Source: a virus. From it: a stretch of 64,000 nt of DNA. The first letter of the stretch is position 1. The number at the start of each line of letters is the position of its first letter. Of this stretch, positions 1 to 64,000 are shown piece by piece. The translations under genes and the position numbers were made by a program. The notes under the pieces were generated by a model. The model did no database searches and was not told the origin of the DNA. It saw only the letters and a program-made list of their open reading frames with translations. The stretch lies in the IMG/VR virus record IMGVR_UViG_3300035670_010029. One strand, given 5' to 3'.

Positions 1-115
1 AACGTGCTGTCGGCTGGATGGATTACGGACATAAAACAGCACCACAACTTGTTATGGTTCCTGCTAATGCTAAAGAAACTATTCGTAAACTTGATAGAGC
101 CAATAGGAGAGCCAG

Positions 116-328
116 ATGAATAAAATAACTTGGTTAGAACTATATAACTTTTTACATCAACAGGCCAACAGTATACATAGTGTTGGTAGTTTGGACTGGA
201 ATAATCCTGTAAAAATATATGACGCCACAACAGGTGAAGAGTCAACTTGTGACACTTATTACCTTACAGATAATAGTAGCGAACATCTTGTGTTAATGAC
301 GAACTTTGAGAAAGGAAACTGCGAATAA
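116..328 (+). CDS. hypothetical phage protein
   Basis: ORF with AGGAG RBS; stop/start coupled to next ORF. Confidence 0.7.
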   Translation: MNKITWLELYNFLHQQANSIHSVGSLDWNNPVKIYDATTGEESTCDTYYLTDNSSEHLVLMTNFEKGNCE

Positions 329-576
329 TGGATTTGGAAATCGAGAGCCTTTTGTTTAAACAAGTAGAACGACCTAAGAATTATTTGATGACCAAAATTA
401 TTAATGTCTATGATAATAGATATAGAATTAATGTATATACAGAAACAGAAGAAGATAATCTCCTTAAAAAGAGAATAGTTTCTAGTTATTTTTGTCACTA
501 TAATCCAGGAGAATTGATTATTGTAAACAACAAAGAAAATCAAGATCCTTCTATTAAAAGAAAACGCGGCTTCTGA
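328..576 (+). CDS. hypothetical phage protein
   Basis: TAATG coupling with upstream ORF. Confidence 0.7.
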   Translation: MDLEIESLLFKQVERPKNYLMTKIINVYDNRYRINVYTETEEDNLLKKRIVSSYFCHYNPGELIIVNNKENQDPSIKRKRGF

Positions 577-610
577 GCGAGAGTCCGCAAAAATTTCTAA
601 AGTTTGCTAC

Positions 611-639
611 TTGACAGCGACGATGTTGTGCTGTATACT
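611..639 (+). promoter_or_regulatory. sigma70-type early promoter
   Basis: TTGACA(611-616)-17 nt-TATACT(634-639), extended TG; leader TCACAGGA at 657-664. Confidence 0.8.
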
Positions 640-673
640 GGTGGTGTGTTCGTAACTCACAGGAGAATTGAAA

Positions 674-1087
674 ATGGGACTTGGTAAGGGTAAAAAGGCT
701 TGTGAAAAGTGCGGAGCAGTGACCGGCCCCCGTGCTTATATGTGTAAGCAGTGTAACACTCCTTTTGTATTTAAGGCTAAAAGCAAAGAAGCAAAAAATA
801 CAAAAATTATTAAAGATTTTAATTGGCGTGAACTGATTAAGGGTGATCGGATCAGAGTTGCTGGAGGCCCATACTATGTATCTAGAGGAGAGTTTATACC
901 AATGGGATACAGGGGTCGCTTTGTTGTAGAAAGTATTGATGAACATGGTATTCGTGCTTTTGGTCTTGATAAACACGCTGGATTTTGTCATATTTATATG
1001 GGGCCAGACATTCAGAACAAAGAAACCAAAGTTTGGAAGATTAAGCACAAACTTTTGAAACTCAAACAAAAGGAGCCAGTCGTATGA
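674..1087 (+). CDS. zinc-ribbon-containing hypothetical protein
   Basis: CEKC..CKQC at N-terminus; ATG 674 after AGGAG. Confidence 0.7.
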   Translation: MGLGKGKKACEKCGAVTGPRAYMCKQCNTPFVFKAKSKEAKNTKIIKDFNWRELIKGDRIRVAGGPYYVSRGEFIPMGYRGRFVVESIDEHGIRAFGLDKHAGFCHIYMGPDIQNKETKVWKIKHKLLKLKQKEPVV

Positions 1088-1341
1088 GTTTAACCGACGA
1101 ACAGAGGTATCAGATCAATAGGTTAATAACCTATAGAGATCAACTCACAAACAATCTGTTTCATATTGAACAAATTATCAAACAGTATTTTCCAGAAGAA
1201 TTTGACATAGCGTATCAACATTGGATTCCACAAGTATCTACGGCTTTATTTGATGACAAAAGATGGTTGCCAAGAGGCGAGCAAACAATGGAAGATACAA
1301 TACAGAGATTAATAGAAAAAGCGAAAGAAAAAAGTAAGTAA
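1084..1341 (+). CDS. hypothetical protein
   Basis: ATGA overlap with upstream ORF. Confidence 0.65.
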   Translation: MSLTDEQRYQINRLITYRDQLTNNLFHIEQIIKQYFPEEFDIAYQHWIPQVSTALFDDKRWLPRGEQTMEDTIQRLIEKAKEKSK

Positions 1342-1377
1342 AATACAGTCAATTTAACATAGTTTTGGGGTAATAAT

Positions 1378-1749
1378 ATGTCAGACAATATATATGCTAT
1401 TACGGACTTGGACGGATATGCTTCGTCTATTAGAGAGAGCGTAGCCCATTCTTTTGCAGAAGAATATACAGAAAATTTAGACGAGTATATAACTATAGAT
1501 CAAGCAAAGAATATTATCGTTGCTTATAGTCTTGGTCAAGATGAAGAAAATAATTATTTGGTTGATGAAGAGTCTTTCAATGACGCTTTTGATGATATTA
1601 GAGAGTGGTTTTATGAGGCTGGTTTGTCTAAATTGGCGGCAAAAGGCTTGGTGGAATGTGCTTGGGATGATGATCTCAATCAAATGATCTTCTGGATACC
1701 AGAAAATGACTCACCTAAATCCTCAACAAATAGCGGATCTGAAATCTGA
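1378..1749 (+). CDS. acidic hypothetical protein, paralog of 17560..17979
   Basis: shared IYxITD and GxxExAxDxxxNxxxFW motifs. Confidence 0.7.
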   Translation: MSDNIYAITDLDGYASSIRESVAHSFAEEYTENLDEYITIDQAKNIIVAYSLGQDEENNYLVDEESFNDAFDDIREWFYEAGLSKLAAKGLVECAWDDDLNQMIFWIPENDSPKSSTNSGSEI

Positions 1750-1878
1750 AATAGATGAAATAAGAGAGTATATAAATACAGATTTGTGCCGCAAATGCGA
1801 GGAGATGTCAAAAAGACTAGAAGAATGTGAGAGGAAGTTGAACGATTCAGAAAATTAATTGAAAGTGTATAGTATTCT

Positions 1879-2091
1879 ATGAGAAATATTCATCCTGTTA
1901 CCTATATTATATTAGGTTTTTTGTGTTTATCTTTAGGTTTTAATCTTTTACAGAAATCAGAGAATCATAGACTACGCAAGATGCTGGATAAAAAATCTCA
2001 TCCTATTATTATTGACCTACCAGACCCTTATCAGTATCCAAATCAGAACAAAAGTAATGGGATTAGAAAAACAATTACTCACACAACATAG
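1879..2091 (+). CDS. small membrane-anchored protein
   Basis: N-terminal hydrophobic helix; TAG stop shares its G with the first base of the tmRNA. Confidence 0.6.
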   Translation: MRNIHPVTYIILGFLCLSLGFNLLQKSENHRLRKMLDKKSHPIIIDLPDPYQYPNQNKSNGIRKTITHTT

Positions 2092-2444
2092 GGGGCGTAA
2101 AGGTATCGATTGGATATAGAAGATTATGTTAGCAAGTAGTGGTTGGTGGACAGGCCACTTTAAAAGTCTACCAAATGCTTTAACTGGCACAAATCAGTTA
2201 GCCCTTGCTGCTTAATAAATAGCAGTAACAATCTTAGAAAGCGATGAAGGTAGCGTTCAAAAGATTGTCGTAAAATCCTTCGGCTGCTAGAATATCCAAC
2301 GGGTTCTAGCCTGAGATTTGTTGGTACGGAAAAGTAAATGTTGTTTGTTCTTTAACTTTTCTTAAAATTTTATGAACAAAATAAACTTGTAGAATATGTA
2401 ATTAGAAATATCGCAAGAAATGGGTTCGACTCCCATCGCCTCCA
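2091..2444 (+). ncRNA. ssrA: tmRNA, tag (A)GTNQLALAA
   Basis: GGGGGCG(2091-2097) pairs with CGCCTCC(2437-2443) with a G3:U wobble and discriminator A; T-arm ATGGG-TTCGACT-CCCAT; TAACT then tag frame 2186-2215 ending LAA-TAA; CCA not encoded. Confidence 0.93.
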
Positions 2445-2451
2445 ATATTAT

Positions 2452-2793
2452 ATGAGAAAAATTTGTACATATTGTGGCAAAAGAAAGAACCTTAAAAGTT
2501 TTCCCAAGCACAGTATGTACAAAGACAATCTTGATAGCAGGTGCAAACACTGTATAAAAAAACACACAAAGATCAGAAACAAACTCCATAAAAAAGCCCC
2601 ACCAAAACCAGATGTTTGTGAATGTTGCGGGAAAGTGCCTTACAAGTGGTGTTTGGATCATGATCATTCTGATGATAGTTTTAGGGGCTGGTTATGTGAA
2701 CCGTGCAATACTGGCATAGGTAAACTTGGAGACACACTAGAGAGTATAGTAAAAGCATTCAATTATCTATACCAAAGCAAGAAGAATAAATAA
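2452..2793 (+). CDS. endonuclease VII-family (His-Me) homing endonuclease
   Basis: CECC..LDHDH..FRGWLCEPCNTGIG. Confidence 0.85.
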   Translation: MRKICTYCGKRKNLKSFPKHSMYKDNLDSRCKHCIKKHTKIRNKLHKKAPPKPDVCECCGKVPYKWCLDHDHSDDSFRGWLCEPCNTGIGKLGDTLESIVKAFNYLYQSKKNK

Positions 2794-2796
2794 TTT

Positions 2797-3900
2797 ATGT
2801 CTTTATTATTACAAATAGAAAATTTAGAACCTAGATATTATTGTGCTATAGATAGTATGATGGGTCCGATATCCCCGATACCAACTAACAGTATGCCTCT
2901 ATTTCCAGATCATGCTGTTGTAGATTTTTCTTTGGATGAATTGTATCAGAACATTACTATAGACAATGCGATTGAAGCCAAAGAGATCAAATCCTTAATA
3001 AGCCATACAACAGAAGATGACGATATCGTTGACAGATTTGAGTTCTTACAACTAAGACGATATATAAAAAACATGGTTATGCCAGACCATGTGGGGTATT
3101 TGTCTATGTCTGTAGTATACGGTCACGCAACCAATGCTTCGATAGGCAATTTGCAAATGTGGGATGGAAAAGAGAAAGTTTTTTCCTTAATAGATAAGTG
3201 GTTTAACGGTAATGATTTACCATATCAAAATCATGGTGTTTATGAAACTATTGAAGGAGAATTGTTTGTAGATGGAATATCTGCTCAAGACGCCAAACAA
3301 GGAATTTTAAATGATTGTTATTTTATTACAGCCTTAGGTTCTATTTCACAAAATTCTCCAGAGACAATAGAGAACATGTTTCATGAAATAGATACTAATG
3401 TTTGGGCTATTGGTTTTTATGATAATTATAGAAATAAGCATTTTGTCAGCGTAAATAATAAGTTGCCTGCTAATTCTAGCAAAGATAGCGTTTTTGCTTC
3501 TTTTTCCGGTAATGAATTATGGCCTTCTCTTTTAGAAAAAGCATATGCTCAGGTGAGTCAAAATAAGGGATTTCGCTCCAAAGCAATAAATGATTACTAC
3601 AATATAGAGTGGGGGGACACCTCTAGAGCAATATATCACATCACATTTGAAAGAATGTCAATTATTAAAGGAGATGTAAAAGATCAATACGTTTCATATA
3701 TTGATCAAAACATACCAATTACTGTATCGTACAAAAATCATACATATACATTCGAATCGTATGATGTATTATCTGACAAATTCTTTTTAAGAAATCCATA
3801 TCAAACAAATCACATAAACATGACATGGGAAGAATTGAAAAATATTGGCATTGTTGGAGATAGACAAGGAGGGTATTTGGTTCAAATAAATAAGGCATAA
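2797..3900 (+). CDS. calpain-family (C2) cysteine peptidase with N-terminal LEPR-type motif
   Basis: QGILNDCYF, ELWPSLLEKAYAQ, HTY, LRNPY; N-terminus LQIENLEPR. Confidence 0.85.
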   Translation: MSLLLQIENLEPRYYCAIDSMMGPISPIPTNSMPLFPDHAVVDFSLDELYQNITIDNAIEAKEIKSLISHTTEDDDIVDRFEFLQLRRYIKNMVMPDHVGYLSMSVVYGHATNASIGNLQMWDGKEKVFSLIDKWFNGNDLPYQNHGVYETIEGELFVDGISAQDAKQGILNDCYFITALGSISQNSPETIENMFHEIDTNVWAIGFYDNYRNKHFVSVNNKLPANSSKDSVFASFSGNELWPSLLEKAYAQVSQNKGFRSKAINDYYNIEWGDTSRAIYHITFERMSIIKGDVKDQYVSYIDQNIPITVSYKNHTYTFESYDVLSDKFFLRNPYQTNHINMTWEELKNIGIVGDRQGGYLVQINKA

Positions 3901-3935
3901 AAGTGTATATAGATTATTAATAGGAGATTTATAAG

Positions 3936-4151
3936 ATGCTTATTAAAAAATCTATAGAACACTTAGATACCAATCGTATGACTTATTGGCAACATTTTTT
4001 ATTTGCTTGTAGTCATGGTATCGGGTGTATAAAAGCTGGCGGATTACTAATTATACATAGTATTGTACCAGGACTTTTCCCGAAAACAGGCTCAGCATTA
4101 GTTAAGAAACTAAATAAGAGCTTTACTGATCACCTAAATGAAACTTCATAA
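3936..4151 (+). CDS. small hydrophobic protein (DUF6356-like)
   Basis: TYWQHFLFA..LIIHSIVPGLF pattern; AGGAG RBS. Confidence 0.6.
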   Translation: MLIKKSIEHLDTNRMTYWQHFLFACSHGIGCIKAGGLLIIHSIVPGLFPKTGSALVKKLNKSFTDHLNETS

Positions 4152-4323
4152 TCATTTTTATTATTTAGAACCAAATGATTTGCAAATAGTTTTAGATGCA
4201 CTAGAGATTTTGCATAAACAAATGAAAACGCATCAACAATTGGGAATAGAAACTCCATATAGCCAAGCAGACGTAGAGATGGTTTTAGAAGCACTTAAAA
4301 ATAGCAACAAATACAAATATTAA
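4138..4323 (+). CDS. hypothetical protein
   Basis: short ORF overlapping upstream stop. Confidence 0.55.
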   Translation: MKLHNHFYYLEPNDLQIVLDALEILHKQMKTHQQLGIETPYSQADVEMVLEALKNSNKYKY

Positions 4324-4332
4324 ACCAGTCAG

Positions 4333-4361
4333 TTGACAAGTGCCGATAAGTGTGATATGCT
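4333..4361 (+). promoter_or_regulatory. sigma70-type early promoter
   Basis: TTGACA-17 nt-TATGCT; leader CACAGGA at 4370-4376. Confidence 0.75.
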
Positions 4362-4387
4362 AGGGGAAACACAGGAGACTTTTGGAA

Positions 4388-5701
4388 ATGAAGAACGATC
4401 ATCATTTTGACTATGTTTGGGGAATGGTTCGTGATCTGCGGGCTACAAGCAGCACTATTGATAAGCAAAATATTATTGAGGATTATTGCAACCATAAAAG
4501 CGAGGCGGCAACCTTTGCTAAAAATATTCTGCTTTATACATATCATCCTTTGTGGCAATATAATGTCACCAGTGATAATCTCAAAAAGAAATCTCATCTG
4601 AAAGGTAAAGATTTTGGAAGCATCTATTTTTTGCTTAATGCACTAAAAGATCGCCAAATTACGGGACATGATGCGATAGGGGCGGTAAATACTTTTATTG
4701 ATAAGTATCCTGATTGTGACGAACTAATTTACTGCATCATAGATAAAGATCTGAAAACCCGTGCTGGTGATAAGATTATCAACAAGGCTATTCCAGATCA
4801 TATTCCAGAGTTTAGTGTTGCTCTAGCGGACAAATATGATCCAAATATTGTAGATTGGAAGGATGGTTGGTATGTTAGTAGGAAGATCGATGGTGCTAGA
4901 TGTATTGCTGTTGTTGACGATAATGGCAACGCTTCTTTTTATTCCCGCACAGGAAAGACTTTTGAAACTCTGGATATTGTTGCTGGTGGCATTAAGGCTC
5001 TCGGTATATCTAATGTAGTATTAGATGGAGAGTTGTGTCTTCTTGACGAAAATGGCAATGAAGATTTTCAGGGAATTATGAAACAACTTAAAAAGAAGGA
5101 TCATACCATTCCTAATCCTTCGTATAAAATTTTTGATATGCTTACCCATGATGAATTTTACAGTAAAAAAGGAGAAGAAAATAGACCATTTGGTATTCGA
5201 CTGAATAATCTTAAAGAGATTATGAAAAACAACGAGTGTCCGTGTCTATCTGCTCTTGAACAGGATAAAATTAGGGATGACGATCATTTTCAGGAGTGGA
5301 TTAGTCTCTCTAATAAATCGGGCTGGGAGGGCTTGATTTTAAGAGTAGACGAGCCATATAAGGGAAAAAGATCAAAAGATATGCTTAAATGGAAAACATT
5401 CCATGATGCAGAGTATGAGGTTAGGGGTATTGAATTTGGTCCGTTTAGATATGTTCTAAATGGTCAAGAAGCAGAAGAAGAAATGCTATCTTGTGTAACT
5501 ATTGAACATAAAGGCTATAGCGTAAGGGTTGGGAGCGGTTTTTCAATAGACCAGAGACAGTATTTTTATCGCAACCCTAAAGAAATTTTGGGTAAGATTA
5601 TTAGAGTCAATTATTTTGAAGAAACAAAAAACCAAGACGGGGGACTGAGCCTTCGCTTCCCAACTTTGGCTTATGTCTATGGAGATAGTAGAGATATCTA
5701 A
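4388..5701 (+). CDS. lig: ATP-dependent DNA ligase
   Basis: KIDGAR motif I, LDGEL, FDML, EGLILR, KWK, C-terminal OB fold with VGSGFS and LRFP. Confidence 0.95.
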   Translation: MKNDHHFDYVWGMVRDLRATSSTIDKQNIIEDYCNHKSEAATFAKNILLYTYHPLWQYNVTSDNLKKKSHLKGKDFGSIYFLLNALKDRQITGHDAIGAVNTFIDKYPDCDELIYCIIDKDLKTRAGDKIINKAIPDHIPEFSVALADKYDPNIVDWKDGWYVSRKIDGARCIAVVDDNGNASFYSRTGKTFETLDIVAGGIKALGISNVVLDGELCLLDENGNEDFQGIMKQLKKKDHTIPNPSYKIFDMLTHDEFYSKKGEENRPFGIRLNNLKEIMKNNECPCLSALEQDKIRDDDHFQEWISLSNKSGWEGLILRVDEPYKGKRSKDMLKWKTFHDAEYEVRGIEFGPFRYVLNGQEAEEEMLSCVTIEHKGYSVRVGSGFSIDQRQYFYRNPKEILGKIIRVNYFEETKNQDGGLSLRFPTLAYVYGDSRDI

Positions 5702-5763
5702 TTCTCCAAAATATTTACGTGATTTGGTGTATTCTCCTTATAGTATCTAAGGAGAAATATCAA

Positions 5764-6366
5764 ATGAAAAAATATAAAATATGTGGAAAATGTTCAAAAA
5801 GACATAGAGAATGGACAAAAGGCACCCAATGCAAGAATTGCAGATCTTTATCCCAAAGAGAGACTTATCAAAATAATAAAGAACTATATTTAGCTAAAGT
5901 TAAAACATACTATCAGAATAATAAACAAAAAAAATTGGATTACGCTAAAAAATATAGAGAAAATAATAAAGATAAATGTAACGAATATTTCAATAAAAAT
6001 GCAGAAAAGATATATAAACAAAGAGCCAAAAAAGAAAAAGAGAGAAGAAAAACAGACATATCATACAGAATATATAGTAATTTACGACACAGATTACATA
6101 GAGCTATAAAACAAAATAAAAAAACACAAAATACACTAGACTATTTAGATTGTTCAATAGAAGAATTAAAAATACACTTAGAAAAACAATTTAAAAAAGG
6201 AATGACCTGGGACAACTATGGTAAATGGCATATAGATCACATTAAACCTTGTTCCAGTTTTGATCTGAGTATAGAGACTGAACAAAAAATGTGTTTTCAT
6301 TACAGCAATCTACAGCCCTTATGGGCTATAGAGAATATAAAAAAGAGTGCTAAAATTATTACATAG
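5764..6366 (+). CDS. HNH homing endonuclease
   Basis: WHIDHIKPC..CFHYSNLQPLWAIENIKKS; ATG 5764 after AAGGAG. Confidence 0.85.
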   Translation: MKKYKICGKCSKRHREWTKGTQCKNCRSLSQRETYQNNKELYLAKVKTYYQNNKQKKLDYAKKYRENNKDKCNEYFNKNAEKIYKQRAKKEKERRKTDISYRIYSNLRHRLHRAIKQNKKTQNTLDYLDCSIEELKIHLEKQFKKGMTWDNYGKWHIDHIKPCSSFDLSIETEQKMCFHYSNLQPLWAIENIKKSAKIIT

Positions 6367-6453
6367 TGACACTTGAAAGTCTTGCACGGTTCTTCAAGAA
6401 CAATATAATTATACCGGTGTATTTCTAGAATATATATTCTGGAGATATTATTG

Positions 6454-6984
6454 ATGTATAAAATTATATTTAGGTCTATTTTTTATCACTGGTTAATTTT
6501 GTTGATAGGAATATCTATAGGCTTTATTACAAACGCTGAATGGCTTGGTTATAAAAGCGTTATAATAGAAAAGTCTATTAGTAATATCTTTTTCCCAATA
6601 GAATTTACTCAAGAAATAGAAAACAGAATAAAAGATATTGGAGCATCTAAAATTTTTACAGAACTTGGTCATCCTAATGATTTTGAGATATTGGGGGGTG
6701 TTGTCTATTACAATGATGAATTTTACTGGTGCAAATATAAATTTAGGGACCAAAATAATGAGCTAAAATTTGGTGAGGCTACAACAAGAGTAAGATGGAA
6801 AACTTGGGAATATAATTATGGTTCAGATAGTGAAGTTATTGATACTGAGGAAAAAGTACAGGAGGCTATGAGAAAACTCAACAACTGGCACTCAAAAATT
6901 AGAGAGGCTATAAAACAAGCAGACGAAAAAGAAAAAGAACTACTGAGACAAGAGGCATTGCCCAATACGCAGCACTCTACATAA
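6454..6984 (+). CDS. membrane-anchored hypothetical protein
   Basis: N-terminal TM, C-terminal coiled coil; GGAG RBS. Confidence 0.7.
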   Translation: MYKIIFRSIFYHWLILLIGISIGFITNAEWLGYKSVIIEKSISNIFFPIEFTQEIENRIKDIGASKIFTELGHPNDFEILGGVVYYNDEFYWCKYKFRDQNNELKFGEATTRVRWKTWEYNYGSDSEVIDTEEKVQEAMRKLNNWHSKIREAIKQADEKEKELLRQEALPNTQHST

Positions 6985-7000
6985 AACTAAAGAATCAGAC

Positions 7001-7029
7001 TTGACAAGCCGATATCAGTAGTATAGAAT
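7001..7029 (+). promoter_or_regulatory. sigma70-type early promoter
   Basis: TTGACA-17 nt-TAGAAT; leader TCACAGGA at 7038-7045. Confidence 0.75.
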
Positions 7030-7068
7030 AGATAGCGTCACAGGAATTGGAACTTTTTGGAGCATACA

Positions 7069-7770
7069 ATGGAAACCGTTTTGGAAAAGAAAGAAAAGAA
7101 AACAACATATTGCAGGAGCAAGGCTGATGAATTTTTCGCAAACTTTCCTAAAGATAAAATCGTATCCTACAAGGATTATTGGGAGTCCGTTCGGCCACAG
7201 AATACCGCTGACATTTTCCGGCGTTATCTTTTTAGTTACTGCTCTGTGCATACTACTTGGAAGGGTAATTGCTCTGGTTATCAAGCCATCAAGAATTTTG
7301 ACGAATGGATTGATGATCAAGAAACCTTGAGAAACAAGTTGGCTAACTCAGGTGTAGGATTGCACAATAATCGCACAAAGTACATATGGGATTTTAGTCA
7401 ACAGTTTTGGTCTAATCCTAAAGATTTTTATCTTACTACCAAGAAGTATCATGTAAAAAAGCGTGATCAGATTGTAAATCGTATTACTGGTTTGGGCATG
7501 GCTAAAGTTAGTTTTGCATTGGAGATGATACATCCGAATGAGTGTCGCACACTATGTTTGGATGTTCATATGCTTCGTTTGTATGGTATGGAGCATCTTA
7601 CATATACTAAAAGCAAAGAAGGTATTAATAAATATAAGAGGGCTGAACAGCACTGGATGGTTAACTGCGGCAAATTGAAAACACCATCATATGTTGCTAG
7701 ATGTGCTTATTGGGATAATTTGCAGGGTAAAGAGGATTCTCGTTATTGGAGTTATGTTCTAGAGGATTAA
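7069..7770 (+). CDS. HhH-GPD superfamily DNA glycosylase-like protein
   Basis: ITGLGMAKVSF helix-hairpin-helix followed by LDVHMLR. Confidence 0.7.
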   Translation: METVLEKKEKKTTYCRSKADEFFANFPKDKIVSYKDYWESVRPQNTADIFRRYLFSYCSVHTTWKGNCSGYQAIKNFDEWIDDQETLRNKLANSGVGLHNNRTKYIWDFSQQFWSNPKDFYLTTKKYHVKKRDQIVNRITGLGMAKVSFALEMIHPNECRTLCLDVHMLRLYGMEHLTYTKSKEGINKYKRAEQHWMVNCGKLKTPSYVARCAYWDNLQGKEDSRYWSYVLED

Positions 7771-7772
7771 TC

Positions 7773-7892
7773 ATGAGTCAAAACGGCAAGGGTTCTGCAC
7801 CTAGACCTAAAAGCATAGATAACAAAACTTGGGCTAAAAACTACGACAGGATATTTAAACATGGGAAGCATAACAAATCTAAGAGAAAATAA
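7773..7892 (+). CDS. small basic phage protein (39 aa, not in ORF track)
   Basis: GAGGA RBS; MSQNGKGSAPRP..NYDRIF. Confidence 0.6.
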   Translation: MSQNGKGSAPRPKSIDNKTWAKNYDRIFKHGKHNKSKRK

Positions 7893-8142
7893 AACACTGT
7901 TTATTCCTTGTGATTGTCGCAGCGAAGTGTTGATGATAGAGTATGACCATTATATTCAGATGGCGGATTTAGCTATCTATCAATCAGATGCGGCTTATAG
8001 AGCCAAAATGTCATTATGGCAGAGAATTAGATACTGTTGGCAGGTTTTAATTCATAAAAAACCGTATGCAGACGAAATGATGCTCAACAATAAACAGCTA
8101 AAAGAATTAAAAGTATTCCTTTCCACGCTGGATTTGGCTTAA
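7861..8142 (+). CDS. hypothetical protein
   Basis: ORF in operon context. Confidence 0.6.
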   Translation: MGSITNLRENKTLFIPCDCRSEVLMIEYDHYIQMADLAIYQSDAAYRAKMSLWQRIRYCWQVLIHKKPYADEMMLNNKQLKELKVFLSTLDLA

Positions 8143-8193
8143 CAATTCGGTGTATATTATTACATCAACAGAGATAATATTTACACGGAGGTC

Positions 8194-8415
8194 ATGATGA
8201 AAAATAACAGTATGAATGTTTATGTGGCCGACGAACTAGCTCACAAAGTTAAATCTTTATCTTATGCGTTGTCTCAAGCTAGAGACATTATAGAAAAACT
8301 AGAAACAGAAAATCATAGATTACAAGACGCTCTTATTAGTCTAGCGTCTCAAAACAGCGAAGATTATATACTCGACAGCGAGGCGTTTGATGAGTCCGTG
8401 TATACGGTCAGATAA
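8194..8415 (+). CDS. coiled-coil hypothetical protein
   Basis: GGAGG RBS; heptad pattern. Confidence 0.65.
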   Translation: MMKNNSMNVYVADELAHKVKSLSYALSQARDIIEKLETENHRLQDALISLASQNSEDYILDSEAFDESVYTVR

Positions 8416-8677
8416 AGGAAAGAATACAAGAATTATAACTCAGGTTAGTGAATACGAATATTTAGTAGAGGGAGAGGCTGATTGGGCAAGATTTGGCTGT
8501 CAATTTGATCCATCGTTCATTACGTCGGCACAATTAGAAGGCGGTCCATTTTTATTGGTGGGCGATTCTTTTTTGGGTAAAGGTACAATTTCTGCGATTC
8601 AGAATTTAGAAAACGAAAAAGAAGGATACTTTATATTAAAAATTACTTTACATGCACCCAACAAGGAAAATAAATAA
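8387..8677 (+). CDS. hypothetical protein
   Basis: ORF in operon context. Confidence 0.6.
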   Translation: MMSPCIRSDKGKNTRIITQVSEYEYLVEGEADWARFGCQFDPSFITSAQLEGGPFLLVGDSFLGKGTISAIQNLENEKEGYFILKITLHAPNKENK

Positions 8678-8770
8678 TGATAAATGAACTTATAGCTGCC
8701 ATAGGATTGTATAGCGCTCTTTTAGTGTATGGATATGATGTCTATCAACCACTATATTGCACCATAAAAA

Positions 8771-8956
8771 ATGACTAAAATTTACAAAAGTAAAACCGAT
8801 AAAGTTTTGTTTGGGGTATGCGGAGGATTGTCTGAATATTTCGGAATTGATTCACCCTTTTTAAGACTAGCATTTATTTTTGGAGCTATCTTTACTGGCA
8901 GCATACTTTTTTGGATTTATTTAATTATGGCTTTAGTTTTGCCGTCAAAGAAATAA
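8771..8956 (+). CDS. pspC: PspC domain membrane protein
   Basis: YKSKTDKVLFGVCGGLSEYFGID..RL..YLIMALVLP. Confidence 0.9.
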   Translation: MTKIYKSKTDKVLFGVCGGLSEYFGIDSPFLRLAFIFGAIFTGSILFWIYLIMALVLPSKK

Positions 8957-8999
8957 TTCCAAGCGACTAGGGACAAAAAGAAAAATTCAAGTCTGTCTG

Positions 9000-9028
9000 T
9001 TGACATGGACGATACCGTATTGTATAAT
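9000..9028 (+). promoter_or_regulatory. consensus sigma70 early promoter
   Basis: TTGACA-17 nt-TATAAT with extended TG. Confidence 0.85.
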
Positions 9029-9108
9029 GAAAGAGTCAGTAGAACGGTTTGATCAGTCGAGTGACTGAGCCTCTATTTGACGAACACTTGGAAGTTTGGA
9101 GGTTGATT

Positions 9109-9393
9109 ATGGCTGAAGTAATTGCTACAGAAAAGCAGAAGCGTGTGCGTTGTTCGGATGAGCAGTTTTTGGAGGCGGTTTTTAGCAGCAAGACCTATGC
9201 TGAGATTGCATCAAAGACTGGTCAAAAAATTGCTAGTACAATGGCACGATATTCTAGGACAAAGAAGGCTCTTGCAGAAAAGGGCATCGATCTGCCAGAG
9301 ATGGAACGAGCCAAGCCAGTAAAGACGATTGATAATGTTGAGGCTATGGCTGAGACTGTTCGACGCCTTAAGGCCGCTCATTCTAACTCGTAA
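9109..9393 (+). CDS. putative HTH DNA-binding early protein
   Basis: ATG 9109 after TTGGAGG; TYAEIASKTGQKIASTMARYSR resembles an HTH. Confidence 0.65.
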   Translation: MAEVIATEKQKRVRCSDEQFLEAVFSSKTYAEIASKTGQKIASTMARYSRTKKALAEKGIDLPEMERAKPVKTIDNVEAMAETVRRLKAAHSNS

Positions 9394-9406
9394 GAATTTA
9401 CCTAAA

Positions 9407-9483
9407 ATTCATCATCAATCATATTGGTCAAGGACACAACCTCCAAGATTAAATCCTGTGAACTAATATGGTTGGTGGTGAAT
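9407..9483 (+). ncRNA. candidate hairpin sRNA antisense to early-gene leaders
   Basis: 22-bp stem (9407-9428/9462-9483, four G-U pairs); apical region CAACCTCCAA..TCCTGTGAA is complementary to TTCACAGGA..TTGGAGGTTG. Confidence 0.6.
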
Positions 9484-9485
9484 AC

Positions 9486-9570
9486 GCTGAAGTGGCGAAA
9501 CTGGCGAAACGCACGGGACTTAAAATCCCGCACATTAGAAACACTGTGGGTTCGAATCCCACCTTCAGCA
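9486..9570 (+). tRNA. trnL: tRNA-Leu(TAA)
   Basis: GCTGAAG/CTTCAGC acceptor stem, CGGGA-CTTAAAA-TCCCG anticodon arm, long variable region, GTGGG-TTCGAAT-CCCAC T-arm; CCA not encoded. Confidence 0.95.
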
Positions 9571-9648
9571 TTTAAAATGGTAGACACTAAAAATTTTTAT
9601 TATGCGTATTCCAATTATGGTGTATTAACCTTTAAAGGAGACTACATC

Positions 9649-10149
9649 ATGAAAAAAAGAAAAAGCAAATATACAAAAGAAATACTAGAACCTATTGTTG
9701 TTGATTGCAGATCTATGGGACAGGTGATAGATAGATTGGGATTAAAAAGGACAGGAGGAAATTACAAATCTATTCGGTTTCATATTAAAAGATTGAAAAT
9801 TTCAACAAAACACTTTTTGGGTCAAGGATGGAACAAAATAGGACAACCAGACTTCAATAACGGAAAAGAAAATATACAGACATACTTTGATAAGGAGATC
9901 GACAGAAAACCAGATCATGTTAAATCTAGGTTATTGACATATGGAATCAAAGAAAACAGGTGTGAATCATGTGGTATAAGCGGTAACAATGGCTGGATGG
10001 GCAAAAACATAACTATCGAATTGCACCATATTGATGGATGTAGATCGAATAATAATGTATCTAATTTGCAAATGCTTTGTCCGAATTGTCATTCACAAAC
10101 AGATAATTATAGGAACAGAAACGCAAAGAAACGTAAAAAAATCAGATAA
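9649..10149 (+). CDS. HNH homing endonuclease
   Basis: CESC..LHHIDG..NNNVSNLQMLCPNCHSQT; ATG 9649 after AAGGAG. Confidence 0.88.
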   Translation: MKKRKSKYTKEILEPIVVDCRSMGQVIDRLGLKRTGGNYKSIRFHIKRLKISTKHFLGQGWNKIGQPDFNNGKENIQTYFDKEIDRKPDHVKSRLLTYGIKENRCESCGISGNNGWMGKNITIELHHIDGCRSNNNVSNLQMLCPNCHSQTDNYRNRNAKKRKKIR

Positions 10150-10163
10150 ACAAAGGAATCCAA

Positions 10164-10382
10164 ATGAGCAAAAATACTCTTGAAATTTATAATGTAGGAA
10201 CTAAAGTTAAACTTGCAGATGATGTGTTTGGTACAATCGTAAGCGTATCAATCGCATCCAATAATAACGTAACATATCAATGTGGATGGTGGAACGGACG
10301 ATCATACTGTACTGAACACTTTAACGCTTCAGATATAGAAACCGTTGTCACTACCGAAAAAACCCGAATCGGATTTGCTTGA
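10164..10382 (+). CDS. small beta-barrel hypothetical protein
   Basis: VGTKVKL..YQCGWWNG; AAGGA RBS. Confidence 0.65.
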   Translation: MSKNTLEIYNVGTKVKLADDVFGTIVSVSIASNNNVTYQCGWWNGRSYCTEHFNASDIETVVTTEKTRIGFA

Positions 10383-10393
10383 AAGGAAATACT

Positions 10394-10714
10394 ATGAGTT
10401 TTGATGGTAAGCTAATTAATTCTTATACTCCTAACAATAATCACAAATCACCGATAGAAGGATTTGAAATTGTAACCTGTAGAGAATTGCCAGATTATGA
10501 GGGTGGAACTATTCTGGAAGAAGTGCGAACAGCAGAAGAATTTCTTAACGCTGATGAAGAAGCGTTGGATGATCCTTTTTATAGGGTGTTTGCTGTATAC
10601 AAAAAAGAAATAGGCAAACCCAAAAAAATTATAGCTGATTTTTATGATATTAATCAAGCTATAGATTTTATTTATGATTTAACTGGTGAAAATATTAATA
10701 TTATCTCATACTAA
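10394..10714 (+). CDS. hypothetical protein
   Basis: AAGGA RBS before ATG 10394. Confidence 0.65.
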   Translation: MSFDGKLINSYTPNNNHKSPIEGFEIVTCRELPDYEGGTILEEVRTAEEFLNADEEALDDPFYRVFAVYKKEIGKPKKIIADFYDINQAIDFIYDLTGENINIISY

Positions 10715-10716
10715 TA

Positions 10717-11271
10717 ATGATTAATAACGATTATTTAGTAGATGACTCTTATCACGATAGCGGTGGATATTGTGATTTTTTGCAAATCAAAGGAGATAAA
10801 ACATTAGGCTTCAAATCTTTTAAGCGTAAAGACAAAGCTCAGTACGCATTAGATATTCAAAAAAAACTATCAAGATTTGATCTCTCCCCAATACCGCTAA
10901 CCGACCTATGTAAAATTCCATACTATTTTGATCCAAAATTATTAGAAGTATGGACTCCCAGCATTACAACAACAGGGTGGGGGTTTGTCACTGAAAAAGC
11001 AACCCTTATAGATTGTGAGCATGATGCCCCACCGTATCTGCATAAGATACAAAAATTAGTAGAAAATATCTGGAATAAAACACGGTTAAAATTTTGGGAT
11101 TGCCACGAAACTAATGTTGGTTATATTAAAAGAGGACGGAAAAAACTTTTTGTGTGCATAGATACTGGTAAAGAAAGTTTTGATCCTCAAAGTAATGCTT
11201 GGGGATTTCCAGAACCGGGGCCAAAATGTTGCTATTGTAATAGATATCAATGTAGATGTTCGGAGTATTAA
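10717..11271 (+). CDS. minimal protein-kinase-like fold protein
   Basis: SGGYCD loop, LGFK, DCHETNVG catalytic-loop-like, IDTG (DFG-like); Cys-rich tail. Confidence 0.6.
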   Translation: MINNDYLVDDSYHDSGGYCDFLQIKGDKTLGFKSFKRKDKAQYALDIQKKLSRFDLSPIPLTDLCKIPYYFDPKLLEVWTPSITTTGWGFVTEKATLIDCEHDAPPYLHKIQKLVENIWNKTRLKFWDCHETNVGYIKRGRKKLFVCIDTGKESFDPQSNAWGFPEPGPKCCYCNRYQCRCSEY

Positions 11272-11272
11272 A

Positions 11273-11584
11273 ATGCCATATATAAATGAAGAAGAAAGAC
11301 TAGAATTAGACGAAGCTATTAACTATATGATAGAGGCTATTAGGAATAGCAAGTGTTCTTTATTTAATCATAATGATTTTTCTAATTATCTAGGAAGAAT
11401 TAATTACTGTTTTTCTAGGGTAATTATGGGTGTTATGAAAACGGTATCATATAAGAATATTGCTATGTCTACTGGTGTATTAGAAAATATTAAACAAGAA
11501 CTTTATAGAAGAGTAGCATCTTCTTATGAAGACCAAAAAATATTGGCCAATGGAGATATACCAGAATACAAAAAATTAAGGTGA
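11273..11584 (+). CDS. conserved phage protein (MPYI..ELYRR..YED..NGD family)
   Basis: ATG 11273 after GGAG; recognisable phage motif pattern. Confidence 0.7.
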   Translation: MPYINEEERLELDEAINYMIEAIRNSKCSLFNHNDFSNYLGRINYCFSRVIMGVMKTVSYKNIAMSTGVLENIKQELYRRVASSYEDQKILANGDIPEYKKLR

Positions 11585-11587
11585 AGT

Positions 11588-11887
11588 ATGGATAAAAATA
11601 TTAATGATGTCTTTAAAGAAATAGTTAAGATTAACAAAGAAATCAAACAACTAGATAATCAAAAAGATATTCTTGATATTAAAAAGACCTTAAAGAATAT
11701 GGATCGAAAAATACAAGAGATTATGCTTAAGATACAAGAATTTGAAATCATTATGGACGCCGCAGAAATGTTGGAAGACCATATGGAAGATGAAGAAAAT
11801 AAATACAATACCGAATGGAATCCATACGACGATGATATGGAACCAGAAGATTACGAAACGTATGATGAAGATGATGAGGAAATTTAA
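11588..11887 (+). CDS. coiled-coil protein with acidic tail
   Basis: composition and operon context. Confidence 0.65.
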   Translation: MDKNINDVFKEIVKINKEIKQLDNQKDILDIKKTLKNMDRKIQEIMLKIQEFEIIMDAAEMLEDHMEDEENKYNTEWNPYDDDMEPEDYETYDEDDEEI

Positions 11888-12135
11888 TGGCTAGTTTAGC
11901 ACTATTAGTTTCTGCTATGTTTATAGTGGTACTATTAGTTGGTCCATTATCATACCTATTGACCAAAATAATTAACTTACCAAGCTGGATAATATATCTA
12001 TTGGCTATTGCTAATATTGGTATCGGATTGTGGTGGTTATTGTTACCTATTCCAAATATTAGATTGATTGGGTTAATAGATATTCTGATTGGATGGAAAT
12101 TGTGTGTGATCGGAGACAAAAAAAATAAAACTTGA
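11887..12135 (+). CDS. small multi-pass membrane protein
   Basis: about three hydrophobic segments. Confidence 0.65.
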   Translation: MASLALLVSAMFIVVLLVGPLSYLLTKIINLPSWIIYLLAIANIGIGLWWLLLPIPNIRLIGLIDILIGWKLCVIGDKKNKT

Positions 12136-12160
12136 CAAGGCGGTTTGCCGATGATATACT
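12132..12160 (+). promoter_or_regulatory. sigma70-type early promoter
   Basis: TTGACA-17 nt-TATACT; leader TCACAGGA at 12168-12175. Confidence 0.8.
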
Positions 12161-12202
12161 TGGAGGCTCACAGGACAATTCACTTTTTGGAGATTTAGAA
12201 CA

Positions 12203-14854
12203 ATGAAGTTGGCAGATCGTACCGTTGAAATTCACAGTCGTGGTCTTGATAGCAGTAACCAGTTCACTATTGCTCAGACCAGTAAAATGTTTAAAATCCT
12301 TTCGGATTCGTTGTATTCCGATAAGGTTATGGCTGTTATTCGTGAACTTTCTACAAATGCTTATGATGCCCATATTGCTGCTGGCAATAAAAATCCTTTT
12401 AGGGTAATGCTGCCTACTCAAGCACAACCATCTTTTACTGTGCGTGATTACGGTACTGGTCTTAGTCAGCAAGATATGGAGGAACTGTATACAACGTATG
12501 GTGCCTCCAACAAAAATGATAGCAATGATTTTGTGGGATGTCTTGGGCTGGGTAGCAAGAGTCCATTTGCTTATACCAAGAGTTTTAGCACAACCTCTTA
12601 TCACAACGGCAAAAAGTATTCTTATGTTGCTGCTATGGACGAGAATGGTGTTCCTAGTCTTAATCTTTTTAATATTAGTGACACTAATGAGCCTAATGGT
12701 CTTGAAATTTCATTTGCTGTTAAGCAATATGATTTTGTTGAGTTCACCAACAAGTCTAAGCGTATTTTTCACTACTTCAAAATGAAGCCAATCATTGAAG
12801 GTGGGGTGTGTCAAAGTCTGCAAGATCATTCATACTCTCACATTAATGCGGTTATTGAGGGTACTGGTTGGAAGATCGGTCGTGTTTCCGGTAATTCTAA
12901 TCAATATCCCAGCCAGCATCATAGTACGGGCAGTAGTGTTGTTGCTATCATGGGCAATATCGCATATCCTGTAAATGCTGATAAGATTATCGGAGAAGAA
13001 CAAGAACAGAGCAATGACGCTATCCAGAAATGGAATCGTACTTTCAAAAAGGCCGATGTTAATAACTGGAAGAACCTAGTAAGAGAGATCCTGAACTCTG
13101 GTCTGTATCTCGAAATCCAATTTGATATTGGTGAACTTGAGATGGATGTTAGTCGAGAGGGATTGCAGTACACTAAGAATGTGATTAAAGTGTTGCGTGA
13201 TCGTACTCAAGACATTTATCTTCAACTCAAGGAAGATATGAGCAAGAAACTTGAGCAGTGTACGAATCTTATTGATGCCTATACAACATATTATAACCTT
13301 AGTGATCTTGCTGGCGGTTGGACTGCTGGTGCATCTTGGACTGATCCTAATGGAAAAGTTCATGAATTGCAGAGTGGCAAAGACCTTGAATACACTTTCA
13401 AAAAGAGCAAGCAATTGTATGCCTTTAACTTTAGAAGTGCAGGTTATCGCTCTCGTAGGATGGTTTATCTGACAGATAAGATCCACTATCAAACACTGCA
13501 AGGAGTTCCAGAATACTATTGGTCTGGTGCGAAAAAGAGCGGCAAGATGGTATTTTTTCGCTGCGACGTTAAGAGTGCCGAAACTGCCAAGAAGATTGTC
13601 ACCAGATATTGCAATACGAATGATTGTTATGCCTATCTTATGGTGGACAGTGATACTCCAGAAGATTCTACTGAGGGTTTTGATAATCTTATCAAGGATA
13701 TCGGTGGAGAATCCAATGTGGTCAATGTCTCAGATTATCGTAGTCTACTGAATAGTGGAACTCGTAGTCAGACAAGGGATAAGACCGGGCAAATTAGTGC
13801 TGATGAAATCTTTATCCTGTCATCGTCACCAGACGCAAAGAATAAGAATGTATTGCAAGGAAAGGACTTGAACGATTCTGCTTATCTGCATGAACTGGGA
13901 GAAGATATGTTGAATGATCTCGAAGATGAAACTATCATTTATTTCCCTATCGTTCGATATGCTAGTCCAGATAACTATCCCACTATTGCTAGTATTAGTG
14001 GAATTATGAAAGATCAGAAGCATAGTCTGAACAAGTTGTTTGATAGTCAGAACATTTTTGCCATCAAGCAAAGTTCTGTAGAAAAACTTCGTAAGCAAGG
14101 TTATGATCTGGTTGATTTTAATGATTGGTTTAAGCCACAGCTTAAAAAGTCTATGCAAAAACTCTGTGACAAAGTATCGGTATATAAAGATATTGTAGAG
14201 TATTGCACACAGCAGTACGACGCTGAAGAAAACAAGACTGATCGCTATTACTACAATAGAGTTAAGAGTGATCGCAAAATCGCAACAGAGCTAATTAATA
14301 TCTTCGGTATAAACTACAAGAACTATATCGGTGGCACAACTCTTTGTGATCAACTTGACAAGTGGATGATTTATAATTTCTTTGCCAAGATTATGCACAA
14401 CAACTTTGACATGAAGTTTTGTACGAAAACTGAATATTATGCTGTAATGGCAGAAATTCTGGAGAAGCATAATTTGAACGGTATTGATCCAGAGAAGGTT
14501 AAGCAATCTCATGCTGACTTTCTGACTCTCAAATATCATGTAACATCATTGTACAACGAAGACTATACGTCTAGTATTGTTGTCAAGTCAAAGCAAGGTG
14601 AAGACTTTATTAAGAGTATGCCGCCTATGACGCAACTCAGAAAAAATCTTAAAGTTGAGGTTGACAAGGTGGCGATGATGAAGTATATTGTGGGAGTGGT
14701 CTTCAATAGCAACGAGTCGAGTCTGGATCAAATTTCCAGTAACCCAATGCTGATGCATCATAACACTTATTATGGGGCTCCAGAATGGTTTAAGACTTTG
14801 GGCGAAGACAAGATCGAAGAAATGAGAAATCTTTTGGGTGGTATGGTTAAATAA
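12203..14854 (+). CDS. rIIA: rIIA-like protein with N-terminal GHKL ATPase domain
   Basis: LYSDK..IRELSTNAYDAH, VRDYGTGL, GCLGLGSKSPFAY, SREGLQY; followed by an rIIB-like gene. Confidence 0.85.
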   Translation: MKLADRTVEIHSRGLDSSNQFTIAQTSKMFKILSDSLYSDKVMAVIRELSTNAYDAHIAAGNKNPFRVMLPTQAQPSFTVRDYGTGLSQQDMEELYTTYGASNKNDSNDFVGCLGLGSKSPFAYTKSFSTTSYHNGKKYSYVAAMDENGVPSLNLFNISDTNEPNGLEISFAVKQYDFVEFTNKSKRIFHYFKMKPIIEGGVCQSLQDHSYSHINAVIEGTGWKIGRVSGNSNQYPSQHHSTGSSVVAIMGNIAYPVNADKIIGEEQEQSNDAIQKWNRTFKKADVNNWKNLVREILNSGLYLEIQFDIGELEMDVSREGLQYTKNVIKVLRDRTQDIYLQLKEDMSKKLEQCTNLIDAYTTYYNLSDLAGGWTAGASWTDPNGKVHELQSGKDLEYTFKKSKQLYAFNFRSAGYRSRRMVYLTDKIHYQTLQGVPEYYWSGAKKSGKMVFFRCDVKSAETAKKIVTRYCNTNDCYAYLMVDSDTPEDSTEGFDNLIKDIGGESNVVNVSDYRSLLNSGTRSQTRDKTGQISADEIFILSSSPDAKNKNVLQGKDLNDSAYLHELGEDMLNDLEDETIIYFPIVRYASPDNYPTIASISGIMKDQKHSLNKLFDSQNIFAIKQSSVEKLRKQGYDLVDFNDWFKPQLKKSMQKLCDKVSVYKDIVEYCTQQYDAEENKTDRYYYNRVKSDRKIATELINIFGINYKNYIGGTTLCDQLDKWMIYNFFAKIMHNNFDMKFCTKTEYYAVMAEILEKHNLNGIDPEKVKQSHADFLTLKYHVTSLYNEDYTSSIVVKSKQGEDFIKSMPPMTQLRKNLKVEVDKVAMMKYIVGVVFNSNESSLDQISSNPMLMHHNTYYGAPEWFKTLGEDKIEEMRNLLGGMVK

Positions 14855-14880
14855 TTTCACAGGAAAATAGGAGAATAAAA

Positions 14881-15744
14881 ATGAGTGTTCCGTTTATGTG
14901 GGTTGATGGTAATCTGACGCTGATCCTTAATAATAAGGCTCATCAGGTTCTTCCAGATCATATTAATTATCGATTGATTCTGGAGGCACTGCCGACCGCT
15001 ACCAATGATGAATTGGCAGAGTTGGTTGATATTGAAAAGGCTGTTAGCAATTTTAGCGACGGTCTTGTAGAGGTTAAGAACGGCAAGGTAATATTTGATG
15101 GTGAGGAAGTTCATGGTAGTATCAGTAAGCGTATTCTGGAGTTTATGAGCAAGGGTCTGCCTTTTCAGCCTCTTGTAAATTTCCTGAATAATCTTATGGA
15201 GAATCCGAGTATGCAGAGCCAAAAGGAACTGTACGATTTCTTGGAGCATGAACATCTGCCGATTACCGAAGACGGACATTTCCTAGCATACAAGGCTGTC
15301 CGTAGTGATTATAAGGATAAGTATGCTGGTACGTTTGATAATCGTGTCGGTCAGGTTTGCGAAATGCGACGAGCAAAGGTAGACGATGATCGTGCTAGAG
15401 GATGCTCTAATGGTCTTCATGCTGGTGCGTTGAACTATGTTGCTAGTTATGGTAATGCTGATAGTGGTGATCATATTATGATCGTCAAGATTAATCCGAA
15501 GGATGTAGTCAGCGTACCTAGCGATTGTAATTGCGAGAAACTTCGTACCTGTCGATATGAAGTAGTCGGAGAATACCAGGGTGAACTACTCAAGCCTCTT
15601 TACAAGAGCGAGTTTGCTGAAGATGAATATAACGAAGATGAAGAAGATTTGTACGACGAGTACGATGATGCTTACTGGGATCGTTATGACGATGAGGATG
15701 AAGATTACGAAGATGAAGATGATGAGTATGGCGCTTATAGTTGA
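14881..15744 (+). CDS. rIIB: rIIB-like protein
   Basis: ENPS..ELYDFL..PITEDGHFLAYK, CSNGLH, KINPKDVVSVP, RTCRYEVV; acidic tail. Confidence 0.85.
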   Translation: MSVPFMWVDGNLTLILNNKAHQVLPDHINYRLILEALPTATNDELAELVDIEKAVSNFSDGLVEVKNGKVIFDGEEVHGSISKRILEFMSKGLPFQPLVNFLNNLMENPSMQSQKELYDFLEHEHLPITEDGHFLAYKAVRSDYKDKYAGTFDNRVGQVCEMRRAKVDDDRARGCSNGLHAGALNYVASYGNADSGDHIMIVKINPKDVVSVPSDCNCEKLRTCRYEVVGEYQGELLKPLYKSEFAEDEYNEDEEDLYDEYDDAYWDRYDDEDEDYEDEDDEYGAYS

Positions 15745-15750
15745 TTTAGG

Positions 15751-15776
15751 ATTTTAGACTCGAAAGAGTCTAGGAT
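15751..15776 (+). other. GNRA-tetraloop hairpin
   Basis: ATTTTAGACTC-GAAA-GAGTCTAGGAT. Confidence 0.7.
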
Positions 15777-15777
15777 G

Positions 15778-15835
15778 AAGATGGTCCGCTGGAGCGGATA
15801 CTAGTTAGTGGTTGGTTCGATTCCAACACCATCTT
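15778..15835 (+). ncRNA. tRNA-like element lacking an anticodon arm
   Basis: AAGATGGT/ACCATCTT stem stacked on GTTGG-TTCGATT-CCAAC T-arm; CCGC-TGGA-GCGG hairpin. Confidence 0.6.
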
Positions 15836-15905
15836 TTTTGATTGCTTTTGATGCTAGTGTTTAGTGTCCCAATCATATTATTCGCAGGAAGTTTGAGGTA
15901 GAAAA

Positions 15906-17021
15906 ATGTTTAGTGATAATATTGGATTTAATCCGTTTTCCAATGATAATAGTGGCTATGCTAATGGTCATGCATCTGAAAGGCATCGTTTTTTGAGTTC
16001 TTTTAATCAAAAAAATATCTTTTGTTATAATGGTAATCCTCGTAAGAAGATTAGTAGCATGAATCACACATACGACATCCAAGAAGCATTAACAGCTAAT
16101 GTTGATCAAAGTGCTGATGTGTACTTTTATGTAAATGGTGGTCGTAAACTTTATGTTATCAACCAGTTCACTTGTTGTTTTTGTGATATGGATGCTGGTC
16201 GTGATAATGAAGGCAAGTATTTTAAACCCAGCGTGGTTATGCAACACAAGAAGCGTTTCTTGGAAAAGATCAACCACTTCCCTGTTAAACCAAGTTGGGT
16301 TGTAGATACTCGTAACGGATACCAATGCTATTGGCTTTTTGATGATGCTAGTAGAAAGATTGTTGGCAACAATAAAACTTTCTGGAACGGACTTCAAAAG
16401 AAGCTGGTAAATTACTTTGGGGGAGATCCAAGAGCAATTAAAGCTAATCAGATTTATCGTGTTCCTTATACTTGGTGGCGTAAGGGCTGGGAAAAGAAAG
16501 CTCCTTATTTTACAAGTCTTCTTCCCGGTAGCACTGGTCAACCAATTAATGTGGCCGATCTAAAGTCTGCTCTTACTGGTCAGCCGGCCACACTAAATAT
16601 CATTCCTGAAAAGTGTAGTGATGAATGGTATAAGGGATATGCTAAGGCTTATCAACAGTCAGATACTAACGGAGTGCCTGTGTCAGCAAATGTTGCTAGT
16701 CAAATTCTGAATGATTTGAGAAATGATCAAGTTATGAATCAGGCCAAGAAGATTATGGGGACTGTAAGTGATGCTCATGCTCACGATATGGTCTATCGTG
16801 CGTATGGTGATCCTATGCCCGTATCAACAACCAGCACCACTGACGTTGAGTTGCATGACGAGGATTTAAACCTTGATGGGTCACAGACCAAACTTTTAAA
16901 AACGGTCGTGGAGTTCCTTAATCAAGTGTCCACCCCTCTGTACTTTAGTAATAATAGATTTCTAAGTAGTGCAGCAAAAGAACTGGCGAATAAGCTCAGT
17001 GATGAATTCTGTATCGGTTGA
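15906..17021 (+). CDS. RepB'-like / AEP-superfamily primase domain protein
   Basis: FCDMD, PSWVVDTRNGYQCYW, GGDP..YRVPY. Confidence 0.7.
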   Translation: MFSDNIGFNPFSNDNSGYANGHASERHRFLSSFNQKNIFCYNGNPRKKISSMNHTYDIQEALTANVDQSADVYFYVNGGRKLYVINQFTCCFCDMDAGRDNEGKYFKPSVVMQHKKRFLEKINHFPVKPSWVVDTRNGYQCYWLFDDASRKIVGNNKTFWNGLQKKLVNYFGGDPRAIKANQIYRVPYTWWRKGWEKKAPYFTSLLPGSTGQPINVADLKSALTGQPATLNIIPEKCSDEWYKGYAKAYQQSDTNGVPVSANVASQILNDLRNDQVMNQAKKIMGTVSDAHAHDMVYRAYGDPMPVSTTSTTDVELHDEDLNLDGSQTKLLKTVVEFLNQVSTPLYFSNNRFLSSAAKELANKLSDEFCIG

Positions 17022-17089
17022 TACTTGTGAGGCTACGGGGTATAATAGAGTAGTCTAGGATGCCCCCGTGGCCCAGCATGGAGATTGTA

Positions 17090-17554
17090 ATGTCCGATAT
17101 TGATGAGCCATATAGCGAAGATGATAATTATGATGATAATGAAGAACAGTATCCTACTGGATTTTCTTACGGTGGTTTCGCATATCCTTCTGATTCATTG
17201 GACAAAAAGTATTTTACATTTGATGAAAAGGCTTGGGACGCCTGGGGTAAATGGTTGTATGATGCGATGAAGGACATAGTTGAATCTTCCCCGAATGTGT
17301 GGTATACTCCAACTAACATACATGGCTTTCCGGTAAAAAAGTTTCCTGTGAATAGTTACTTCTCCAATACTGGCAAGGACAACAAATCCTACCAGTATTT
17401 GGGGAATAACTATGATGGAGTAGCTATCTGGAAAAAGAAGTATTTTGTCAATGATCCTATACAATCTATGTATATTGATCATTTAAGTAGTCACGCCTCG
17501 TATTTTATTAAACAACCACATTATTATAAGGGTATGTTCGACATATTGAACTGA
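17090..17554 (+). CDS. hypothetical protein
   Basis: GGAG RBS before ATG 17090. Confidence 0.65.
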   Translation: MSDIDEPYSEDDNYDDNEEQYPTGFSYGGFAYPSDSLDKKYFTFDEKAWDAWGKWLYDAMKDIVESSPNVWYTPTNIHGFPVKKFPVNSYFSNTGKDNKSYQYLGNNYDGVAIWKKKYFVNDPIQSMYIDHLSSHASYFIKQPHYYKGMFDILN

Positions 17555-17559
17555 CTAGA

Positions 17560-17979
17560 ATGGACATATATAGAATTACTGATGTTGATAAATTTATAGA
17601 AGCCACAAGAGTTTTGGTTTACAATAACTTTGATACGTCCAAAGACGCTAATATAAATTTGTCTACTACAACAATAAATAGCCTAAGCAAAGAAGAACAA
17701 AAGGAAATAGATGAAATCTTAACGCATCAAGAATCTATGTCCATATTTCTGGAGTTTTGTAAAACTAAAACTAACAAAAAAAAGATACAAGAATACTATA
17801 TATCAGAAAAAAAATATTTGGCATTTATTGAATCTCTTAATGCTAGGATGGTTAGTAATATGTTGAGCAATATGGTGAGGCTTGGTGTTATTGAGTCTGC
17901 TTTTGATAGCGAGGCCAATGACTTTGTTTTTTGGGTTAAAGAAGATGAAAACAAAAGCAAGAAAAATAAAAAATCTTAA
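17560..17979 (+). CDS. hypothetical protein, paralog of 1378..1749
   Basis: IYRITDVD..GVIESAFDSEANDFVFW. Confidence 0.7.
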   Translation: MDIYRITDVDKFIEATRVLVYNNFDTSKDANINLSTTTINSLSKEEQKEIDEILTHQESMSIFLEFCKTKTNKKKIQEYYISEKKYLAFIESLNARMVSNMLSNMVRLGVIESAFDSEANDFVFWVKEDENKSKKNKKS

Positions 17980-18355
17980 GCCAGTATCATTGGATGCTTA
18001 TCTGGAATATAAGTGTCCAGAATGTGGTATTTCTCACTGGCTTTCTTTAAAAGAATCACAAACAAAAGGATTCAAGATTGTTTGTGTATGCGATACTATT
18101 TTCATGGTTAAACCCATAGAAGATATCCGCATAAGCTATAAAGAACAAGAAAAAATTAACTCAGTTAAAACTGAAGACAAAGCAAACAAAGATGATTATT
18201 ATGTAAAATGTTTGAAAGTATTATCTCAATATGGTTTTAGTGAAGACGAGATGGGAGATATAATCAAGCAAACTATTGCATCATCTAGTGACGATAATGA
18301 TATTGTGAGTATTGTAAAAATTTGTATACAAAAATTTGGAGAACAAAATGGCTAA
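17945..18355 (+). CDS. zinc-ribbon protein with RuvA domain III-like C-terminus
   Basis: CPEC..CVC; LKVLSQYGFSEDE..IVKICIQK; directly upstream of ruvB. Confidence 0.55.
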   Translation: MKTKARKIKNLKPVSLDAYLEYKCPECGISHWLSLKESQTKGFKIVCVCDTIFMVKPIEDIRISYKEQEKINSVKTEDKANKDDYYVKCLKVLSQYGFSEDEMGDIIKQTIASSSDDNDIVSIVKICIQKFGEQNG

Positions 18356-19241
18356 CTATATTAGGCCTTCTAGTTTCGATGACATAGTTGGGCAGTCTGA
18401 GGTCGTAAACAGACTCAGGATCGTTGTGGCTGGTTGTTTAGATGGTTCGTCCGTCATGCCTCACGTTTTAATAGACGGCCCACCGGGGCTTGGTAAGACC
18501 ACTATAGCAAGTGCGTTGGCTACAGAACTGAATGTCAATTTGTATACCATCAACGGAGCGAATATCAGAGGCGTTAAAAACATTCTGCCCTATCTTATGG
18601 GGCTGGCGCCAAGATCTGTACTTTTTATAGACGAAATACATAGATTACCAAAGGTAGTAGAAGAATTTTTATATCCTGTTATGGAAGACTTTGTTCTTTC
18701 TATGGTTATTGAAAATCAACCGGAAACCATAGACCTACCTATGTTTACTTTGGTTGGTGCTACAACCAGTGGAGGTAGTTTAAGTCAGCCTTTTTATGAT
18801 AGATTTCAAATTAAAGAGCACTTGAATTTTTATACACCAGAAGAACTAGCTAAACTAGCAAGGTCAAATACTGATAAGATGGGACTGTCCTTGACGGAAG
18901 ATGATTTGGTTGAAATTGCAAAAAGGAGCAAAGGCACTCCTAGAATCTTAAATGCTAGATTGTCTTGGTATAAAAGCTATACTGCTTTCCATAAAACAAA
19001 AAAGCCATCTATAGACGAGGTGTTTGATAATCAGGGAATAGACGATAAAGGTTTAGATATTTATGACAGAATGTATCTTGATGTATTGAAGAAAAATAGA
19101 ATGAATCCACTTGGTCTTAAAAGTATATCTTCTTTGACCGGTATTGCTGTAGAGACTATAGAAAACAGTATTGAACCCTTTTTGATTCGTATGGGGTATA
19201 TTATTAGAACACCCAAGGGTAGGATTATAGGCCATGTTTAA
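18348..19241 (+). CDS. ruvB: Holliday junction branch migration ATPase RuvB
   Basis: RPSSFDDIVGQ, GPPGLGKTT, FIDEIHRL, LYPVMED, GATT, GTPR, EPFL, RTPKGR. Confidence 0.95.
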   Translation: MANYIRPSSFDDIVGQSEVVNRLRIVVAGCLDGSSVMPHVLIDGPPGLGKTTIASALATELNVNLYTINGANIRGVKNILPYLMGLAPRSVLFIDEIHRLPKVVEEFLYPVMEDFVLSMVIENQPETIDLPMFTLVGATTSGGSLSQPFYDRFQIKEHLNFYTPEELAKLARSNTDKMGLSLTEDDLVEIAKRSKGTPRILNARLSWYKSYTAFHKTKKPSIDEVFDNQGIDDKGLDIYDRMYLDVLKKNRMNPLGLKSISSLTGIAVETIENSIEPFLIRMGYIIRTPKGRIIGHV

Positions 19242-19626
19242 AAAATTACTGTTAATTACTGCAGCAATAGCTCTTATGTTTGGTAGTAGTCAAGCATACT
19301 GTAAGCCCCCTGCGTTTGTAGATACGCCTGAAGATGCTTTTGCTTTATCAGAAGGTCTTGATCTAGACGTTTTGCTGATATTTACTGCATCGTGGTGTCA
19401 GTCTTGTGTTGTGATGAAAAATGATTTAAACAACAATTTGTCAGTAATAGATGATATGATTGTTTGTTACGTAGATCATGACAATAGACAGGACATGGTA
19501 AAGGAATATCAGGTCAGGGTTTTGCCAACATATTTTGTTTATAGGAAGAAAAAAGAACTTAAAAAAGCCATAGGATATAAGGGTTTATCCAAATTCAAGA
19601 CATGGCTTAATAATGATAGACAATAA
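19234..19626 (+). CDS. exported thioredoxin-like protein
   Basis: signal peptide; FTASWCQSC; VLPT. Confidence 0.8.
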   Translation: MFKKLLLITAAIALMFGSSQAYCKPPAFVDTPEDAFALSEGLDLDVLLIFTASWCQSCVVMKNDLNNNLSVIDDMIVCYVDHDNRQDMVKEYQVRVLPTYFVYRKKKELKKAIGYKGLSKFKTWLNNDRQ

Positions 19627-19930
19627 TGTTATATATGTTTTTTTGTCTTTAATTGTATCTTATTTTATTGTCTTCGGTATCGGTCTGTTTTTGGGGCATA
19701 AGTGCTATCCCAAGGGTGTATCTAATAATAGTCATATTGGTTTTTTGAAAGCCAATAGTCAACACCAAGACCAAAACTCTTCAAAACCATTGGCTATAGA
19801 TGACAGGAAAGTTGTCTTGGGTTTAGGTACAGATGGTTTACAAAAAAAATATGATCAATTAGGCGAAACACAAAAAACAAAAGAAGATATTTCTTCTTCT
19901 ATTAATAAACTGAAAAACATGAAAGGATAA
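19613..19930 (+). CDS. single-pass membrane protein
   Basis: N-terminal TM; immediately upstream of the actin-like gene. Confidence 0.65.
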   Translation: MIDNNVIYVFLSLIVSYFIVFGIGLFLGHKCYPKGVSNNSHIGFLKANSQHQDQNSSKPLAIDDRKVVLGLGTDGLQKKYDQLGETQKTKEDISSSINKLKNMKG

Positions 19931-19935
19931 ACATA

Positions 19936-20940
19936 ATGTCAAAAGGCTTAGATGTAGGAACTTCTTATATAGTTTTAGCAAAACAAGATAACGATTCTAT
20001 AGAGTACAAAGATTTTAGGGATGCTTTTTATGTTATTAAGCCAACAACTCCGGTAGCATCGAAAATGATAGAGAAAGGACTAGCAGGAAAAATATTTATC
20101 AAAGATAATGACGGATCTTTTATTGTTATAGGTAAAGATGCTATCGAAAAAGCCGTAGAAAGAAACGATACTGCAAGACGGCCCATGTATAGAGGCGTTG
20201 TATCGGTTAAAGAAAAAGAAGCAAAAAGAATACTTGCTTTTATACTCAAAGAAGTTGTTGGAGAAGCTGCTGTACAAGGAGAGAAATTAGTTTTCTGTGT
20301 TCCTGCACAACCAGTAGATCAAGAGGATGACGATTTTGATGTCGGATACCACGAAGATGTTGTTAAGGCAATTTTATCAGAGGTAGGATACGACGCAAGA
20401 TCAGTTAATGAAGCGGAGGCGTTATGCTATGCTGAACTTGAGGGTGATGATTATACTGGTATTGGCATTAGTTGTGGTGCTGGTATGACCAATGTTTGTG
20501 TTATGCTTAATGGAGAACCCACCGTAGTATTTAGCACAACAAAGTCTGGCGATTGGGTTGACAGAATGAGCGCCGTAGCCACTGGAGAGCCTGACAGTGT
20601 TGTACAAGTAGAGAAAGAAGGCGGTTCTTTTAAGGTTGGCGAACCTAATGATAATCCGGTTTTAAGTGCAGTATCATCATATTATGAAAGACTTATTGAG
20701 TATACAGCAAAGCAATTATGTGTTGCTCTGACTGGACACAAATCATTGCCCAAATTTAAAAATCCTATCAAGATAGTGGTTGCAGGAGGTACCTCCAAAG
20801 CTGATGGGTATATCGAAAAGTTGCAAGAAAAATTATTAGAAGCTAAGTTTCCTCTTGAAATTCAAGTAGTCCAGCACTCTGCGGACCCCCTTCATTCTGT
20901 GGCGAAAGGTTGTTTAATAGCAGCATCTATTCTGGATTAA
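19936..20940 (+). CDS. actin-family (ASKHA) ATPase, volactin-like
   Basis: GLDVGTS phosphate 1, NEAEA connect 1, GAGMTN phosphate 2, VAGGTS adenosine motif, VAKG connect 2. Confidence 0.85.
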   Translation: MSKGLDVGTSYIVLAKQDNDSIEYKDFRDAFYVIKPTTPVASKMIEKGLAGKIFIKDNDGSFIVIGKDAIEKAVERNDTARRPMYRGVVSVKEKEAKRILAFILKEVVGEAAVQGEKLVFCVPAQPVDQEDDDFDVGYHEDVVKAILSEVGYDARSVNEAEALCYAELEGDDYTGIGISCGAGMTNVCVMLNGEPTVVFSTTKSGDWVDRMSAVATGEPDSVVQVEKEGGSFKVGEPNDNPVLSAVSSYYERLIEYTAKQLCVALTGHKSLPKFKNPIKIVVAGGTSKADGYIEKLQEKLLEAKFPLEIQVVQHSADPLHSVAKGCLIAASILD

Positions 20941-20944
20941 AGAG

Positions 20945-21391
20945 ATGAACGAAAGCAAAATTCTCTATACCGGTGGTACGTTCGATCTGTTTCACTATGG
21001 ACATATTTCTTTTTTGAAGCAATGTTATACTGTTTGTCCTAATATTATAGTTTCTCTAAATACAGATGAATTTGTTTTAAAATACAAAAATAAATCACCT
21101 ATAATGACATACGAGGAAAGAGAAATTTCTTTGCTAGAATGTAAATATGTTAGTAAGGTGATACCGAATGTATTTGGAGAAGACAGTAAAAGAACTATAC
21201 TAAGCATAAGTCCTGATTTTATAGCCGTAGGCGACGATTGGTGTCGCAAGGATTATTACAAGCAAATGAATTTTACCAAAGAATGGCTAGAGAGTCAAGG
21301 AATAGTTCTTTTATACATTCCATATACAGACATAATAAGTACATCATCTATTATAAATAGAATATTAAGCAGAAAGTCGCGAGATGAATAA
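20945..21391 (+). CDS. cytidylyltransferase (TagD/RfaE-type)
   Basis: GTFDLFHYGH, VGDDW, ISTSSI. Confidence 0.9.
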   Translation: MNESKILYTGGTFDLFHYGHISFLKQCYTVCPNIIVSLNTDEFVLKYKNKSPIMTYEEREISLLECKYVSKVIPNVFGEDSKRTILSISPDFIAVGDDWCRKDYYKQMNFTKEWLESQGIVLLYIPYTDIISTSSIINRILSRKSRDE

Positions 21392-22040
21392 TTTTGTGTT
21401 TGTAATATGCAGTAAGGAGTGTGACTATATTCCTGAGTGCGTAGATAAAATAAGAAAAATATACACAAACGATATAATAATTGTGGATTCAAATTCAATT
21501 AATGGTGGATGTCTAAGGGAGTTACAAAAAAAATATACTAATGTAACTATACATCCAGAAAAAAATTGTAATTATGAATATGGGGCTTGGGTAAAAGCTT
21601 TTAATAAATATCAAAACAAGTATGAGGCATATATTTTTATGCAGGATAGCGTTTTCTTGGAGAAAGCATTTGATTTTAAAGAACTAAAAGAAGATTCTGT
21701 ATTAGTATTGCACTATAATGACAGTGGCTGGAACTGGGATCCAGAAGCAAAAACAAGATTTGTTAATAAATATAAAACAGTCCCAGTAATATCAGATACT
21801 ATTAATATAACCCCTGTTCCTATGTGCATATGGAACTCTTTTATTGTTAGAACAGATACATTTACTAAAATTATTAATTCAGAAATTTTTAAGGCAGTTA
21901 TGCCTCCAATTGATAAGGTAGAGTCGAGAATGTGGGAGAGATTATGGTCTATCATTATCAAGTCTAATGATATAAAAATACTCCCTATTACTGATCCTTA
22001 TCCTAAAACAGTAACTAAAAAAGAGGGTGGAAGAAAGTAA
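21384..22040 (+). CDS. glycosyltransferase-like protein (GT-A)
   Basis: IIIVDSNS, YEYGA, FMQDS, ERLW. Confidence 0.6.
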   Translation: MNNFVFVICSKECDYIPECVDKIRKIYTNDIIIVDSNSINGGCLRELQKKYTNVTIHPEKNCNYEYGAWVKAFNKYQNKYEAYIFMQDSVFLEKAFDFKELKEDSVLVLHYNDSGWNWDPEAKTRFVNKYKTVPVISDTINITPVPMCIWNSFIVRTDTFTKIINSEIFKAVMPPIDKVESRMWERLWSIIIKSNDIKILPITDPYPKTVTKKEGGRK

Positions 22041-22042
22041 AG

Positions 22043-22351
22043 ATGTGGTTTTTTAATAAAGAAATACGTTTTGCCAAAAGGTCGAAGGACTGGCCGGCTT
22101 TGCGTCAAAAACATCTATCTGAGCAGCCCTGCTGTGCTGCATGTGGCTCGTGTTTAAAGCCAGAGGTTCATCATATAGTCCCAGTACATTTAGATCACTC
22201 TAGGGAGCTAGATCCTGATAATTTAATTACATTGTGTGATAAATATTGTCATTTTGTGTTTGGTCATTTGATGAACTACAGAAGTTGGAATATTGACATA
22301 ATAAAAGACGCAAAGGTGTATAATGATAAGTTAAAAAATAGACCTCCATAG
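22043..22351 (+). CDS. small HNH endonuclease
   Basis: CAACG..EVHHIVP..NLITLC..CH. Confidence 0.85.
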   Translation: MWFFNKEIRFAKRSKDWPALRQKHLSEQPCCAACGSCLKPEVHHIVPVHLDHSRELDPDNLITLCDKYCHFVFGHLMNYRSWNIDIIKDAKVYNDKLKNRPP

Positions 22352-22367
22352 GATAAAGGAGGACGAT

Positions 22368-23159
22368 ATGCTTATCAGATATGTAATATTATGTCTTTGT
22401 TTTTTCTTTTCTAGTACCGTCTATTCTGGTACTATAGATCCGTCAAATAATGATGAGGATTATATCGCCTATGGAAATAAACATAAATGTGTTTTGCCTA
22501 TTGAAGGAATTATCAAATTAAATGTACCTCATGAAGACGGAAGCAAGACAATTAGTGCTAAATATACGGCATCATGTGTTGCAATAGCTCCTAAATGGGT
22601 GGTAACAGCTGCTCATGTAATAAAAGATACCGACTCTAGATTTGTAGTTTCTGGGGATAAGAAAATAGAGGTGATGGTAGGTATAATACCTGAAAATTTT
22701 GATGACAATATAGTTGGTAAAAACGATATAGCTTTATGCTATTTAGACAAGCCATTAGACTTAGATTTTTATCCAGAATTATACGGTGGTGTTGACGAAG
22801 TTGGTAAAATATCTAGTCAAGCTGGATACGGAGCTACTGGTACTTTTCATACTGGAATGACAAAAAATGACGGTATTAAAAGGGCTGGTTCTAATACAGT
22901 CGATGAAATAGAAAAAGATATGCTTATATGTTCCATACATAGGGGTAAAAAAACATCTTTAGAATTTTTAATAGCTAAAGGAGATAGTGGGGGAGGTTTA
23001 TTCATTGATAAAAAATTAGCTGGTATACATTCTTGTGTTTTTTCTGATGACGGGAGTCCTAATTCTGATTATGGAGATACTAGTGGGCATACAAGAATTA
23101 GTGTATTCAACAAATGGATACAAGAAACTATTAAAGCCATAGAAAGTTTAGATGAATAG
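22368..23159 (+). CDS. exported trypsin-like (S1) serine protease
   Basis: signal peptide; TAAH, NDIAL, GDSGG. Confidence 0.9.
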   Translation: MLIRYVILCLCFFFSSTVYSGTIDPSNNDEDYIAYGNKHKCVLPIEGIIKLNVPHEDGSKTISAKYTASCVAIAPKWVVTAAHVIKDTDSRFVVSGDKKIEVMVGIIPENFDDNIVGKNDIALCYLDKPLDLDFYPELYGGVDEVGKISSQAGYGATGTFHTGMTKNDGIKRAGSNTVDEIEKDMLICSIHRGKKTSLEFLIAKGDSGGGLFIDKKLAGIHSCVFSDDGSPNSDYGDTSGHTRISVFNKWIQETIKAIESLDE

Positions 23160-24060
23160 AAAAAGAGACAGATGCGGCCTTTTACCTCATAAAAAAGAAC
23201 TTTTACATGGGCTGTCAGTTAATGCTGGTCAATTTTTAAGTTGGCCTATTAAAATGTTTAATGTCGAAAGAGCCTGGGATTTTTCTCAGGGAGAAGGTGT
23301 GGTTGTAGGAGTTATAGATACAGGATGTGATTTAAATCATGAAGATCTAAAGCATAGTTATGTTGATGGATATAATTTTGTTGAGCGTAATAATTATCCT
23401 CAAGATAAAAATGGACATGGTACTCATGTGGCCGGTACAGTCGCTGCGTCGAATAACAGCGTAGGCATGGTGGGGATTGCTCCAAATGCAAAAATTATGC
23501 CATTAAAAGCACTATCAGACAATGGATATGGTTCAAATATTGATGTTGCTAATGCCGTTGTTTGGGCCGCTGATCATGGAGCAAATATATTAACAATGTC
23601 TCTTGGATCAGAGTTCCCTTTCGGACCACTAGAAAAAGCAATCAATTATGCGACATCAAAAGGAGTCATAGTATTTTGTGCCGCTGGTAATAGCGGAATA
23701 GACAGCGACATACAGTATCCTGCAAAATACGATAACTCTATTAGTATTGGTGCAGTAGATAGGGGTCTTAACGTTTGTTCTTTTAGTTGTTCTGGCGAAT
23801 CACTAGAATTTTTAGCTCCTGGGGATGATATAATAAGCGCCACCCCTAATAATACATATAGCACAATGAGCGGTACTAGCATGGCAACACCCTTCGCGGT
23901 AGGTTGTGCGGCACTTCTTCTTAGTAGATCACGCAGACCTATTGACAGAAATGAGTGTGTGAGTATACTTAGTAGATCGACGAGAAAACTCACCCAACCG
24001 CAGTACAAGGGAGATAAGAAATACGAGGGATATGGAATAGTTCAGCCTATAATATCTTAA
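23152..24060 (+). CDS. subtilisin-like (S8) serine protease
   Basis: IDTG, HGTHVAG, AAGN, SGTSMATP. Confidence 0.95.
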   Translation: MNRKRDRCGLLPHKKELLHGLSVNAGQFLSWPIKMFNVERAWDFSQGEGVVVGVIDTGCDLNHEDLKHSYVDGYNFVERNNYPQDKNGHGTHVAGTVAASNNSVGMVGIAPNAKIMPLKALSDNGYGSNIDVANAVVWAADHGANILTMSLGSEFPFGPLEKAINYATSKGVIVFCAAGNSGIDSDIQYPAKYDNSISIGAVDRGLNVCSFSCSGESLEFLAPGDDIISATPNNTYSTMSGTSMATPFAVGCAALLLSRSRRPIDRNECVSILSRSTRKLTQPQYKGDKKYEGYGIVQPIIS

Positions 24061-24172
24061 CCCCCACCTGCATAATATATATGCTGGGAATTCTGTCAGT
24101 CAAGCTAGAAAATTTTTAATTCTTCTTCTTGACTTTCAAGACTAAGGTCATAAGATACTACTGGAGACAACG

Positions 24173-24370
24173 ATGCAAAGTGATGATAATTCAAATTTAG
24201 ACAGAAAATCTCACAGAAGAGAAAATATAAGTAGAAAAAAAACAAGACCCAAAGACTTTGATGTCTATGAAAATAGAGATCAGAATAAAATAAAAAAAGC
24301 TTTCAAGCAAAAACAAAAAGAAATATATCAGGAAGAACTTTGGGAAGAATGGCAGGATGAAATATATTGA
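24173..24370 (+). CDS. small charged hypothetical protein
   Basis: GGAG RBS; TTGACT-16 nt-TAAGAT upstream. Confidence 0.6.
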   Translation: MQSDDNSNLDRKSHRRENISRKKTRPKDFDVYENRDQNKIKKAFKQKQKEIYQEELWEEWQDEIY

Positions 24371-24623
24371 GGAATTGAAGCCTGGCGATCTTTTTTGTTA
24401 TAGTAATGAAAAATTTATTTTAACAGATATCTATAAGGCAAGAAAAAACGATAAGGTCAATCATTCTGCAATAAGCTTATTGAATGGTGCCCAAAGATGG
24501 TTTGCTGCGGATATGGTTGTCGAAAATATAGACCTTTATTACAGAGACAAAGACGGAAATATACTACTTCTAAAAGAGTTTGTAGATGAAGATAACATTT
24601 TCAAGAATAAAAACATTTCTTAA
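24357..24623 (+). CDS. hypothetical protein
   Basis: operon context. Confidence 0.6.
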   Translation: MKYIEELKPGDLFCYSNEKFILTDIYKARKNDKVNHSAISLLNGAQRWFAADMVVENIDLYYRDKDGNILLLKEFVDEDNIFKNKNIS

Positions 24624-24852
24624 ATCCTTAGCGTTTCATGTTTGGGCTGGTTTCCCTAAAGCAACGCAACAAGAAATAGACACAAGATTTGCTATTTGTC
24701 AAGACGGTTGCGAATTCTATAATAAAAACGAAGGTATCTGCATGATGTGCGGATGCAATGTTAATCGTAAAAAAATTTTTATGAACAAATTAGCATGGGC
24801 AGACCAATCTTGTCCTATTAACAAATGGACCAAGATAGAAAGACAAAAATGA
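24586..24852 (+). CDS. Cys-rich small protein
   Basis: RFAICQDGCEF..CMMCGC..CPINKW. Confidence 0.65.
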   Translation: MKITFSRIKTFLKSLAFHVWAGFPKATQQEIDTRFAICQDGCEFYNKNEGICMMCGCNVNRKKIFMNKLAWADQSCPINKWTKIERQK

Positions 24853-25427
24853 TTACTAAACATAGCTCAAAAAACACCAATAGATATCCCTATATTAACT
24901 ATATATCGAACATAGATATTTTTGACTCTGCACACCAAAGAATTACTGCTGGTCCTAACGGCTCAACAGTAATAATACCTCATGTGTGTAATAATGTTAA
25001 TGCTTTTGGAGCAGGTTTTGCTGGAGCAATAGCAAACAAGTATCCATCAGTTAAAGAAAATTATCATTTATTGGGCAATAATATGAAATTGGGCCATGTG
25101 CAATTTATATCTGTCAAAAAAGACAAAACCTATGATCATGAAATTATATTTGCTAATATGATCGCTCAAAACGGTATCATAGATTCGCATAAGAATCCTA
25201 GACCCATTAATTATGCCGCGCTTGTTCAATGTATGTTATCTGTGAAGACATATAAACAACAATTAATGCTACACAAAGATACTACTAATGTTGAAATACA
25301 TGCCCCAAAGTTTGGGAGCGGTCTGGCTGGAGGAAACTGGGATTTCATATCGTTACTTATACAAGACATTTGGTCTGATACTAATATCTCTATATATACT
25401 TTGAAACAAATTCGTAACAGAAAGTAG
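24849..25427 (+). CDS. macrodomain protein (Poa1/TARG1/DarG-like)
   Basis: HVCNNVNAFGAGFAGAI, NMIAQ, PKFGSGLAGGNW. Confidence 0.85.
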   Translation: MITKHSSKNTNRYPYINYISNIDIFDSAHQRITAGPNGSTVIIPHVCNNVNAFGAGFAGAIANKYPSVKENYHLLGNNMKLGHVQFISVKKDKTYDHEIIFANMIAQNGIIDSHKNPRPINYAALVQCMLSVKTYKQQLMLHKDTTNVEIHAPKFGSGLAGGNWDFISLLIQDIWSDTNISIYTLKQIRNRK

Positions 25428-25562
25428 TTATGTTATATTTTATGCTTTTGGGTTGTATGATACTTGGTTTGCTCGATGGTTTTAATAAGCTAAAAAATAG
25501 TTCTTCGTTTAATAAGGGTTCAAGGAATTCAACTAGTCTAGTAGACTATTTGTTTTTTAACT

Positions 25563-26096
25563 ATGAATAATAGACTGCACGATCAAAGATGTTATTTGGC
25601 CGGTGCTATGGACAGAGTGCCGGATCGAGGTGCAACATGGAGGGATCATATAACTCCATTTTTGCTTGGCTTGGGAGTGTCTGTTTTTAATCCCCTTAAA
25701 AAACCAACCAATATAGGGGCAGAAGATGCAACAGTTGCGGAATATAAAAGAAAGCTAAAAAGAGATGGCCAGTATGATCAACTTGCCAAGATCATGAAAA
25801 CTATACGTTCAGTAGATTTAAGAATGGTTGATGTTAGCGATTTTTTAATTGTCAATTTGGATCTTAATGTTCATCCATGCGGAACCCTTGAAGAAATTTT
25901 TTGGGCTAACAGACAGAAAAAACCGATCCTGATTCATATGGTACAGGGCAAAAACGAGGCACCAGATTGGTTATTTGGTACCATTCCTCACGATATGATT
26001 TTTAGCAACTGGAAAGACATGCAAGACTACTTATATAATGTTCATACATCTAGCCTAGACACTCATCTAGACAGATGGTGCTTTTTTACCAGATAA
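25563..26096 (+). CDS. nucleoside 2-deoxyribosyltransferase-like protein
   Basis: YLAGAMD, VFNP, DLRMVDVSD, GTLEE. Confidence 0.8.
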   Translation: MNNRLHDQRCYLAGAMDRVPDRGATWRDHITPFLLGLGVSVFNPLKKPTNIGAEDATVAEYKRKLKRDGQYDQLAKIMKTIRSVDLRMVDVSDFLIVNLDLNVHPCGTLEEIFWANRQKKPILIHMVQGKNEAPDWLFGTIPHDMIFSNWKDMQDYLYNVHTSSLDTHLDRWCFFTR

Positions 26097-26118
26097 TACA
26101 ATCACATAAGGTTAAATA

Positions 26119-26556
26119 ATGACAGAAAACGAAAACACAAAATTTTTCTCAAATCAAATATATTGCCAAAATTCCGATGTTCACGGCAGAGGAGTTTTTG
26201 CCAACAGATTTTTTGCTCAAGATGAGGTCATAGAAGTTTTCCCACTTGTGCCATTAGCGTTTAGAACCAGATATCAAGGAGATTTTGGTATTTTTTCGTA
26301 TTGTTTTGTTAATGATGCTTGTCCTTGCGAAGAATGTAAAAGACACGGTAATGTGATTTATTTAGGTATGGGATATAGTGCTGTATATAATCATCAAGAT
26401 GAACCTAATGCAGTAATGAATATAGATTATTCAAAACTCATCGGTACAGTTCAAGCGTCAAGAAATATAGAAAAGGACAGCGAAATTTTTATCAGATACA
26501 AACATACGGATTTATTTGCGCAAGGAAAGGTTATGCTTCATGACTCGAATAGTTGA
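26119..26556 (+). CDS. SET domain methyltransferase
   Basis: HGRGVFA, YNHQDEPNA, EIFIRY. Confidence 0.88.
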   Translation: MTENENTKFFSNQIYCQNSDVHGRGVFANRFFAQDEVIEVFPLVPLAFRTRYQGDFGIFSYCFVNDACPCEECKRHGNVIYLGMGYSAVYNHQDEPNAVMNIDYSKLIGTVQASRNIEKDSEIFIRYKHTDLFAQGKVMLHDSNS

Positions 26557-27670
26557 TGAATCAGCTTTGGATTTTGATGATGTTCTGATAGTTCCGCAAC
26601 GATCAACCCTTACCAGTAGGTCTGAAATCACCGTAGATAGAACCTTTCAGTTTTATCATAGTCCTAGAATCTGGACAGGAATACCTATTATATGTGCTAA
26701 TATGAGCTTTTGTTCTTTTGAAATGGCACATCAGTTTGCTGAACACAAAATGATTGCTTGTTTACACAAATATCACACGACAGATCAGTTGCAATCATAC
26801 TTTGAATTATATCCAGATGACATAGATTATGTTTTTGTCTCAATAGGATATAAAAAAAGTGATATTAATCATCTATTAGAACTAAAACTTAAACTTAACA
26901 GACAGCCAAATATATGCATCGATGTACCAAATGGACACATGGATGTTTTTGTCAAATACTGTAAAAAAGTGAGAGAACACTTTCCAGAATCTATTATTAT
27001 TGCCGGTAACGTTACAAATACTTCTTCGACACAAGAATTATTAATATATGGGGGAGTAGATATCATTAAATGTGGCATAGGAGGTGGTAGTGCTTGTACT
27101 ACTCGTTTTCTAACCGGATGCGGTTTACCACAGCTAACCTGTGTTTTACAAAATTCATACACTGCTCATGGACTGCAAAGCGACAATAAAAAACTGGGCT
27201 TGATTTGCTCTGATGGGGGACACAAAAACGCAGGAGATGTATGTAAAGCTCTTTGTGCTGGAGCAGACTTTGTTATGCTTGGTGGCTATTTTGCCGGTAC
27301 TGATCCGTGTGATGGAGAATGGGAATATGAATACCAATGTTCATCTGCTGGGAAAAATTGGTGGCAACCCAACGATCCAGGAGGTCCAGCAAATACAAGA
27401 AAAACCAAATTCACATACTACGGAATGAGTACACATCATGCTCAAGAGATATTTGAAGAAGGTAAAAAGAACTATCGTGCATCCGAAGGAACCAAGATTT
27501 CAGTTCCATACAAAGGAAGTCTTGATAAAATTATACAAGAACTACTTGGAGGGATACGGTCATGTTGCTGCTATATAGGAGCTAATTCCATAAAAAATAT
27601 GTCTAAGTGCAGCCAATTTTGTAGAGTCAATAAAATACACAACAACAACAATCCAATACTGGGAGTATAG
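26540..27670 (+). CDS. guaC: GMP reductase
   Basis: LDFDDVLIVPQRSTLTSRS, GIGGGSACTTR, SDGG, YGMS, YRASEG, GGIRSCCCYIGA. Confidence 0.92.
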   Translation: MTRIVDESALDFDDVLIVPQRSTLTSRSEITVDRTFQFYHSPRIWTGIPIICANMSFCSFEMAHQFAEHKMIACLHKYHTTDQLQSYFELYPDDIDYVFVSIGYKKSDINHLLELKLKLNRQPNICIDVPNGHMDVFVKYCKKVREHFPESIIIAGNVTNTSSTQELLIYGGVDIIKCGIGGGSACTTRFLTGCGLPQLTCVLQNSYTAHGLQSDNKKLGLICSDGGHKNAGDVCKALCAGADFVMLGGYFAGTDPCDGEWEYEYQCSSAGKNWWQPNDPGGPANTRKTKFTYYGMSTHHAQEIFEEGKKNYRASEGTKISVPYKGSLDKIIQELLGGIRSCCCYIGANSIKNMSKCSQFCRVNKIHNNNNPILGV

Positions 27671-27673
27671 TAT

Positions 27674-28738
27674 ATGAACTTGCATATGATGTCACCTATC
27701 GGCTACACCGGATATGGATATGCTTCGCTGAATTTGCTTAAATGCCTAGACAAATTATCTCATAATGTCGGGTTAGTTCCCATTGGTCAGCCCCATATTG
27801 ATTCTGATAATGAAGCACAACTCATCAATAAATGCATAAATCAATCACATTTAATTCCATACAACGAGCCATCTCTTAAGATTTGGCATCAATTTGATTT
27901 ATTGACAAGACCTGGAAATGGTCAGTATCATGTTTTTCCCTTTTTCGAAACAGACAAATTTAATCAAAAAGAAATTTACCACCTTAATTTTCCTGATCAT
28001 ATTATTGTTTCTTCTCAGTGGGCAAAAAATGTCTTATTAAAAAATAACATAGAAAAAAAAATATCTGTTGTACCCTTGGGTGTGGATACAAATGTTTTCG
28101 ACTCTACTATCGATAATAGTCAGAAAAACGCTAATTATGTTTTTTTTACTATAGGTAAATGGGAGAAGAGAAAAGGGCACGATGTTTTAATAGATTGCTT
28201 CAATCGTGCTTTTAAAAATAATGACAATGTAGAGCTTTGGCTAGTTACACACAATCCCTTTTTATCTCGTGAAGAAGAATCCGAATGGATCAAATTAATA
28301 GACAAATCACCTCTTAAAAATAAAATTAGATTATTTCCTAGAATACAAACACACCCTCAACTTGCTGAACTAATTTCGTATACGAATTGTGGTATCTATA
28401 TATCTAGAGCAGAAGGATGGAATCTGGAACTATTGGAATCCATGGCAATGAATAAGCCAGTTATCACGACTAATTATTCTGCCCATACAGAGTATTGCAC
28501 AGTAGACAATAGTTTTCTAGTTAATATAGATTCCGACGAACTTGCCATAGACAATAAGTGGTTTTTTGGCACATCTAATTGGGCTGAATTAGGAACATCT
28601 CAGTTTGACCAAATTATAGATTATATGCAACATTGTTATAAAAATAGAATATCTCATAATAAACCCGGCATAGAAACAGCACAAAAATTATCCTGGGAAA
28701 ATGCTGCCAATCTATTGGCTGGGTGTATTTCTTCGTAA
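27674..28738 (+). CDS. GT-B (GT4-like) glycosyltransferase
   Basis: GKWEKRKG, SRAEGWNLELLESMA, PVITTNYS. Confidence 0.88.
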   Translation: MNLHMMSPIGYTGYGYASLNLLKCLDKLSHNVGLVPIGQPHIDSDNEAQLINKCINQSHLIPYNEPSLKIWHQFDLLTRPGNGQYHVFPFFETDKFNQKEIYHLNFPDHIIVSSQWAKNVLLKNNIEKKISVVPLGVDTNVFDSTIDNSQKNANYVFFTIGKWEKRKGHDVLIDCFNRAFKNNDNVELWLVTHNPFLSREEESEWIKLIDKSPLKNKIRLFPRIQTHPQLAELISYTNCGIYISRAEGWNLELLESMAMNKPVITTNYSAHTEYCTVDNSFLVNIDSDELAIDNKWFFGTSNWAELGTSQFDQIIDYMQHCYKNRISHNKPGIETAQKLSWENAANLLAGCISS

Positions 28739-28749
28739 GGAGATATATT

Positions 28750-29286
28750 ATGCCAATACCCACACCAAACAAAGATGAAGATAAACAGGCTTTTCTCGGC
28801 CGTTGTATGTCTTCTGAAGTAATGAAAGAAGAATATCCAGACAGCAAACAAAGAGTTGCAGTTTGTTTATCTAAAGCTTTTACAGAATCTTCTCTAATCG
28901 AAAAAGTACACAATAATTTATTGGCTAATAATTGTTCCTGGGATGATGACTGGAATGAATTTACCTGGGAAATCAGTGTTTCAGAAATTTTTGATGAAGA
29001 TGGTAATACTGTAGCGGCAGAGAAAAACGGCAGAAAAGTTACCTTAAATAAACCTTTCAGAACTCCAGACGGTCCCAAAAAGTTTAGTGTCTATGTGAAA
29101 AATGATAAGGGCAATGTTGTAAAGGTTAATTTTGGAGATCCAGAGAGATCTATCAAAAGAGATAGCCCTGAACGTCGTAAAAATTTTCGGGCTAGACACG
29201 GATGTGATAATCCCGGTCCCAAACATAGAGCTAAATATTGGTCTTGCAAATTTTGGTCAAGCAAAAAAGTGTCTGATTTAACTTAA
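28750..29286 (+). CDS. conserved phage protein (DUF6321-like)
   Basis: LNKPFRTPDGPKKFSVYV..NFGDP..FRARHGC..YWSC; AAGGAG RBS. Confidence 0.75.
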   Translation: MPIPTPNKDEDKQAFLGRCMSSEVMKEEYPDSKQRVAVCLSKAFTESSLIEKVHNNLLANNCSWDDDWNEFTWEISVSEIFDEDGNTVAAEKNGRKVTLNKPFRTPDGPKKFSVYVKNDKGNVVKVNFGDPERSIKRDSPERRKNFRARHGCDNPGPKHRAKYWSCKFWSSKKVSDLT

Positions 29287-29342
29287 ATACAGTTCTGGAG
29301 ATCCTACTTTATGGTGTATGCTCCATATGGAGCATCACCATT

Positions 29343-30075
29343 ATGTACTACGTATATGGCCTATACAAGAAAAATACAAAATATAAAACTGCTTTTTTGC
29401 AAGAAAATCTATTTTATATAGGAATTGCTTCTTCAGACAAAAATTTCTATTTCAGAATGCAAAATCACAAAAGAGAAAAAAGCAACCCTCACAAGCTTTA
29501 TCATTGCAAAATATGATTTTTTTGTTAAGATTCTTTGGCAAATTGATACCAAAGAAGAGGCAGAAAGCAGAGAAGAATTCTTAATCCGATGGTTTGGGAG
29601 AAAAGTTAATAAAACTGGATTCTTAGCCAATATTCTATCCTGTTCAACTGACTATTCTCTTATACATAAAAAAAGAACCAAAGCCACCAAAAATAAAATA
29701 TCAAAAGCTCTTAAAAAAATAAATCAAAATCATGATAAAATTATTGCTAATAGAGATAGAAATTTAACTATCCCATATGATAGAATTATAGAATTAATAG
29801 AAGAATGGGCAGCCAATCCACTAGAAACACAGCAAAATTTTGCAACAAGACACGGTATTGGTAGATCGAAATTTAAAGACTGGTTAAGACTATATAAACC
29901 AGAATATATTGGTTTAACAAAACACAAACAGCTAGAAATTTTTAATCAAATTTACGACGCAAATAAACCTACCAAAATAGCAATAGAAGACTATGCCAAA
30001 ATAACTGGATACAATATCACTAAAGCTAAAGCGGTGTATTATAGATTAATTAAAAGTATTTTCAAAACCAAATAA
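29343..30075 (+). pseudogene. GIY-YIG endonuclease split across two frames (29343-29516, then +1 frame to 30075)
   Basis: frame A: MYYVYGL..FYIG..R..H; frame B: EEAESREEFLIRWFGR..GFLAN plus HTH-like tail; junction near AAG-CTT-TAT at 29493-29501. Confidence 0.7.
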
Positions 30076-30089
30076 CAACTTAAAAAATC

Positions 30090-30665
30090 ATGAAATCAAT
30101 ACTCGAACTATTAAATGAATCAAATAACATCGAATCAACACCAAAAGAGACAGCAGAGAGTTCATTTGTCGATGAAACAGAAGCTCAAGACATAACAGAA
30201 TACTCAACCGATAAAGTTGCTGAATTACTCAAGCAATCTGTTGACATTCACTGGCAACAAGCAATGGAATTAACTGGACAAGGAGTACACCTTAATAGGT
30301 GGGGCTATAGAAAATTAGGAGATTTATTTTTATCCTATGGTAAAGAAGAATTAGAACACGCATCAATAGCAATTGATAGACTTGAATTTTTTGACATCGA
30401 CTACCAACCTATTTCTGTAACACCAAGAGTATGGCAAAGACATGATGTAAAGTCTATTATAGAATTTAACCTTGAAGGAGTTAATACTGCAGCCAAAATA
30501 GAAAGAGCAGCAATAGCAGCCGCTAGATTATCCGGTGATGAAATGACGTCGCAAATTATTATACCTTTACTAAAAGGTAGTGACGATGGTGTCGCTGAGT
30601 TCGAGAAGATGTTGAAACTGATAGAACAAATGGGTATTGATAATTTCTTAACATTACAGGTGTAG
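30090..30665 (+). CDS. ferritin/bacterioferritin-like protein
   Basis: WGYRKLG..EELEHA..IDRLEFF..LIEQMGIDNFL. Confidence 0.8.
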   Translation: MKSILELLNESNNIESTPKETAESSFVDETEAQDITEYSTDKVAELLKQSVDIHWQQAMELTGQGVHLNRWGYRKLGDLFLSYGKEELEHASIAIDRLEFFDIDYQPISVTPRVWQRHDVKSIIEFNLEGVNTAAKIERAAIAAARLSGDEMTSQIIIPLLKGSDDGVAEFEKMLKLIEQMGIDNFLTLQV

Positions 30666-31345
30666 TGTTGAAAACGCTTTCATTTGTTCAAGAATATTTA
30701 TCTAAAGATATCAACCAAATCAAATATATAGATAATCTTAGACATCCTAGATATCAAGGAAACCTATCAAAAAAAATAGGTATAGACTATTGGTCTATGA
30801 TCAATCCTCCGCCACTCAACGGAGAAAAAGAAACAACATCTGATCTTACACAAGTTATAAAATATGCTAATAGTCGAACTGTTGCAGAAACGACACTTGT
30901 GCTAGATGTTGATAAAGATCCTTTGGTTTTATTTTCAAATTTTATTTCTGAGCACAACATAGATTTTCCATACAAAGATTTTGCCGACATGTATGCTTTT
31001 TTATCAGAAATTATTACAGATTTAAAGTACTACTACAATAGACCTAGGCCTAAGCAGTTAGCTATGTACTATAATCTTAATATTGATATATTAAAAACAG
31101 AGACACATCATACTCCTTCCTATCCTTCTGGACATACGGCCTACGCTAGTCTTATAGCCGCTATTTTAGCAGAAATCAAACCTGAACTGAGTGATAATTT
31201 ATGGAAAATAGCTGGTAAATGTGGTCATTGTAGAGTAATGCAAGGTGTTCATTTTATTGGAGATAATACGGCCAGTTTACAATTAGTCCGCAAGGTGTAT
31301 AAATCGTTAAAAGAATTTAATCAACATATAGACAAGAGAAACTAA
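30665..31345 (+). CDS. PAP2/haloperoxidase-superfamily phosphatase
   Basis: KYYYNRPRP, PSYPSGH, RVMQGVHF. Confidence 0.85.
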   Translation: MLKTLSFVQEYLSKDINQIKYIDNLRHPRYQGNLSKKIGIDYWSMINPPPLNGEKETTSDLTQVIKYANSRTVAETTLVLDVDKDPLVLFSNFISEHNIDFPYKDFADMYAFLSEIITDLKYYYNRPRPKQLAMYYNLNIDILKTETHHTPSYPSGHTAYASLIAAILAEIKPELSDNLWKIAGKCGHCRVMQGVHFIGDNTASLQLVRKVYKSLKEFNQHIDKRN

Positions 31346-31346
31346 A

Positions 31347-31835
31347 ATGAATAGATCAATCGAAATAATGGAAGGCGTATCTGAATTATTAGATAAAAAA
31401 AATATTTCTAGTGACACAGATATGCGTGAATATAAGGAAGACTTTTTTGAAATGAGTCTCGGGTCCATAAAAGCTATAGCTCACCATGCCATGTCTATAT
31501 TAAAACAAGTGGAGGCTAACGACGAAAAAGTAAAAAACAACTTGACAGAAAGCTGGCTACAGGGTAAAATCGCCATAACAGAAGACTATATGCGAACAAT
31601 TCACGATTTTGTCATGTTTGTGTCTGAAGATGACGATAGTACACTAGCCAAGAAGGATAGACCAGGACTTTGGGAAAACATCAGAAAAAAAAGAGAAAGA
31701 GAGGGAAAAAAATATAGACCAGCAAAACCCGGAGACAAAGACAGACCAGACCCCAAACAATGGGAAAGACTAACTAAGTCTGGAATTTGTCACAATTGCC
31801 AAATGTCGCAAGCAGAGTGCTGCTGCAACAAATAA
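31347..31835 (+). CDS. hypothetical phage protein
   Basis: WLQGKI..DY and GLWENIRKKR motifs. Confidence 0.7.
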   Translation: MNRSIEIMEGVSELLDKKNISSDTDMREYKEDFFEMSLGSIKAIAHHAMSILKQVEANDEKVKNNLTESWLQGKIAITEDYMRTIHDFVMFVSEDDDSTLAKKDRPGLWENIRKKREREGKKYRPAKPGDKDRPDPKQWERLTKSGICHNCQMSQAECCCNK

Positions 31836-31872
31836 GATTGACTTACACTTTATTTTTTACAAAGGACTATTC

Positions 31873-32463
31873 ATGGAACAACAGTTTGAGACTCTGCAAA
31901 CATATATTAATCTAGCCAAAAAGACTATTTCTAAATTTTCGCCTTCTTTTTACAGTGGATTGAGAAATGAATTATTGTCTAATGAGGATGCTATAGCAGA
32001 TATAGCGCAAGCTATCATGACTGCTGACTGGAAATGGGATAAAGATAGAACTGGACACGAAGGTAAATCAAAGACGAAGTACTCATATAGGAACCAGTGC
32101 GCAATATGGGCAATACAAACATATATAACTAACAAGTACAAGAAAAAGAATATGTCTTTGTCTCTTGATTCTTCGTATGATAACTCAGAAGAAGTTTCCT
32201 CTTTTGCTGCTAGCATTCCAGACAAGGAAGAGTATGATCCAGCGATTATTGCAGAACAAAACGAGGAAGAGAATAATCTACAGTCCATGATTAAAAATAT
32301 TTTAGAATCTGATATCTTATCAGACAAGCAAAGAGATCAAATATATAGTTATTATTTTGATAATAAGACTTTACTACAAATAGGCAAAGAGTATGGCGTC
32401 ACAAGAGAAGCCATAAGACAAAATATTCAAAAAGGACTATCAAAGATAAGAGCATATGCATGA
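31873..32463 (+). CDS. phage sigma70-family RNA polymerase sigma factor
   Basis: region 2-like KYSY..AIWAI, SLD, region 4 HTH TLLQIGKEYGVTREAIRQ. Confidence 0.85.
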   Translation: MEQQFETLQTYINLAKKTISKFSPSFYSGLRNELLSNEDAIADIAQAIMTADWKWDKDRTGHEGKSKTKYSYRNQCAIWAIQTYITNKYKKKNMSLSLDSSYDNSEEVSSFAASIPDKEEYDPAIIAEQNEEENNLQSMIKNILESDILSDKQRDQIYSYYFDNKTLLQIGKEYGVTREAIRQNIQKGLSKIRAYA

Positions 32464-32812
32464 TATATATATCAATGTCGTTGCCAGCATGATTGATGCG
32501 GTGACGTACTCAAGATTTTTCATATCGGCAGATGAACAAAGGTATGTCTGTCCTAAATTTTTACTACCTAATACTACCATAAAAATGACTGATATTATCG
32601 TAGACTTTTTAAGACAGCATACCAATGTTGAAAAACCAGAAACACTCTATTATGTTTTGCTAAATGTAAAAAAGACAACAGAAACAGAACTTGATATAGT
32701 ATACAATGTTCAATTGCCATCCGATACCAAAATATTATCGTCGTATTATTTAACATCCTATAACATATCAGTAATAAATCCATATGTTAGAAAAGCTATT
32801 CAATATATTTAG
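32456..32812 (+). CDS. hypothetical protein
   Basis: operon context. Confidence 0.6.
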   Translation: MHDIYINVVASMIDAVTYSRFFISADEQRYVCPKFLLPNTTIKMTDIIVDFLRQHTNVEKPETLYYVLLNVKKTTETELDIVYNVQLPSDTKILSSYYLTSYNISVINPYVRKAIQYI

Positions 32813-33200
32813 ATTCAAAAAATCTAAACCTAAAAAACCAGAATTACCACCAGACACAAGTCATGTGTGCAAACTAGAGTTTGGCATTAATAAAGATGGT
32901 ACAGTAGACATCACATGCTATTGGCCTGAATTCTCAGAGAGTAGCTCAACCTCTATTATAAATATAGCTTATTTTTATGCTTTAGCTATACACGCGATCA
33001 ATAACGGTCTTTTAGAAAAAGAAATATTAGACACTTTACAAAAAAATTCTACATATGATGAATATGATACTCTTTTTGCTCATAATGTCGTATACAAGCT
33101 ATATGAATTAGAAAAACAAAAAAAATATCGTAATGGTGACATATCCAAAGATCCTCTAGTATTTCCTTTGGACGTATTTAAAAATATGAGTCATCAATAG
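32784..33200 (+). CDS. hypothetical protein
   Basis: operon context. Confidence 0.6.
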   Translation: MLEKLFNIFRFKKSKPKKPELPPDTSHVCKLEFGINKDGTVDITCYWPEFSESSSTSIINIAYFYALAIHAINNGLLEKEILDTLQKNSTYDEYDTLFAHNVVYKLYELEKQKKYRNGDISKDPLVFPLDVFKNMSHQ

Positions 33201-33234
33201 TAGACTTTGCTTACTGTTATTGATATTATATGGC

Positions 33235-33687
33235 ATGGACGAATACAACCACAAACATTCTCTTGTCTGGCAAAAATGGGTCGATCCATTTGGGGGCGAT
33301 GATCTAGACACAATCAACATTCCTCCACCTAGCGATATTGGCGATTTTGATGATGATATAGGTATGTCAGATTTGGACGAATCAGAAATAGACCATATTG
33401 ATCAACCAATACATAAAAGTACCAAAGTTATTATGACTCCACTGGGTCTCATTCCATACAATGAAAATACAGCATCTAGCAAAATTTTTAATTTTTGGAC
33501 AGGACATACAAATTTTAATCTGTCTGCTCCTATTGTTGGTATCATTCAAGCATCTGACGGTGTAGAAGCTCTTGACGTATTTACTCGTTATAGATTCAGA
33601 ATAGCTATTGGTCAATTGTTTGATCCTGCCATGGTGATGTCTACAATTACGAGCAATGTTTATTCCTATCTACAAAAAGAAAAATAA
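33235..33687 (+). CDS. hypothetical protein
   Basis: WQKWVDP..FWTGHTNF..TRYRFRIAIG; TAGACT-17 nt-TATTAT just upstream. Confidence 0.7.
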   Translation: MDEYNHKHSLVWQKWVDPFGGDDLDTINIPPPSDIGDFDDDIGMSDLDESEIDHIDQPIHKSTKVIMTPLGLIPYNENTASSKIFNFWTGHTNFNLSAPIVGIIQASDGVEALDVFTRYRFRIAIGQLFDPAMVMSTITSNVYSYLQKEK

Positions 33688-33689
33688 AT

Positions 33690-34367
33690 ATGGTATCTAA
33701 TATAGATAGAGATAATGACATATACAATATTCATACTTTTGGTTTAGATACCAAAAATAGAGAAATTTATTTACATTCCTATATAGACACAGCAGAAGAA
33801 GAAGGCGTTGAGTATCGCCCAGCTATTATGTTTGAAAAAAATGTAAGATATCTCAATACTTTTGCTGACGATCCCATTTTAGTGCATATGCATTTACCGG
33901 GAGGTGTTTGGGAAGACTGTTTTGCAATGTTTGATACTATCACAACATCTAAATCTCCTATAGTTATATTGGCCTATGCTAAAGTAGAATCTGCTAGTAG
34001 CGTATTGCTACAAGCAGCACATCACAGAGTACTTATGCCCAATGCTCATGTTTTGATACATTACGGATCTTTAAGTATAGACAATGAACATAAAGCTGCT
34101 ATGAGCAGTTTAGCTTGGAGCGAAAAAGAGTCTCAGAAAATGATAGATATTTTTACAGAACGATGTGTTTACAGTCCGATGGCTAGTGTTAAGAATTGGA
34201 AAAAAATGATGGTTAGAAAACACATTCTCTCACAGTTGGCAAATAAGAGCGATTGGATATTAACATCCCACGAAGCCGTAGAATATGGTTTTGCTGACGG
34301 TGTATTAGGAGATAAGAATCATCCTAATATCGACAGCTTAAAACTATTTAAGAAAAAGAAAAAATGA
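33690..34367 (+). CDS. clpP: ClpP-like (S14) protease
   Basis: REIYL, PGG, ESASS, LMPNAHVLIH, DWIL..EAVEYGFAD. Confidence 0.85.
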   Translation: MVSNIDRDNDIYNIHTFGLDTKNREIYLHSYIDTAEEEGVEYRPAIMFEKNVRYLNTFADDPILVHMHLPGGVWEDCFAMFDTITTSKSPIVILAYAKVESASSVLLQAAHHRVLMPNAHVLIHYGSLSIDNEHKAAMSSLAWSEKESQKMIDIFTERCVYSPMASVKNWKKMMVRKHILSQLANKSDWILTSHEAVEYGFADGVLGDKNHPNIDSLKLFKKKKK

Positions 34368-35041
34368 AGCTATTAGAATACGGTTACTATGATTTTGCTA
34401 GCAATGAGCACGAAACCAAAGAATATATTACTAAAGCAATAAAGTATAAGCCAAACAGCATATTTGTATTACCGTACTATGCTAAACTTTCAAAAAATGT
34501 CCTAAAAGACACATTAATAAATGTAGGCACCACTATCGACTACCCATTTGGGTTATCCGACTTTAAAAGCAGAAATATGGCTGTAGAAACAGCCATTAAA
34601 TCTGGTATTGATATCATAGAGATGATAGCACCAACAAATTTATTATGCAATAGAAAATACGATAAATTTAGAGACGACGTAAGTTACCATAGAGATTTAT
34701 GTGTAAATGCTGGTGTCGAACTGAGATACACATTAGATTATAGAGTATTTACCCTAGATTTACTATATAAGATTGCGCAAATCCTCGTAGGACATAGAAT
34801 ATATACTGTATATCCATCCAGCAACTACTTTTTAGATAATTTGTCCGACAATATCCTAGCATCCGCCCTGATTAATAAAAAAGTGGTCGATTTAAATATT
34901 GTTGTTAATGGTAATGCCTGGACCGACAAACACGTAGATTTACTACTAAGTCATAAACAAATTTATGGTTATAAAACCAATAATCTCTACATTTTAGAAA
35001 ACATTAGTCATAAAATACAACAGATTAATATAGAATCTTAG
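34364..35041 (+). CDS. DeoC-like aldolase fold protein, probably degenerate
   Basis: TTIDYPFG, ETAIKSGIDIIEM; no KTSTG lysine motif. Confidence 0.7.
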   Translation: MKLLEYGYYDFASNEHETKEYITKAIKYKPNSIFVLPYYAKLSKNVLKDTLINVGTTIDYPFGLSDFKSRNMAVETAIKSGIDIIEMIAPTNLLCNRKYDKFRDDVSYHRDLCVNAGVELRYTLDYRVFTLDLLYKIAQILVGHRIYTVYPSSNYFLDNLSDNILASALINKKVVDLNIVVNGNAWTDKHVDLLLSHKQIYGYKTNNLYILENISHKIQQINIES

Positions 35042-35095
35042 CATTTTGGGGTATAGAAAAATGACTATTTCTCACTTTTAAATCTGGAGACCACA

Positions 35096-35644
35096 ATGGC
35101 TGCAATTCAACAAAATGGCTCTGCCGTAACAGGCACCTATTATTCTGGAACATCTACAAAAAATAATCATGGTACAGCCGTCAATGCTGGGGCTAAATCC
35201 ACACTACTAGACAATAAGGCTTTGGGTGGTTCCAACGTCGGCGTATTTGGTTCAACACCAAACGACGGAGATCATGCTGACAAGGCCGTATCAGCAGGTG
35301 AATTTGCTCACGACCATGTTAAGCCCATCACTATGAAGGTAACAAAGGATATTGCTGGTGTTGCCAGTGATGTTCTATCAACAACATCAAGTCGTCCCGG
35401 TTTGCGTCGTAGTATTCATAAACTAGAAGTTTTACGAACCAATAAGATTACTAGTGGCATACGAGCTAATAAATATAACAGATTTACTGGTAGTTGGGAT
35501 TCCGGATATCCTCAAGTTAGTGTTGATACACTAGCAGAAGATTCGGCAGCAAACCCATCACTAGATGTTCCTGGTCAATTAACCTACAAACTAGGTCAAC
35601 CAGTACCAGTTAGTGACAATGATTATAAAGCCAAGACCAATTGA
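35096..35644 (+). CDS. putative abundant virion protein
   Basis: G/S/T/A-rich; own GGGGTAT motif, GGAG RBS and strong downstream hairpin. Confidence 0.6.
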   Translation: MAAIQQNGSAVTGTYYSGTSTKNNHGTAVNAGAKSTLLDNKALGGSNVGVFGSTPNDGDHADKAVSAGEFAHDHVKPITMKVTKDIAGVASDVLSTTSSRPGLRRSIHKLEVLRTNKITSGIRANKYNRFTGSWDSGYPQVSVDTLAEDSAANPSLDVPGQLTYKLGQPVPVSDNDYKAKTN

Positions 35645-35676
35645 TCACACTATCAAAAATTTGTTTATGGTTCGCT

Positions 35677-35710
35677 CAAAGCCAATGATGCGAGAGTGTC
35701 GTTGGCTTTG
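35677..35710 (+). terminator. strong stem-loop (terminator or 3' stabiliser)
   Basis: CAAAGCCAATGATGC-GAGA-GTGTCGTTGGCTTTG followed by TTCACTT. Confidence 0.7.
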
Positions 35711-35747
35711 TTCACTTCCTAATCAATAGAAAGAGCAAAATACTACT

Positions 35748-36065
35748 ATGTCAGAAACTATTATACATTTCTGGGAAAGTGTTGCCAGTGCGGCAATTGG
35801 TATTATAGTTACTATGGCTGGTTTTTGGGTTATGATAGGAAGAAATATGGCCACAAAAGCAGAAGTTTTACATATGATAGAACATCAGAGCCCATATGTT
35901 CATGATCGTCAATTTATTATGGAAAGGCTGAATAGCGGAAAAGAAAGTCAACTAGCGTTCGCTACTGCTTTACAAAGAAATACAGAGGTAATGAACGAAC
36001 TTAAAATACAGATTGCAATGCTAAGCAAAACATTAGAAACACTAGAAGAAAGAATAGAGAGGTAA
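35748..36065 (+). CDS. TM plus coiled-coil protein
   Basis: N-terminal TM, C-terminal heptads. Confidence 0.65.
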   Translation: MSETIIHFWESVASAAIGIIVTMAGFWVMIGRNMATKAEVLHMIEHQSPYVHDRQFIMERLNSGKESQLAFATALQRNTEVMNELKIQIAMLSKTLETLEERIER

Positions 36066-36068
36066 TAA

Positions 36069-36263
36069 ATGGCTGCCGATATAACAAAAGCAAAAAATAG
36101 TAATCCTATAAAAAATGGTACCTTAGTAACAACCACCTCCGTTCCAGGTTTTTATAGTCAGTCTGATCTTTATGTAAAAAACACTCCAACTATTAGTGAT
36201 ATTCAGACTAAGTATGATGAAAGATTCGATGATCCTAGCTATTATCATGGTAATAATACATAG
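36069..36263 (+). CDS. hypothetical protein
   Basis: GAGG RBS. Confidence 0.6.
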   Translation: MAADITKAKNSNPIKNGTLVTTTSVPGFYSQSDLYVKNTPTISDIQTKYDERFDDPSYYHGNNT

Positions 36264-36275
36264 GGGGCTTAATAA

Positions 36276-36626
36276 ATGAAACCAGGTTATCGCACAACAG
36301 AATTTTGGTTTACATTAGTTAGCTTTGTTTTTAGTGGTTTATATTTAATTGGAATAATAGGAGATCCATCACAAAAAGAAGAACTAATTTCCACAGTCAG
36401 TCATGCAGTAGAATCGTGTATATTAATAGGAGGACAATTTGTTATTCTATATAAGTATATAAACAGTAGAAATCAAGAAAAATTAGTCCATGACACCAAA
36501 CCCCAGGCTCCTATAATAGATAAGGAGAAAACAAATGACAAACCACGAACTAATAAAAAACGAACTAGAAAAACTAATCAACCAAGCAAAAGAAAGCCTA
36601 GCAGCCGTAAAAAGACTAGCAGTTAA
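36276..36626 (+). CDS. holin-like membrane protein
   Basis: KPGYRTTEFW, two TMs, basic tail. Confidence 0.5.
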   Translation: MKPGYRTTEFWFTLVSFVFSGLYLIGIIGDPSQKEELISTVSHAVESCILIGGQFVILYKYINSRNQEKLVHDTKPQAPIIDKEKTNDKPRTNKKRTRKTNQPSKRKPSSRKKTSS

Positions 36627-36963
36627 CGAAGCTTGGAAGATATTACAAATTACAACAGCCAGCGTAGTACAAATTTTGGAAAAGTCCGCTTCAGACCTAA
36701 CAGGGCCAGAGAAAAAAGAATTGGCTATGAATCTCATATCAGAGTTTTATGACAAAGTTTTTCTGATTGTCGATGTTCCATTTGTTCCAAATGCCCTAGA
36801 ACCATTTTTACACAAGTATATCAAAGGGTTTTTAATGGTTTTAGTTAGCGCTAGCATAGACGCCTTGGTTACAACATTCAGACAAGTTGGTGTTTTTATC
36901 AAAAAGAAAATAGATCAAAATCCATTTGACCCAACAGTAGTTAATGTATCATATATTAAATAA
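36535..36963 (+). CDS. hypothetical helical protein
   Basis: AAGGAG RBS. Confidence 0.7.
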   Translation: MTNHELIKNELEKLINQAKESLAAVKRLAVNEAWKILQITTASVVQILEKSASDLTGPEKKELAMNLISEFYDKVFLIVDVPFVPNALEPFLHKYIKGFLMVLVSASIDALVTTFRQVGVFIKKKIDQNPFDPTVVNVSYIK

Positions 36964-36974
36964 GAGAGGATAAA

Positions 36975-37352
36975 ATGAACTTTACAGAGAGTTTCAGTGA
37001 ATTTAGTAGTCGATTAGGGCCAACGGATTTAGCTCTATACGCTGGTGCTGGATTGGTATTATGGGTGTTGTTTAAGGATAAGCTTAGCCCAGTACAAAAG
37101 GTTGTTATAGATTTTGTTAATAAATTAAAGAACAAAACCCCAAAAGTTACACCAACCCCAATAGTTGCAACAGAACAGCCTCATGGTCAAAATGAGCCAA
37201 ATTTATTTTTTGATCTTGTAGTCTCTTGGAAGCAAACAAGAGATTTAGCAGAACGTAGCGGTTGCCAAAAGGCTGTTGAAGTGGCTGATCAAATGTTTCC
37301 GTATTTATCTCCTATGGTTTGTGATCAAAAGGTAGTATCAGATGAAAAATAA
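36975..37352 (+). CDS. membrane protein
   Basis: GAGGA RBS; one TM. Confidence 0.7.
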   Translation: MNFTESFSEFSSRLGPTDLALYAGAGLVLWVLFKDKLSPVQKVVIDFVNKLKNKTPKVTPTPIVATEQPHGQNEPNLFFDLVVSWKQTRDLAERSGCQKAVEVADQMFPYLSPMVCDQKVVSDEK

Positions 37353-37842
37353 TAGTTTGCTAATTTTAGGTATAGGTCTTTTACTTTTCGGATTTTTAGG
37401 AAATGTAGACTGGACTTCTGTATCTCCTATTAATAATGCTGTTCAGCTAGAAAGTTATGTCGTTGATCCTCCTAGTGATCCAGAAATATTAAAGCAGTGT
37501 GATATTGTTATAGAAATATTTAAAGCTTTTAATGACTCTACTAAAAAAAGAGACGCACTAAAACTTTCTGCTTTATACAATGATATCGCTACTCTAATAG
37601 AGCTAGATGGAGAAAATACTATTATCAAGGATACCAATGCTGTTCGCAAAGCCAATAGTTTGTCTGGTCAAATGTTGAGACTAGACATTAAGGATAAATA
37701 TCCGGGATTAGCTCAAGCTAATCAAAACGTTATTAATGTCGCCATAGGCAATGACGATGTTTTATTAGATGCAGAAAACAGAGCTAAAGCATCACAAGCG
37801 TTCAGAGCATTAAGTTGGGCTTGCTATGAGGGTAGTAAATAA
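37342..37842 (+). CDS. exported/membrane-anchored protein
   Basis: N-terminal signal or TM. Confidence 0.7.
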   Translation: MKNNSLLILGIGLLLFGFLGNVDWTSVSPINNAVQLESYVVDPPSDPEILKQCDIVIEIFKAFNDSTKKRDALKLSALYNDIATLIELDGENTIIKDTNAVRKANSLSGQMLRLDIKDKYPGLAQANQNVINVAIGNDDVLLDAENRAKASQAFRALSWACYEGSK

Positions 37843-38768
37843 TGCCGCGTTTAACACCTAATGATCTATATAATCAGTATCGAAAAGGTTTTGCTGGATG
37901 CATATGGGAAGGACACATATTTGATCAGCTAATGCAAAATTCCAAATATGCATTATTTGGTGATGGAGCCAAAACCATAAAAAATAGTGGCAAAGGCAAA
38001 CTATCCTTACCGTACAAGTCTGTATTAAAATTTGATAAAAACCCATATAACGAAAGACAAACAGTAGGAGACTGTGTTTCGCACGGCACCCGTAATGCTT
38101 GCGATATTAGTAGGGCAGTAGAAATAGACATTAAAGGACAAAAAGAAAGCTGGATAACAAGAGGTGCCACAGAAGCGATTTATGGAGCCAGAGGGCACGG
38201 TGGAGAAGGCATGAGTTGCTCTAGAGCCGCTGAATTTGTTAGCAAAACAGGAGGTATTGTTTTACGCAAAAATTATCCTGGGATTGCTGATTTTAGTAAG
38301 TATAATGGAAGTTTAGGAGCAGGATGGGGAGGTCGCGGTCTTCCAGATAAAGTAATTGATTTAGCTGATAATCATCAAATTAAAACAGTTTCATTAGTGC
38401 GTACTGTAACAGAAGCTAGGGATGCTTTAGCTAATGGATATGGTATAGCGGTATGCTCGAATTATGGTTTCAGCAATAAAAGAGACAGTAAAGGATTTGC
38501 AAGAGTATCTGGTAGTTGGGCTCATTGTATGGCATGGATTGCTTGCGATGACACCAATGGAGAACCAGCTTTTCTTGTTCAAAATAGCTGGGGCAAATGG
38601 AATGACGGAGGACACCCTGAATGGGGTCCCATACCAGATGGTTCTTTTTTAATTCACGCTGACGCTGCTGAGGGTATGTTAAAACAAAACGGCTCATATG
38701 CTTTTAGTGATTTTGATGGATTTCCTCCTCAAAAACTGCCTAATTATGGTTTTGTAGACTACCTATAG
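37842..38768 (+). CDS. papain-like (C1) cysteine peptidase
   Basis: QTVGDCVSHG, WAHCM, VQNSWG. Confidence 0.85.
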   Translation: MPRLTPNDLYNQYRKGFAGCIWEGHIFDQLMQNSKYALFGDGAKTIKNSGKGKLSLPYKSVLKFDKNPYNERQTVGDCVSHGTRNACDISRAVEIDIKGQKESWITRGATEAIYGARGHGGEGMSCSRAAEFVSKTGGIVLRKNYPGIADFSKYNGSLGAGWGGRGLPDKVIDLADNHQIKTVSLVRTVTEARDALANGYGIAVCSNYGFSNKRDSKGFARVSGSWAHCMAWIACDDTNGEPAFLVQNSWGKWNDGGHPEWGPIPDGSFLIHADAAEGMLKQNGSYAFSDFDGFPPQKLPNYGFVDYL

Positions 38769-38827
38769 TACAGCAGGTGTATAGAATACAGTAATGACTA
38801 AGCAAATACCACGAAAGGATATTAATA

Positions 38828-39661
38828 ATGGCTGATCGTAAAATATCTGAATTACCATTCGCACAAAAAGTATTCGATGGCGATTTACTCGTTGCTGTCA
38901 CAGGATACGGACAAAGAACTAACCCTAATGATATAAATAGCGACTACGTGTCTTATATCACCACTAAGATACCGGTTTCTGGTTTTATGGCTCATGCTGT
39001 TAGAGTTAATGAACTAGTAAATGGCGGTACCGGTATTATGGTTGTTCCAGATATTAATAATACTGATCCTAATAATGCCACACCTAACACAATTCAATTA
39101 AACGTTACTGGCGTGGCAATGAAAACACACTATCACACAGTATCAGACATTACCAACTTTGCATCCGGCGTAAGTGGACAAATACAACAAATTATCAGAT
39201 TCCAAACATCAGACCTAGCCTGCTTAGACAACTCAGATACCGAAAGTACTGATCTTAGAATACCTCTAGCTGCTAATTCTATGTATTTATGTGAACTAGG
39301 TACAATATTTGTAAATAATGAAACTGGTTCTGTTATTTCAGGGCTTATCAATGTCACCGGTGATATGAGTGTTAATTATCCAACTCAAATGTATGGAACA
39401 TGGAATAGACTTGGTTTTGACACCAATACTTATCCTTTACACAACTCTTCGGATAATGTTTCTGATTATGGAGTACTAGTAGATGCTTTAGATTCTACAC
39501 AAGTAAATAATCCATTAACCGTAGTCAATAAGTTTACTATTGAAACTACAAGCAATGAAGCAGATACTATCTCTTTTGTTTTTACAACCAATAGTACAAA
39601 CCCAGCAACATCTGGAGTACTCAAAAAGGGTAGTTGGCTCAAAGCAGAAAAAATTATCTAA
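38828..39661 (+). CDS. putative tail/virion structural protein
   Basis: MADRKISELP N-terminus; beta-rich, N/T/S-rich. Confidence 0.6.
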   Translation: MADRKISELPFAQKVFDGDLLVAVTGYGQRTNPNDINSDYVSYITTKIPVSGFMAHAVRVNELVNGGTGIMVVPDINNTDPNNATPNTIQLNVTGVAMKTHYHTVSDITNFASGVSGQIQQIIRFQTSDLACLDNSDTESTDLRIPLAANSMYLCELGTIFVNNETGSVISGLINVTGDMSVNYPTQMYGTWNRLGFDTNTYPLHNSSDNVSDYGVLVDALDSTQVNNPLTVVNKFTIETTSNEADTISFVFTTNSTNPATSGVLKKGSWLKAEKII

Positions 39662-39674
39662 TTAGGAGCTATCT

Positions 39675-41294
39675 ATGCCAGATAGCAAAATAACTAATTT
39701 ATCTCCATCTCCATATCTATTAGATAGGGATCTGATGGTGGTTGTTACTGGATATTTGAATGAGGGTTCTTATCCTCAAACATGCCAAGTTCCGGTCAGC
39801 TATATTAGAAGATATATCACAAGACTAGATCTTCTATTAAATCCTGTTTCTGGTATAGGTAATTATTACAATAGCGGTTTAAACATATTAAGTATATGGG
39901 GTACCGGCATTCATGCTGTGCCAGGAAATAATGTAGAGATTCAATTTTCTCAAAACACTCCAGCAGGACAAAAATATGGCAAAACTGGACCTATTTGTCA
40001 TAGCGGTATTATATCTACCACGGGGCTAAATGCGTACAGTGGACATCCTTGGGGAAATCTTATAAGAGTTGATACACATAGTCAATGGCCATATAGTGGT
40101 ATTATATCTCAAACAGGGTTAAATATTATTCGTGGTAATCTTATTGATATACAGTTTGACCCAGCATCTCCCGCTGCTACCATTATGCACTCTAAGGACG
40201 GATCATGGGATAATAATTTTAATAAAAACTCTAATTTAGGCAACCCATATCATTCAGGAATAGTTTCTGTAACAGGACTCAATGCCACCAAAGGTAATCT
40301 GATAGATATTAATTTCAGTGCCGACTGGCCACATAGCGGAACCATTAGTACTACTGGTCTCAATATTATAGATGGTAATGGCATAGGATATACTATAGAT
40401 TCTTCTTGGCCGTATAAATATGAAATTTTCAACACAGAAAAAACCAAGTATGGCTCAAGTGTTACTATAAACAATACTGGTACACAAAATTCTAGCACAT
40501 CCAAATTTAATATTTTAACTTTGAGCTATAATGATTTCTATCAATCAAAGACCAATCAAAATTTGTCGTTATTAGCTACCGCATGTTTCAAGGTATCAGA
40601 TATTTCTTTCGGTGATCGTCCTTATGTGCCGGGGGCAGGAGCATTGAACGAACAAAAAATCTACGAGTTGCTACCTATTAGTGGCAGTATTGTAAATTAC
40701 ACATATCAAACGTGTGCTACAGAACAATGCGGAGTAGACGAGAATAACCAGCCTATTTTTTGCGACGTTACTGTTAATAATAATAGTAGTGTTACCATAG
40801 GATACAACGAATTAGCAAATTTTGTACAAAACGATACTTTTAATTACGTAATTAATAGTTTTACCCTCAACATAGGAATCAGTGGAAACGGCAACGATCA
40901 AATTACAAATATACATAGTTATCCTATTACTTTTAGAAATAGCACACAGGGAGGCACAACGTCTCCGTTATATAATACTAAAAACGAAATATATAGAAAT
41001 AATACTGAGCCATATATAGTTAATGGCATAGATCCAATTACCATCAGAGCTTCAGTTAATCTTAATATTAATTCTTCTAATTTCAATACCTCTAATTCTA
41101 TAGCTTTGTGTGCTTTTATCACCAATGTTAGGGCTACTCGTACTTATACAAATACAGCAGACTTTATACCAAACGATCCGTGCGTTGGCGACAATACCAC
41201 AAATAGCTACAGCTACAGCACAACCAGATGCTACTGCCCAACTTCTGCTACTATAGACGCTAAATTTATTAAAGCAGAAAATATAGTCTTATAA
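39675..41294 (+). CDS. putative tail fibre/virion protein with internal repeats
   Basis: MPDSKITNL N-terminus; four (H/Y)SGx(I/V)SxTGLN..GN repeats. Confidence 0.6.
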   Translation: MPDSKITNLSPSPYLLDRDLMVVVTGYLNEGSYPQTCQVPVSYIRRYITRLDLLLNPVSGIGNYYNSGLNILSIWGTGIHAVPGNNVEIQFSQNTPAGQKYGKTGPICHSGIISTTGLNAYSGHPWGNLIRVDTHSQWPYSGIISQTGLNIIRGNLIDIQFDPASPAATIMHSKDGSWDNNFNKNSNLGNPYHSGIVSVTGLNATKGNLIDINFSADWPHSGTISTTGLNIIDGNGIGYTIDSSWPYKYEIFNTEKTKYGSSVTINNTGTQNSSTSKFNILTLSYNDFYQSKTNQNLSLLATACFKVSDISFGDRPYVPGAGALNEQKIYELLPISGSIVNYTYQTCATEQCGVDENNQPIFCDVTVNNNSSVTIGYNELANFVQNDTFNYVINSFTLNIGISGNGNDQITNIHSYPITFRNSTQGGTTSPLYNTKNEIYRNNTEPYIVNGIDPITIRASVNLNINSSNFNTSNSIALCAFITNVRATRTYTNTADFIPNDPCVGDNTTNSYSYSTTRCYCPTSATIDAKFIKAENIVL

Positions 41295-41325
41295 GGTGTA
41301 TAAATATTGCAGGAGAATAAATTAT

Positions 41326-41493
41326 ATGAAATTTTTAGACAAAATTGCCTTAAACAGACTCATTGCTATAATCACTAGTTTTATCTTGAGCATTATTAAA
41401 ATTTTTGCTCCTAAGAACACAGACCTAGATTTACCCGAACCTCCTTTACGCAAAAAAAGAAAAGATCGACGCAAGGCTAATAAATTATCATGA
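41326..41493 (+). CDS. small membrane protein with basic tail
   Basis: AGGAG RBS before ATG 41326. Confidence 0.6.
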   Translation: MKFLDKIALNRLIAIITSFILSIIKIFAPKNTDLDLPEPPLRKKRKDRRKANKLS

Positions 41494-41774
41494 AACTATC
41501 TTACTTATTAATGACAACAGTATTATTTACTGCTATGTACTCAGCTCATAATGATTACTCAACCACAAGTGTTGTAACAGTAGTAGGGGCCGTTATATCT
41601 TCTCAAGAACAAGAAAAGGACAAAGTAGACACTAAATACAAAAGAAAAGATTGTCCTGTGTGTAAAGGCAAAGGATGGTACATGAGCGGCGACGGTATTA
41701 AAAAAATAGAATGTCAATATTGTGAACCAGAACAAGAAGAACAATCAACTAAACCATACATAATTAGAAGATAA
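41490..41774 (+). CDS. exported protein with DnaJ-type zinc finger
   Basis: signal-like N-terminus; CPVCKGKG..CQYC. Confidence 0.65.
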   Translation: MKLSYLLMTTVLFTAMYSAHNDYSTTSVVTVVGAVISSQEQEKDKVDTKYKRKDCPVCKGKGWYMSGDGIKKIECQYCEPEQEEQSTKPYIIRR

Positions 41775-42170
41775 ATGAATATCGAGCTAGAAAATAAAGT
41801 TAAACATATCGCAGAAAAAGTATTAAATCAAACCACATGGCCAAAGTCAGAAAATTATGGTAGTGTGATAGCTATTTTGATGGTGGTTAGTATCATTCTT
41901 ACTAGCATACGCATATTACAAGAGTGTAAAAAAAATAGAAAATTTTCTAGTAAAACAGAAAAATACCAAACCTATAAACAAGAAATCAAAGAAGTAAGCA
42001 GAACGCGGTCATGGTTTACTAAACTAAGACTAAAAAAAATAATACGCAAAGAACTCGGTAAGGATGAATATAAACAATATAGTAACGAATTATTGTATGC
42101 TATTCTTAATATAGGAGATACTCTTACGGATGAGGAAGCCATAACACTAGTGGAGGCAGCCAATGTTTAG
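41775..42170 (+). CDS. membrane protein
   Basis: one TM. Confidence 0.65.
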   Translation: MNIELENKVKHIAEKVLNQTTWPKSENYGSVIAILMVVSIILTSIRILQECKKNRKFSSKTEKYQTYKQEIKEVSRTRSWFTKLRLKKIIRKELGKDEYKQYSNELLYAILNIGDTLTDEEAITLVEAANV

Positions 42171-42414
42171 TATAATGACCTGGATGGTATATGGAATTTT
42201 TGTTGGAGCAATTGCTAAAAGCGTTGTTCCTGGAGAAGAAAATTTTGGATTTTTAAAAACAATTGCTTTGGGTGTGGCTGGATCTTATATTGGTGGTGCA
42301 ATTATGTATCTGTTAGGCAAGTACGAAGCACTAGAACCATCCGGTCTTTTTATGGGTGTTGCTGGAGCCGTAGTAGCTTTAGTTCTATACAATAAGCTTA
42401 ACGAAAAAAAATAA
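42163..42414 (+). CDS. GlsB/YeaQ/YmgE (transglycosylase-associated) membrane protein
   Basis: GIFVGAIAKSVVPG..TIALGVAGSYIGG..GAVVAL. Confidence 0.85.
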   Translation: MFSIMTWMVYGIFVGAIAKSVVPGEENFGFLKTIALGVAGSYIGGAIMYLLGKYEALEPSGLFMGVAGAVVALVLYNKLNEKK

Positions 42415-42419
42415 TTACC

Positions 42420-42448
42420 TTGCCATCACTAGATACTATTACTATAAT
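42420..42448 (+). promoter_or_regulatory. sigma70-type promoter
   Basis: TTGCCA-17 nt-TATAAT. Confidence 0.55.
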
Positions 42449-42493
42449 ATAGTGCTTAGCACTTTTGTAATTACATACATTTAAGTAGTATCT

Positions 42494-44206
42494 ATGCTCA
42501 CCCCTAAAGAACTTTACGAAGCATATTCTATCAGTCCTTGTGGATATTATTACAATGGCAGTTCGTTTCAAGACAATGGAAGAGGATCTCCATATGATCT
42601 TAATAGAATTATTAGATTTTTAAAGCACGTAAAGTATCCATGCTATAGTTCTATAGATACTTCTGAGATTGATGGAACAGGAAATAAACAACTTGCTTTA
42701 ACCTTTAAATTTTTACAAACTCTAGACATAGATGCTTTTGCCGAAGGCCAACCACAAATAGAAAGTGGTACTGCATATAGCGTTAGAAATGCTGCTGATA
42801 TTACTAGGTCATGTTATCTATATGTTAATAATATTATAAATGAGTGGCAAGCACGAATGGCCACAGAATATTTAGAACATTTTTGTGGAAATTCTTTACC
42901 AGACTGTCTTATGATGCTAGGTCCGGATTTAGTAGAGGATAGTGTAGCCTATAATGACAGAGCGCCGAGTACGCTAGGATGTTTTTATCAAGGTGCTGGT
43001 TCAAGATTTTTTTGTTATTCTCCTCCATTAACTGACTCTCCTCCTATTTGTGTGTGTGGAGTAAAACCAGTCGCAATGGGAGACGGACCCGACCCTTGTG
43101 AGGGTAATACAGACGACCCTTGCTGCAAAGATGGTGTTGAATTTGAAAATTTATGCTGTAGAGTCGGGAGATCATCTAGAATAGATTTTTCTTATGTTAT
43201 TCCTGCAGACGACATATCTTATACTTCTAACGTTAGGAATGTATATTTTTCTAGTGCTGTCAATAATATTCAAGATGTAGAGACTTTACTAGAGGAGAAT
43301 ATAAACAGTAAAATAGGGATCAATGACGCATTGGTCTTACCTAATCAACAGGTTTGGGTATTGACAAACGGTTATCCACGCATGGCTAGTTCTTATCAGC
43401 GTAGAAATTTTATACTCAAACACCTAGGTATCCTAGAAAGAAAAGACTATGCTGGTTATGCTAATTTTGTTAGTCCTGGTGGTAGAAATTTTAATGCAAC
43501 TCTAGACGACATTTTTTTAGAACACTTTAGAGACGAATCTCAGCATAGATGCAAAACCATTAGTACAATTTTAGACATACAAAAAAATAAAACTAGTATA
43601 AGCACTAATACAACAGGAATGTTAAACAACATCAAAGACCTCATATATAACGGATACGGCATAGTATTATTGTCAAATGTGGGTTTTCCAAACTTTAGAG
43701 ACTCAACCGGACTGTCTTACCCTGATCGTATATGGTATCAAACATATACTATAATAGGCTATGATGATAGAAAAATAGAATATCCTGAATGCGTATATGT
43801 AATTTCTTGTCCTTTTGGAGATTGGATTGATGGAGGTCATCCGTCATGGGGTCCTTTGCCTCCTGGCTGCTTTTTGGTTACAGAAAGTCATCTTAGATGT
43901 ATGATTAGTTTTTATCCCGGCATGGACTTTTATGATTGCAGGAAACGATTTTGCAATCCCGTATTGTATGAATGTGACGATCCTTCTGTTCGTGTAAATT
44001 TCGATGGATGTGACGGAGCCCCGGAAGAAGGCAAATGTACACCATATTATTGCACTGAACAGCAATCCGCTTTCGGTATGGTATTTGCCATATCTATGAA
44101 TGACGGATTCCCAAAACAAGATTTACCACATGCTGATTTTTATCCAGTATCTTCTATTAGAGAAGCCTTTAAAGAACAAGAGGTATATTTCGATGCCAGT
44201 TCTTAA
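42494..44206 (+). CDS. inactive paralog of the C1 peptidase with Cys-rich insertions
   Basis: collinear motifs with 37842..38768; catalytic C/H/N positions replaced. Confidence 0.7.
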   Translation: MLTPKELYEAYSISPCGYYYNGSSFQDNGRGSPYDLNRIIRFLKHVKYPCYSSIDTSEIDGTGNKQLALTFKFLQTLDIDAFAEGQPQIESGTAYSVRNAADITRSCYLYVNNIINEWQARMATEYLEHFCGNSLPDCLMMLGPDLVEDSVAYNDRAPSTLGCFYQGAGSRFFCYSPPLTDSPPICVCGVKPVAMGDGPDPCEGNTDDPCCKDGVEFENLCCRVGRSSRIDFSYVIPADDISYTSNVRNVYFSSAVNNIQDVETLLEENINSKIGINDALVLPNQQVWVLTNGYPRMASSYQRRNFILKHLGILERKDYAGYANFVSPGGRNFNATLDDIFLEHFRDESQHRCKTISTILDIQKNKTSISTNTTGMLNNIKDLIYNGYGIVLLSNVGFPNFRDSTGLSYPDRIWYQTYTIIGYDDRKIEYPECVYVISCPFGDWIDGGHPSWGPLPPGCFLVTESHLRCMISFYPGMDFYDCRKRFCNPVLYECDDPSVRVNFDGCDGAPEEGKCTPYYCTEQQSAFGMVFAISMNDGFPKQDLPHADFYPVSSIREAFKEQEVYFDASS

Positions 44207-46850
44207 TTTGTGTGATCCAGCAAAATATTATTCAACGCCGTATGTGTCTGATGATACCAGCGATAAAATTAATAGGATACCGTCATCTAGTCAAGATATA
44301 AACATCATACAAACTTTGGAAGATAATGCTACTCTTAATCTAAATAGCTTAGACGCTTGTGAACTACAAAACATCGCATCAATATCCGTTAAATTTCGTG
44401 ATCCCTCTAGCGCCCTAGAAATAAATGGATCAGCCAACATAAATGTCACAGCTAGATCAGGAGAAACTCAACCTTGGATAGCTAACCATGAGGAATATGA
44501 TATTTCTGATAAGTATGTTATAGAGTCTATTTCTTCTTTGTTTACAACTACTATCAAAGGAATACTACATACCAAAGAAATTAATACTCGTACACTTAAT
44601 ATAGAAAATAATGGTTCTGTGTCTGGCCCTCTTATATCAGCACAAAACGTAAACATTAAAGGTTCGTCTAACTATATTAAATTCGCTAATATTACTGCTG
44701 ACGAAGTATCTATTACTGCTTCTAAAGCAAGAATAGACAACTCAACTTTTGTTTGCTCTCAAAATTATATTCAAAATGGTTCCGATGCATCCCTGCTAAA
44801 CTGCAATATCGTATCTCCATCAGCCACACTAAAACATGGTTATTTTCTAGCATCTCAAATACTTTTTGGTTCTTTGGAGCTAGACAACGGACACATAGAC
44901 GCTGAATGCTCCTATGATTCGAGTCTAGTACAATCTGGAAGTATACCCCTAAAAATAAAAAATACATCTATAGGCGCAAATTTCAAGACTAATGTTCCCC
45001 TATTGATTATGTCTGGACCAGCCGAACTTAATGGAGACATTAAAGCAATACTCATTTCAGGTTCTGTTCCTAATATCAATATAGGACCAAGTGGAATAGT
45101 TGATGTTATAAAAATAAGCACCAGCTCTATAAAAAATAGCGGACAACTAACAATTCAATCAATAACCAGTGGGCAATCATATACTATTAATAATTATGGC
45201 AATGCTTATATTAATGCAATGTCGTCCCAAAGTAGGTTATCTATTAAAAACGATTCATTTGCTAATACGATATTATCAGATACTGACTCTATTATAGAAT
45301 CCTTATCTAATGAAATCTCTGGTGTTATTCAAGCTAATAATTTAGTTATTAATAAATCATTTAGTAATACTGGTAAGTGTAATACCATCAGTAGTATACA
45401 AATCAAGGGAGGTATTAATAATCTTTCTGGTGTGATACAATCAACACACGTAGATCTATTCAATACTAATAATGAAGGAATAATATCTGCTAGTACGGTA
45501 TCTTTATCTGGGTCTTCCATTAATTTAGCTTCTGGTGTTATTCTGGGCAGCACTCTTTTTATTAACAAGACCAAGAACGAAGGGTTTTGTCAGGACGCGA
45601 CATTTACTGAAACAACAGAGAATCAAGGAAAATGCAATAATGCGATACTTAAAAACACAGCTAAAAATAATTATATAGTAAATGAACAAGCAGATTTTTA
45701 TAATACATCTAATAATGGCACTAATGCAATTACTAATATAGCAAATTTTTATGATGATAGTATTAATAATGCTGGGGGTAACTATGCATCAGACAAACTG
45801 TCTCCCGGAATACAGTATAACATATGGAAAACCATGAATTTTAATGATAGCTCATCGAACCAAGGATTGCTTGCGCCCTTGCAACCACTAAACATTAACG
45901 AGTGGCGCGATATCTTAATAAGATCAATCAACGATGGAACTTCGGAGGAATTCTTAAATAAGGATGCCCGTAAAGCTAATTTTTTAAATCAAAGTTTTAA
46001 TACGGCAAATATTTCTGGCAATATCAGTAACACAGGATCCCCCCTTTGCTATATCGTTTTTAACGATAATGCTTATCACAAATCTAGTATTGCACAGCAA
46101 GCTATTTTTCGTGATAATGCATATAATAAAGGAAATGCTATTAGATGTATTTTCCAGAACAATAGTAGTAATGAGGGCACAACGACTGAATGTTTGTTTT
46201 ATAATTTAGCTACTAATAACAGCAATCAAAATAATATTAATGCTATATTTTATGATAACAGCACAAATAGAGGTAAAGTAAAAGATAGTCAGTTTTTAAA
46301 CACCAGGAACTTCGGGGAGGTGGAAGGAACGGTTATATTTTCTGGAGCATCAGCAATAAATATCGCAAAACTATTAAACGTATCTAGTGGTTCATTTTTT
46401 GATAGCGCTAGTAATTTAGGACAAATAAACTCTAGCACAAACATTTATTTCGTGAATTCTTCGTATAATACCGGAACTATTGACGCATCAAATACTGTGT
46501 TTTACAATAACTCATATAACATTGCCAACGGAAATATCCAGTCCACAACGATAGAATTGACCAATAGATCTTACAACAATGGCAACATGACAGGCGGAAC
46601 TACTATGGTTAATAGCCAAAACTATGGATCTATTATAGGCGACACTGTTTTAAATAGCGGATCTGAAAACATAGGATACATTATAGGAAATGCTCAATTT
46701 GTAAATAATTCCATCAATCGCGGTGGCATTATGGGCAATGTTACATTAACACTGGGTTCTGTTAACGAGGGCACTATAACGGGTAATGTTAGTATCGATG
46801 CTACATCTACCAATGTTGGAACAGTAATAGGAGAAATTACTTTATTATGA
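44193..46850 (+). CDS. large Asn-rich beta-helix repeat protein (fibre/adhesin-like)
   Basis: many FxxxSxNxG repeats; ATG 44193 after GAGG. Confidence 0.7.
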   Translation: MPVLNLCDPAKYYSTPYVSDDTSDKINRIPSSSQDINIIQTLEDNATLNLNSLDACELQNIASISVKFRDPSSALEINGSANINVTARSGETQPWIANHEEYDISDKYVIESISSLFTTTIKGILHTKEINTRTLNIENNGSVSGPLISAQNVNIKGSSNYIKFANITADEVSITASKARIDNSTFVCSQNYIQNGSDASLLNCNIVSPSATLKHGYFLASQILFGSLELDNGHIDAECSYDSSLVQSGSIPLKIKNTSIGANFKTNVPLLIMSGPAELNGDIKAILISGSVPNINIGPSGIVDVIKISTSSIKNSGQLTIQSITSGQSYTINNYGNAYINAMSSQSRLSIKNDSFANTILSDTDSIIESLSNEISGVIQANNLVINKSFSNTGKCNTISSIQIKGGINNLSGVIQSTHVDLFNTNNEGIISASTVSLSGSSINLASGVILGSTLFINKTKNEGFCQDATFTETTENQGKCNNAILKNTAKNNYIVNEQADFYNTSNNGTNAITNIANFYDDSINNAGGNYASDKLSPGIQYNIWKTMNFNDSSSNQGLLAPLQPLNINEWRDILIRSINDGTSEEFLNKDARKANFLNQSFNTANISGNISNTGSPLCYIVFNDNAYHKSSIAQQAIFRDNAYNKGNAIRCIFQNNSSNEGTTTECLFYNLATNNSNQNNINAIFYDNSTNRGKVKDSQFLNTRNFGEVEGTVIFSGASAINIAKLLNVSSGSFFDSASNLGQINSSTNIYFVNSSYNTGTIDASNTVFYNNSYNIANGNIQSTTIELTNRSYNNGNMTGGTTMVNSQNYGSIIGDTVLNSGSENIGYIIGNAQFVNNSINRGGIMGNVTLTLGSVNEGTITGNVSIDATSTNVGTVIGEITLL

Positions 46851-47503
46851 TATCATATACTATATCTGTATATAATGAAATTCAAGAAATCAGCTCTTTG
46901 TTAGCTCAATTGACTAAAATAATCTCTAAAGAAGATGAAATAGTTGTTGTTCAAACATACCGGGATCAATCAGAAGTAAATACGGAACTTTTTAAGCAAA
47001 TAAAAAATGTAATTATTAGTTACGCAAACACTTATCAAACATTTCATTTTCAACAAAAATTTGCAGACTTAAAAAATTATGTTAATTCTTTGGCTACTAA
47101 AACCTATATAATAAATTTAGATGCCGACGAGATGGTTACGGAACAAACGTTAAGTTTATGGAAAAACGCCATACAATCTCAAAAAGCAGATCTGTATTAT
47201 GTTCCTAGAATTAATATTGTAGACAGCTATACTTTACAAGATATGCAAAAATATCATTGGAATGTTAATAGTAATGGATGGATTAATTGGCCAGATTATC
47301 AACCAAGAATTTTTATTAACAACAATAATCTCAAATGGGCTGGAGATGTGCATGAGACAATGACAGGAGCGCAGCAAGCGATAGTCTTGCCAGCCAACCC
47401 TTCTTGGGCTATGATACATTATAAGCATATTCTTAGACAAAGAGAACAAAATTCGTTATACGAACAAATAAACAGGGAAAAAGACAATGAATCACATTTG
47501 TAA
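46847..47503 (+). CDS. GT2-family glycosyltransferase
   Basis: ISVYNE, NLDADE, WPDYQPRI, VHE. Confidence 0.85.
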   Translation: MISYTISVYNEIQEISSLLAQLTKIISKEDEIVVVQTYRDQSEVNTELFKQIKNVIISYANTYQTFHFQQKFADLKNYVNSLATKTYIINLDADEMVTEQTLSLWKNAIQSQKADLYYVPRINIVDSYTLQDMQKYHWNVNSNGWINWPDYQPRIFINNNNLKWAGDVHETMTGAQQAIVLPANPSWAMIHYKHILRQREQNSLYEQINREKDNESHL

Positions 47504-48059
47504 AAACATACAGGGCTGGTGCAATTTTTATGATCTTTATAACAGCATTATAGATCGACTACCACAAAATTTCTTTTTTGCTGAGGTTGGTGTTTGGAAA
47601 GGACATAGCTTAGCTTATTTCACAGTGGAGTGCATCAACAAAAATAAACAAGGAACAATATACGCTATAGACCATTGGAAAGGATCAGCAGAACATCATA
47701 ATCCATCAGATCCTTCTTATGAGCCCATACTAGCAAATAACCCAGACGGATTGTATCACCATTTTCTGGAGAATATTAAGCCAATACAAGAGTATATTAC
47801 AGTGATGAGACAGTCATCAGAGGAAGCTTCTAAAGTAATTCCTAATGGAAGTCTCGATGCCATATTTATAGATGCTAGTCACGAATATGACGACGTATTA
47901 CACGATTTGTCTTTGTGGATATCTAAAATTAAAAACAATGGCATATTCTGTGGACATGACTACGATTGGCTGAGCGTAAGAACAGCTGTACAAGACTTTG
48001 CAAAAATAAATAATCTAAAAGTGTATCCGACTAGTTCTTCCTGCTGGTTATTAAAATGA
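47487..48059 (+). CDS. class I SAM methyltransferase (Methyltransf_24-like)
   Basis: EVGVWKGHS, AIDHW, FIDASHEY, GHDY. Confidence 0.88.
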   Translation: MNHICKNIQGWCNFYDLYNSIIDRLPQNFFFAEVGVWKGHSLAYFTVECINKNKQGTIYAIDHWKGSAEHHNPSDPSYEPILANNPDGLYHHFLENIKPIQEYITVMRQSSEEASKVIPNGSLDAIFIDASHEYDDVLHDLSLWISKIKNNGIFCGHDYDWLSVRTAVQDFAKINNLKVYPTSSSCWLLK

Positions 48060-48922
48060 AAATTTTATATGTCACAGATTATCGCAAATCATATAGCTGT
48101 GCAGGATTTGTTAATGACTACTTGAATGATTTAGTCTTTTGTGGCTTAACAGAATTAGACTATACAGAAGTTGTTTCGACCATACCTATCGCGCACCTAT
48201 ACACACCCCTTAAGGAAAGTATTGAGCCTAAACTATTGTGGGGCAAAGGCTTTACAGCTTCTTTTTTACTAGATGCTCTGCCACAATATAATACCAAAGA
48301 TATTTTAGACAAAATCAACAATAAGTATTTTGACTATGTGGTCTACGGTTCTGTACACAGATGTTTGGATGGATATCAAGATTTGTGTAGAATTTATGGT
48401 AAATCTAGAATTATTTTGGTGGATGGAGAAGACAGCACCACTATGCACCCACTACACACAGACCACCTTTACTTTAAAAGAGAATTAATTGATACCAGAT
48501 ATGGTATACCCATACATTTTGCTATTCCCGAAAAGAAAATCAACAAAACTGCTCAACCCAAAACACAGTTTTTTGCAACCGTGATACCTCACCGGTCCGA
48601 AACATATATTTTTAATGATGAAGACAGTTACTATAATGACTATAATATTTCTTATTTTGGTCTAACACAGAAAAAAGCGGGCTGGGACTGCATGAGACAT
48701 TATGAAATTTTAGGAAATAACTGTGTTCCATTGTTTATCGATATCCAAAATTGTCCCCCAAGATGCCTCACTAATCTACCCAAAAATCTTTTAATAGAAG
48801 CAAATAATCTTATTAATAATATGGGTCATTATAATAATATTCAAAAAGAATTAAGTATTTTTACCAGAAATCATTTAACTACAAAAAAATTAGCAGAATA
48901 TTTGATATCTTTTTGGGTATAA
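48056..48922 (+). CDS. glycosyltransferase-like protein
   Basis: DGED, YFKREL, KKAGWDCMRHYEI. Confidence 0.65.
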   Translation: MKILYVTDYRKSYSCAGFVNDYLNDLVFCGLTELDYTEVVSTIPIAHLYTPLKESIEPKLLWGKGFTASFLLDALPQYNTKDILDKINNKYFDYVVYGSVHRCLDGYQDLCRIYGKSRIILVDGEDSTTMHPLHTDHLYFKRELIDTRYGIPIHFAIPEKKINKTAQPKTQFFATVIPHRSETYIFNDEDSYYNDYNISYFGLTQKKAGWDCMRHYEILGNNCVPLFIDIQNCPPRCLTNLPKNLLIEANNLINNMGHYNNIQKELSIFTRNHLTTKKLAEYLISFWV

Positions 48923-48928
48923 TAATGT

Positions 48929-49519
48929 ATGAATTATGATTTTATCGAAACAGAATATAAGTATTCGTGCGACCATGTCCCTCTGCAAATGTTTAGGGAT
49001 ACTATAGAAAATATATTTGTACATCAAGACTATAAATTTGCTTATATTAGTTCTGTTGATTGCTATTATTACAATTCACAGTATAAAGATACTTTTATAA
49101 GAGCAAGACTACCTGACGAAAGAGACGTTTTATCTAGCTGTGAACTAACACTCAAACAAAAAATTAATCCAGATATTGTATCTAGAACAGAAGTTAATAT
49201 TCCTTTAGACAAAAATGATTACGATCAAAAATCTATAGACCATTTTTTGCATCATCTTGGTTTTCTTTTTCAGTTTTCTTTATACAAGAAATGCTGGATT
49301 TATTATCTTACTGATATGGAGATTGTATTATATGACATATCTCAGGATCAAATCCATTATAAAAGATTCCTAGAAATAGAAACCAAAACCCCAGATAGTT
49401 TAATACTTGACACAAAAGAAATTCAAAAATTATTACAAAATCTAAGCATAGATAGTAAAACTGACAGATTGGACTCTTCTCAATTCGAAATGTTCTTTCG
49501 TTCAAAGGATCAATCATAG
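48929..49519 (+). CDS. CYTH (triphosphate tunnel) domain protein
   Basis: ETEYKY, DCYY, IRAR, LTLK, FLEIE. Confidence 0.75.
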   Translation: MNYDFIETEYKYSCDHVPLQMFRDTIENIFVHQDYKFAYISSVDCYYYNSQYKDTFIRARLPDERDVLSSCELTLKQKINPDIVSRTEVNIPLDKNDYDQKSIDHFLHHLGFLFQFSLYKKCWIYYLTDMEIVLYDISQDQIHYKRFLEIETKTPDSLILDTKEIQKLLQNLSIDSKTDRLDSSQFEMFFRSKDQS

Positions 49520-50220
49520 TGTTACATGTATTTTATAGGATTAGTGACACAGGATACCACAAAGAAAAACCCCCTTATATTAATAATGAGCAATGTCTTA
49601 GAAACTTTGTAAAGGTATTTGACAAAGACATCAACTGTACCATTATTGCAGATAATATTTCAGAACTTACGCTATCAATGATAGAAGAGGTTTTTCCAAA
49701 TGCAACTGTCAAACCGGTTAATGTTGGACATGGAGCCGGCACATTCAATATAGCTCTTGATATAGCTCTAAAATTACAAAATAATCAAGACATAGTTTAT
49801 TTTTTAGAAAACGACTATATTCATCGACCATCCGCACAGCAAATTTTACTAGAAGGTTTTGATCTTAATCCTTCTTTTGTGACTCTATATGACCATCCAG
49901 ATAAATATATGGATCCTGCTCATGGGGGCAACCCTTTTTGCGCAGGAGGTGCTGAGTATACTAAAGTTTATTTAACGAAGTCCTGCCACTGGAAAATTAC
50001 CAACAGTACTACGATGACATTTGCTAGCAGAGTACAGACTCTTAAAGAAACACAAAGCACCATAAGAAAGTGGACACAACAGTCACACCCCCATGATTTT
50101 CAAATGTTTTTGGATCTTAGAGAACAAAATCATCATCTCATATCTTCAATTCCCGGATATGCTACACATGGCGAAACCAAATGGCTTGCTCCACTCTTTG
50201 AATGGGAGTCACATGTATGA
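49519..50220 (+). CDS. GT-A glycosyltransferase-like protein
   Basis: IIADN, VYFLENDYIH. Confidence 0.65.
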   Translation: MLHVFYRISDTGYHKEKPPYINNEQCLRNFVKVFDKDINCTIIADNISELTLSMIEEVFPNATVKPVNVGHGAGTFNIALDIALKLQNNQDIVYFLENDYIHRPSAQQILLEGFDLNPSFVTLYDHPDKYMDPAHGGNPFCAGGAEYTKVYLTKSCHWKITNSTTMTFASRVQTLKETQSTIRKWTQQSHPHDFQMFLDLREQNHHLISSIPGYATHGETKWLAPLFEWESHV

Positions 50221-51032
50221 AATGGTTAAATTGGGCCAAGCAACCCGAAAACAGTATTGCTTACGTAGATATAGAGGAAAATATGTCTCATAATCACTTA
50301 ATATGTCATATTCATTGCATAGAACACGAAAAAACATACTATACAATAGAACAAATACATAAACATATTGATATTTTTGATGGACATAAAATCATAACCG
50401 TTTCTAGTGAACAAGAGCCCATTTCCCAGTCTGCTTCTTTTATGAAGCTCATTTCTGTTTTATCTCCAAAACCAGACACAATAATCATCCCTACTGCCAA
50501 TAATCTAGAAAGAAGAGAGTCTATACATTTTTTTAATAAAGCAGCCCCGCTACTTAAAACTATTTTAAAATATCATCCGACATATTCTAAAAATAATAAC
50601 TATGTATTTTATGCTCACAGCAAAGGTGTAACACACACAGAAAAAAACTATGCGATTACAGCATGGGTAAATACGCTATGGAAGTATAATATATGGTGTT
50701 ATCATGATATGATTAAGCCATTATTAAAATCATATAAATTTATAGGCTGTTTAAAGACATCCAAACAACATGGAATAAAGTGTTCTTGTCATTATCAAGG
50801 CACATTTTTTTGGTTCGATGCCAAAATTCTAAACGATGATAAATTATGGTACCAAAACCATAACCATGTTTTGTCATTAGAAATGTGGCCAGGAATAGTA
50901 GCATCATCAGAAGAGTGTTTTTCTGTTTTCGATTTGCCTGATGGTGATCTATACAAAAAAGACTATTGGTATAACCATTACTTTACAGGAAAGATAGACA
51001 AACCTCATACTGCTTCTTATTATAAAACATAG
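50217..51032 (+). CDS. glycan-related hypothetical protein
   Basis: FYAHSKGV, HYQGTFFW; cluster context. Confidence 0.6.
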   Translation: MKWLNWAKQPENSIAYVDIEENMSHNHLICHIHCIEHEKTYYTIEQIHKHIDIFDGHKIITVSSEQEPISQSASFMKLISVLSPKPDTIIIPTANNLERRESIHFFNKAAPLLKTILKYHPTYSKNNNYVFYAHSKGVTHTEKNYAITAWVNTLWKYNIWCYHDMIKPLLKSYKFIGCLKTSKQHGIKCSCHYQGTFFWFDAKILNDDKLWYQNHNHVLSLEMWPGIVASSEECFSVFDLPDGDLYKKDYWYNHYFTGKIDKPHTASYYKT

Positions 51033-51064
51033 TCACACTGAAACCTAGGCATTTCCAGTCTTTC

Positions 51065-51883
51065 ATGATCTCAACCATAGTACCATCATACAAAAATCCA
51101 AAATGTCTAGAAATATGTATTAGATCATTTATAGATACTCTATATTATTCATCTAATGAATTGATATGTGTTATAGATGGCCATATTCAACTATATGAGT
51201 CTCTTATAAATAAATATCAACCACATAATAATATTCATTTTATATTGAACGAAAATAATCAGGGAATGCCATTTTCTATCAATAATGGAGTTTATTATGC
51301 TAGCTCACAATGGATACTAATTATAAATGACGATAATGTTTTTCCTATGTCATGGGACTCGACACTGTATAAATATAGATCTTCGGACTTAGTTATCTCT
51401 CCTAATCAAATAGAAAAACACCCAAGTATATTTAATTTTATTCAACATGATTTTGGTGATGTAAATAACTTTAGATATGATGAGTTTTTAAAAGCCGAAC
51501 CGTCTTTTAGGCAATCAGGACTGTCTAACGATGGAGAAATTTTTCCGTTCTTTATGAGCAAAAAATTGTTTATGGCTGTTGGTGGTTTTGATTTAATATA
51601 CCCATCTCCATTTGTGTGTGACTGGGATTTTTTCTTAAAATTAGAGTTATTGAATACCAAATTCTCTAGAACTCGTGATATTAACTTTTATCATTTTGGT
51701 AGTGTGGCAACTAAAAAATCTAAAGACAGAACAGATGCCGATAAATTTTCTAATAGCGAAATAATTGCTTCTCAAGTATTTTACAAAAAATGGGGGTTTC
51801 AGCCTCATATTAGCAGGCCATCTAATTCTCATAAGCCAGCACATATTAATGCTCTGAAAGGGATAGTTTTTTATGACACATAA
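51065..51883 (+). CDS. GT2-family glycosyltransferase
   Basis: IVPSY, INDDN, VGGFD, DWDF. Confidence 0.88.
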   Translation: MISTIVPSYKNPKCLEICIRSFIDTLYYSSNELICVIDGHIQLYESLINKYQPHNNIHFILNENNQGMPFSINNGVYYASSQWILIINDDNVFPMSWDSTLYKYRSSDLVISPNQIEKHPSIFNFIQHDFGDVNNFRYDEFLKAEPSFRQSGLSNDGEIFPFFMSKKLFMAVGGFDLIYPSPFVCDWDFFLKLELLNTKFSRTRDINFYHFGSVATKKSKDRTDADKFSNSEIIASQVFYKKWGFQPHISRPSNSHKPAHINALKGIVFYDT

Positions 51884-52877
51884 GATTCTTATAACAGGAA
51901 ATGCGGGTTTGCTCGGTTCGAACCTGTCAGACTATATTACTCTACAATATCCAGACAAATATACTTTATATGGTATAGACGACCTTAGTGGTGGATATAC
52001 AGAAAATATTAATTCTAAAACTCAATTTTATCCAATCAATATACTAGACAATAATTTTGATAATATATTTGCAGATATTTCCCCTGATTATGTATTTCAC
52101 CTAGCAGCATATGCTGCAGAAGGATTGAGTCCATTTATACGTAGATATAACTATGAAAACAACCTAGTTTGTACTGCTAAGATTATTAACAATTGTATTA
52201 AGCATAATGTTAAAAGATTAGTTTTTACGTCTTCTATGGCCGTGTATGGAAACAATACTGTTCCATTTGACGAAAGCATGACGCCCAAGCCCATAGATCC
52301 CTACGGTATTGCAAAGTATGGGTGCGAAATGGATATTCAAATCGCCGGAGAACAACACGGATTGGATTGGTGCATCATCAGACCTCATAATGTATATGGA
52401 AGAAAACAGAATATTTGGGACAAGTATCGCAATGTTTTAGGAATATGGATGTACCAGCATCTTAACAAAAAACCTCTTACTATTTTCGGTGACGGCGAAC
52501 AAAAAAGAGCTTTTAGTTATATTGATGACAGCGTTGGTCCGCTATTTCGTGCTGCAATAGAACCAACAGCATCCAAACAAATTATCAATTTGGGAGGGAT
52601 TACAGATTGTACAATTAACGAAGCTGCTGATACGCTGTTAGATGTAATAGGAGATGGTCAAAAGGTTTATTTAGAGGGTAGACATGAGGTTAAGTATGCT
52701 TTCTCAACATATCAAAAATCTGTAGATATTTTAAAGTTTGATCATAAAACTTCTTTGAAAAACGGATTAACAGATATGTGGGCGTGGGCACAAACACAAC
52801 CCAATAGATCACAATTTATCTGGAATAGTTACGAACTAGAGAAAGGACTATATTCATTTTGGAACACAACCAAGTAA
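51873..52877 (+). CDS. NAD-dependent nucleotide-sugar epimerase/dehydratase
   Basis: TGNAGLLG, HLAA, TSSMAVYG, YGIAK, NVYG. Confidence 0.92.
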   Translation: MTHKILITGNAGLLGSNLSDYITLQYPDKYTLYGIDDLSGGYTENINSKTQFYPINILDNNFDNIFADISPDYVFHLAAYAAEGLSPFIRRYNYENNLVCTAKIINNCIKHNVKRLVFTSSMAVYGNNTVPFDESMTPKPIDPYGIAKYGCEMDIQIAGEQHGLDWCIIRPHNVYGRKQNIWDKYRNVLGIWMYQHLNKKPLTIFGDGEQKRAFSYIDDSVGPLFRAAIEPTASKQIINLGGITDCTINEAADTLLDVIGDGQKVYLEGRHEVKYAFSTYQKSVDILKFDHKTSLKNGLTDMWAWAQTQPNRSQFIWNSYELEKGLYSFWNTTK

Positions 52878-53692
52878 GTCTAAAGCAGATAGCGTCTGAG
52901 TCTGTTTATGCGTCTGTAGGAACATTTACTTCTACACAATCCCTAGATATATTATGCGCATATCTAAAACACAATAAGCCATTTTTAGATCATTTCAAAG
53001 ACATTATTTTCTCTGTTAATGGTGAACAATCTATCATAGATCAAATTCAGTCCAAAGTTAAACAGATTCTTAATGCAACAATACATATTGTGGTTTCAGA
53101 GAATCTTGGACATACTTTTGGTACTTTTTTATCTGACTATAAAATATTCGAATATTCTTCACAATTGCCATATAACTATGTTTGGAAATTTTCTAATGAT
53201 GTATTAGTAGACATAGAAATATTAGATAAAATAGTAACTAAAGACGTTGGTTTTTATTACGTAAACAACATAGGATATAATGTATTTAATACATATTCAA
53301 AAGAAGAACTACCAAATGTACTACTAAATCAACAATTTTACTATCCTCAAACAAATTACTACATTATTAAAAATAATATTCAGTTTTTGCCCGACGAAAA
53401 CACTATAATACAGCTTAGGAATAAATATCAAGAAATTCAAAGAACCCAACCTAATATACAACCGTGGCACGCTATAGAGGGTTGTGATTGCGAACACATG
53501 CTTGCTAAAACTGTCGAAGCTAATAATTTATCAAAAGAATACCTTTTATCCGAATATAGCACCAATGCTATAGTAGATTTTATTCACAGTGAAAAAATTC
53601 ATGATGGCAGCCATAAAAATATAGCATATGCAGAGTTGGGTAATCTATGTCATTATCATTATTTAGGACACCCCGTAGCGGTGCTAGGATAG
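52859..53692 (+). CDS. hypothetical protein, possibly GT-A
   Basis: ENLGH, WKFSNDV; cluster context. Confidence 0.6.
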   Translation: MEHNQVSLKQIASESVYASVGTFTSTQSLDILCAYLKHNKPFLDHFKDIIFSVNGEQSIIDQIQSKVKQILNATIHIVVSENLGHTFGTFLSDYKIFEYSSQLPYNYVWKFSNDVLVDIEILDKIVTKDVGFYYVNNIGYNVFNTYSKEELPNVLLNQQFYYPQTNYYIIKNNIQFLPDENTIIQLRNKYQEIQRTQPNIQPWHAIEGCDCEHMLAKTVEANNLSKEYLLSEYSTNAIVDFIHSEKIHDGSHKNIAYAELGNLCHYHYLGHPVAVLG

Positions 53693-53736
53693 CTTTTTCT
53701 ATCTTGACCATTCTCAGCATACTGCTATCATATCGC

Positions 53737-54204
53737 ATGAGACCTTCATGGACAGACTATTTTCTCGGGTTGGCTAAAGTTGTTTCTCAACGAAGTCACG
53801 ATATACATACGCAACACGGGTGTGTTATTACAGACCAAAACCACAGAATATTGGGAGTGGGTTATAACGGTTTTCCAAAAAATATGGATGACACACTACT
53901 GCCCACTAGTCGTCCCGACAAATACTATTGGATGATACACTCTGAAAGAAATGCTTTGTCTAATTGTGTTATCAGACCAGACAACGGAATAGCATATGTT
54001 ACCGGTCAATGCTGCAATGATTGTATCATGGCTTTATGGCAGGAAGGCATCAAAACCGTTTACATGATAGATGATCATGGAACCCGTCTTTTTGATGAAG
54101 AAGCAAAAAAAAGATTTGATCTATTTGTCAAAACTTCAGGAATGGAAATTTACAAAGTCTCACCAGACTTCTCTTGGATCAAAAAATTGTGTGGTGTACT
54201 ATGA
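53737..54204 (+). CDS. dCMP deaminase
   Basis: RPSWTDYF, GYNGFP, HSERNA, CNDC; start 53737 close after TTGACC-16 nt-TATCAT. Confidence 0.9.
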   Translation: MRPSWTDYFLGLAKVVSQRSHDIHTQHGCVITDQNHRILGVGYNGFPKNMDDTLLPTSRPDKYYWMIHSERNALSNCVIRPDNGIAYVTGQCCNDCIMALWQEGIKTVYMIDDHGTRLFDEEAKKRFDLFVKTSGMEIYKVSPDFSWIKKLCGVL

Positions 54205-54255
54205 GTTATCTTTTATTTTCAGTGTCGCATATATTATTATAATTTAGGAGACCAA

Positions 54256-56451
54256 ATGTCAGCTCTACAAGAATTACAGAATTATACCTTTGTTAGTAAG
54301 TATGCTCGCTGGATAGAATCAGAAAATCGTAGAGAGACATGGAAAGAAGCAGTAGAACGCGTCAAAGATATGATGCACACAAAGTATGCCGATTGCAATA
54401 TAACAGAAGATATAAATTGGGCATACGATATGATGTATAAGAAAAAAGTACTAGGAAGTCAACGAGCCTTGCAATTCGGGGGCGATCCTATATTAAAAAG
54501 AAATGCAAAAATTTATAATTGTACTGCTAGTTATTGTGATCGATTAAGATTTTTTCAAGAATGTTTTTGGTTATTATTATGTGGTAGTGGAACAGGGTTC
54601 AGCGTACAAAAACACCATGTTGCTAAATTACCAGCTCTTTCTCAAGAGCCAAAATCCGAAAACGGCAGAAAATATGTTATTGAAGATAGCATAGAAGGAT
54701 GGGCCGATGCTTTGGGTGTTTTATTAAGCTCATACTTTGTAAAACCAGCTGAAGATAAATTTAAGGAATATAAGGATCAATATGTGGTTTTCGATTATTC
54801 GAATATTAGACCCAAAGGTTCTCCTCTTACATCTGGTGTGGGTAAAGCCCCAGGATTTGAGCCTCTCCAAAATGGTCTCGAAAAAATACGAACTCTTCTT
54901 GATAGATGTGTAGCCAATGGACAAAAAAAACTTAGACCGATTGATGCTTACGATATTATTATGCACAGTAGCGATGCCGTGCTATCTGGTGGCGTTCGAA
55001 GGAGTGCGTCATTAGCATTATTTAGTGCCGATGACGAAGAGATGGCAAAAGCCAAGACAGGCAATTGGTATATAGAAAATCCACAAAGAGCAAGAAGCAA
55101 TAATTCGGCACTTTTGCTAAAAAGCGAAACAACATTCGAAGAGTTCCAAACACTGATGGAAAGTGTAAAAGAGTTTGGAGAACCAGGATTTATATGGAGC
55201 GATTCTACAGAAATGGTTTTTAATCCTTGTGTAGAAATTTCTTTGTGGCCAGTTAATGAAAAAAACGGAAAGTCAGGTTTTCAAGGCTGTAATCTATCAA
55301 CTATTAATTGTTCCTCCATAGTTGATGAAAACGATTTTTATGAACGATGCAAAGCAGCTGCATTGATAGGTACTCTACAAGCAGGATTTACTAGGCTAGA
55401 ATATCTGGGAAAAGATAGCGAGGAAATATTTGAAAGAGAAGCTTTGCTAGGTGTTTCGATGACAGGCATCATGGAAAAGCATGACCTAATATTAACCGAA
55501 AAAGTATTAAAGCAGGGTGCCAAAATTGCTGTCGAAACAAATAAAGAAATGGCCAAAAAAATAGGTATTAATCAGGCAGCAAGAGTAACGTGTCTCAAAC
55601 CAGAAGGCACTAGTAGTAGTATGCTTGGTACCAGCTCGGGCATTCATCCCCACCATGCTAAACGCTATATAAGACACGTACAGGCCAATGTTTTAGAGGC
55701 CCCATACCAACACTTTAAAAATTATAACCCGCAAGCCTGCGAGAGATCCTCATGGTCTGCAAACAATACAGATGAAGTTATAAAATTTCCAATAGAAGTT
55801 CCAGACGGGGCCAAATTAAAGAATCAATTACCAGCAGTTGAAATGTTGTCTATTGTCAAAGACACACAGAAAAATTGGGTCCATTCTGGTAAAAACCGAT
55901 CATTATGTACACAAGAGTATTTAAGCCATAATGTTAGCAATACTATTACAGTGAAACCAGACGAATGGGATGATGTCACAAAATACATTTATGATAACCG
56001 TAAATATTTTGCTGGCATTAGTCTTATTCCACAAAGCGGAGATAAGGATTATCCTCAAGCCCCTTTTACTACGGTTTATACCAGCAGAGAAATTGTAAAA
56101 GAATACGGAGATGCTGCTTTATGGTGCTCCGGACTAATAGAATTAGGCCTAAATGCTTTCAATAATAATTTATGGGCAGCATGTGACTATGTTAGTATGA
56201 ATCAGGCCAAAGAAGATGATAGCGAAGCTAAGCTTAAATTTACAACCAAAATGAAGAATTTTGCTGGAAAATATTTTGAAGGAGATGTTAGACGCTTGAC
56301 ATATTGCATGAAAGATGTTTATAATTGGAAGGTCTATTGTGATTTATACAATAGTTTCAAAAAGGTTGACTATACACAACTTCTAGAAACAGAAGATAAT
56401 ACCGCCGGTATTGAAGAAATTAGTTGCGCAGGAGGAGCTTGCTTACTGTGA
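54256..56451 (+). CDS. nrdJ: class II (adenosylcobalamin) ribonucleotide reductase
   Basis: YNC, GGVRRSA, NPCVEI, CNL, KPEGT, C-terminal CAGGAC. Confidence 0.92.
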   Translation: MSALQELQNYTFVSKYARWIESENRRETWKEAVERVKDMMHTKYADCNITEDINWAYDMMYKKKVLGSQRALQFGGDPILKRNAKIYNCTASYCDRLRFFQECFWLLLCGSGTGFSVQKHHVAKLPALSQEPKSENGRKYVIEDSIEGWADALGVLLSSYFVKPAEDKFKEYKDQYVVFDYSNIRPKGSPLTSGVGKAPGFEPLQNGLEKIRTLLDRCVANGQKKLRPIDAYDIIMHSSDAVLSGGVRRSASLALFSADDEEMAKAKTGNWYIENPQRARSNNSALLLKSETTFEEFQTLMESVKEFGEPGFIWSDSTEMVFNPCVEISLWPVNEKNGKSGFQGCNLSTINCSSIVDENDFYERCKAAALIGTLQAGFTRLEYLGKDSEEIFEREALLGVSMTGIMEKHDLILTEKVLKQGAKIAVETNKEMAKKIGINQAARVTCLKPEGTSSSMLGTSSGIHPHHAKRYIRHVQANVLEAPYQHFKNYNPQACERSSWSANNTDEVIKFPIEVPDGAKLKNQLPAVEMLSIVKDTQKNWVHSGKNRSLCTQEYLSHNVSNTITVKPDEWDDVTKYIYDNRKYFAGISLIPQSGDKDYPQAPFTTVYTSREIVKEYGDAALWCSGLIELGLNAFNNNLWAACDYVSMNQAKEDDSEAKLKFTTKMKNFAGKYFEGDVRRLTYCMKDVYNWKVYCDLYNSFKKVDYTQLLETEDNTAGIEEISCAGGACLL

Positions 56452-56900
56452 ATACAAATACTGTAAAAAAAACACCAGTCATAAAATATAATCTACTTCA
56501 TGATAATGCTATTCCACCAAAAAGAAATCATGAAACAGATGCTGGTGCCGATCTTTATTCTTTAGAATCAGTGGTTATACCTCCTCTTGGTAGAAGTTTG
56601 ATAAAAACAGGTATATCATTACAGATACCAGAAGGATGGTATGGCAGAATTGCTCCTAGGTCTGGTCTTGCTGCGAAGTACGGCATAGATGTCTTAGCTG
56701 GTGTTATAGATAGTTCTTATAGAGGAGAAATTTGCGTGGTATTACATAATACTGATCCTTATGAAAGTTTTCATGTAAAAGCTTCTCAAAGGATAGCTCA
56801 AATCATAATAGAAAAACATTACAACTTTCATTTTAAGGAAACCTCAATTTTAGAAGACTCCAAAAGATCTAATAATGGTTTTGGGTCTAGTGGACTATAA
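56448..56900 (+). CDS. dut: trimeric dUTPase
   Basis: AGADL, RSGLA, GVIDSSYRGE, RIAQ, GFGSSG. Confidence 0.95.
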   Translation: MNTNTVKKTPVIKYNLLHDNAIPPKRNHETDAGADLYSLESVVIPPLGRSLIKTGISLQIPEGWYGRIAPRSGLAAKYGIDVLAGVIDSSYRGEICVVLHNTDPYESFHVKASQRIAQIIIEKHYNFHFKETSILEDSKRSNNGFGSSGL

Positions 56901-56972
56901 TAATAATACTATTATAATGGTGTATTATTAAGTACGATTGGTACTTTTTACTCTCCTTATAAAGGGCTAAAG

Positions 56973-57695
56973 TTGAGAAAAAACACAAATAAAAATCAAA
57001 AGAAAACTAAAAATGCCAACAATCCTCCAGAAAATCAACCACAAGCTTATCTTAATACGTTAAAACCAAGATCGATTAATCAGCGAGACTATATTAGAAC
57101 CATAGTCGAAAATCACATCACGTTTTGTCAAGGTGTTGCTGGTTCAGGGAAGAGTCATATCGCTATAGGTATGGCTATTGCTTATCTGTTTGAGGGTAAA
57201 GTTGATAAAATTATTATTACAAGACCTGTGGTTGAGTCGGGAGAAAGATTAGGATATTTGCCGGGAACAGCAGAAGAAAAATTACATCCTTATTTACTGC
57301 CATTATTAGATGAAGTAAATCATTTTATTTCTAATGGGCAATATAATACTCTAAAAAGAAATAATAAAATAGAGATAGTTCCATTAGGACTAATGAGAGG
57401 ACGTAATTTTCATAAATGTTTTATTGTTGCAGACGAATGTCAGAATGCTTCGTATGATCAACTTAAAATGCTTTTAACCAGAATAGGACAAGATAGCAAA
57501 ATGGTTTTGACCGGAGATGTCAGTCAATCAGATTTGCATAGACATATGCAGGGAGGGTTCTATAATATTATGAAGGCCCTGTCTGATTTGTCTGGTGTTG
57601 GAGTCTCAGAACTCGACGCATCAGATATAGTAAGACATCCTATAATTGCAGAAATTATAAGACGATTAGAATTCTTCGAAAATAATGAAAAATGA
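56973..57695 (+). CDS. phoH: PhoH-family ATPase
   Basis: GVAGSGKS, LGYLPG, MRGRNF, DECQN, GDVSQSD, VRHP. Confidence 0.95.
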   Translation: MRKNTNKNQKKTKNANNPPENQPQAYLNTLKPRSINQRDYIRTIVENHITFCQGVAGSGKSHIAIGMAIAYLFEGKVDKIIITRPVVESGERLGYLPGTAEEKLHPYLLPLLDEVNHFISNGQYNTLKRNNKIEIVPLGLMRGRNFHKCFIVADECQNASYDQLKMLLTRIGQDSKMVLTGDVSQSDLHRHMQGGFYNIMKALSDLSGVGVSELDASDIVRHPIIAEIIRRLEFFENNEK

Positions 57696-58263
57696 AAATA
57701 GTCACTGTCTAGTCTTAAATGCAGATTTTTCTCCATTAAGTATTATTCATTGGAAAAGAGCTATTGTATGGTCATATAGATATGACAATCAACACCCATT
57801 GTCTATAGAAATTGTCGATTTTTATAAAGACGATTTCATTCATTGTGTTAATAAAAATATCCCAATACCGGCTGTAGTAAAGACTAAACAATATTTTAGA
57901 ATAAATAGCCACACGGTTAATTTTTCTCGCAAAAATTTATTTATTAGAGACAATTATAGTTGTCAGTATTGTGGCATTAAAAAAGATATTAAAGAATTAA
58001 CATATGATCATGTTATTCCTAAGTCTACATGGAATAATAATGGATCCCCCACATGCTGGACCAATATTGTAACCGCTTGCGTCAGCTGCAATAGAAAAAA
58101 GGGCAATAGAACACCCAAAGAAGCTAAAATGCCATTACAAAATTTACCAGTAGTACCTCGTAAGACACCAAAGTACTTGCCAATAGCCTCTATGTTACTT
58201 AAGATAAGACAAGACATACCATCAGAGTGGTCTATATATTTACCAAAGTCTTATTTAGCATAA
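57685..58263 (+). CDS. HNH (McrA-like) endonuclease
   Basis: LVLNAD, RDNYSCQYCG, DHVIP, WTNIVTACVSCNRKK. Confidence 0.88.
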   Translation: MKNENSHCLVLNADFSPLSIIHWKRAIVWSYRYDNQHPLSIEIVDFYKDDFIHCVNKNIPIPAVVKTKQYFRINSHTVNFSRKNLFIRDNYSCQYCGIKKDIKELTYDHVIPKSTWNNNGSPTCWTNIVTACVSCNRKKGNRTPKEAKMPLQNLPVVPRKTPKYLPIASMLLKIRQDIPSEWSIYLPKSYLA

Positions 58264-58613
58264 TGCCAACATATTCATATATCTGTGATAATTGTGATCA
58301 TGAATTTGAAATGTTTTTTTATATCAGTAATTACACAGAGCATCCAAAATGTGAGCATTGCAAAAAAAAGAAAACACGGAGATGTTATATCAAAGATGTA
58401 AGCAGTCAACATATGGCAGTCAAAAAAAACGACAGCGAACTTAAGACCATAGGAGACTTAGCTAACAGAAATCGTGATCGTATGACAGAAGAACAAAAGG
58501 TTGAACTGTACAAAAAACACAATTCGTACAAAGAAGAACAGAGTACCAAAGAATTACCAAAAGGTATGTCTAGGATGAAAAAACCTAAATTTAAAACCAA
58601 GTGGACACAATAA
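58263..58613 (+). CDS. FmdB-family zinc-ribbon protein
   Basis: MPTYSYICDNCDHEFE..CEHC. Confidence 0.8.
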   Translation: MPTYSYICDNCDHEFEMFFYISNYTEHPKCEHCKKKKTRRCYIKDVSSQHMAVKKNDSELKTIGDLANRNRDRMTEEQKVELYKKHNSYKEEQSTKELPKGMSRMKKPKFKTKWTQ

Positions 58614-58615
58614 AC

Positions 58616-59008
58616 ATGAGCTATATATATACTCCCACACATATTTACAATAAAGACAATCAAGAACAAACAGAAAATATACAGCTTTTTACTATCGCTG
58701 GTCTAGAGGACTTTTTGGATGATAATAGTTTTCCTCAAATAAAAATAGACGACAAGAGAACATATGCTAAAAAAATCACAAGGATTGATGGTACAATCAA
58801 ATATGCCATAAAAATGGCTCCTGATAAAAAACTGTTTAATCCCATATCCCCCATCGACAAAGATTCTAATAGCGTTTTCCTAGATAAAGTATCCAGATCT
58901 AATGATAAGTTTCGTTCCGTTAATCAGAAAACTTTTGATTGGTATTTAAAATTTTTGTCTACAAAAAATACAGCTTGGCTTTATAATGCAGAAAGAGAGG
59001 CTCAGTGA
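58616..59008 (+). CDS. hypothetical protein
   Basis: operon context. Confidence 0.65.
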   Translation: MSYIYTPTHIYNKDNQEQTENIQLFTIAGLEDFLDDNSFPQIKIDDKRTYAKKITRIDGTIKYAIKMAPDKKLFNPISPIDKDSNSVFLDKVSRSNDKFRSVNQKTFDWYLKFLSTKNTAWLYNAEREAQ

Positions 59009-59014
59009 TTCATC

Positions 59015-59368
59015 ATGAGTAGAACTACAAAACTACACAAGTACGCTATATTATGGTTGCATAGTCAAGGATTGAGTAATGAAGACATAGGTAAAGAAGT
59101 TAAGCTGAGTAGAGATCAGGTTAACAGAACAATATCTCAATATAGTACACCCATTAACAAAGAAGACAAAACACCGACTACAACAGAGCAACATGTTAAA
59201 ACCACAAATAGTAAAAGCAAAAACTTGATGATAACTGATAGCAATGCAAAAAAATTCAAAGTGGCTATCATGACCAAAGATGCCTCTATGCTAAACGATG
59301 AATTAAAGAAAAATAACACTCAAAGCCCTAGCGCAAAAGACTATATATATAGGCCGGATAATGGATGA
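59015..59368 (+). CDS. HTH-containing hypothetical protein
   Basis: GLSNEDIGKEVKLSRDQV. Confidence 0.6.
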   Translation: MSRTTKLHKYAILWLHSQGLSNEDIGKEVKLSRDQVNRTISQYSTPINKEDKTPTTTEQHVKTTNSKSKNLMITDSNAKKFKVAIMTKDASMLNDELKKNNTQSPSAKDYIYRPDNG

Positions 59369-59759
59369 AAATATATTGAATAATATTTTAAGTGCAGAAG
59401 AACAGGCTGCTTGGCAAAAGATACAGAGCAAGCTTACGAAACACATTAGTGATATATATCTTTCTAACTTAAAACAACTTGACGAATCTATTCCGTCTGG
59501 TACAAAATATCTGGATCACCCATTACAACCAAAACATATAAGTAACGAGCCAAGAGAAATAATTATTCGTTTACATGCCGAAGTATCCACAATAGACAAT
59601 AATCATCAGCTACAGGATATTACTGAATTATTTAATCATCACTATCATATCCCTGTTCCTGCTAACAGCGATTTTAGAGATAAATTAATACCATTTTTAG
59701 AAAAAGTTGACGATCAGGTCAGCGAATACGCCAAGAAGATACAGTCCAACAATCTCTAG
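59361..59759 (+). CDS. hypothetical protein
   Basis: operon context. Confidence 0.6.
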   Translation: MDENILNNILSAEEQAAWQKIQSKLTKHISDIYLSNLKQLDESIPSGTKYLDHPLQPKHISNEPREIIIRLHAEVSTIDNNHQLQDITELFNHHYHIPVPANSDFRDKLIPFLEKVDDQVSEYAKKIQSNNL

Positions 59760-59764
59760 TTCCA

Positions 59765-60187
59765 ATGCAGAAATATATTTCTCGCTATTCCAATAATAAA
59801 TTGGTATCTGCTGCACAGTATATCACTGAGTTAATATGTGAGCACAAAGCCAAAAAAGATAAAGAAGACTTACACTATAAATTTTGGGAACATAAAAAAT
59901 GGGCTGCTTTCTATAGAAATCAAATTGCTTCAGCGAATAAGTTATTAAAAACATACGATGCTAAAGCTATAATTGATGCTTTGAATAGTTCGTCAGCACA
60001 AAAAATATATTCGTTGCGAGCACCACACCTATTGCCTATGATAGAGCAAGCCCAATACAAAATACGGAATACCCCAAAACCAACAAAGCCAATCACCAAT
60101 ATAGATCGCAAAGCGTCTGTTAGTTTTAATAGAAAAAATCAAATCAATAAAAATATAGTTTCAAAATTAAAGGATCTAGAAGAATGA
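59765..60187 (+). CDS. hypothetical protein
   Basis: coupled to the recA-like gene. Confidence 0.65.
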   Translation: MQKYISRYSNNKLVSAAQYITELICEHKAKKDKEDLHYKFWEHKKWAAFYRNQIASANKLLKTYDAKAIIDALNSSSAQKIYSLRAPHLLPMIEQAQYKIRNTPKPTKPITNIDRKASVSFNRKNQINKNIVSKLKDLEE

Positions 60188-61194
60188 GCCTCAAAGAAGA
60201 CGTTAAGAAAAATTTTGGTTCTGATATCATTTTGAGCGCTAACGCCATAGTTGATCGTGAAGTAGTCACCATCCCGGTGAGTCCTGCAATAGATATCGTA
60301 TTAAGTGGAGGTATACCAGAAGGTAGTTTTGTTATTTTAACAGGACAACCCAAATGCGGTAAAACCGTAACCTCCTTGCATTTTGCTGCCACAGCACAAA
60401 AACCTGAATACAAAGGCGATCTAAAAGAGCCTAGGGAAGTGTATTATCTAAATATTGAAGGTAGAATTAAAAAACGAGATCTAGAAGGTATTAAAGGATT
60501 AGATTTGGATAGATTTCATATTATTGGAAGTCAGCAAGGTAAAATTTTACATGCAGAAGAATATTTACAAATAGCTGAAAGAATTATTAATGAAGAGCCG
60601 GGCTCTGTATTGATTATTGATTCTTATTCAGCTTTGTGTACAGAAGCAGAAATTACCAGCGACATGGATAAAATGCAAAGAGCAGATGGAGCAAAATTAT
60701 TAGCTAAGTTTTGCCGAAAGGTGGCCAATGTTATACCTGTAAATAAAAATATTGTCATAGGCATTACTCATTTAATGGGTAATCCGGGTTATGGTAATGT
60801 TGAATGGAAAGAAAAGTCTGGACAAGCCATAGCATATCAAACAGATATTAAGCTTAAAGCCAAAATGTTCGGTCCGTGGAAAAGCAGTGCAGACGGACCT
60901 CAAATAGGACAAGAAGTCGATTGGCTAGTTATGTGTTCAGCCTTGGGGCCACCGGGAGGAACAATTAAAAGCTTTATTAGATATGGCGAAGGTATAGATC
61001 AAACTATGGAATTAATCACTCTTTGCATAGACCTAGGTATTATACAGAAGGGCGGCGCTTGGTATACGCTGGCAAATGTTGAAGATAAGCCAAAATTCCA
61101 AGGAACGGAAAAGCTTAGACAATATGTTTGCGACAATCCAGCCGTCTACGATATGTTGTATCAAGAACTTAAACAAACCATGGGGATCAAATGA
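60184..61194 (+). CDS. recA: RecA/UvsX-like recombinase
   Basis: GGIPEG, GQPKCGKT, LIIDSYSAL, GAWY, FQG. Confidence 0.9.
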   Translation: MSLKEDVKKNFGSDIILSANAIVDREVVTIPVSPAIDIVLSGGIPEGSFVILTGQPKCGKTVTSLHFAATAQKPEYKGDLKEPREVYYLNIEGRIKKRDLEGIKGLDLDRFHIIGSQQGKILHAEEYLQIAERIINEEPGSVLIIDSYSALCTEAEITSDMDKMQRADGAKLLAKFCRKVANVIPVNKNIVIGITHLMGNPGYGNVEWKEKSGQAIAYQTDIKLKAKMFGPWKSSADGPQIGQEVDWLVMCSALGPPGGTIKSFIRYGEGIDQTMELITLCIDLGIIQKGGAWYTLANVEDKPKFQGTEKLRQYVCDNPAVYDMLYQELKQTMGIK

Positions 61195-61601
61195 ATTCTG
61201 TGATAGATCTTGATGGTCGGCTCCAGCAATGGAGCTTGACAGGATCGATTTCTCATGGTAAACTACAGAACAAGTCAGAATTGCACTTGTTAGCAAGGTC
61301 AATACTCAAAGAATGTTTCCCAACATTACAAATCTTAGAAGAAGTATCTATTCCAGTTAGGCGTGGAGAAATACTTTATTTAGATTTTTATTTACCCTTA
61401 AGTAAAAAATGTATAGAGGTACATGGAGAACAACACTATAAATTTGTGCCATTTTTTCATATAGACATTATGGGTTTTGCCAAACATAAAAAAAGAGATT
61501 CTGAAAAAAAAGAGTGGTGCGAGATCAATAATATCAAATACATAGAACTACCATATAATCTTTCGTCAGAGGAATGGAGAGCCAGAATATTAAATGACTA
61601 A
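61191..61601 (+). CDS. PD-(D/E)XK nuclease (Vsr/DUF559-like)
   Basis: LDFYLP..IEVHGEQHY..RD..K. Confidence 0.8.
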   Translation: MNSVIDLDGRLQQWSLTGSISHGKLQNKSELHLLARSILKECFPTLQILEEVSIPVRRGEILYLDFYLPLSKKCIEVHGEQHYKFVPFFHIDIMGFAKHKKRDSEKKEWCEINNIKYIELPYNLSSEEWRARILND

Positions 61602-62082
61602 AACTACCAAAGAAGAATTACAAAATTGGGATGTTCTTTTAGACGAATATGAAAAAAATATTGGTATATCTACATATATATCCGATGTTTTGCCAGAAGC
61701 TGAGCTGCAAGAATATTTGGTAATGTCTCGGGACGTTATAGAGAAATTGCAGCCCGAAGATTGTATGCAAATAGCTTATAGGCTCGGACAGTTTGCTTTT
61801 CATATACAAAGAACTATTAACAGAGAAATAGCTCGCTACAACTGGGCTGATGAAACCATTAAAGAAGTTATTGCCGATGATATCAATAACTACAAAGGAT
61901 ACGGCTATATAGAAAAATCTATGCAAGCCATCAAGCACAATGAAAAAGCCAATGCTCTGAATAAAATCAAAAAGTATGCCAAACAAAGGTCTGATAGATT
62001 GTCTTATATAGCCAATTCAATTAAAAATCTGTCTGACATTATTCTTACTATAGCAAGAACAAAGGTGAAACATGGATCTTAA
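61594..62082 (+). CDS. helical protein, possibly a UvsY-like mediator
   Basis: all-helical; lies between recombinase and helicase. Confidence 0.5.
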   Translation: MTKTTKEELQNWDVLLDEYEKNIGISTYISDVLPEAELQEYLVMSRDVIEKLQPEDCMQIAYRLGQFAFHIQRTINREIARYNWADETIKEVIADDINNYKGYGYIEKSMQAIKHNEKANALNKIKKYAKQRSDRLSYIANSIKNLSDIILTIARTKVKHGS

Positions 62083-62476
62083 ACCCGAACAGATACAACA
62101 GATGATATCTTTGCTACAATCAATGCTTGAGGTTTCGCAGTCAAATACATCTAGCGAAGAAGTATCCCAAGAAGATGGGGCAGATAAGCCCGTACATACC
62201 ATCAGAACAGATACCAAAAAAATATCAAGCAAGCCAAGTAAACATAATGATCACAATAATAAGTTTGATAGTATGATGGAGTCTAGGATGCATAAAGAAG
62301 ATACCAAAATAGACAAATTGCTTTGTGTGCATGAGCCAACACCTAGACTCAGAGAATTTACTCCCATGCGCGTGGTTTGTAGAGTGTGTGGTAAACAAGA
62401 GACCATCAATCCTATGTTATTAACAGACACAGCCGAAAGATACAAATGCAACAAGTGTGCTAGGAGCGCCGGATAA
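62072..62476 (+). CDS. hypothetical protein with C-terminal zinc ribbon
   Basis: CRVC..CNKC. Confidence 0.65.
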   Translation: MDLKPEQIQQMISLLQSMLEVSQSNTSSEEVSQEDGADKPVHTIRTDTKKISSKPSKHNDHNNKFDSMMESRMHKEDTKIDKLLCVHEPTPRLREFTPMRVVCRVCGKQETINPMLLTDTAERYKCNKCARSAG

Positions 62477-62478
62477 GA

Positions 62479-63945
62479 ATGATTCTTTCTGACCCATCAG
62501 CTGAAAGAGCTGTATTAGCTGGTATATGTAAGTATGGTGAAGATGCTTACTTAGATATTGCGGATATTATTCAGGATAGTACTTTTACTATTGATAGTAA
62601 TAGTATTATATACAAATGTCTTAAAAATATTTTTGAAAAGAATGCGAATATATCTATAGATATAGCTGCAATTTTTTCTACAGCAGAAGAACTTAATCTA
62701 AGTCATATAGTGTCAAAAAAAGAAGAGGTCCAACACCTAAAAGCTATTTTTGACTTTCCTGTTAATCTAGACAATGTTAGAAAGTTTGCTGCTAAAATTC
62801 GTAAGCTAGAAATAGCTAGGCTTTTACGTAAGCAGCTAGAAAATGCTCAAGATAAAATTTTAGACGTTACAGGCAATGAAACTATTGGATCGATTATTAG
62901 CATTGCTGAAGATACCATTTTTGACTTTACTTCTCTCTTGAACGATACAGATAGTAATCCTGCGTCAATAGGGGACGATATAGAAGAATATATAGAGTAT
63001 TTGTCTACTAATAAAGTTGATCAAGTTGGTATTCCTACTGGTTTTCCAGTATATGATCAAGCTATAGGGGGAGGGCTAAGGAAAAGCACTATCAATGTTA
63101 TAGCGGCTCGACCAAAAGTAGGCAAAACCCTACTATCTGACAATATGGGTTTTCATATAGCTAATAAGCTACAAATACCAGTATTAAATATGGATACTGA
63201 AATGACCAAAGAAGATCATATTAACAGAGTACTAGCAATGATGACCGAGATAGAAATCTCGAACATAGAAACAGGTAAATTTACACAAACACCAAATCAA
63301 CAAACAAAAATACAAGAAGCCGTTCAACAATTGAAGAATACAAAACTATATTATAAATCTATTGCTGGTAAATCATTTGAGGACCAATTGTCTATTATGA
63401 GAAGATGGTTAGTCAAAGAAGTAGGACTCAATGATGATGGAACAGCAAAAGACTGTGTTATTTTTTATGATTATTTGAAACTAATGGATAGTGCCGGAAT
63501 TAGCCAAGACCTAAAAGAATATCAGGTTTTGGGATTCATGATGACATCCCTGCATAACTTTGCAACAAGATACAAGGTTCCTGTGGTTGCATTTGTACAG
63601 CTGAATAGAGACGGTATTACTAAAGAAAGTACAGATACTGCTAGTGGTTCCGACAGAATTATTTGGCTTTGTAGTAACTTCAGTATTTTCAAAAGAAAAA
63701 CTCCTGAAGAAATCTCTGAAGACGGACCTGAGAACGGCAATAGAAAACTTGTGCCTTTGATCTCAAGACATGGAGGTGGATTAGACGATAATGACTATAT
63801 TAACTGCCACATGAAGGGTTGGTGTGCTAAAATTACAGAAGGTAAAACCAGAATAGAAATCTCTCGCGGCGCTAAACAACAAAACGATGGCTTTATTGTA
63901 GACTCTGAATATGATAACAATGAACAAACAATCCCGTTTGAATGA
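62479..63945 (+). CDS. dnaB: replicative DNA helicase, DnaB family
   Basis: AERAVL, GIPTGF, AARPKVGKT, TEM, DYLKL, QLNR, SRHG. Confidence 0.93.
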   Translation: MILSDPSAERAVLAGICKYGEDAYLDIADIIQDSTFTIDSNSIIYKCLKNIFEKNANISIDIAAIFSTAEELNLSHIVSKKEEVQHLKAIFDFPVNLDNVRKFAAKIRKLEIARLLRKQLENAQDKILDVTGNETIGSIISIAEDTIFDFTSLLNDTDSNPASIGDDIEEYIEYLSTNKVDQVGIPTGFPVYDQAIGGGLRKSTINVIAARPKVGKTLLSDNMGFHIANKLQIPVLNMDTEMTKEDHINRVLAMMTEIEISNIETGKFTQTPNQQTKIQEAVQQLKNTKLYYKSIAGKSFEDQLSIMRRWLVKEVGLNDDGTAKDCVIFYDYLKLMDSAGISQDLKEYQVLGFMMTSLHNFATRYKVPVVAFVQLNRDGITKESTDTASGSDRIIWLCSNFSIFKRKTPEEISEDGPENGNRKLVPLISRHGGGLDDNDYINCHMKGWCAKITEGKTRIEISRGAKQQNDGFIVDSEYDNNEQTIPFE

Positions 63946-64000
63946 TCAAGCTAAACTCAAAGTTGTATGTGATCAACTGTGTGATAATATTGAAGACCTT
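63920..64000 (+). CDS. 5' fragment of next gene (possibly primase, by synteny only)
   Basis: open frame MNKQSRLNDQAKLK.. runs off the window end. Confidence 0.4.
   Translation, partial: MNKQSRLNDQAKLKVVCDQLCDNIEDL

Follow-up and report, generated by a model that had tools for sequence, protein, structure and literature searches.

A hairpin that lies immediately upstream of a tRNA-Leu gene in the 64,000-nt stretch of DNA analysed here (hereafter the window) is a genuine and conserved RNA structure of the plus strand. Judged by comparison with related loci, it is one of the sequence types of a structured RNA that is conserved in a lineage of uncultured phages, where it occupies the slot between a helix-turn-helix (HTH) gene and a tRNA(UAA) gene. 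The best reading of its role, to which we give about an even chance, is that it forms the 3'-terminal hairpin of the HTH message, left by RNase P, and feeds back on translation of its own gene. If this reading is true, the hairpin would represent an RNA element that is widespread, though uncatalogued, in a large group of uncultured phages. The window belongs to a phage, as it encodes rIIA, rIIB, a ligase and a tmRNA, and a search of cultured-phage DNA around the hairpin locus gave no match. The features on which the argument rests are the following.

9000-9028, plus strand: sigma-70-type promoter matching the consensus at 12 of 12 positions, with a 17-nt spacer (promoter scan; also present in relatives)
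9045-9072, plus strand: stem-loop close to where the leader begins; its inner stem joins 9053-9058 to 9063-9068 (alignment fold)
9096-9111, plus strand: translation start region of the 94-aa gene (SD, spacer and ATG), nearly invariant in relatives; proposed target of the anti-RBS box
9109-9393, plus strand: gene of the 94-aa HTH protein (weak Pfam match to Sigma70_r4_2; alignment; AlphaFold model)
9407-9483, plus strand: hairpin, type C variant (sequence, RNAfold and positional homologues in relatives)
9437-9446, plus strand: anti-RBS box in the hairpin loop, complementary at 10 of 10 positions to 9096-9105; the homologous box is invariant in type A hairpins
9454-9460, plus strand: TCCTGTG, complement of the CACAGGA box, confined to type C hairpins and located on the 3' side of the upper stem
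9486-9570, plus strand: tRNA-Leu with anticodon UAA (ARAGORN; Rfam RF00005, 61.4 bits)
9649-10149, plus strand: HNH homing endonuclease gene 3' of the tRNA (PHROG 10822, E = 3.7e-41)

Structure and conservation of the hairpin

The lower stem pairs 9407-9428 with 9462-9483 (22 bp, including four G-U pairs) and ends 2 nt before tRNA-Leu(UAA). In the best fold it is topped by an imperfect upper stem of six pairs, formed between 9429-9434 and 9454-9460, and by a 19-nt loop (9435-9453) that contains CCTCC. RNAfold gave -31.1 kcal/mol for the plus strand, with z = -5.0 and none of 200 shuffles equalling it, versus -22.3 kcal/mol and z = -1.7 for the minus strand. An earlier note on this DNA had described the 22-bp stem with its four G-U pairs, its 2-nt distance from the tRNA and a preference for the plus strand, all of which are confirmed; the open position of the anti-SD portion in the loop and the imperfect pairing of the upper stem, also described there, are indeed seen in the best RNAfold structure. 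We rejected the idea that the hairpin is an intrinsic (Rho-independent) terminator: its AT/GU-rich stem is separated from the tRNA by just an A and a C, with no U-tract, and a terminator scan found no site here. Above the Rfam gathering thresholds the window contains the tRNA and the tmRNA and nothing else, so no family for the hairpin, and permissive Rfam scans of the hairpin and the leader, both in the window and in the related contig L080, returned chance-level matches only.

Viral contigs were scanned three times with the 94-aa protein as query; this yielded 233 loci, on contigs of up to 243 kb, which represent 102 distinct combinations of start region and downstream sequence (hereafter versions). 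A long hairpin between the HTH gene and the tRNA(UAA), ending 0-5 nt before the tRNA, is found in nearly all of these relatives, and it comes in several types. Type A is the commonest (71 distinct versions), and its apex carries a short GAGG/CCTC stem together with an invariant 8-nt box. Type B (21 distinct versions) has neither CCTC nor the anti-RBS box. Type C comprises five distinct sequences, namely the window and the four contigs L001, L002, L034 and L039. A fourth, small group of four versions has a short hairpin only, and three of these carry a tRNA-Leu(CAA).

The consensus stem of type A, derived from 28 distinct sequences, has 14 pairs, and compensatory changes are seen in 9 of the 14 lower-stem pairs. 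Across these sequences, 94.3% of cells are paired versus 30-46% when the partners are slid, and the covariation score is 0.529 versus 0.05-0.14, a value that none of 500 shuffles reached. One stem pair is G-U in 15 of the 28 sequences, which fits an RNA on the plus strand. When a covariance model built from type A was run with filters off, the window hairpin scored 16.8 bits, a weak and mostly structural recognition, and type C is thus the positional and structural counterpart of type A and not its clear sequence homologue. With default filters, the same model found no second copy of the hairpin in the window.

A given type of hairpin can stand before a wide variety of tRNA bodies, whether or not these contain a group I intron, which ties the hairpin to the slot and not to a particular tRNA. 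The sequences of the hairpins are themselves strongly conserved within a type. Among type C hairpins identity is 96-99%, compared with 76-82% for the flanking gene and 55-62% for its third codon positions, and type B hairpins are about 90% identical at divergence depths similar to those of type C. Taken over both types (L001-L232 compared with the window), the hairpins are about 90-99% identical where third codon positions are at 40-62%, and they are far more conserved than the synonymous sites of the flanking gene. Hairpin type does not track the divergence of the upstream gene, so that the hairpins act like conserved cassettes that can be swapped at a mosaic junction. Such shuffling points either to an exchange of cassettes or to selection acting on the primary sequence as a whole. 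Being exchangeable, the cassettes would also serve as naturally occurring variants with which to study how a phage regulator is tuned by long-range pairing inside a message.

The region of the tRNA and the HNH gene is a mosaic, recombination-prone junction. In one alternative, the inverted repeat would act at the level of DNA, as a recombination or homing-related site whose conservation stems from recent horizontal spread. Such a site would be in keeping with the shuffling of hairpin types against upstream-gene divergence, and with the mobile elements that flank the junction (group I introns in the tRNA of relatives, the HNH gene in the window). However, G-U pairs are frequent and strand-specific, their minus-strand counterparts would be A-C mismatches, folding of that strand is poor, and the compensatory changes maintain pairing of the RNA, so that we regard a DNA-level origin as very improbable.

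The anti-RBS box and the message of the HTH gene

The promoter at 9000 is the sole strong one upstream of the 94-aa gene, and no terminator-like site was found from there to the tRNA. Neither did the promoter scan find a promoter between 9028 and 9483, which leaves the hairpin without a promoter of its own. The leader (9035-9085 in the window; about 70 nt upstream of the gene in relatives) starts with the stem-loop at 9045-9072, in which 8 of 10 pairs show compensatory changes in an alignment fold of 27 relatives, and the message would thus have a stem-loop near both of its ends. An invariant TTGG box is also present in this leader, 10-20 nt before the SD, and neither the stem-loop nor the TTGG box is in Rfam. 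In the relatives, the start region of the 94-aa gene hardly varies, in contrast to the rest of the leader, which drifts.

The 94-aa protein is highly conserved, with a mean column identity of 89% in the alignment of relatives, and its AlphaFold model (pLDDT 84) consists of a three-helix HTH followed by a C-terminal helix. A fold search gave weak matches only, mainly to HTH DNA-binding domains, and the protein has no PHROG family and, in a protein search, no homologue in cultured phages. Just 5' of the promoter at 9000 lies a gene for a 61-aa PspC-domain membrane protein (8771-8956, plus strand; Pfam E = 1.6e-19). The consensus promoters at 611, 4333, 7001, 9000 and 12132 share CGAT, often as CCGATA, in the spacer right after the -35 box, a motif also seen in many promoters of the relatives L001-L080, in a scan that was itself filtered on the motif.

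The earlier note had pointed to a 10/10 match between the loop and the RBS of the upstream gene at 9096-9105. This match is real, and it is conserved across most relatives. In the window, 9096-9105 is the only plus-strand copy of the 10-nt target in 64 kb. In type A, the box is complementary to the SD and spacer of its own gene over 8 nt in all versions, and over up to 13 nt, including the start codon, in some. Within 437 kb of sequence from relatives, all 45 plus-strand copies of the 8-nt box sit in the hairpin, and 63 of the 67 plus-strand copies of its complement sit at the RBS of the 94-aa gene. A matched double change is seen in L031/L032, where a G to T change in the RBS spacer is accompanied by a C to A change in the loop that restores a 12-nt match. 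Of the 77 versions that have an anti-RBS hairpin (types A and C), 70 retain the RBS core, versus 9 of the 25 that have none (type B and the short group), an association with an odds ratio of 17.8 and p = 1.2e-7 by a statistic that ignores shared ancestry.

Other observations fit the pairing less well. Three RBS variants (L059, L124 and L129) have no compensating change in the loop, and the two bases 5' of the 8-nt core vary with no corresponding change in the RBS. Many type B loci retain the same RBS despite having no box, so conservation of the RBS is not due solely to pairing with the loop, and the lack of the box in type B hairpins counts, as far as the compared loci can tell, against an anti-RBS role. 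A 9-nt match of type B hairpins to their own leader was no better than chance once G-U pairs were allowed. We also discarded a 12-nt match of type B loci to a site about 800 nt upstream, which falls inside the PspC-domain coding sequence and is probably due to chance.

The favoured reading assembles these elements as follows. Transcription from the promoter at 9000 would make the hairpin the 3' untranslated end of the HTH gene message. Since the hairpin adjoins the tRNA, RNase P would set the 3' end of the hairpin RNA by cutting at the 5' end of the tRNA, and the hairpin would thereby become the terminal structure of the HTH message, its long stem shielding the message from 3' exonucleases. 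Both the cleavage and the protection are predicted on general grounds. The anti-RBS box may then pair, either in cis or between sister transcripts, with the region where translation of its own message starts, and would so limit translation of the HTH protein. If so, the element would be a new arrangement of two known principles, namely 3' ends made by tRNA processing and feedback of a 3'UTR on the RBS of a regulator gene.

The small net energies estimated for this pairing count against the reading. Nested co-folding of the start region with the hairpin showed no interaction, because pairing between the loop and its target is a pseudoknot that the model cannot represent, and we used duplex energy and opening cost in its place. 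By this crude estimate, the net energy after opening costs averaged about -3 kcal/mol for the start region of each locus itself, versus +6 for shuffled start regions. Four bases of the type A box lie within the apical stem, and a sense-like copy of the RBS in the 5' arm of the hairpin partly masks the anti-RBS box. In the window, the gene's own start region (9109) ranks second of 102 start regions by RNAduplex energy with the apex.

An alternative, which we regard as unlikely although it deserves serious consideration, is a purely structural element for processing or stability, that is, an RNase III site or a protective 3' hairpin between the message and the tRNA precursor, whose SD and anti-SD strings are merely the two strands of an apical stem. 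The 22-bp stem has the length, about 20 bp or more of near-continuous double-stranded RNA, that is expected of T7-type RNase III sites, and the relatives have the 14-bp consensus lower stem plus the apical stem. An uninterrupted stem of this kind (22 bp in the window, 14-20 bp in relatives) suits double-strand-specific cleavage; moreover, the stems covary freely while their position is fixed, type B works with no anti-RBS box, and the net pairing energies with the start region are weak. What a structural role leaves unexplained is the box itself, which is invariant over 8 nt across at least 67 distinct type A versions while the stems drift, which is complementary exclusively to the neighbouring RBS, and which takes part in the double change in L031. 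The conservation of type B and C hairpins far beyond that of synonymous sites also argues against it.

A further possibility is that the apex, with its purine-rich and ACA-rich 5' half and the box, serves as a binding RNA or a decoy for a protein, either the HTH protein or an RNA-binding protein of the host, and that it resembles the RBS by virtue of a shared binding site. The 5' half of the apex (a GG/GA step, then CACA) recurs in all three hairpin types, and both the sense-like RBS copy in the 5' arm and the extreme conservation of the neighbouring 94-aa protein would be compatible with such binding. That protein, however, resembles a DNA-binding HTH, and nothing in the analysis ties it to RNA; we hold binding of this kind to be improbable.

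CACAGGA leaders and the proposed regulation in trans

The earlier note had read the hairpin as antisense to a leader shared by the phage's early genes. CACAGGA is overrepresented in the window, with 13 copies versus 4.6 expected, and it is present in the leaders that had been listed. Five of the copies are within gene leaders; three of these leaders have the box at the extreme 5' end of the message, starting 8-9 nt past the -10 element of a consensus promoter. The complement TCCTGTG is confined to type C hairpins; in the other types, its position is taken by unrelated sequence that pairs with its own 5' strand.

From this match it had been proposed that a trans-acting hairpin RNA of about 80 nt switches off the early leaders of the form CACAGGA...TTGGAG (ligase, glycosylase, rIIA, rIIB and primase). 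Several findings agree with such an RNA. When the apex was compared with the 102 start regions by RNAduplex, those at 7069, 9109, 12203, 15906, 4382 and 14881 were all among the top seven. Seven start regions reached -17.5 kcal/mol or better, a count that was matched in none of 150 plain shuffles and in 1 of 150 shuffles that kept CCTCC, and complementarity within the window genome is thus modestly above chance. A minus-strand reading of the apex also fits the leader pattern, and the 96-99% identity of type C hairpins next to a gene at 76-82% indicates that the primary sequence may be under selection. The expected enrichment of these leaders among predicted targets was accordingly borne out in rank and against shuffles; it is weakened by the energies, as opening the upper stem that holds the heptamer costs about 9 kcal/mol, and the net energies with the leaders are then only -2 to -6 kcal/mol. 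In connection with the minus strand, we also considered a small ORF behind an SD-like reading of the apex and dropped it, its start codon not being conserved.

Comparison with relatives speaks against this proposal. Over 20 related loci whose hairpins are of type A, of type B or short have kept CACAGGA in the leader of rIIA, frequently in two copies with a 13-nt spacing, and TCCTGTG is found in none of the hairpins of these loci. Conversely, the homologue of the 7069 leader in the four type C relatives has the box in one case and lacks it in three. Because the box persists where the hairpin has no TCCTGTG, loop and leaders do not co-vary, and an absence of such co-variation among relatives was what the earlier note had itself named as evidence against its claim. 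The account of one sRNA for one early regulon thus fails its own comparative test. In addition, since the stretch from the gene to the hairpin contains no promoter, an 80-nt RNA could be set free only by further cleavage on its 5' side and would otherwise have no defined 5' end, and the match to the leaders was found post hoc. Taken together, we consider a role of the hairpin in silencing these early leaders to be improbable, and conceivable in type C only.

The comparison indicates that the CACAGGA box is an older and independent feature of the leaders, and that the complementary heptamer of the hairpin is a derived trait of a single cassette. Most likely, the match to CACAGGA in type C is a coincidence or a recent add-on and not the conserved role of the element. 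A restricted version of the proposal would be that, in type C only, the ancestral self-targeting hairpin gained a second antisense arm and, once released by RNase P, shuts down the CACAGGA-bearing early messages (ligase, glycosylase, rIIA, rIIB and primase) in trans. The near-invariance of type C hairpins leaves some room for such a gain, which we likewise think improbable; if it were true, type C would be an RNA-based early-gene switch that evolved from a 3'UTR element.

The box itself can be followed across the phage group at the 5' end of rIIA messages (12169-12175 in the window, about 5175 in L047 and about 6026 in L060), where it is often duplicated with a 13-nt period. It looks more like a protein-binding or operator-like site than like the target of an sRNA, and its ACA...GGA form presumably recalls CsrA-type sites.

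Parallels in known systems and the surrounding genome

The closest parallel in logic to the favoured reading is the icaR mRNA of Staphylococcus aureus, in which an anti-SD motif in the 3'UTR pairs with the SD region of the same message and is proposed both to block initiation and to create a substrate for RNase III (PMC3868564). As in icaR, the predicted 3'UTR of a regulator gene here has an anti-SD motif that is complementary to the SD of the same message (9437-9446 against 9096-9105, 10 of 10 positions). The phage motif differs in that it sits in the apex of a long hairpin adjoining a tRNA, and in that many relatives have a match that runs across the spacer as far as the start codon; the two share no sequence relationship, and pairing in the phage is a prediction from complementarity.

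The 3' end of MALAT1 is made by tRNA-type processing, which releases mascRNA. Similarly, the t-elements of plant mitochondria are sites where 3' ends of mRNAs are formed by tRNA processing (PMC1920247). In these systems, as would be the case here, a downstream tRNA or tRNA-like structure lets RNase P set the 3' end of the upstream RNA and a stable structure protects it. They are, however, organellar or nuclear, whereas the phage element precedes a true tRNA gene in a phage operon and cleavage would be by analogy.

Phage RNase III hairpins, and sib retroregulation in lambda, are cases where a long imperfect hairpin 3' of a gene decides the fate of the upstream message. The phage element shares with the T7 and lambda sites the long hairpin 3' of a gene. 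Those sites differ from it in having no conserved loop box antisense to the RBS of the gene and in not being fused to a tRNA, and RNase III cleavage of the present hairpin is only putative.

Lastly, the tRNA gene cluster of T4 encodes RNAC and RNAD, small stable RNAs that are late RNAs and whose function is still unknown (PMC9697503). Like the hairpin described here, they are structured non-tRNA RNAs of a phage that lie beside tRNA genes and are presumably freed by tRNA processing. RNAC and RNAD are located within a cluster of several tRNAs, in contrast to the present element, which follows a protein gene behind a sigma-70-type promoter. Overall, the element appears to resemble icaR, the t-elements and T4 RNAC/RNAD in its logic and not to be related to any of them in sequence, and it is a member of no curated family. 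If the favoured reading holds, it would offer a concrete case for the long-unexplained structured RNAs that adjoin phage tRNA genes.

Some further observations concern the surroundings of the hairpin. A full-length tmRNA gene (2091-2447, plus strand; Rfam 111.8 bits), with a tag peptide that ends in ALAA, lies within the early-gene region of the window. The tRNA(UAA) that follows the hairpin is very polymorphic in relatives (e.g., at about 3400-3610 in L001, L002, L004, L036 and L043): some bodies are 74-77 nt long with no long variable arm and others are 85-86 nt long and Leu-like, so that both class I and class II shapes occur. In many relatives, the anticodon loop of this tRNA is interrupted by a group I intron (RF00028), while the copy in the window is intronless and is followed by the HNH gene.
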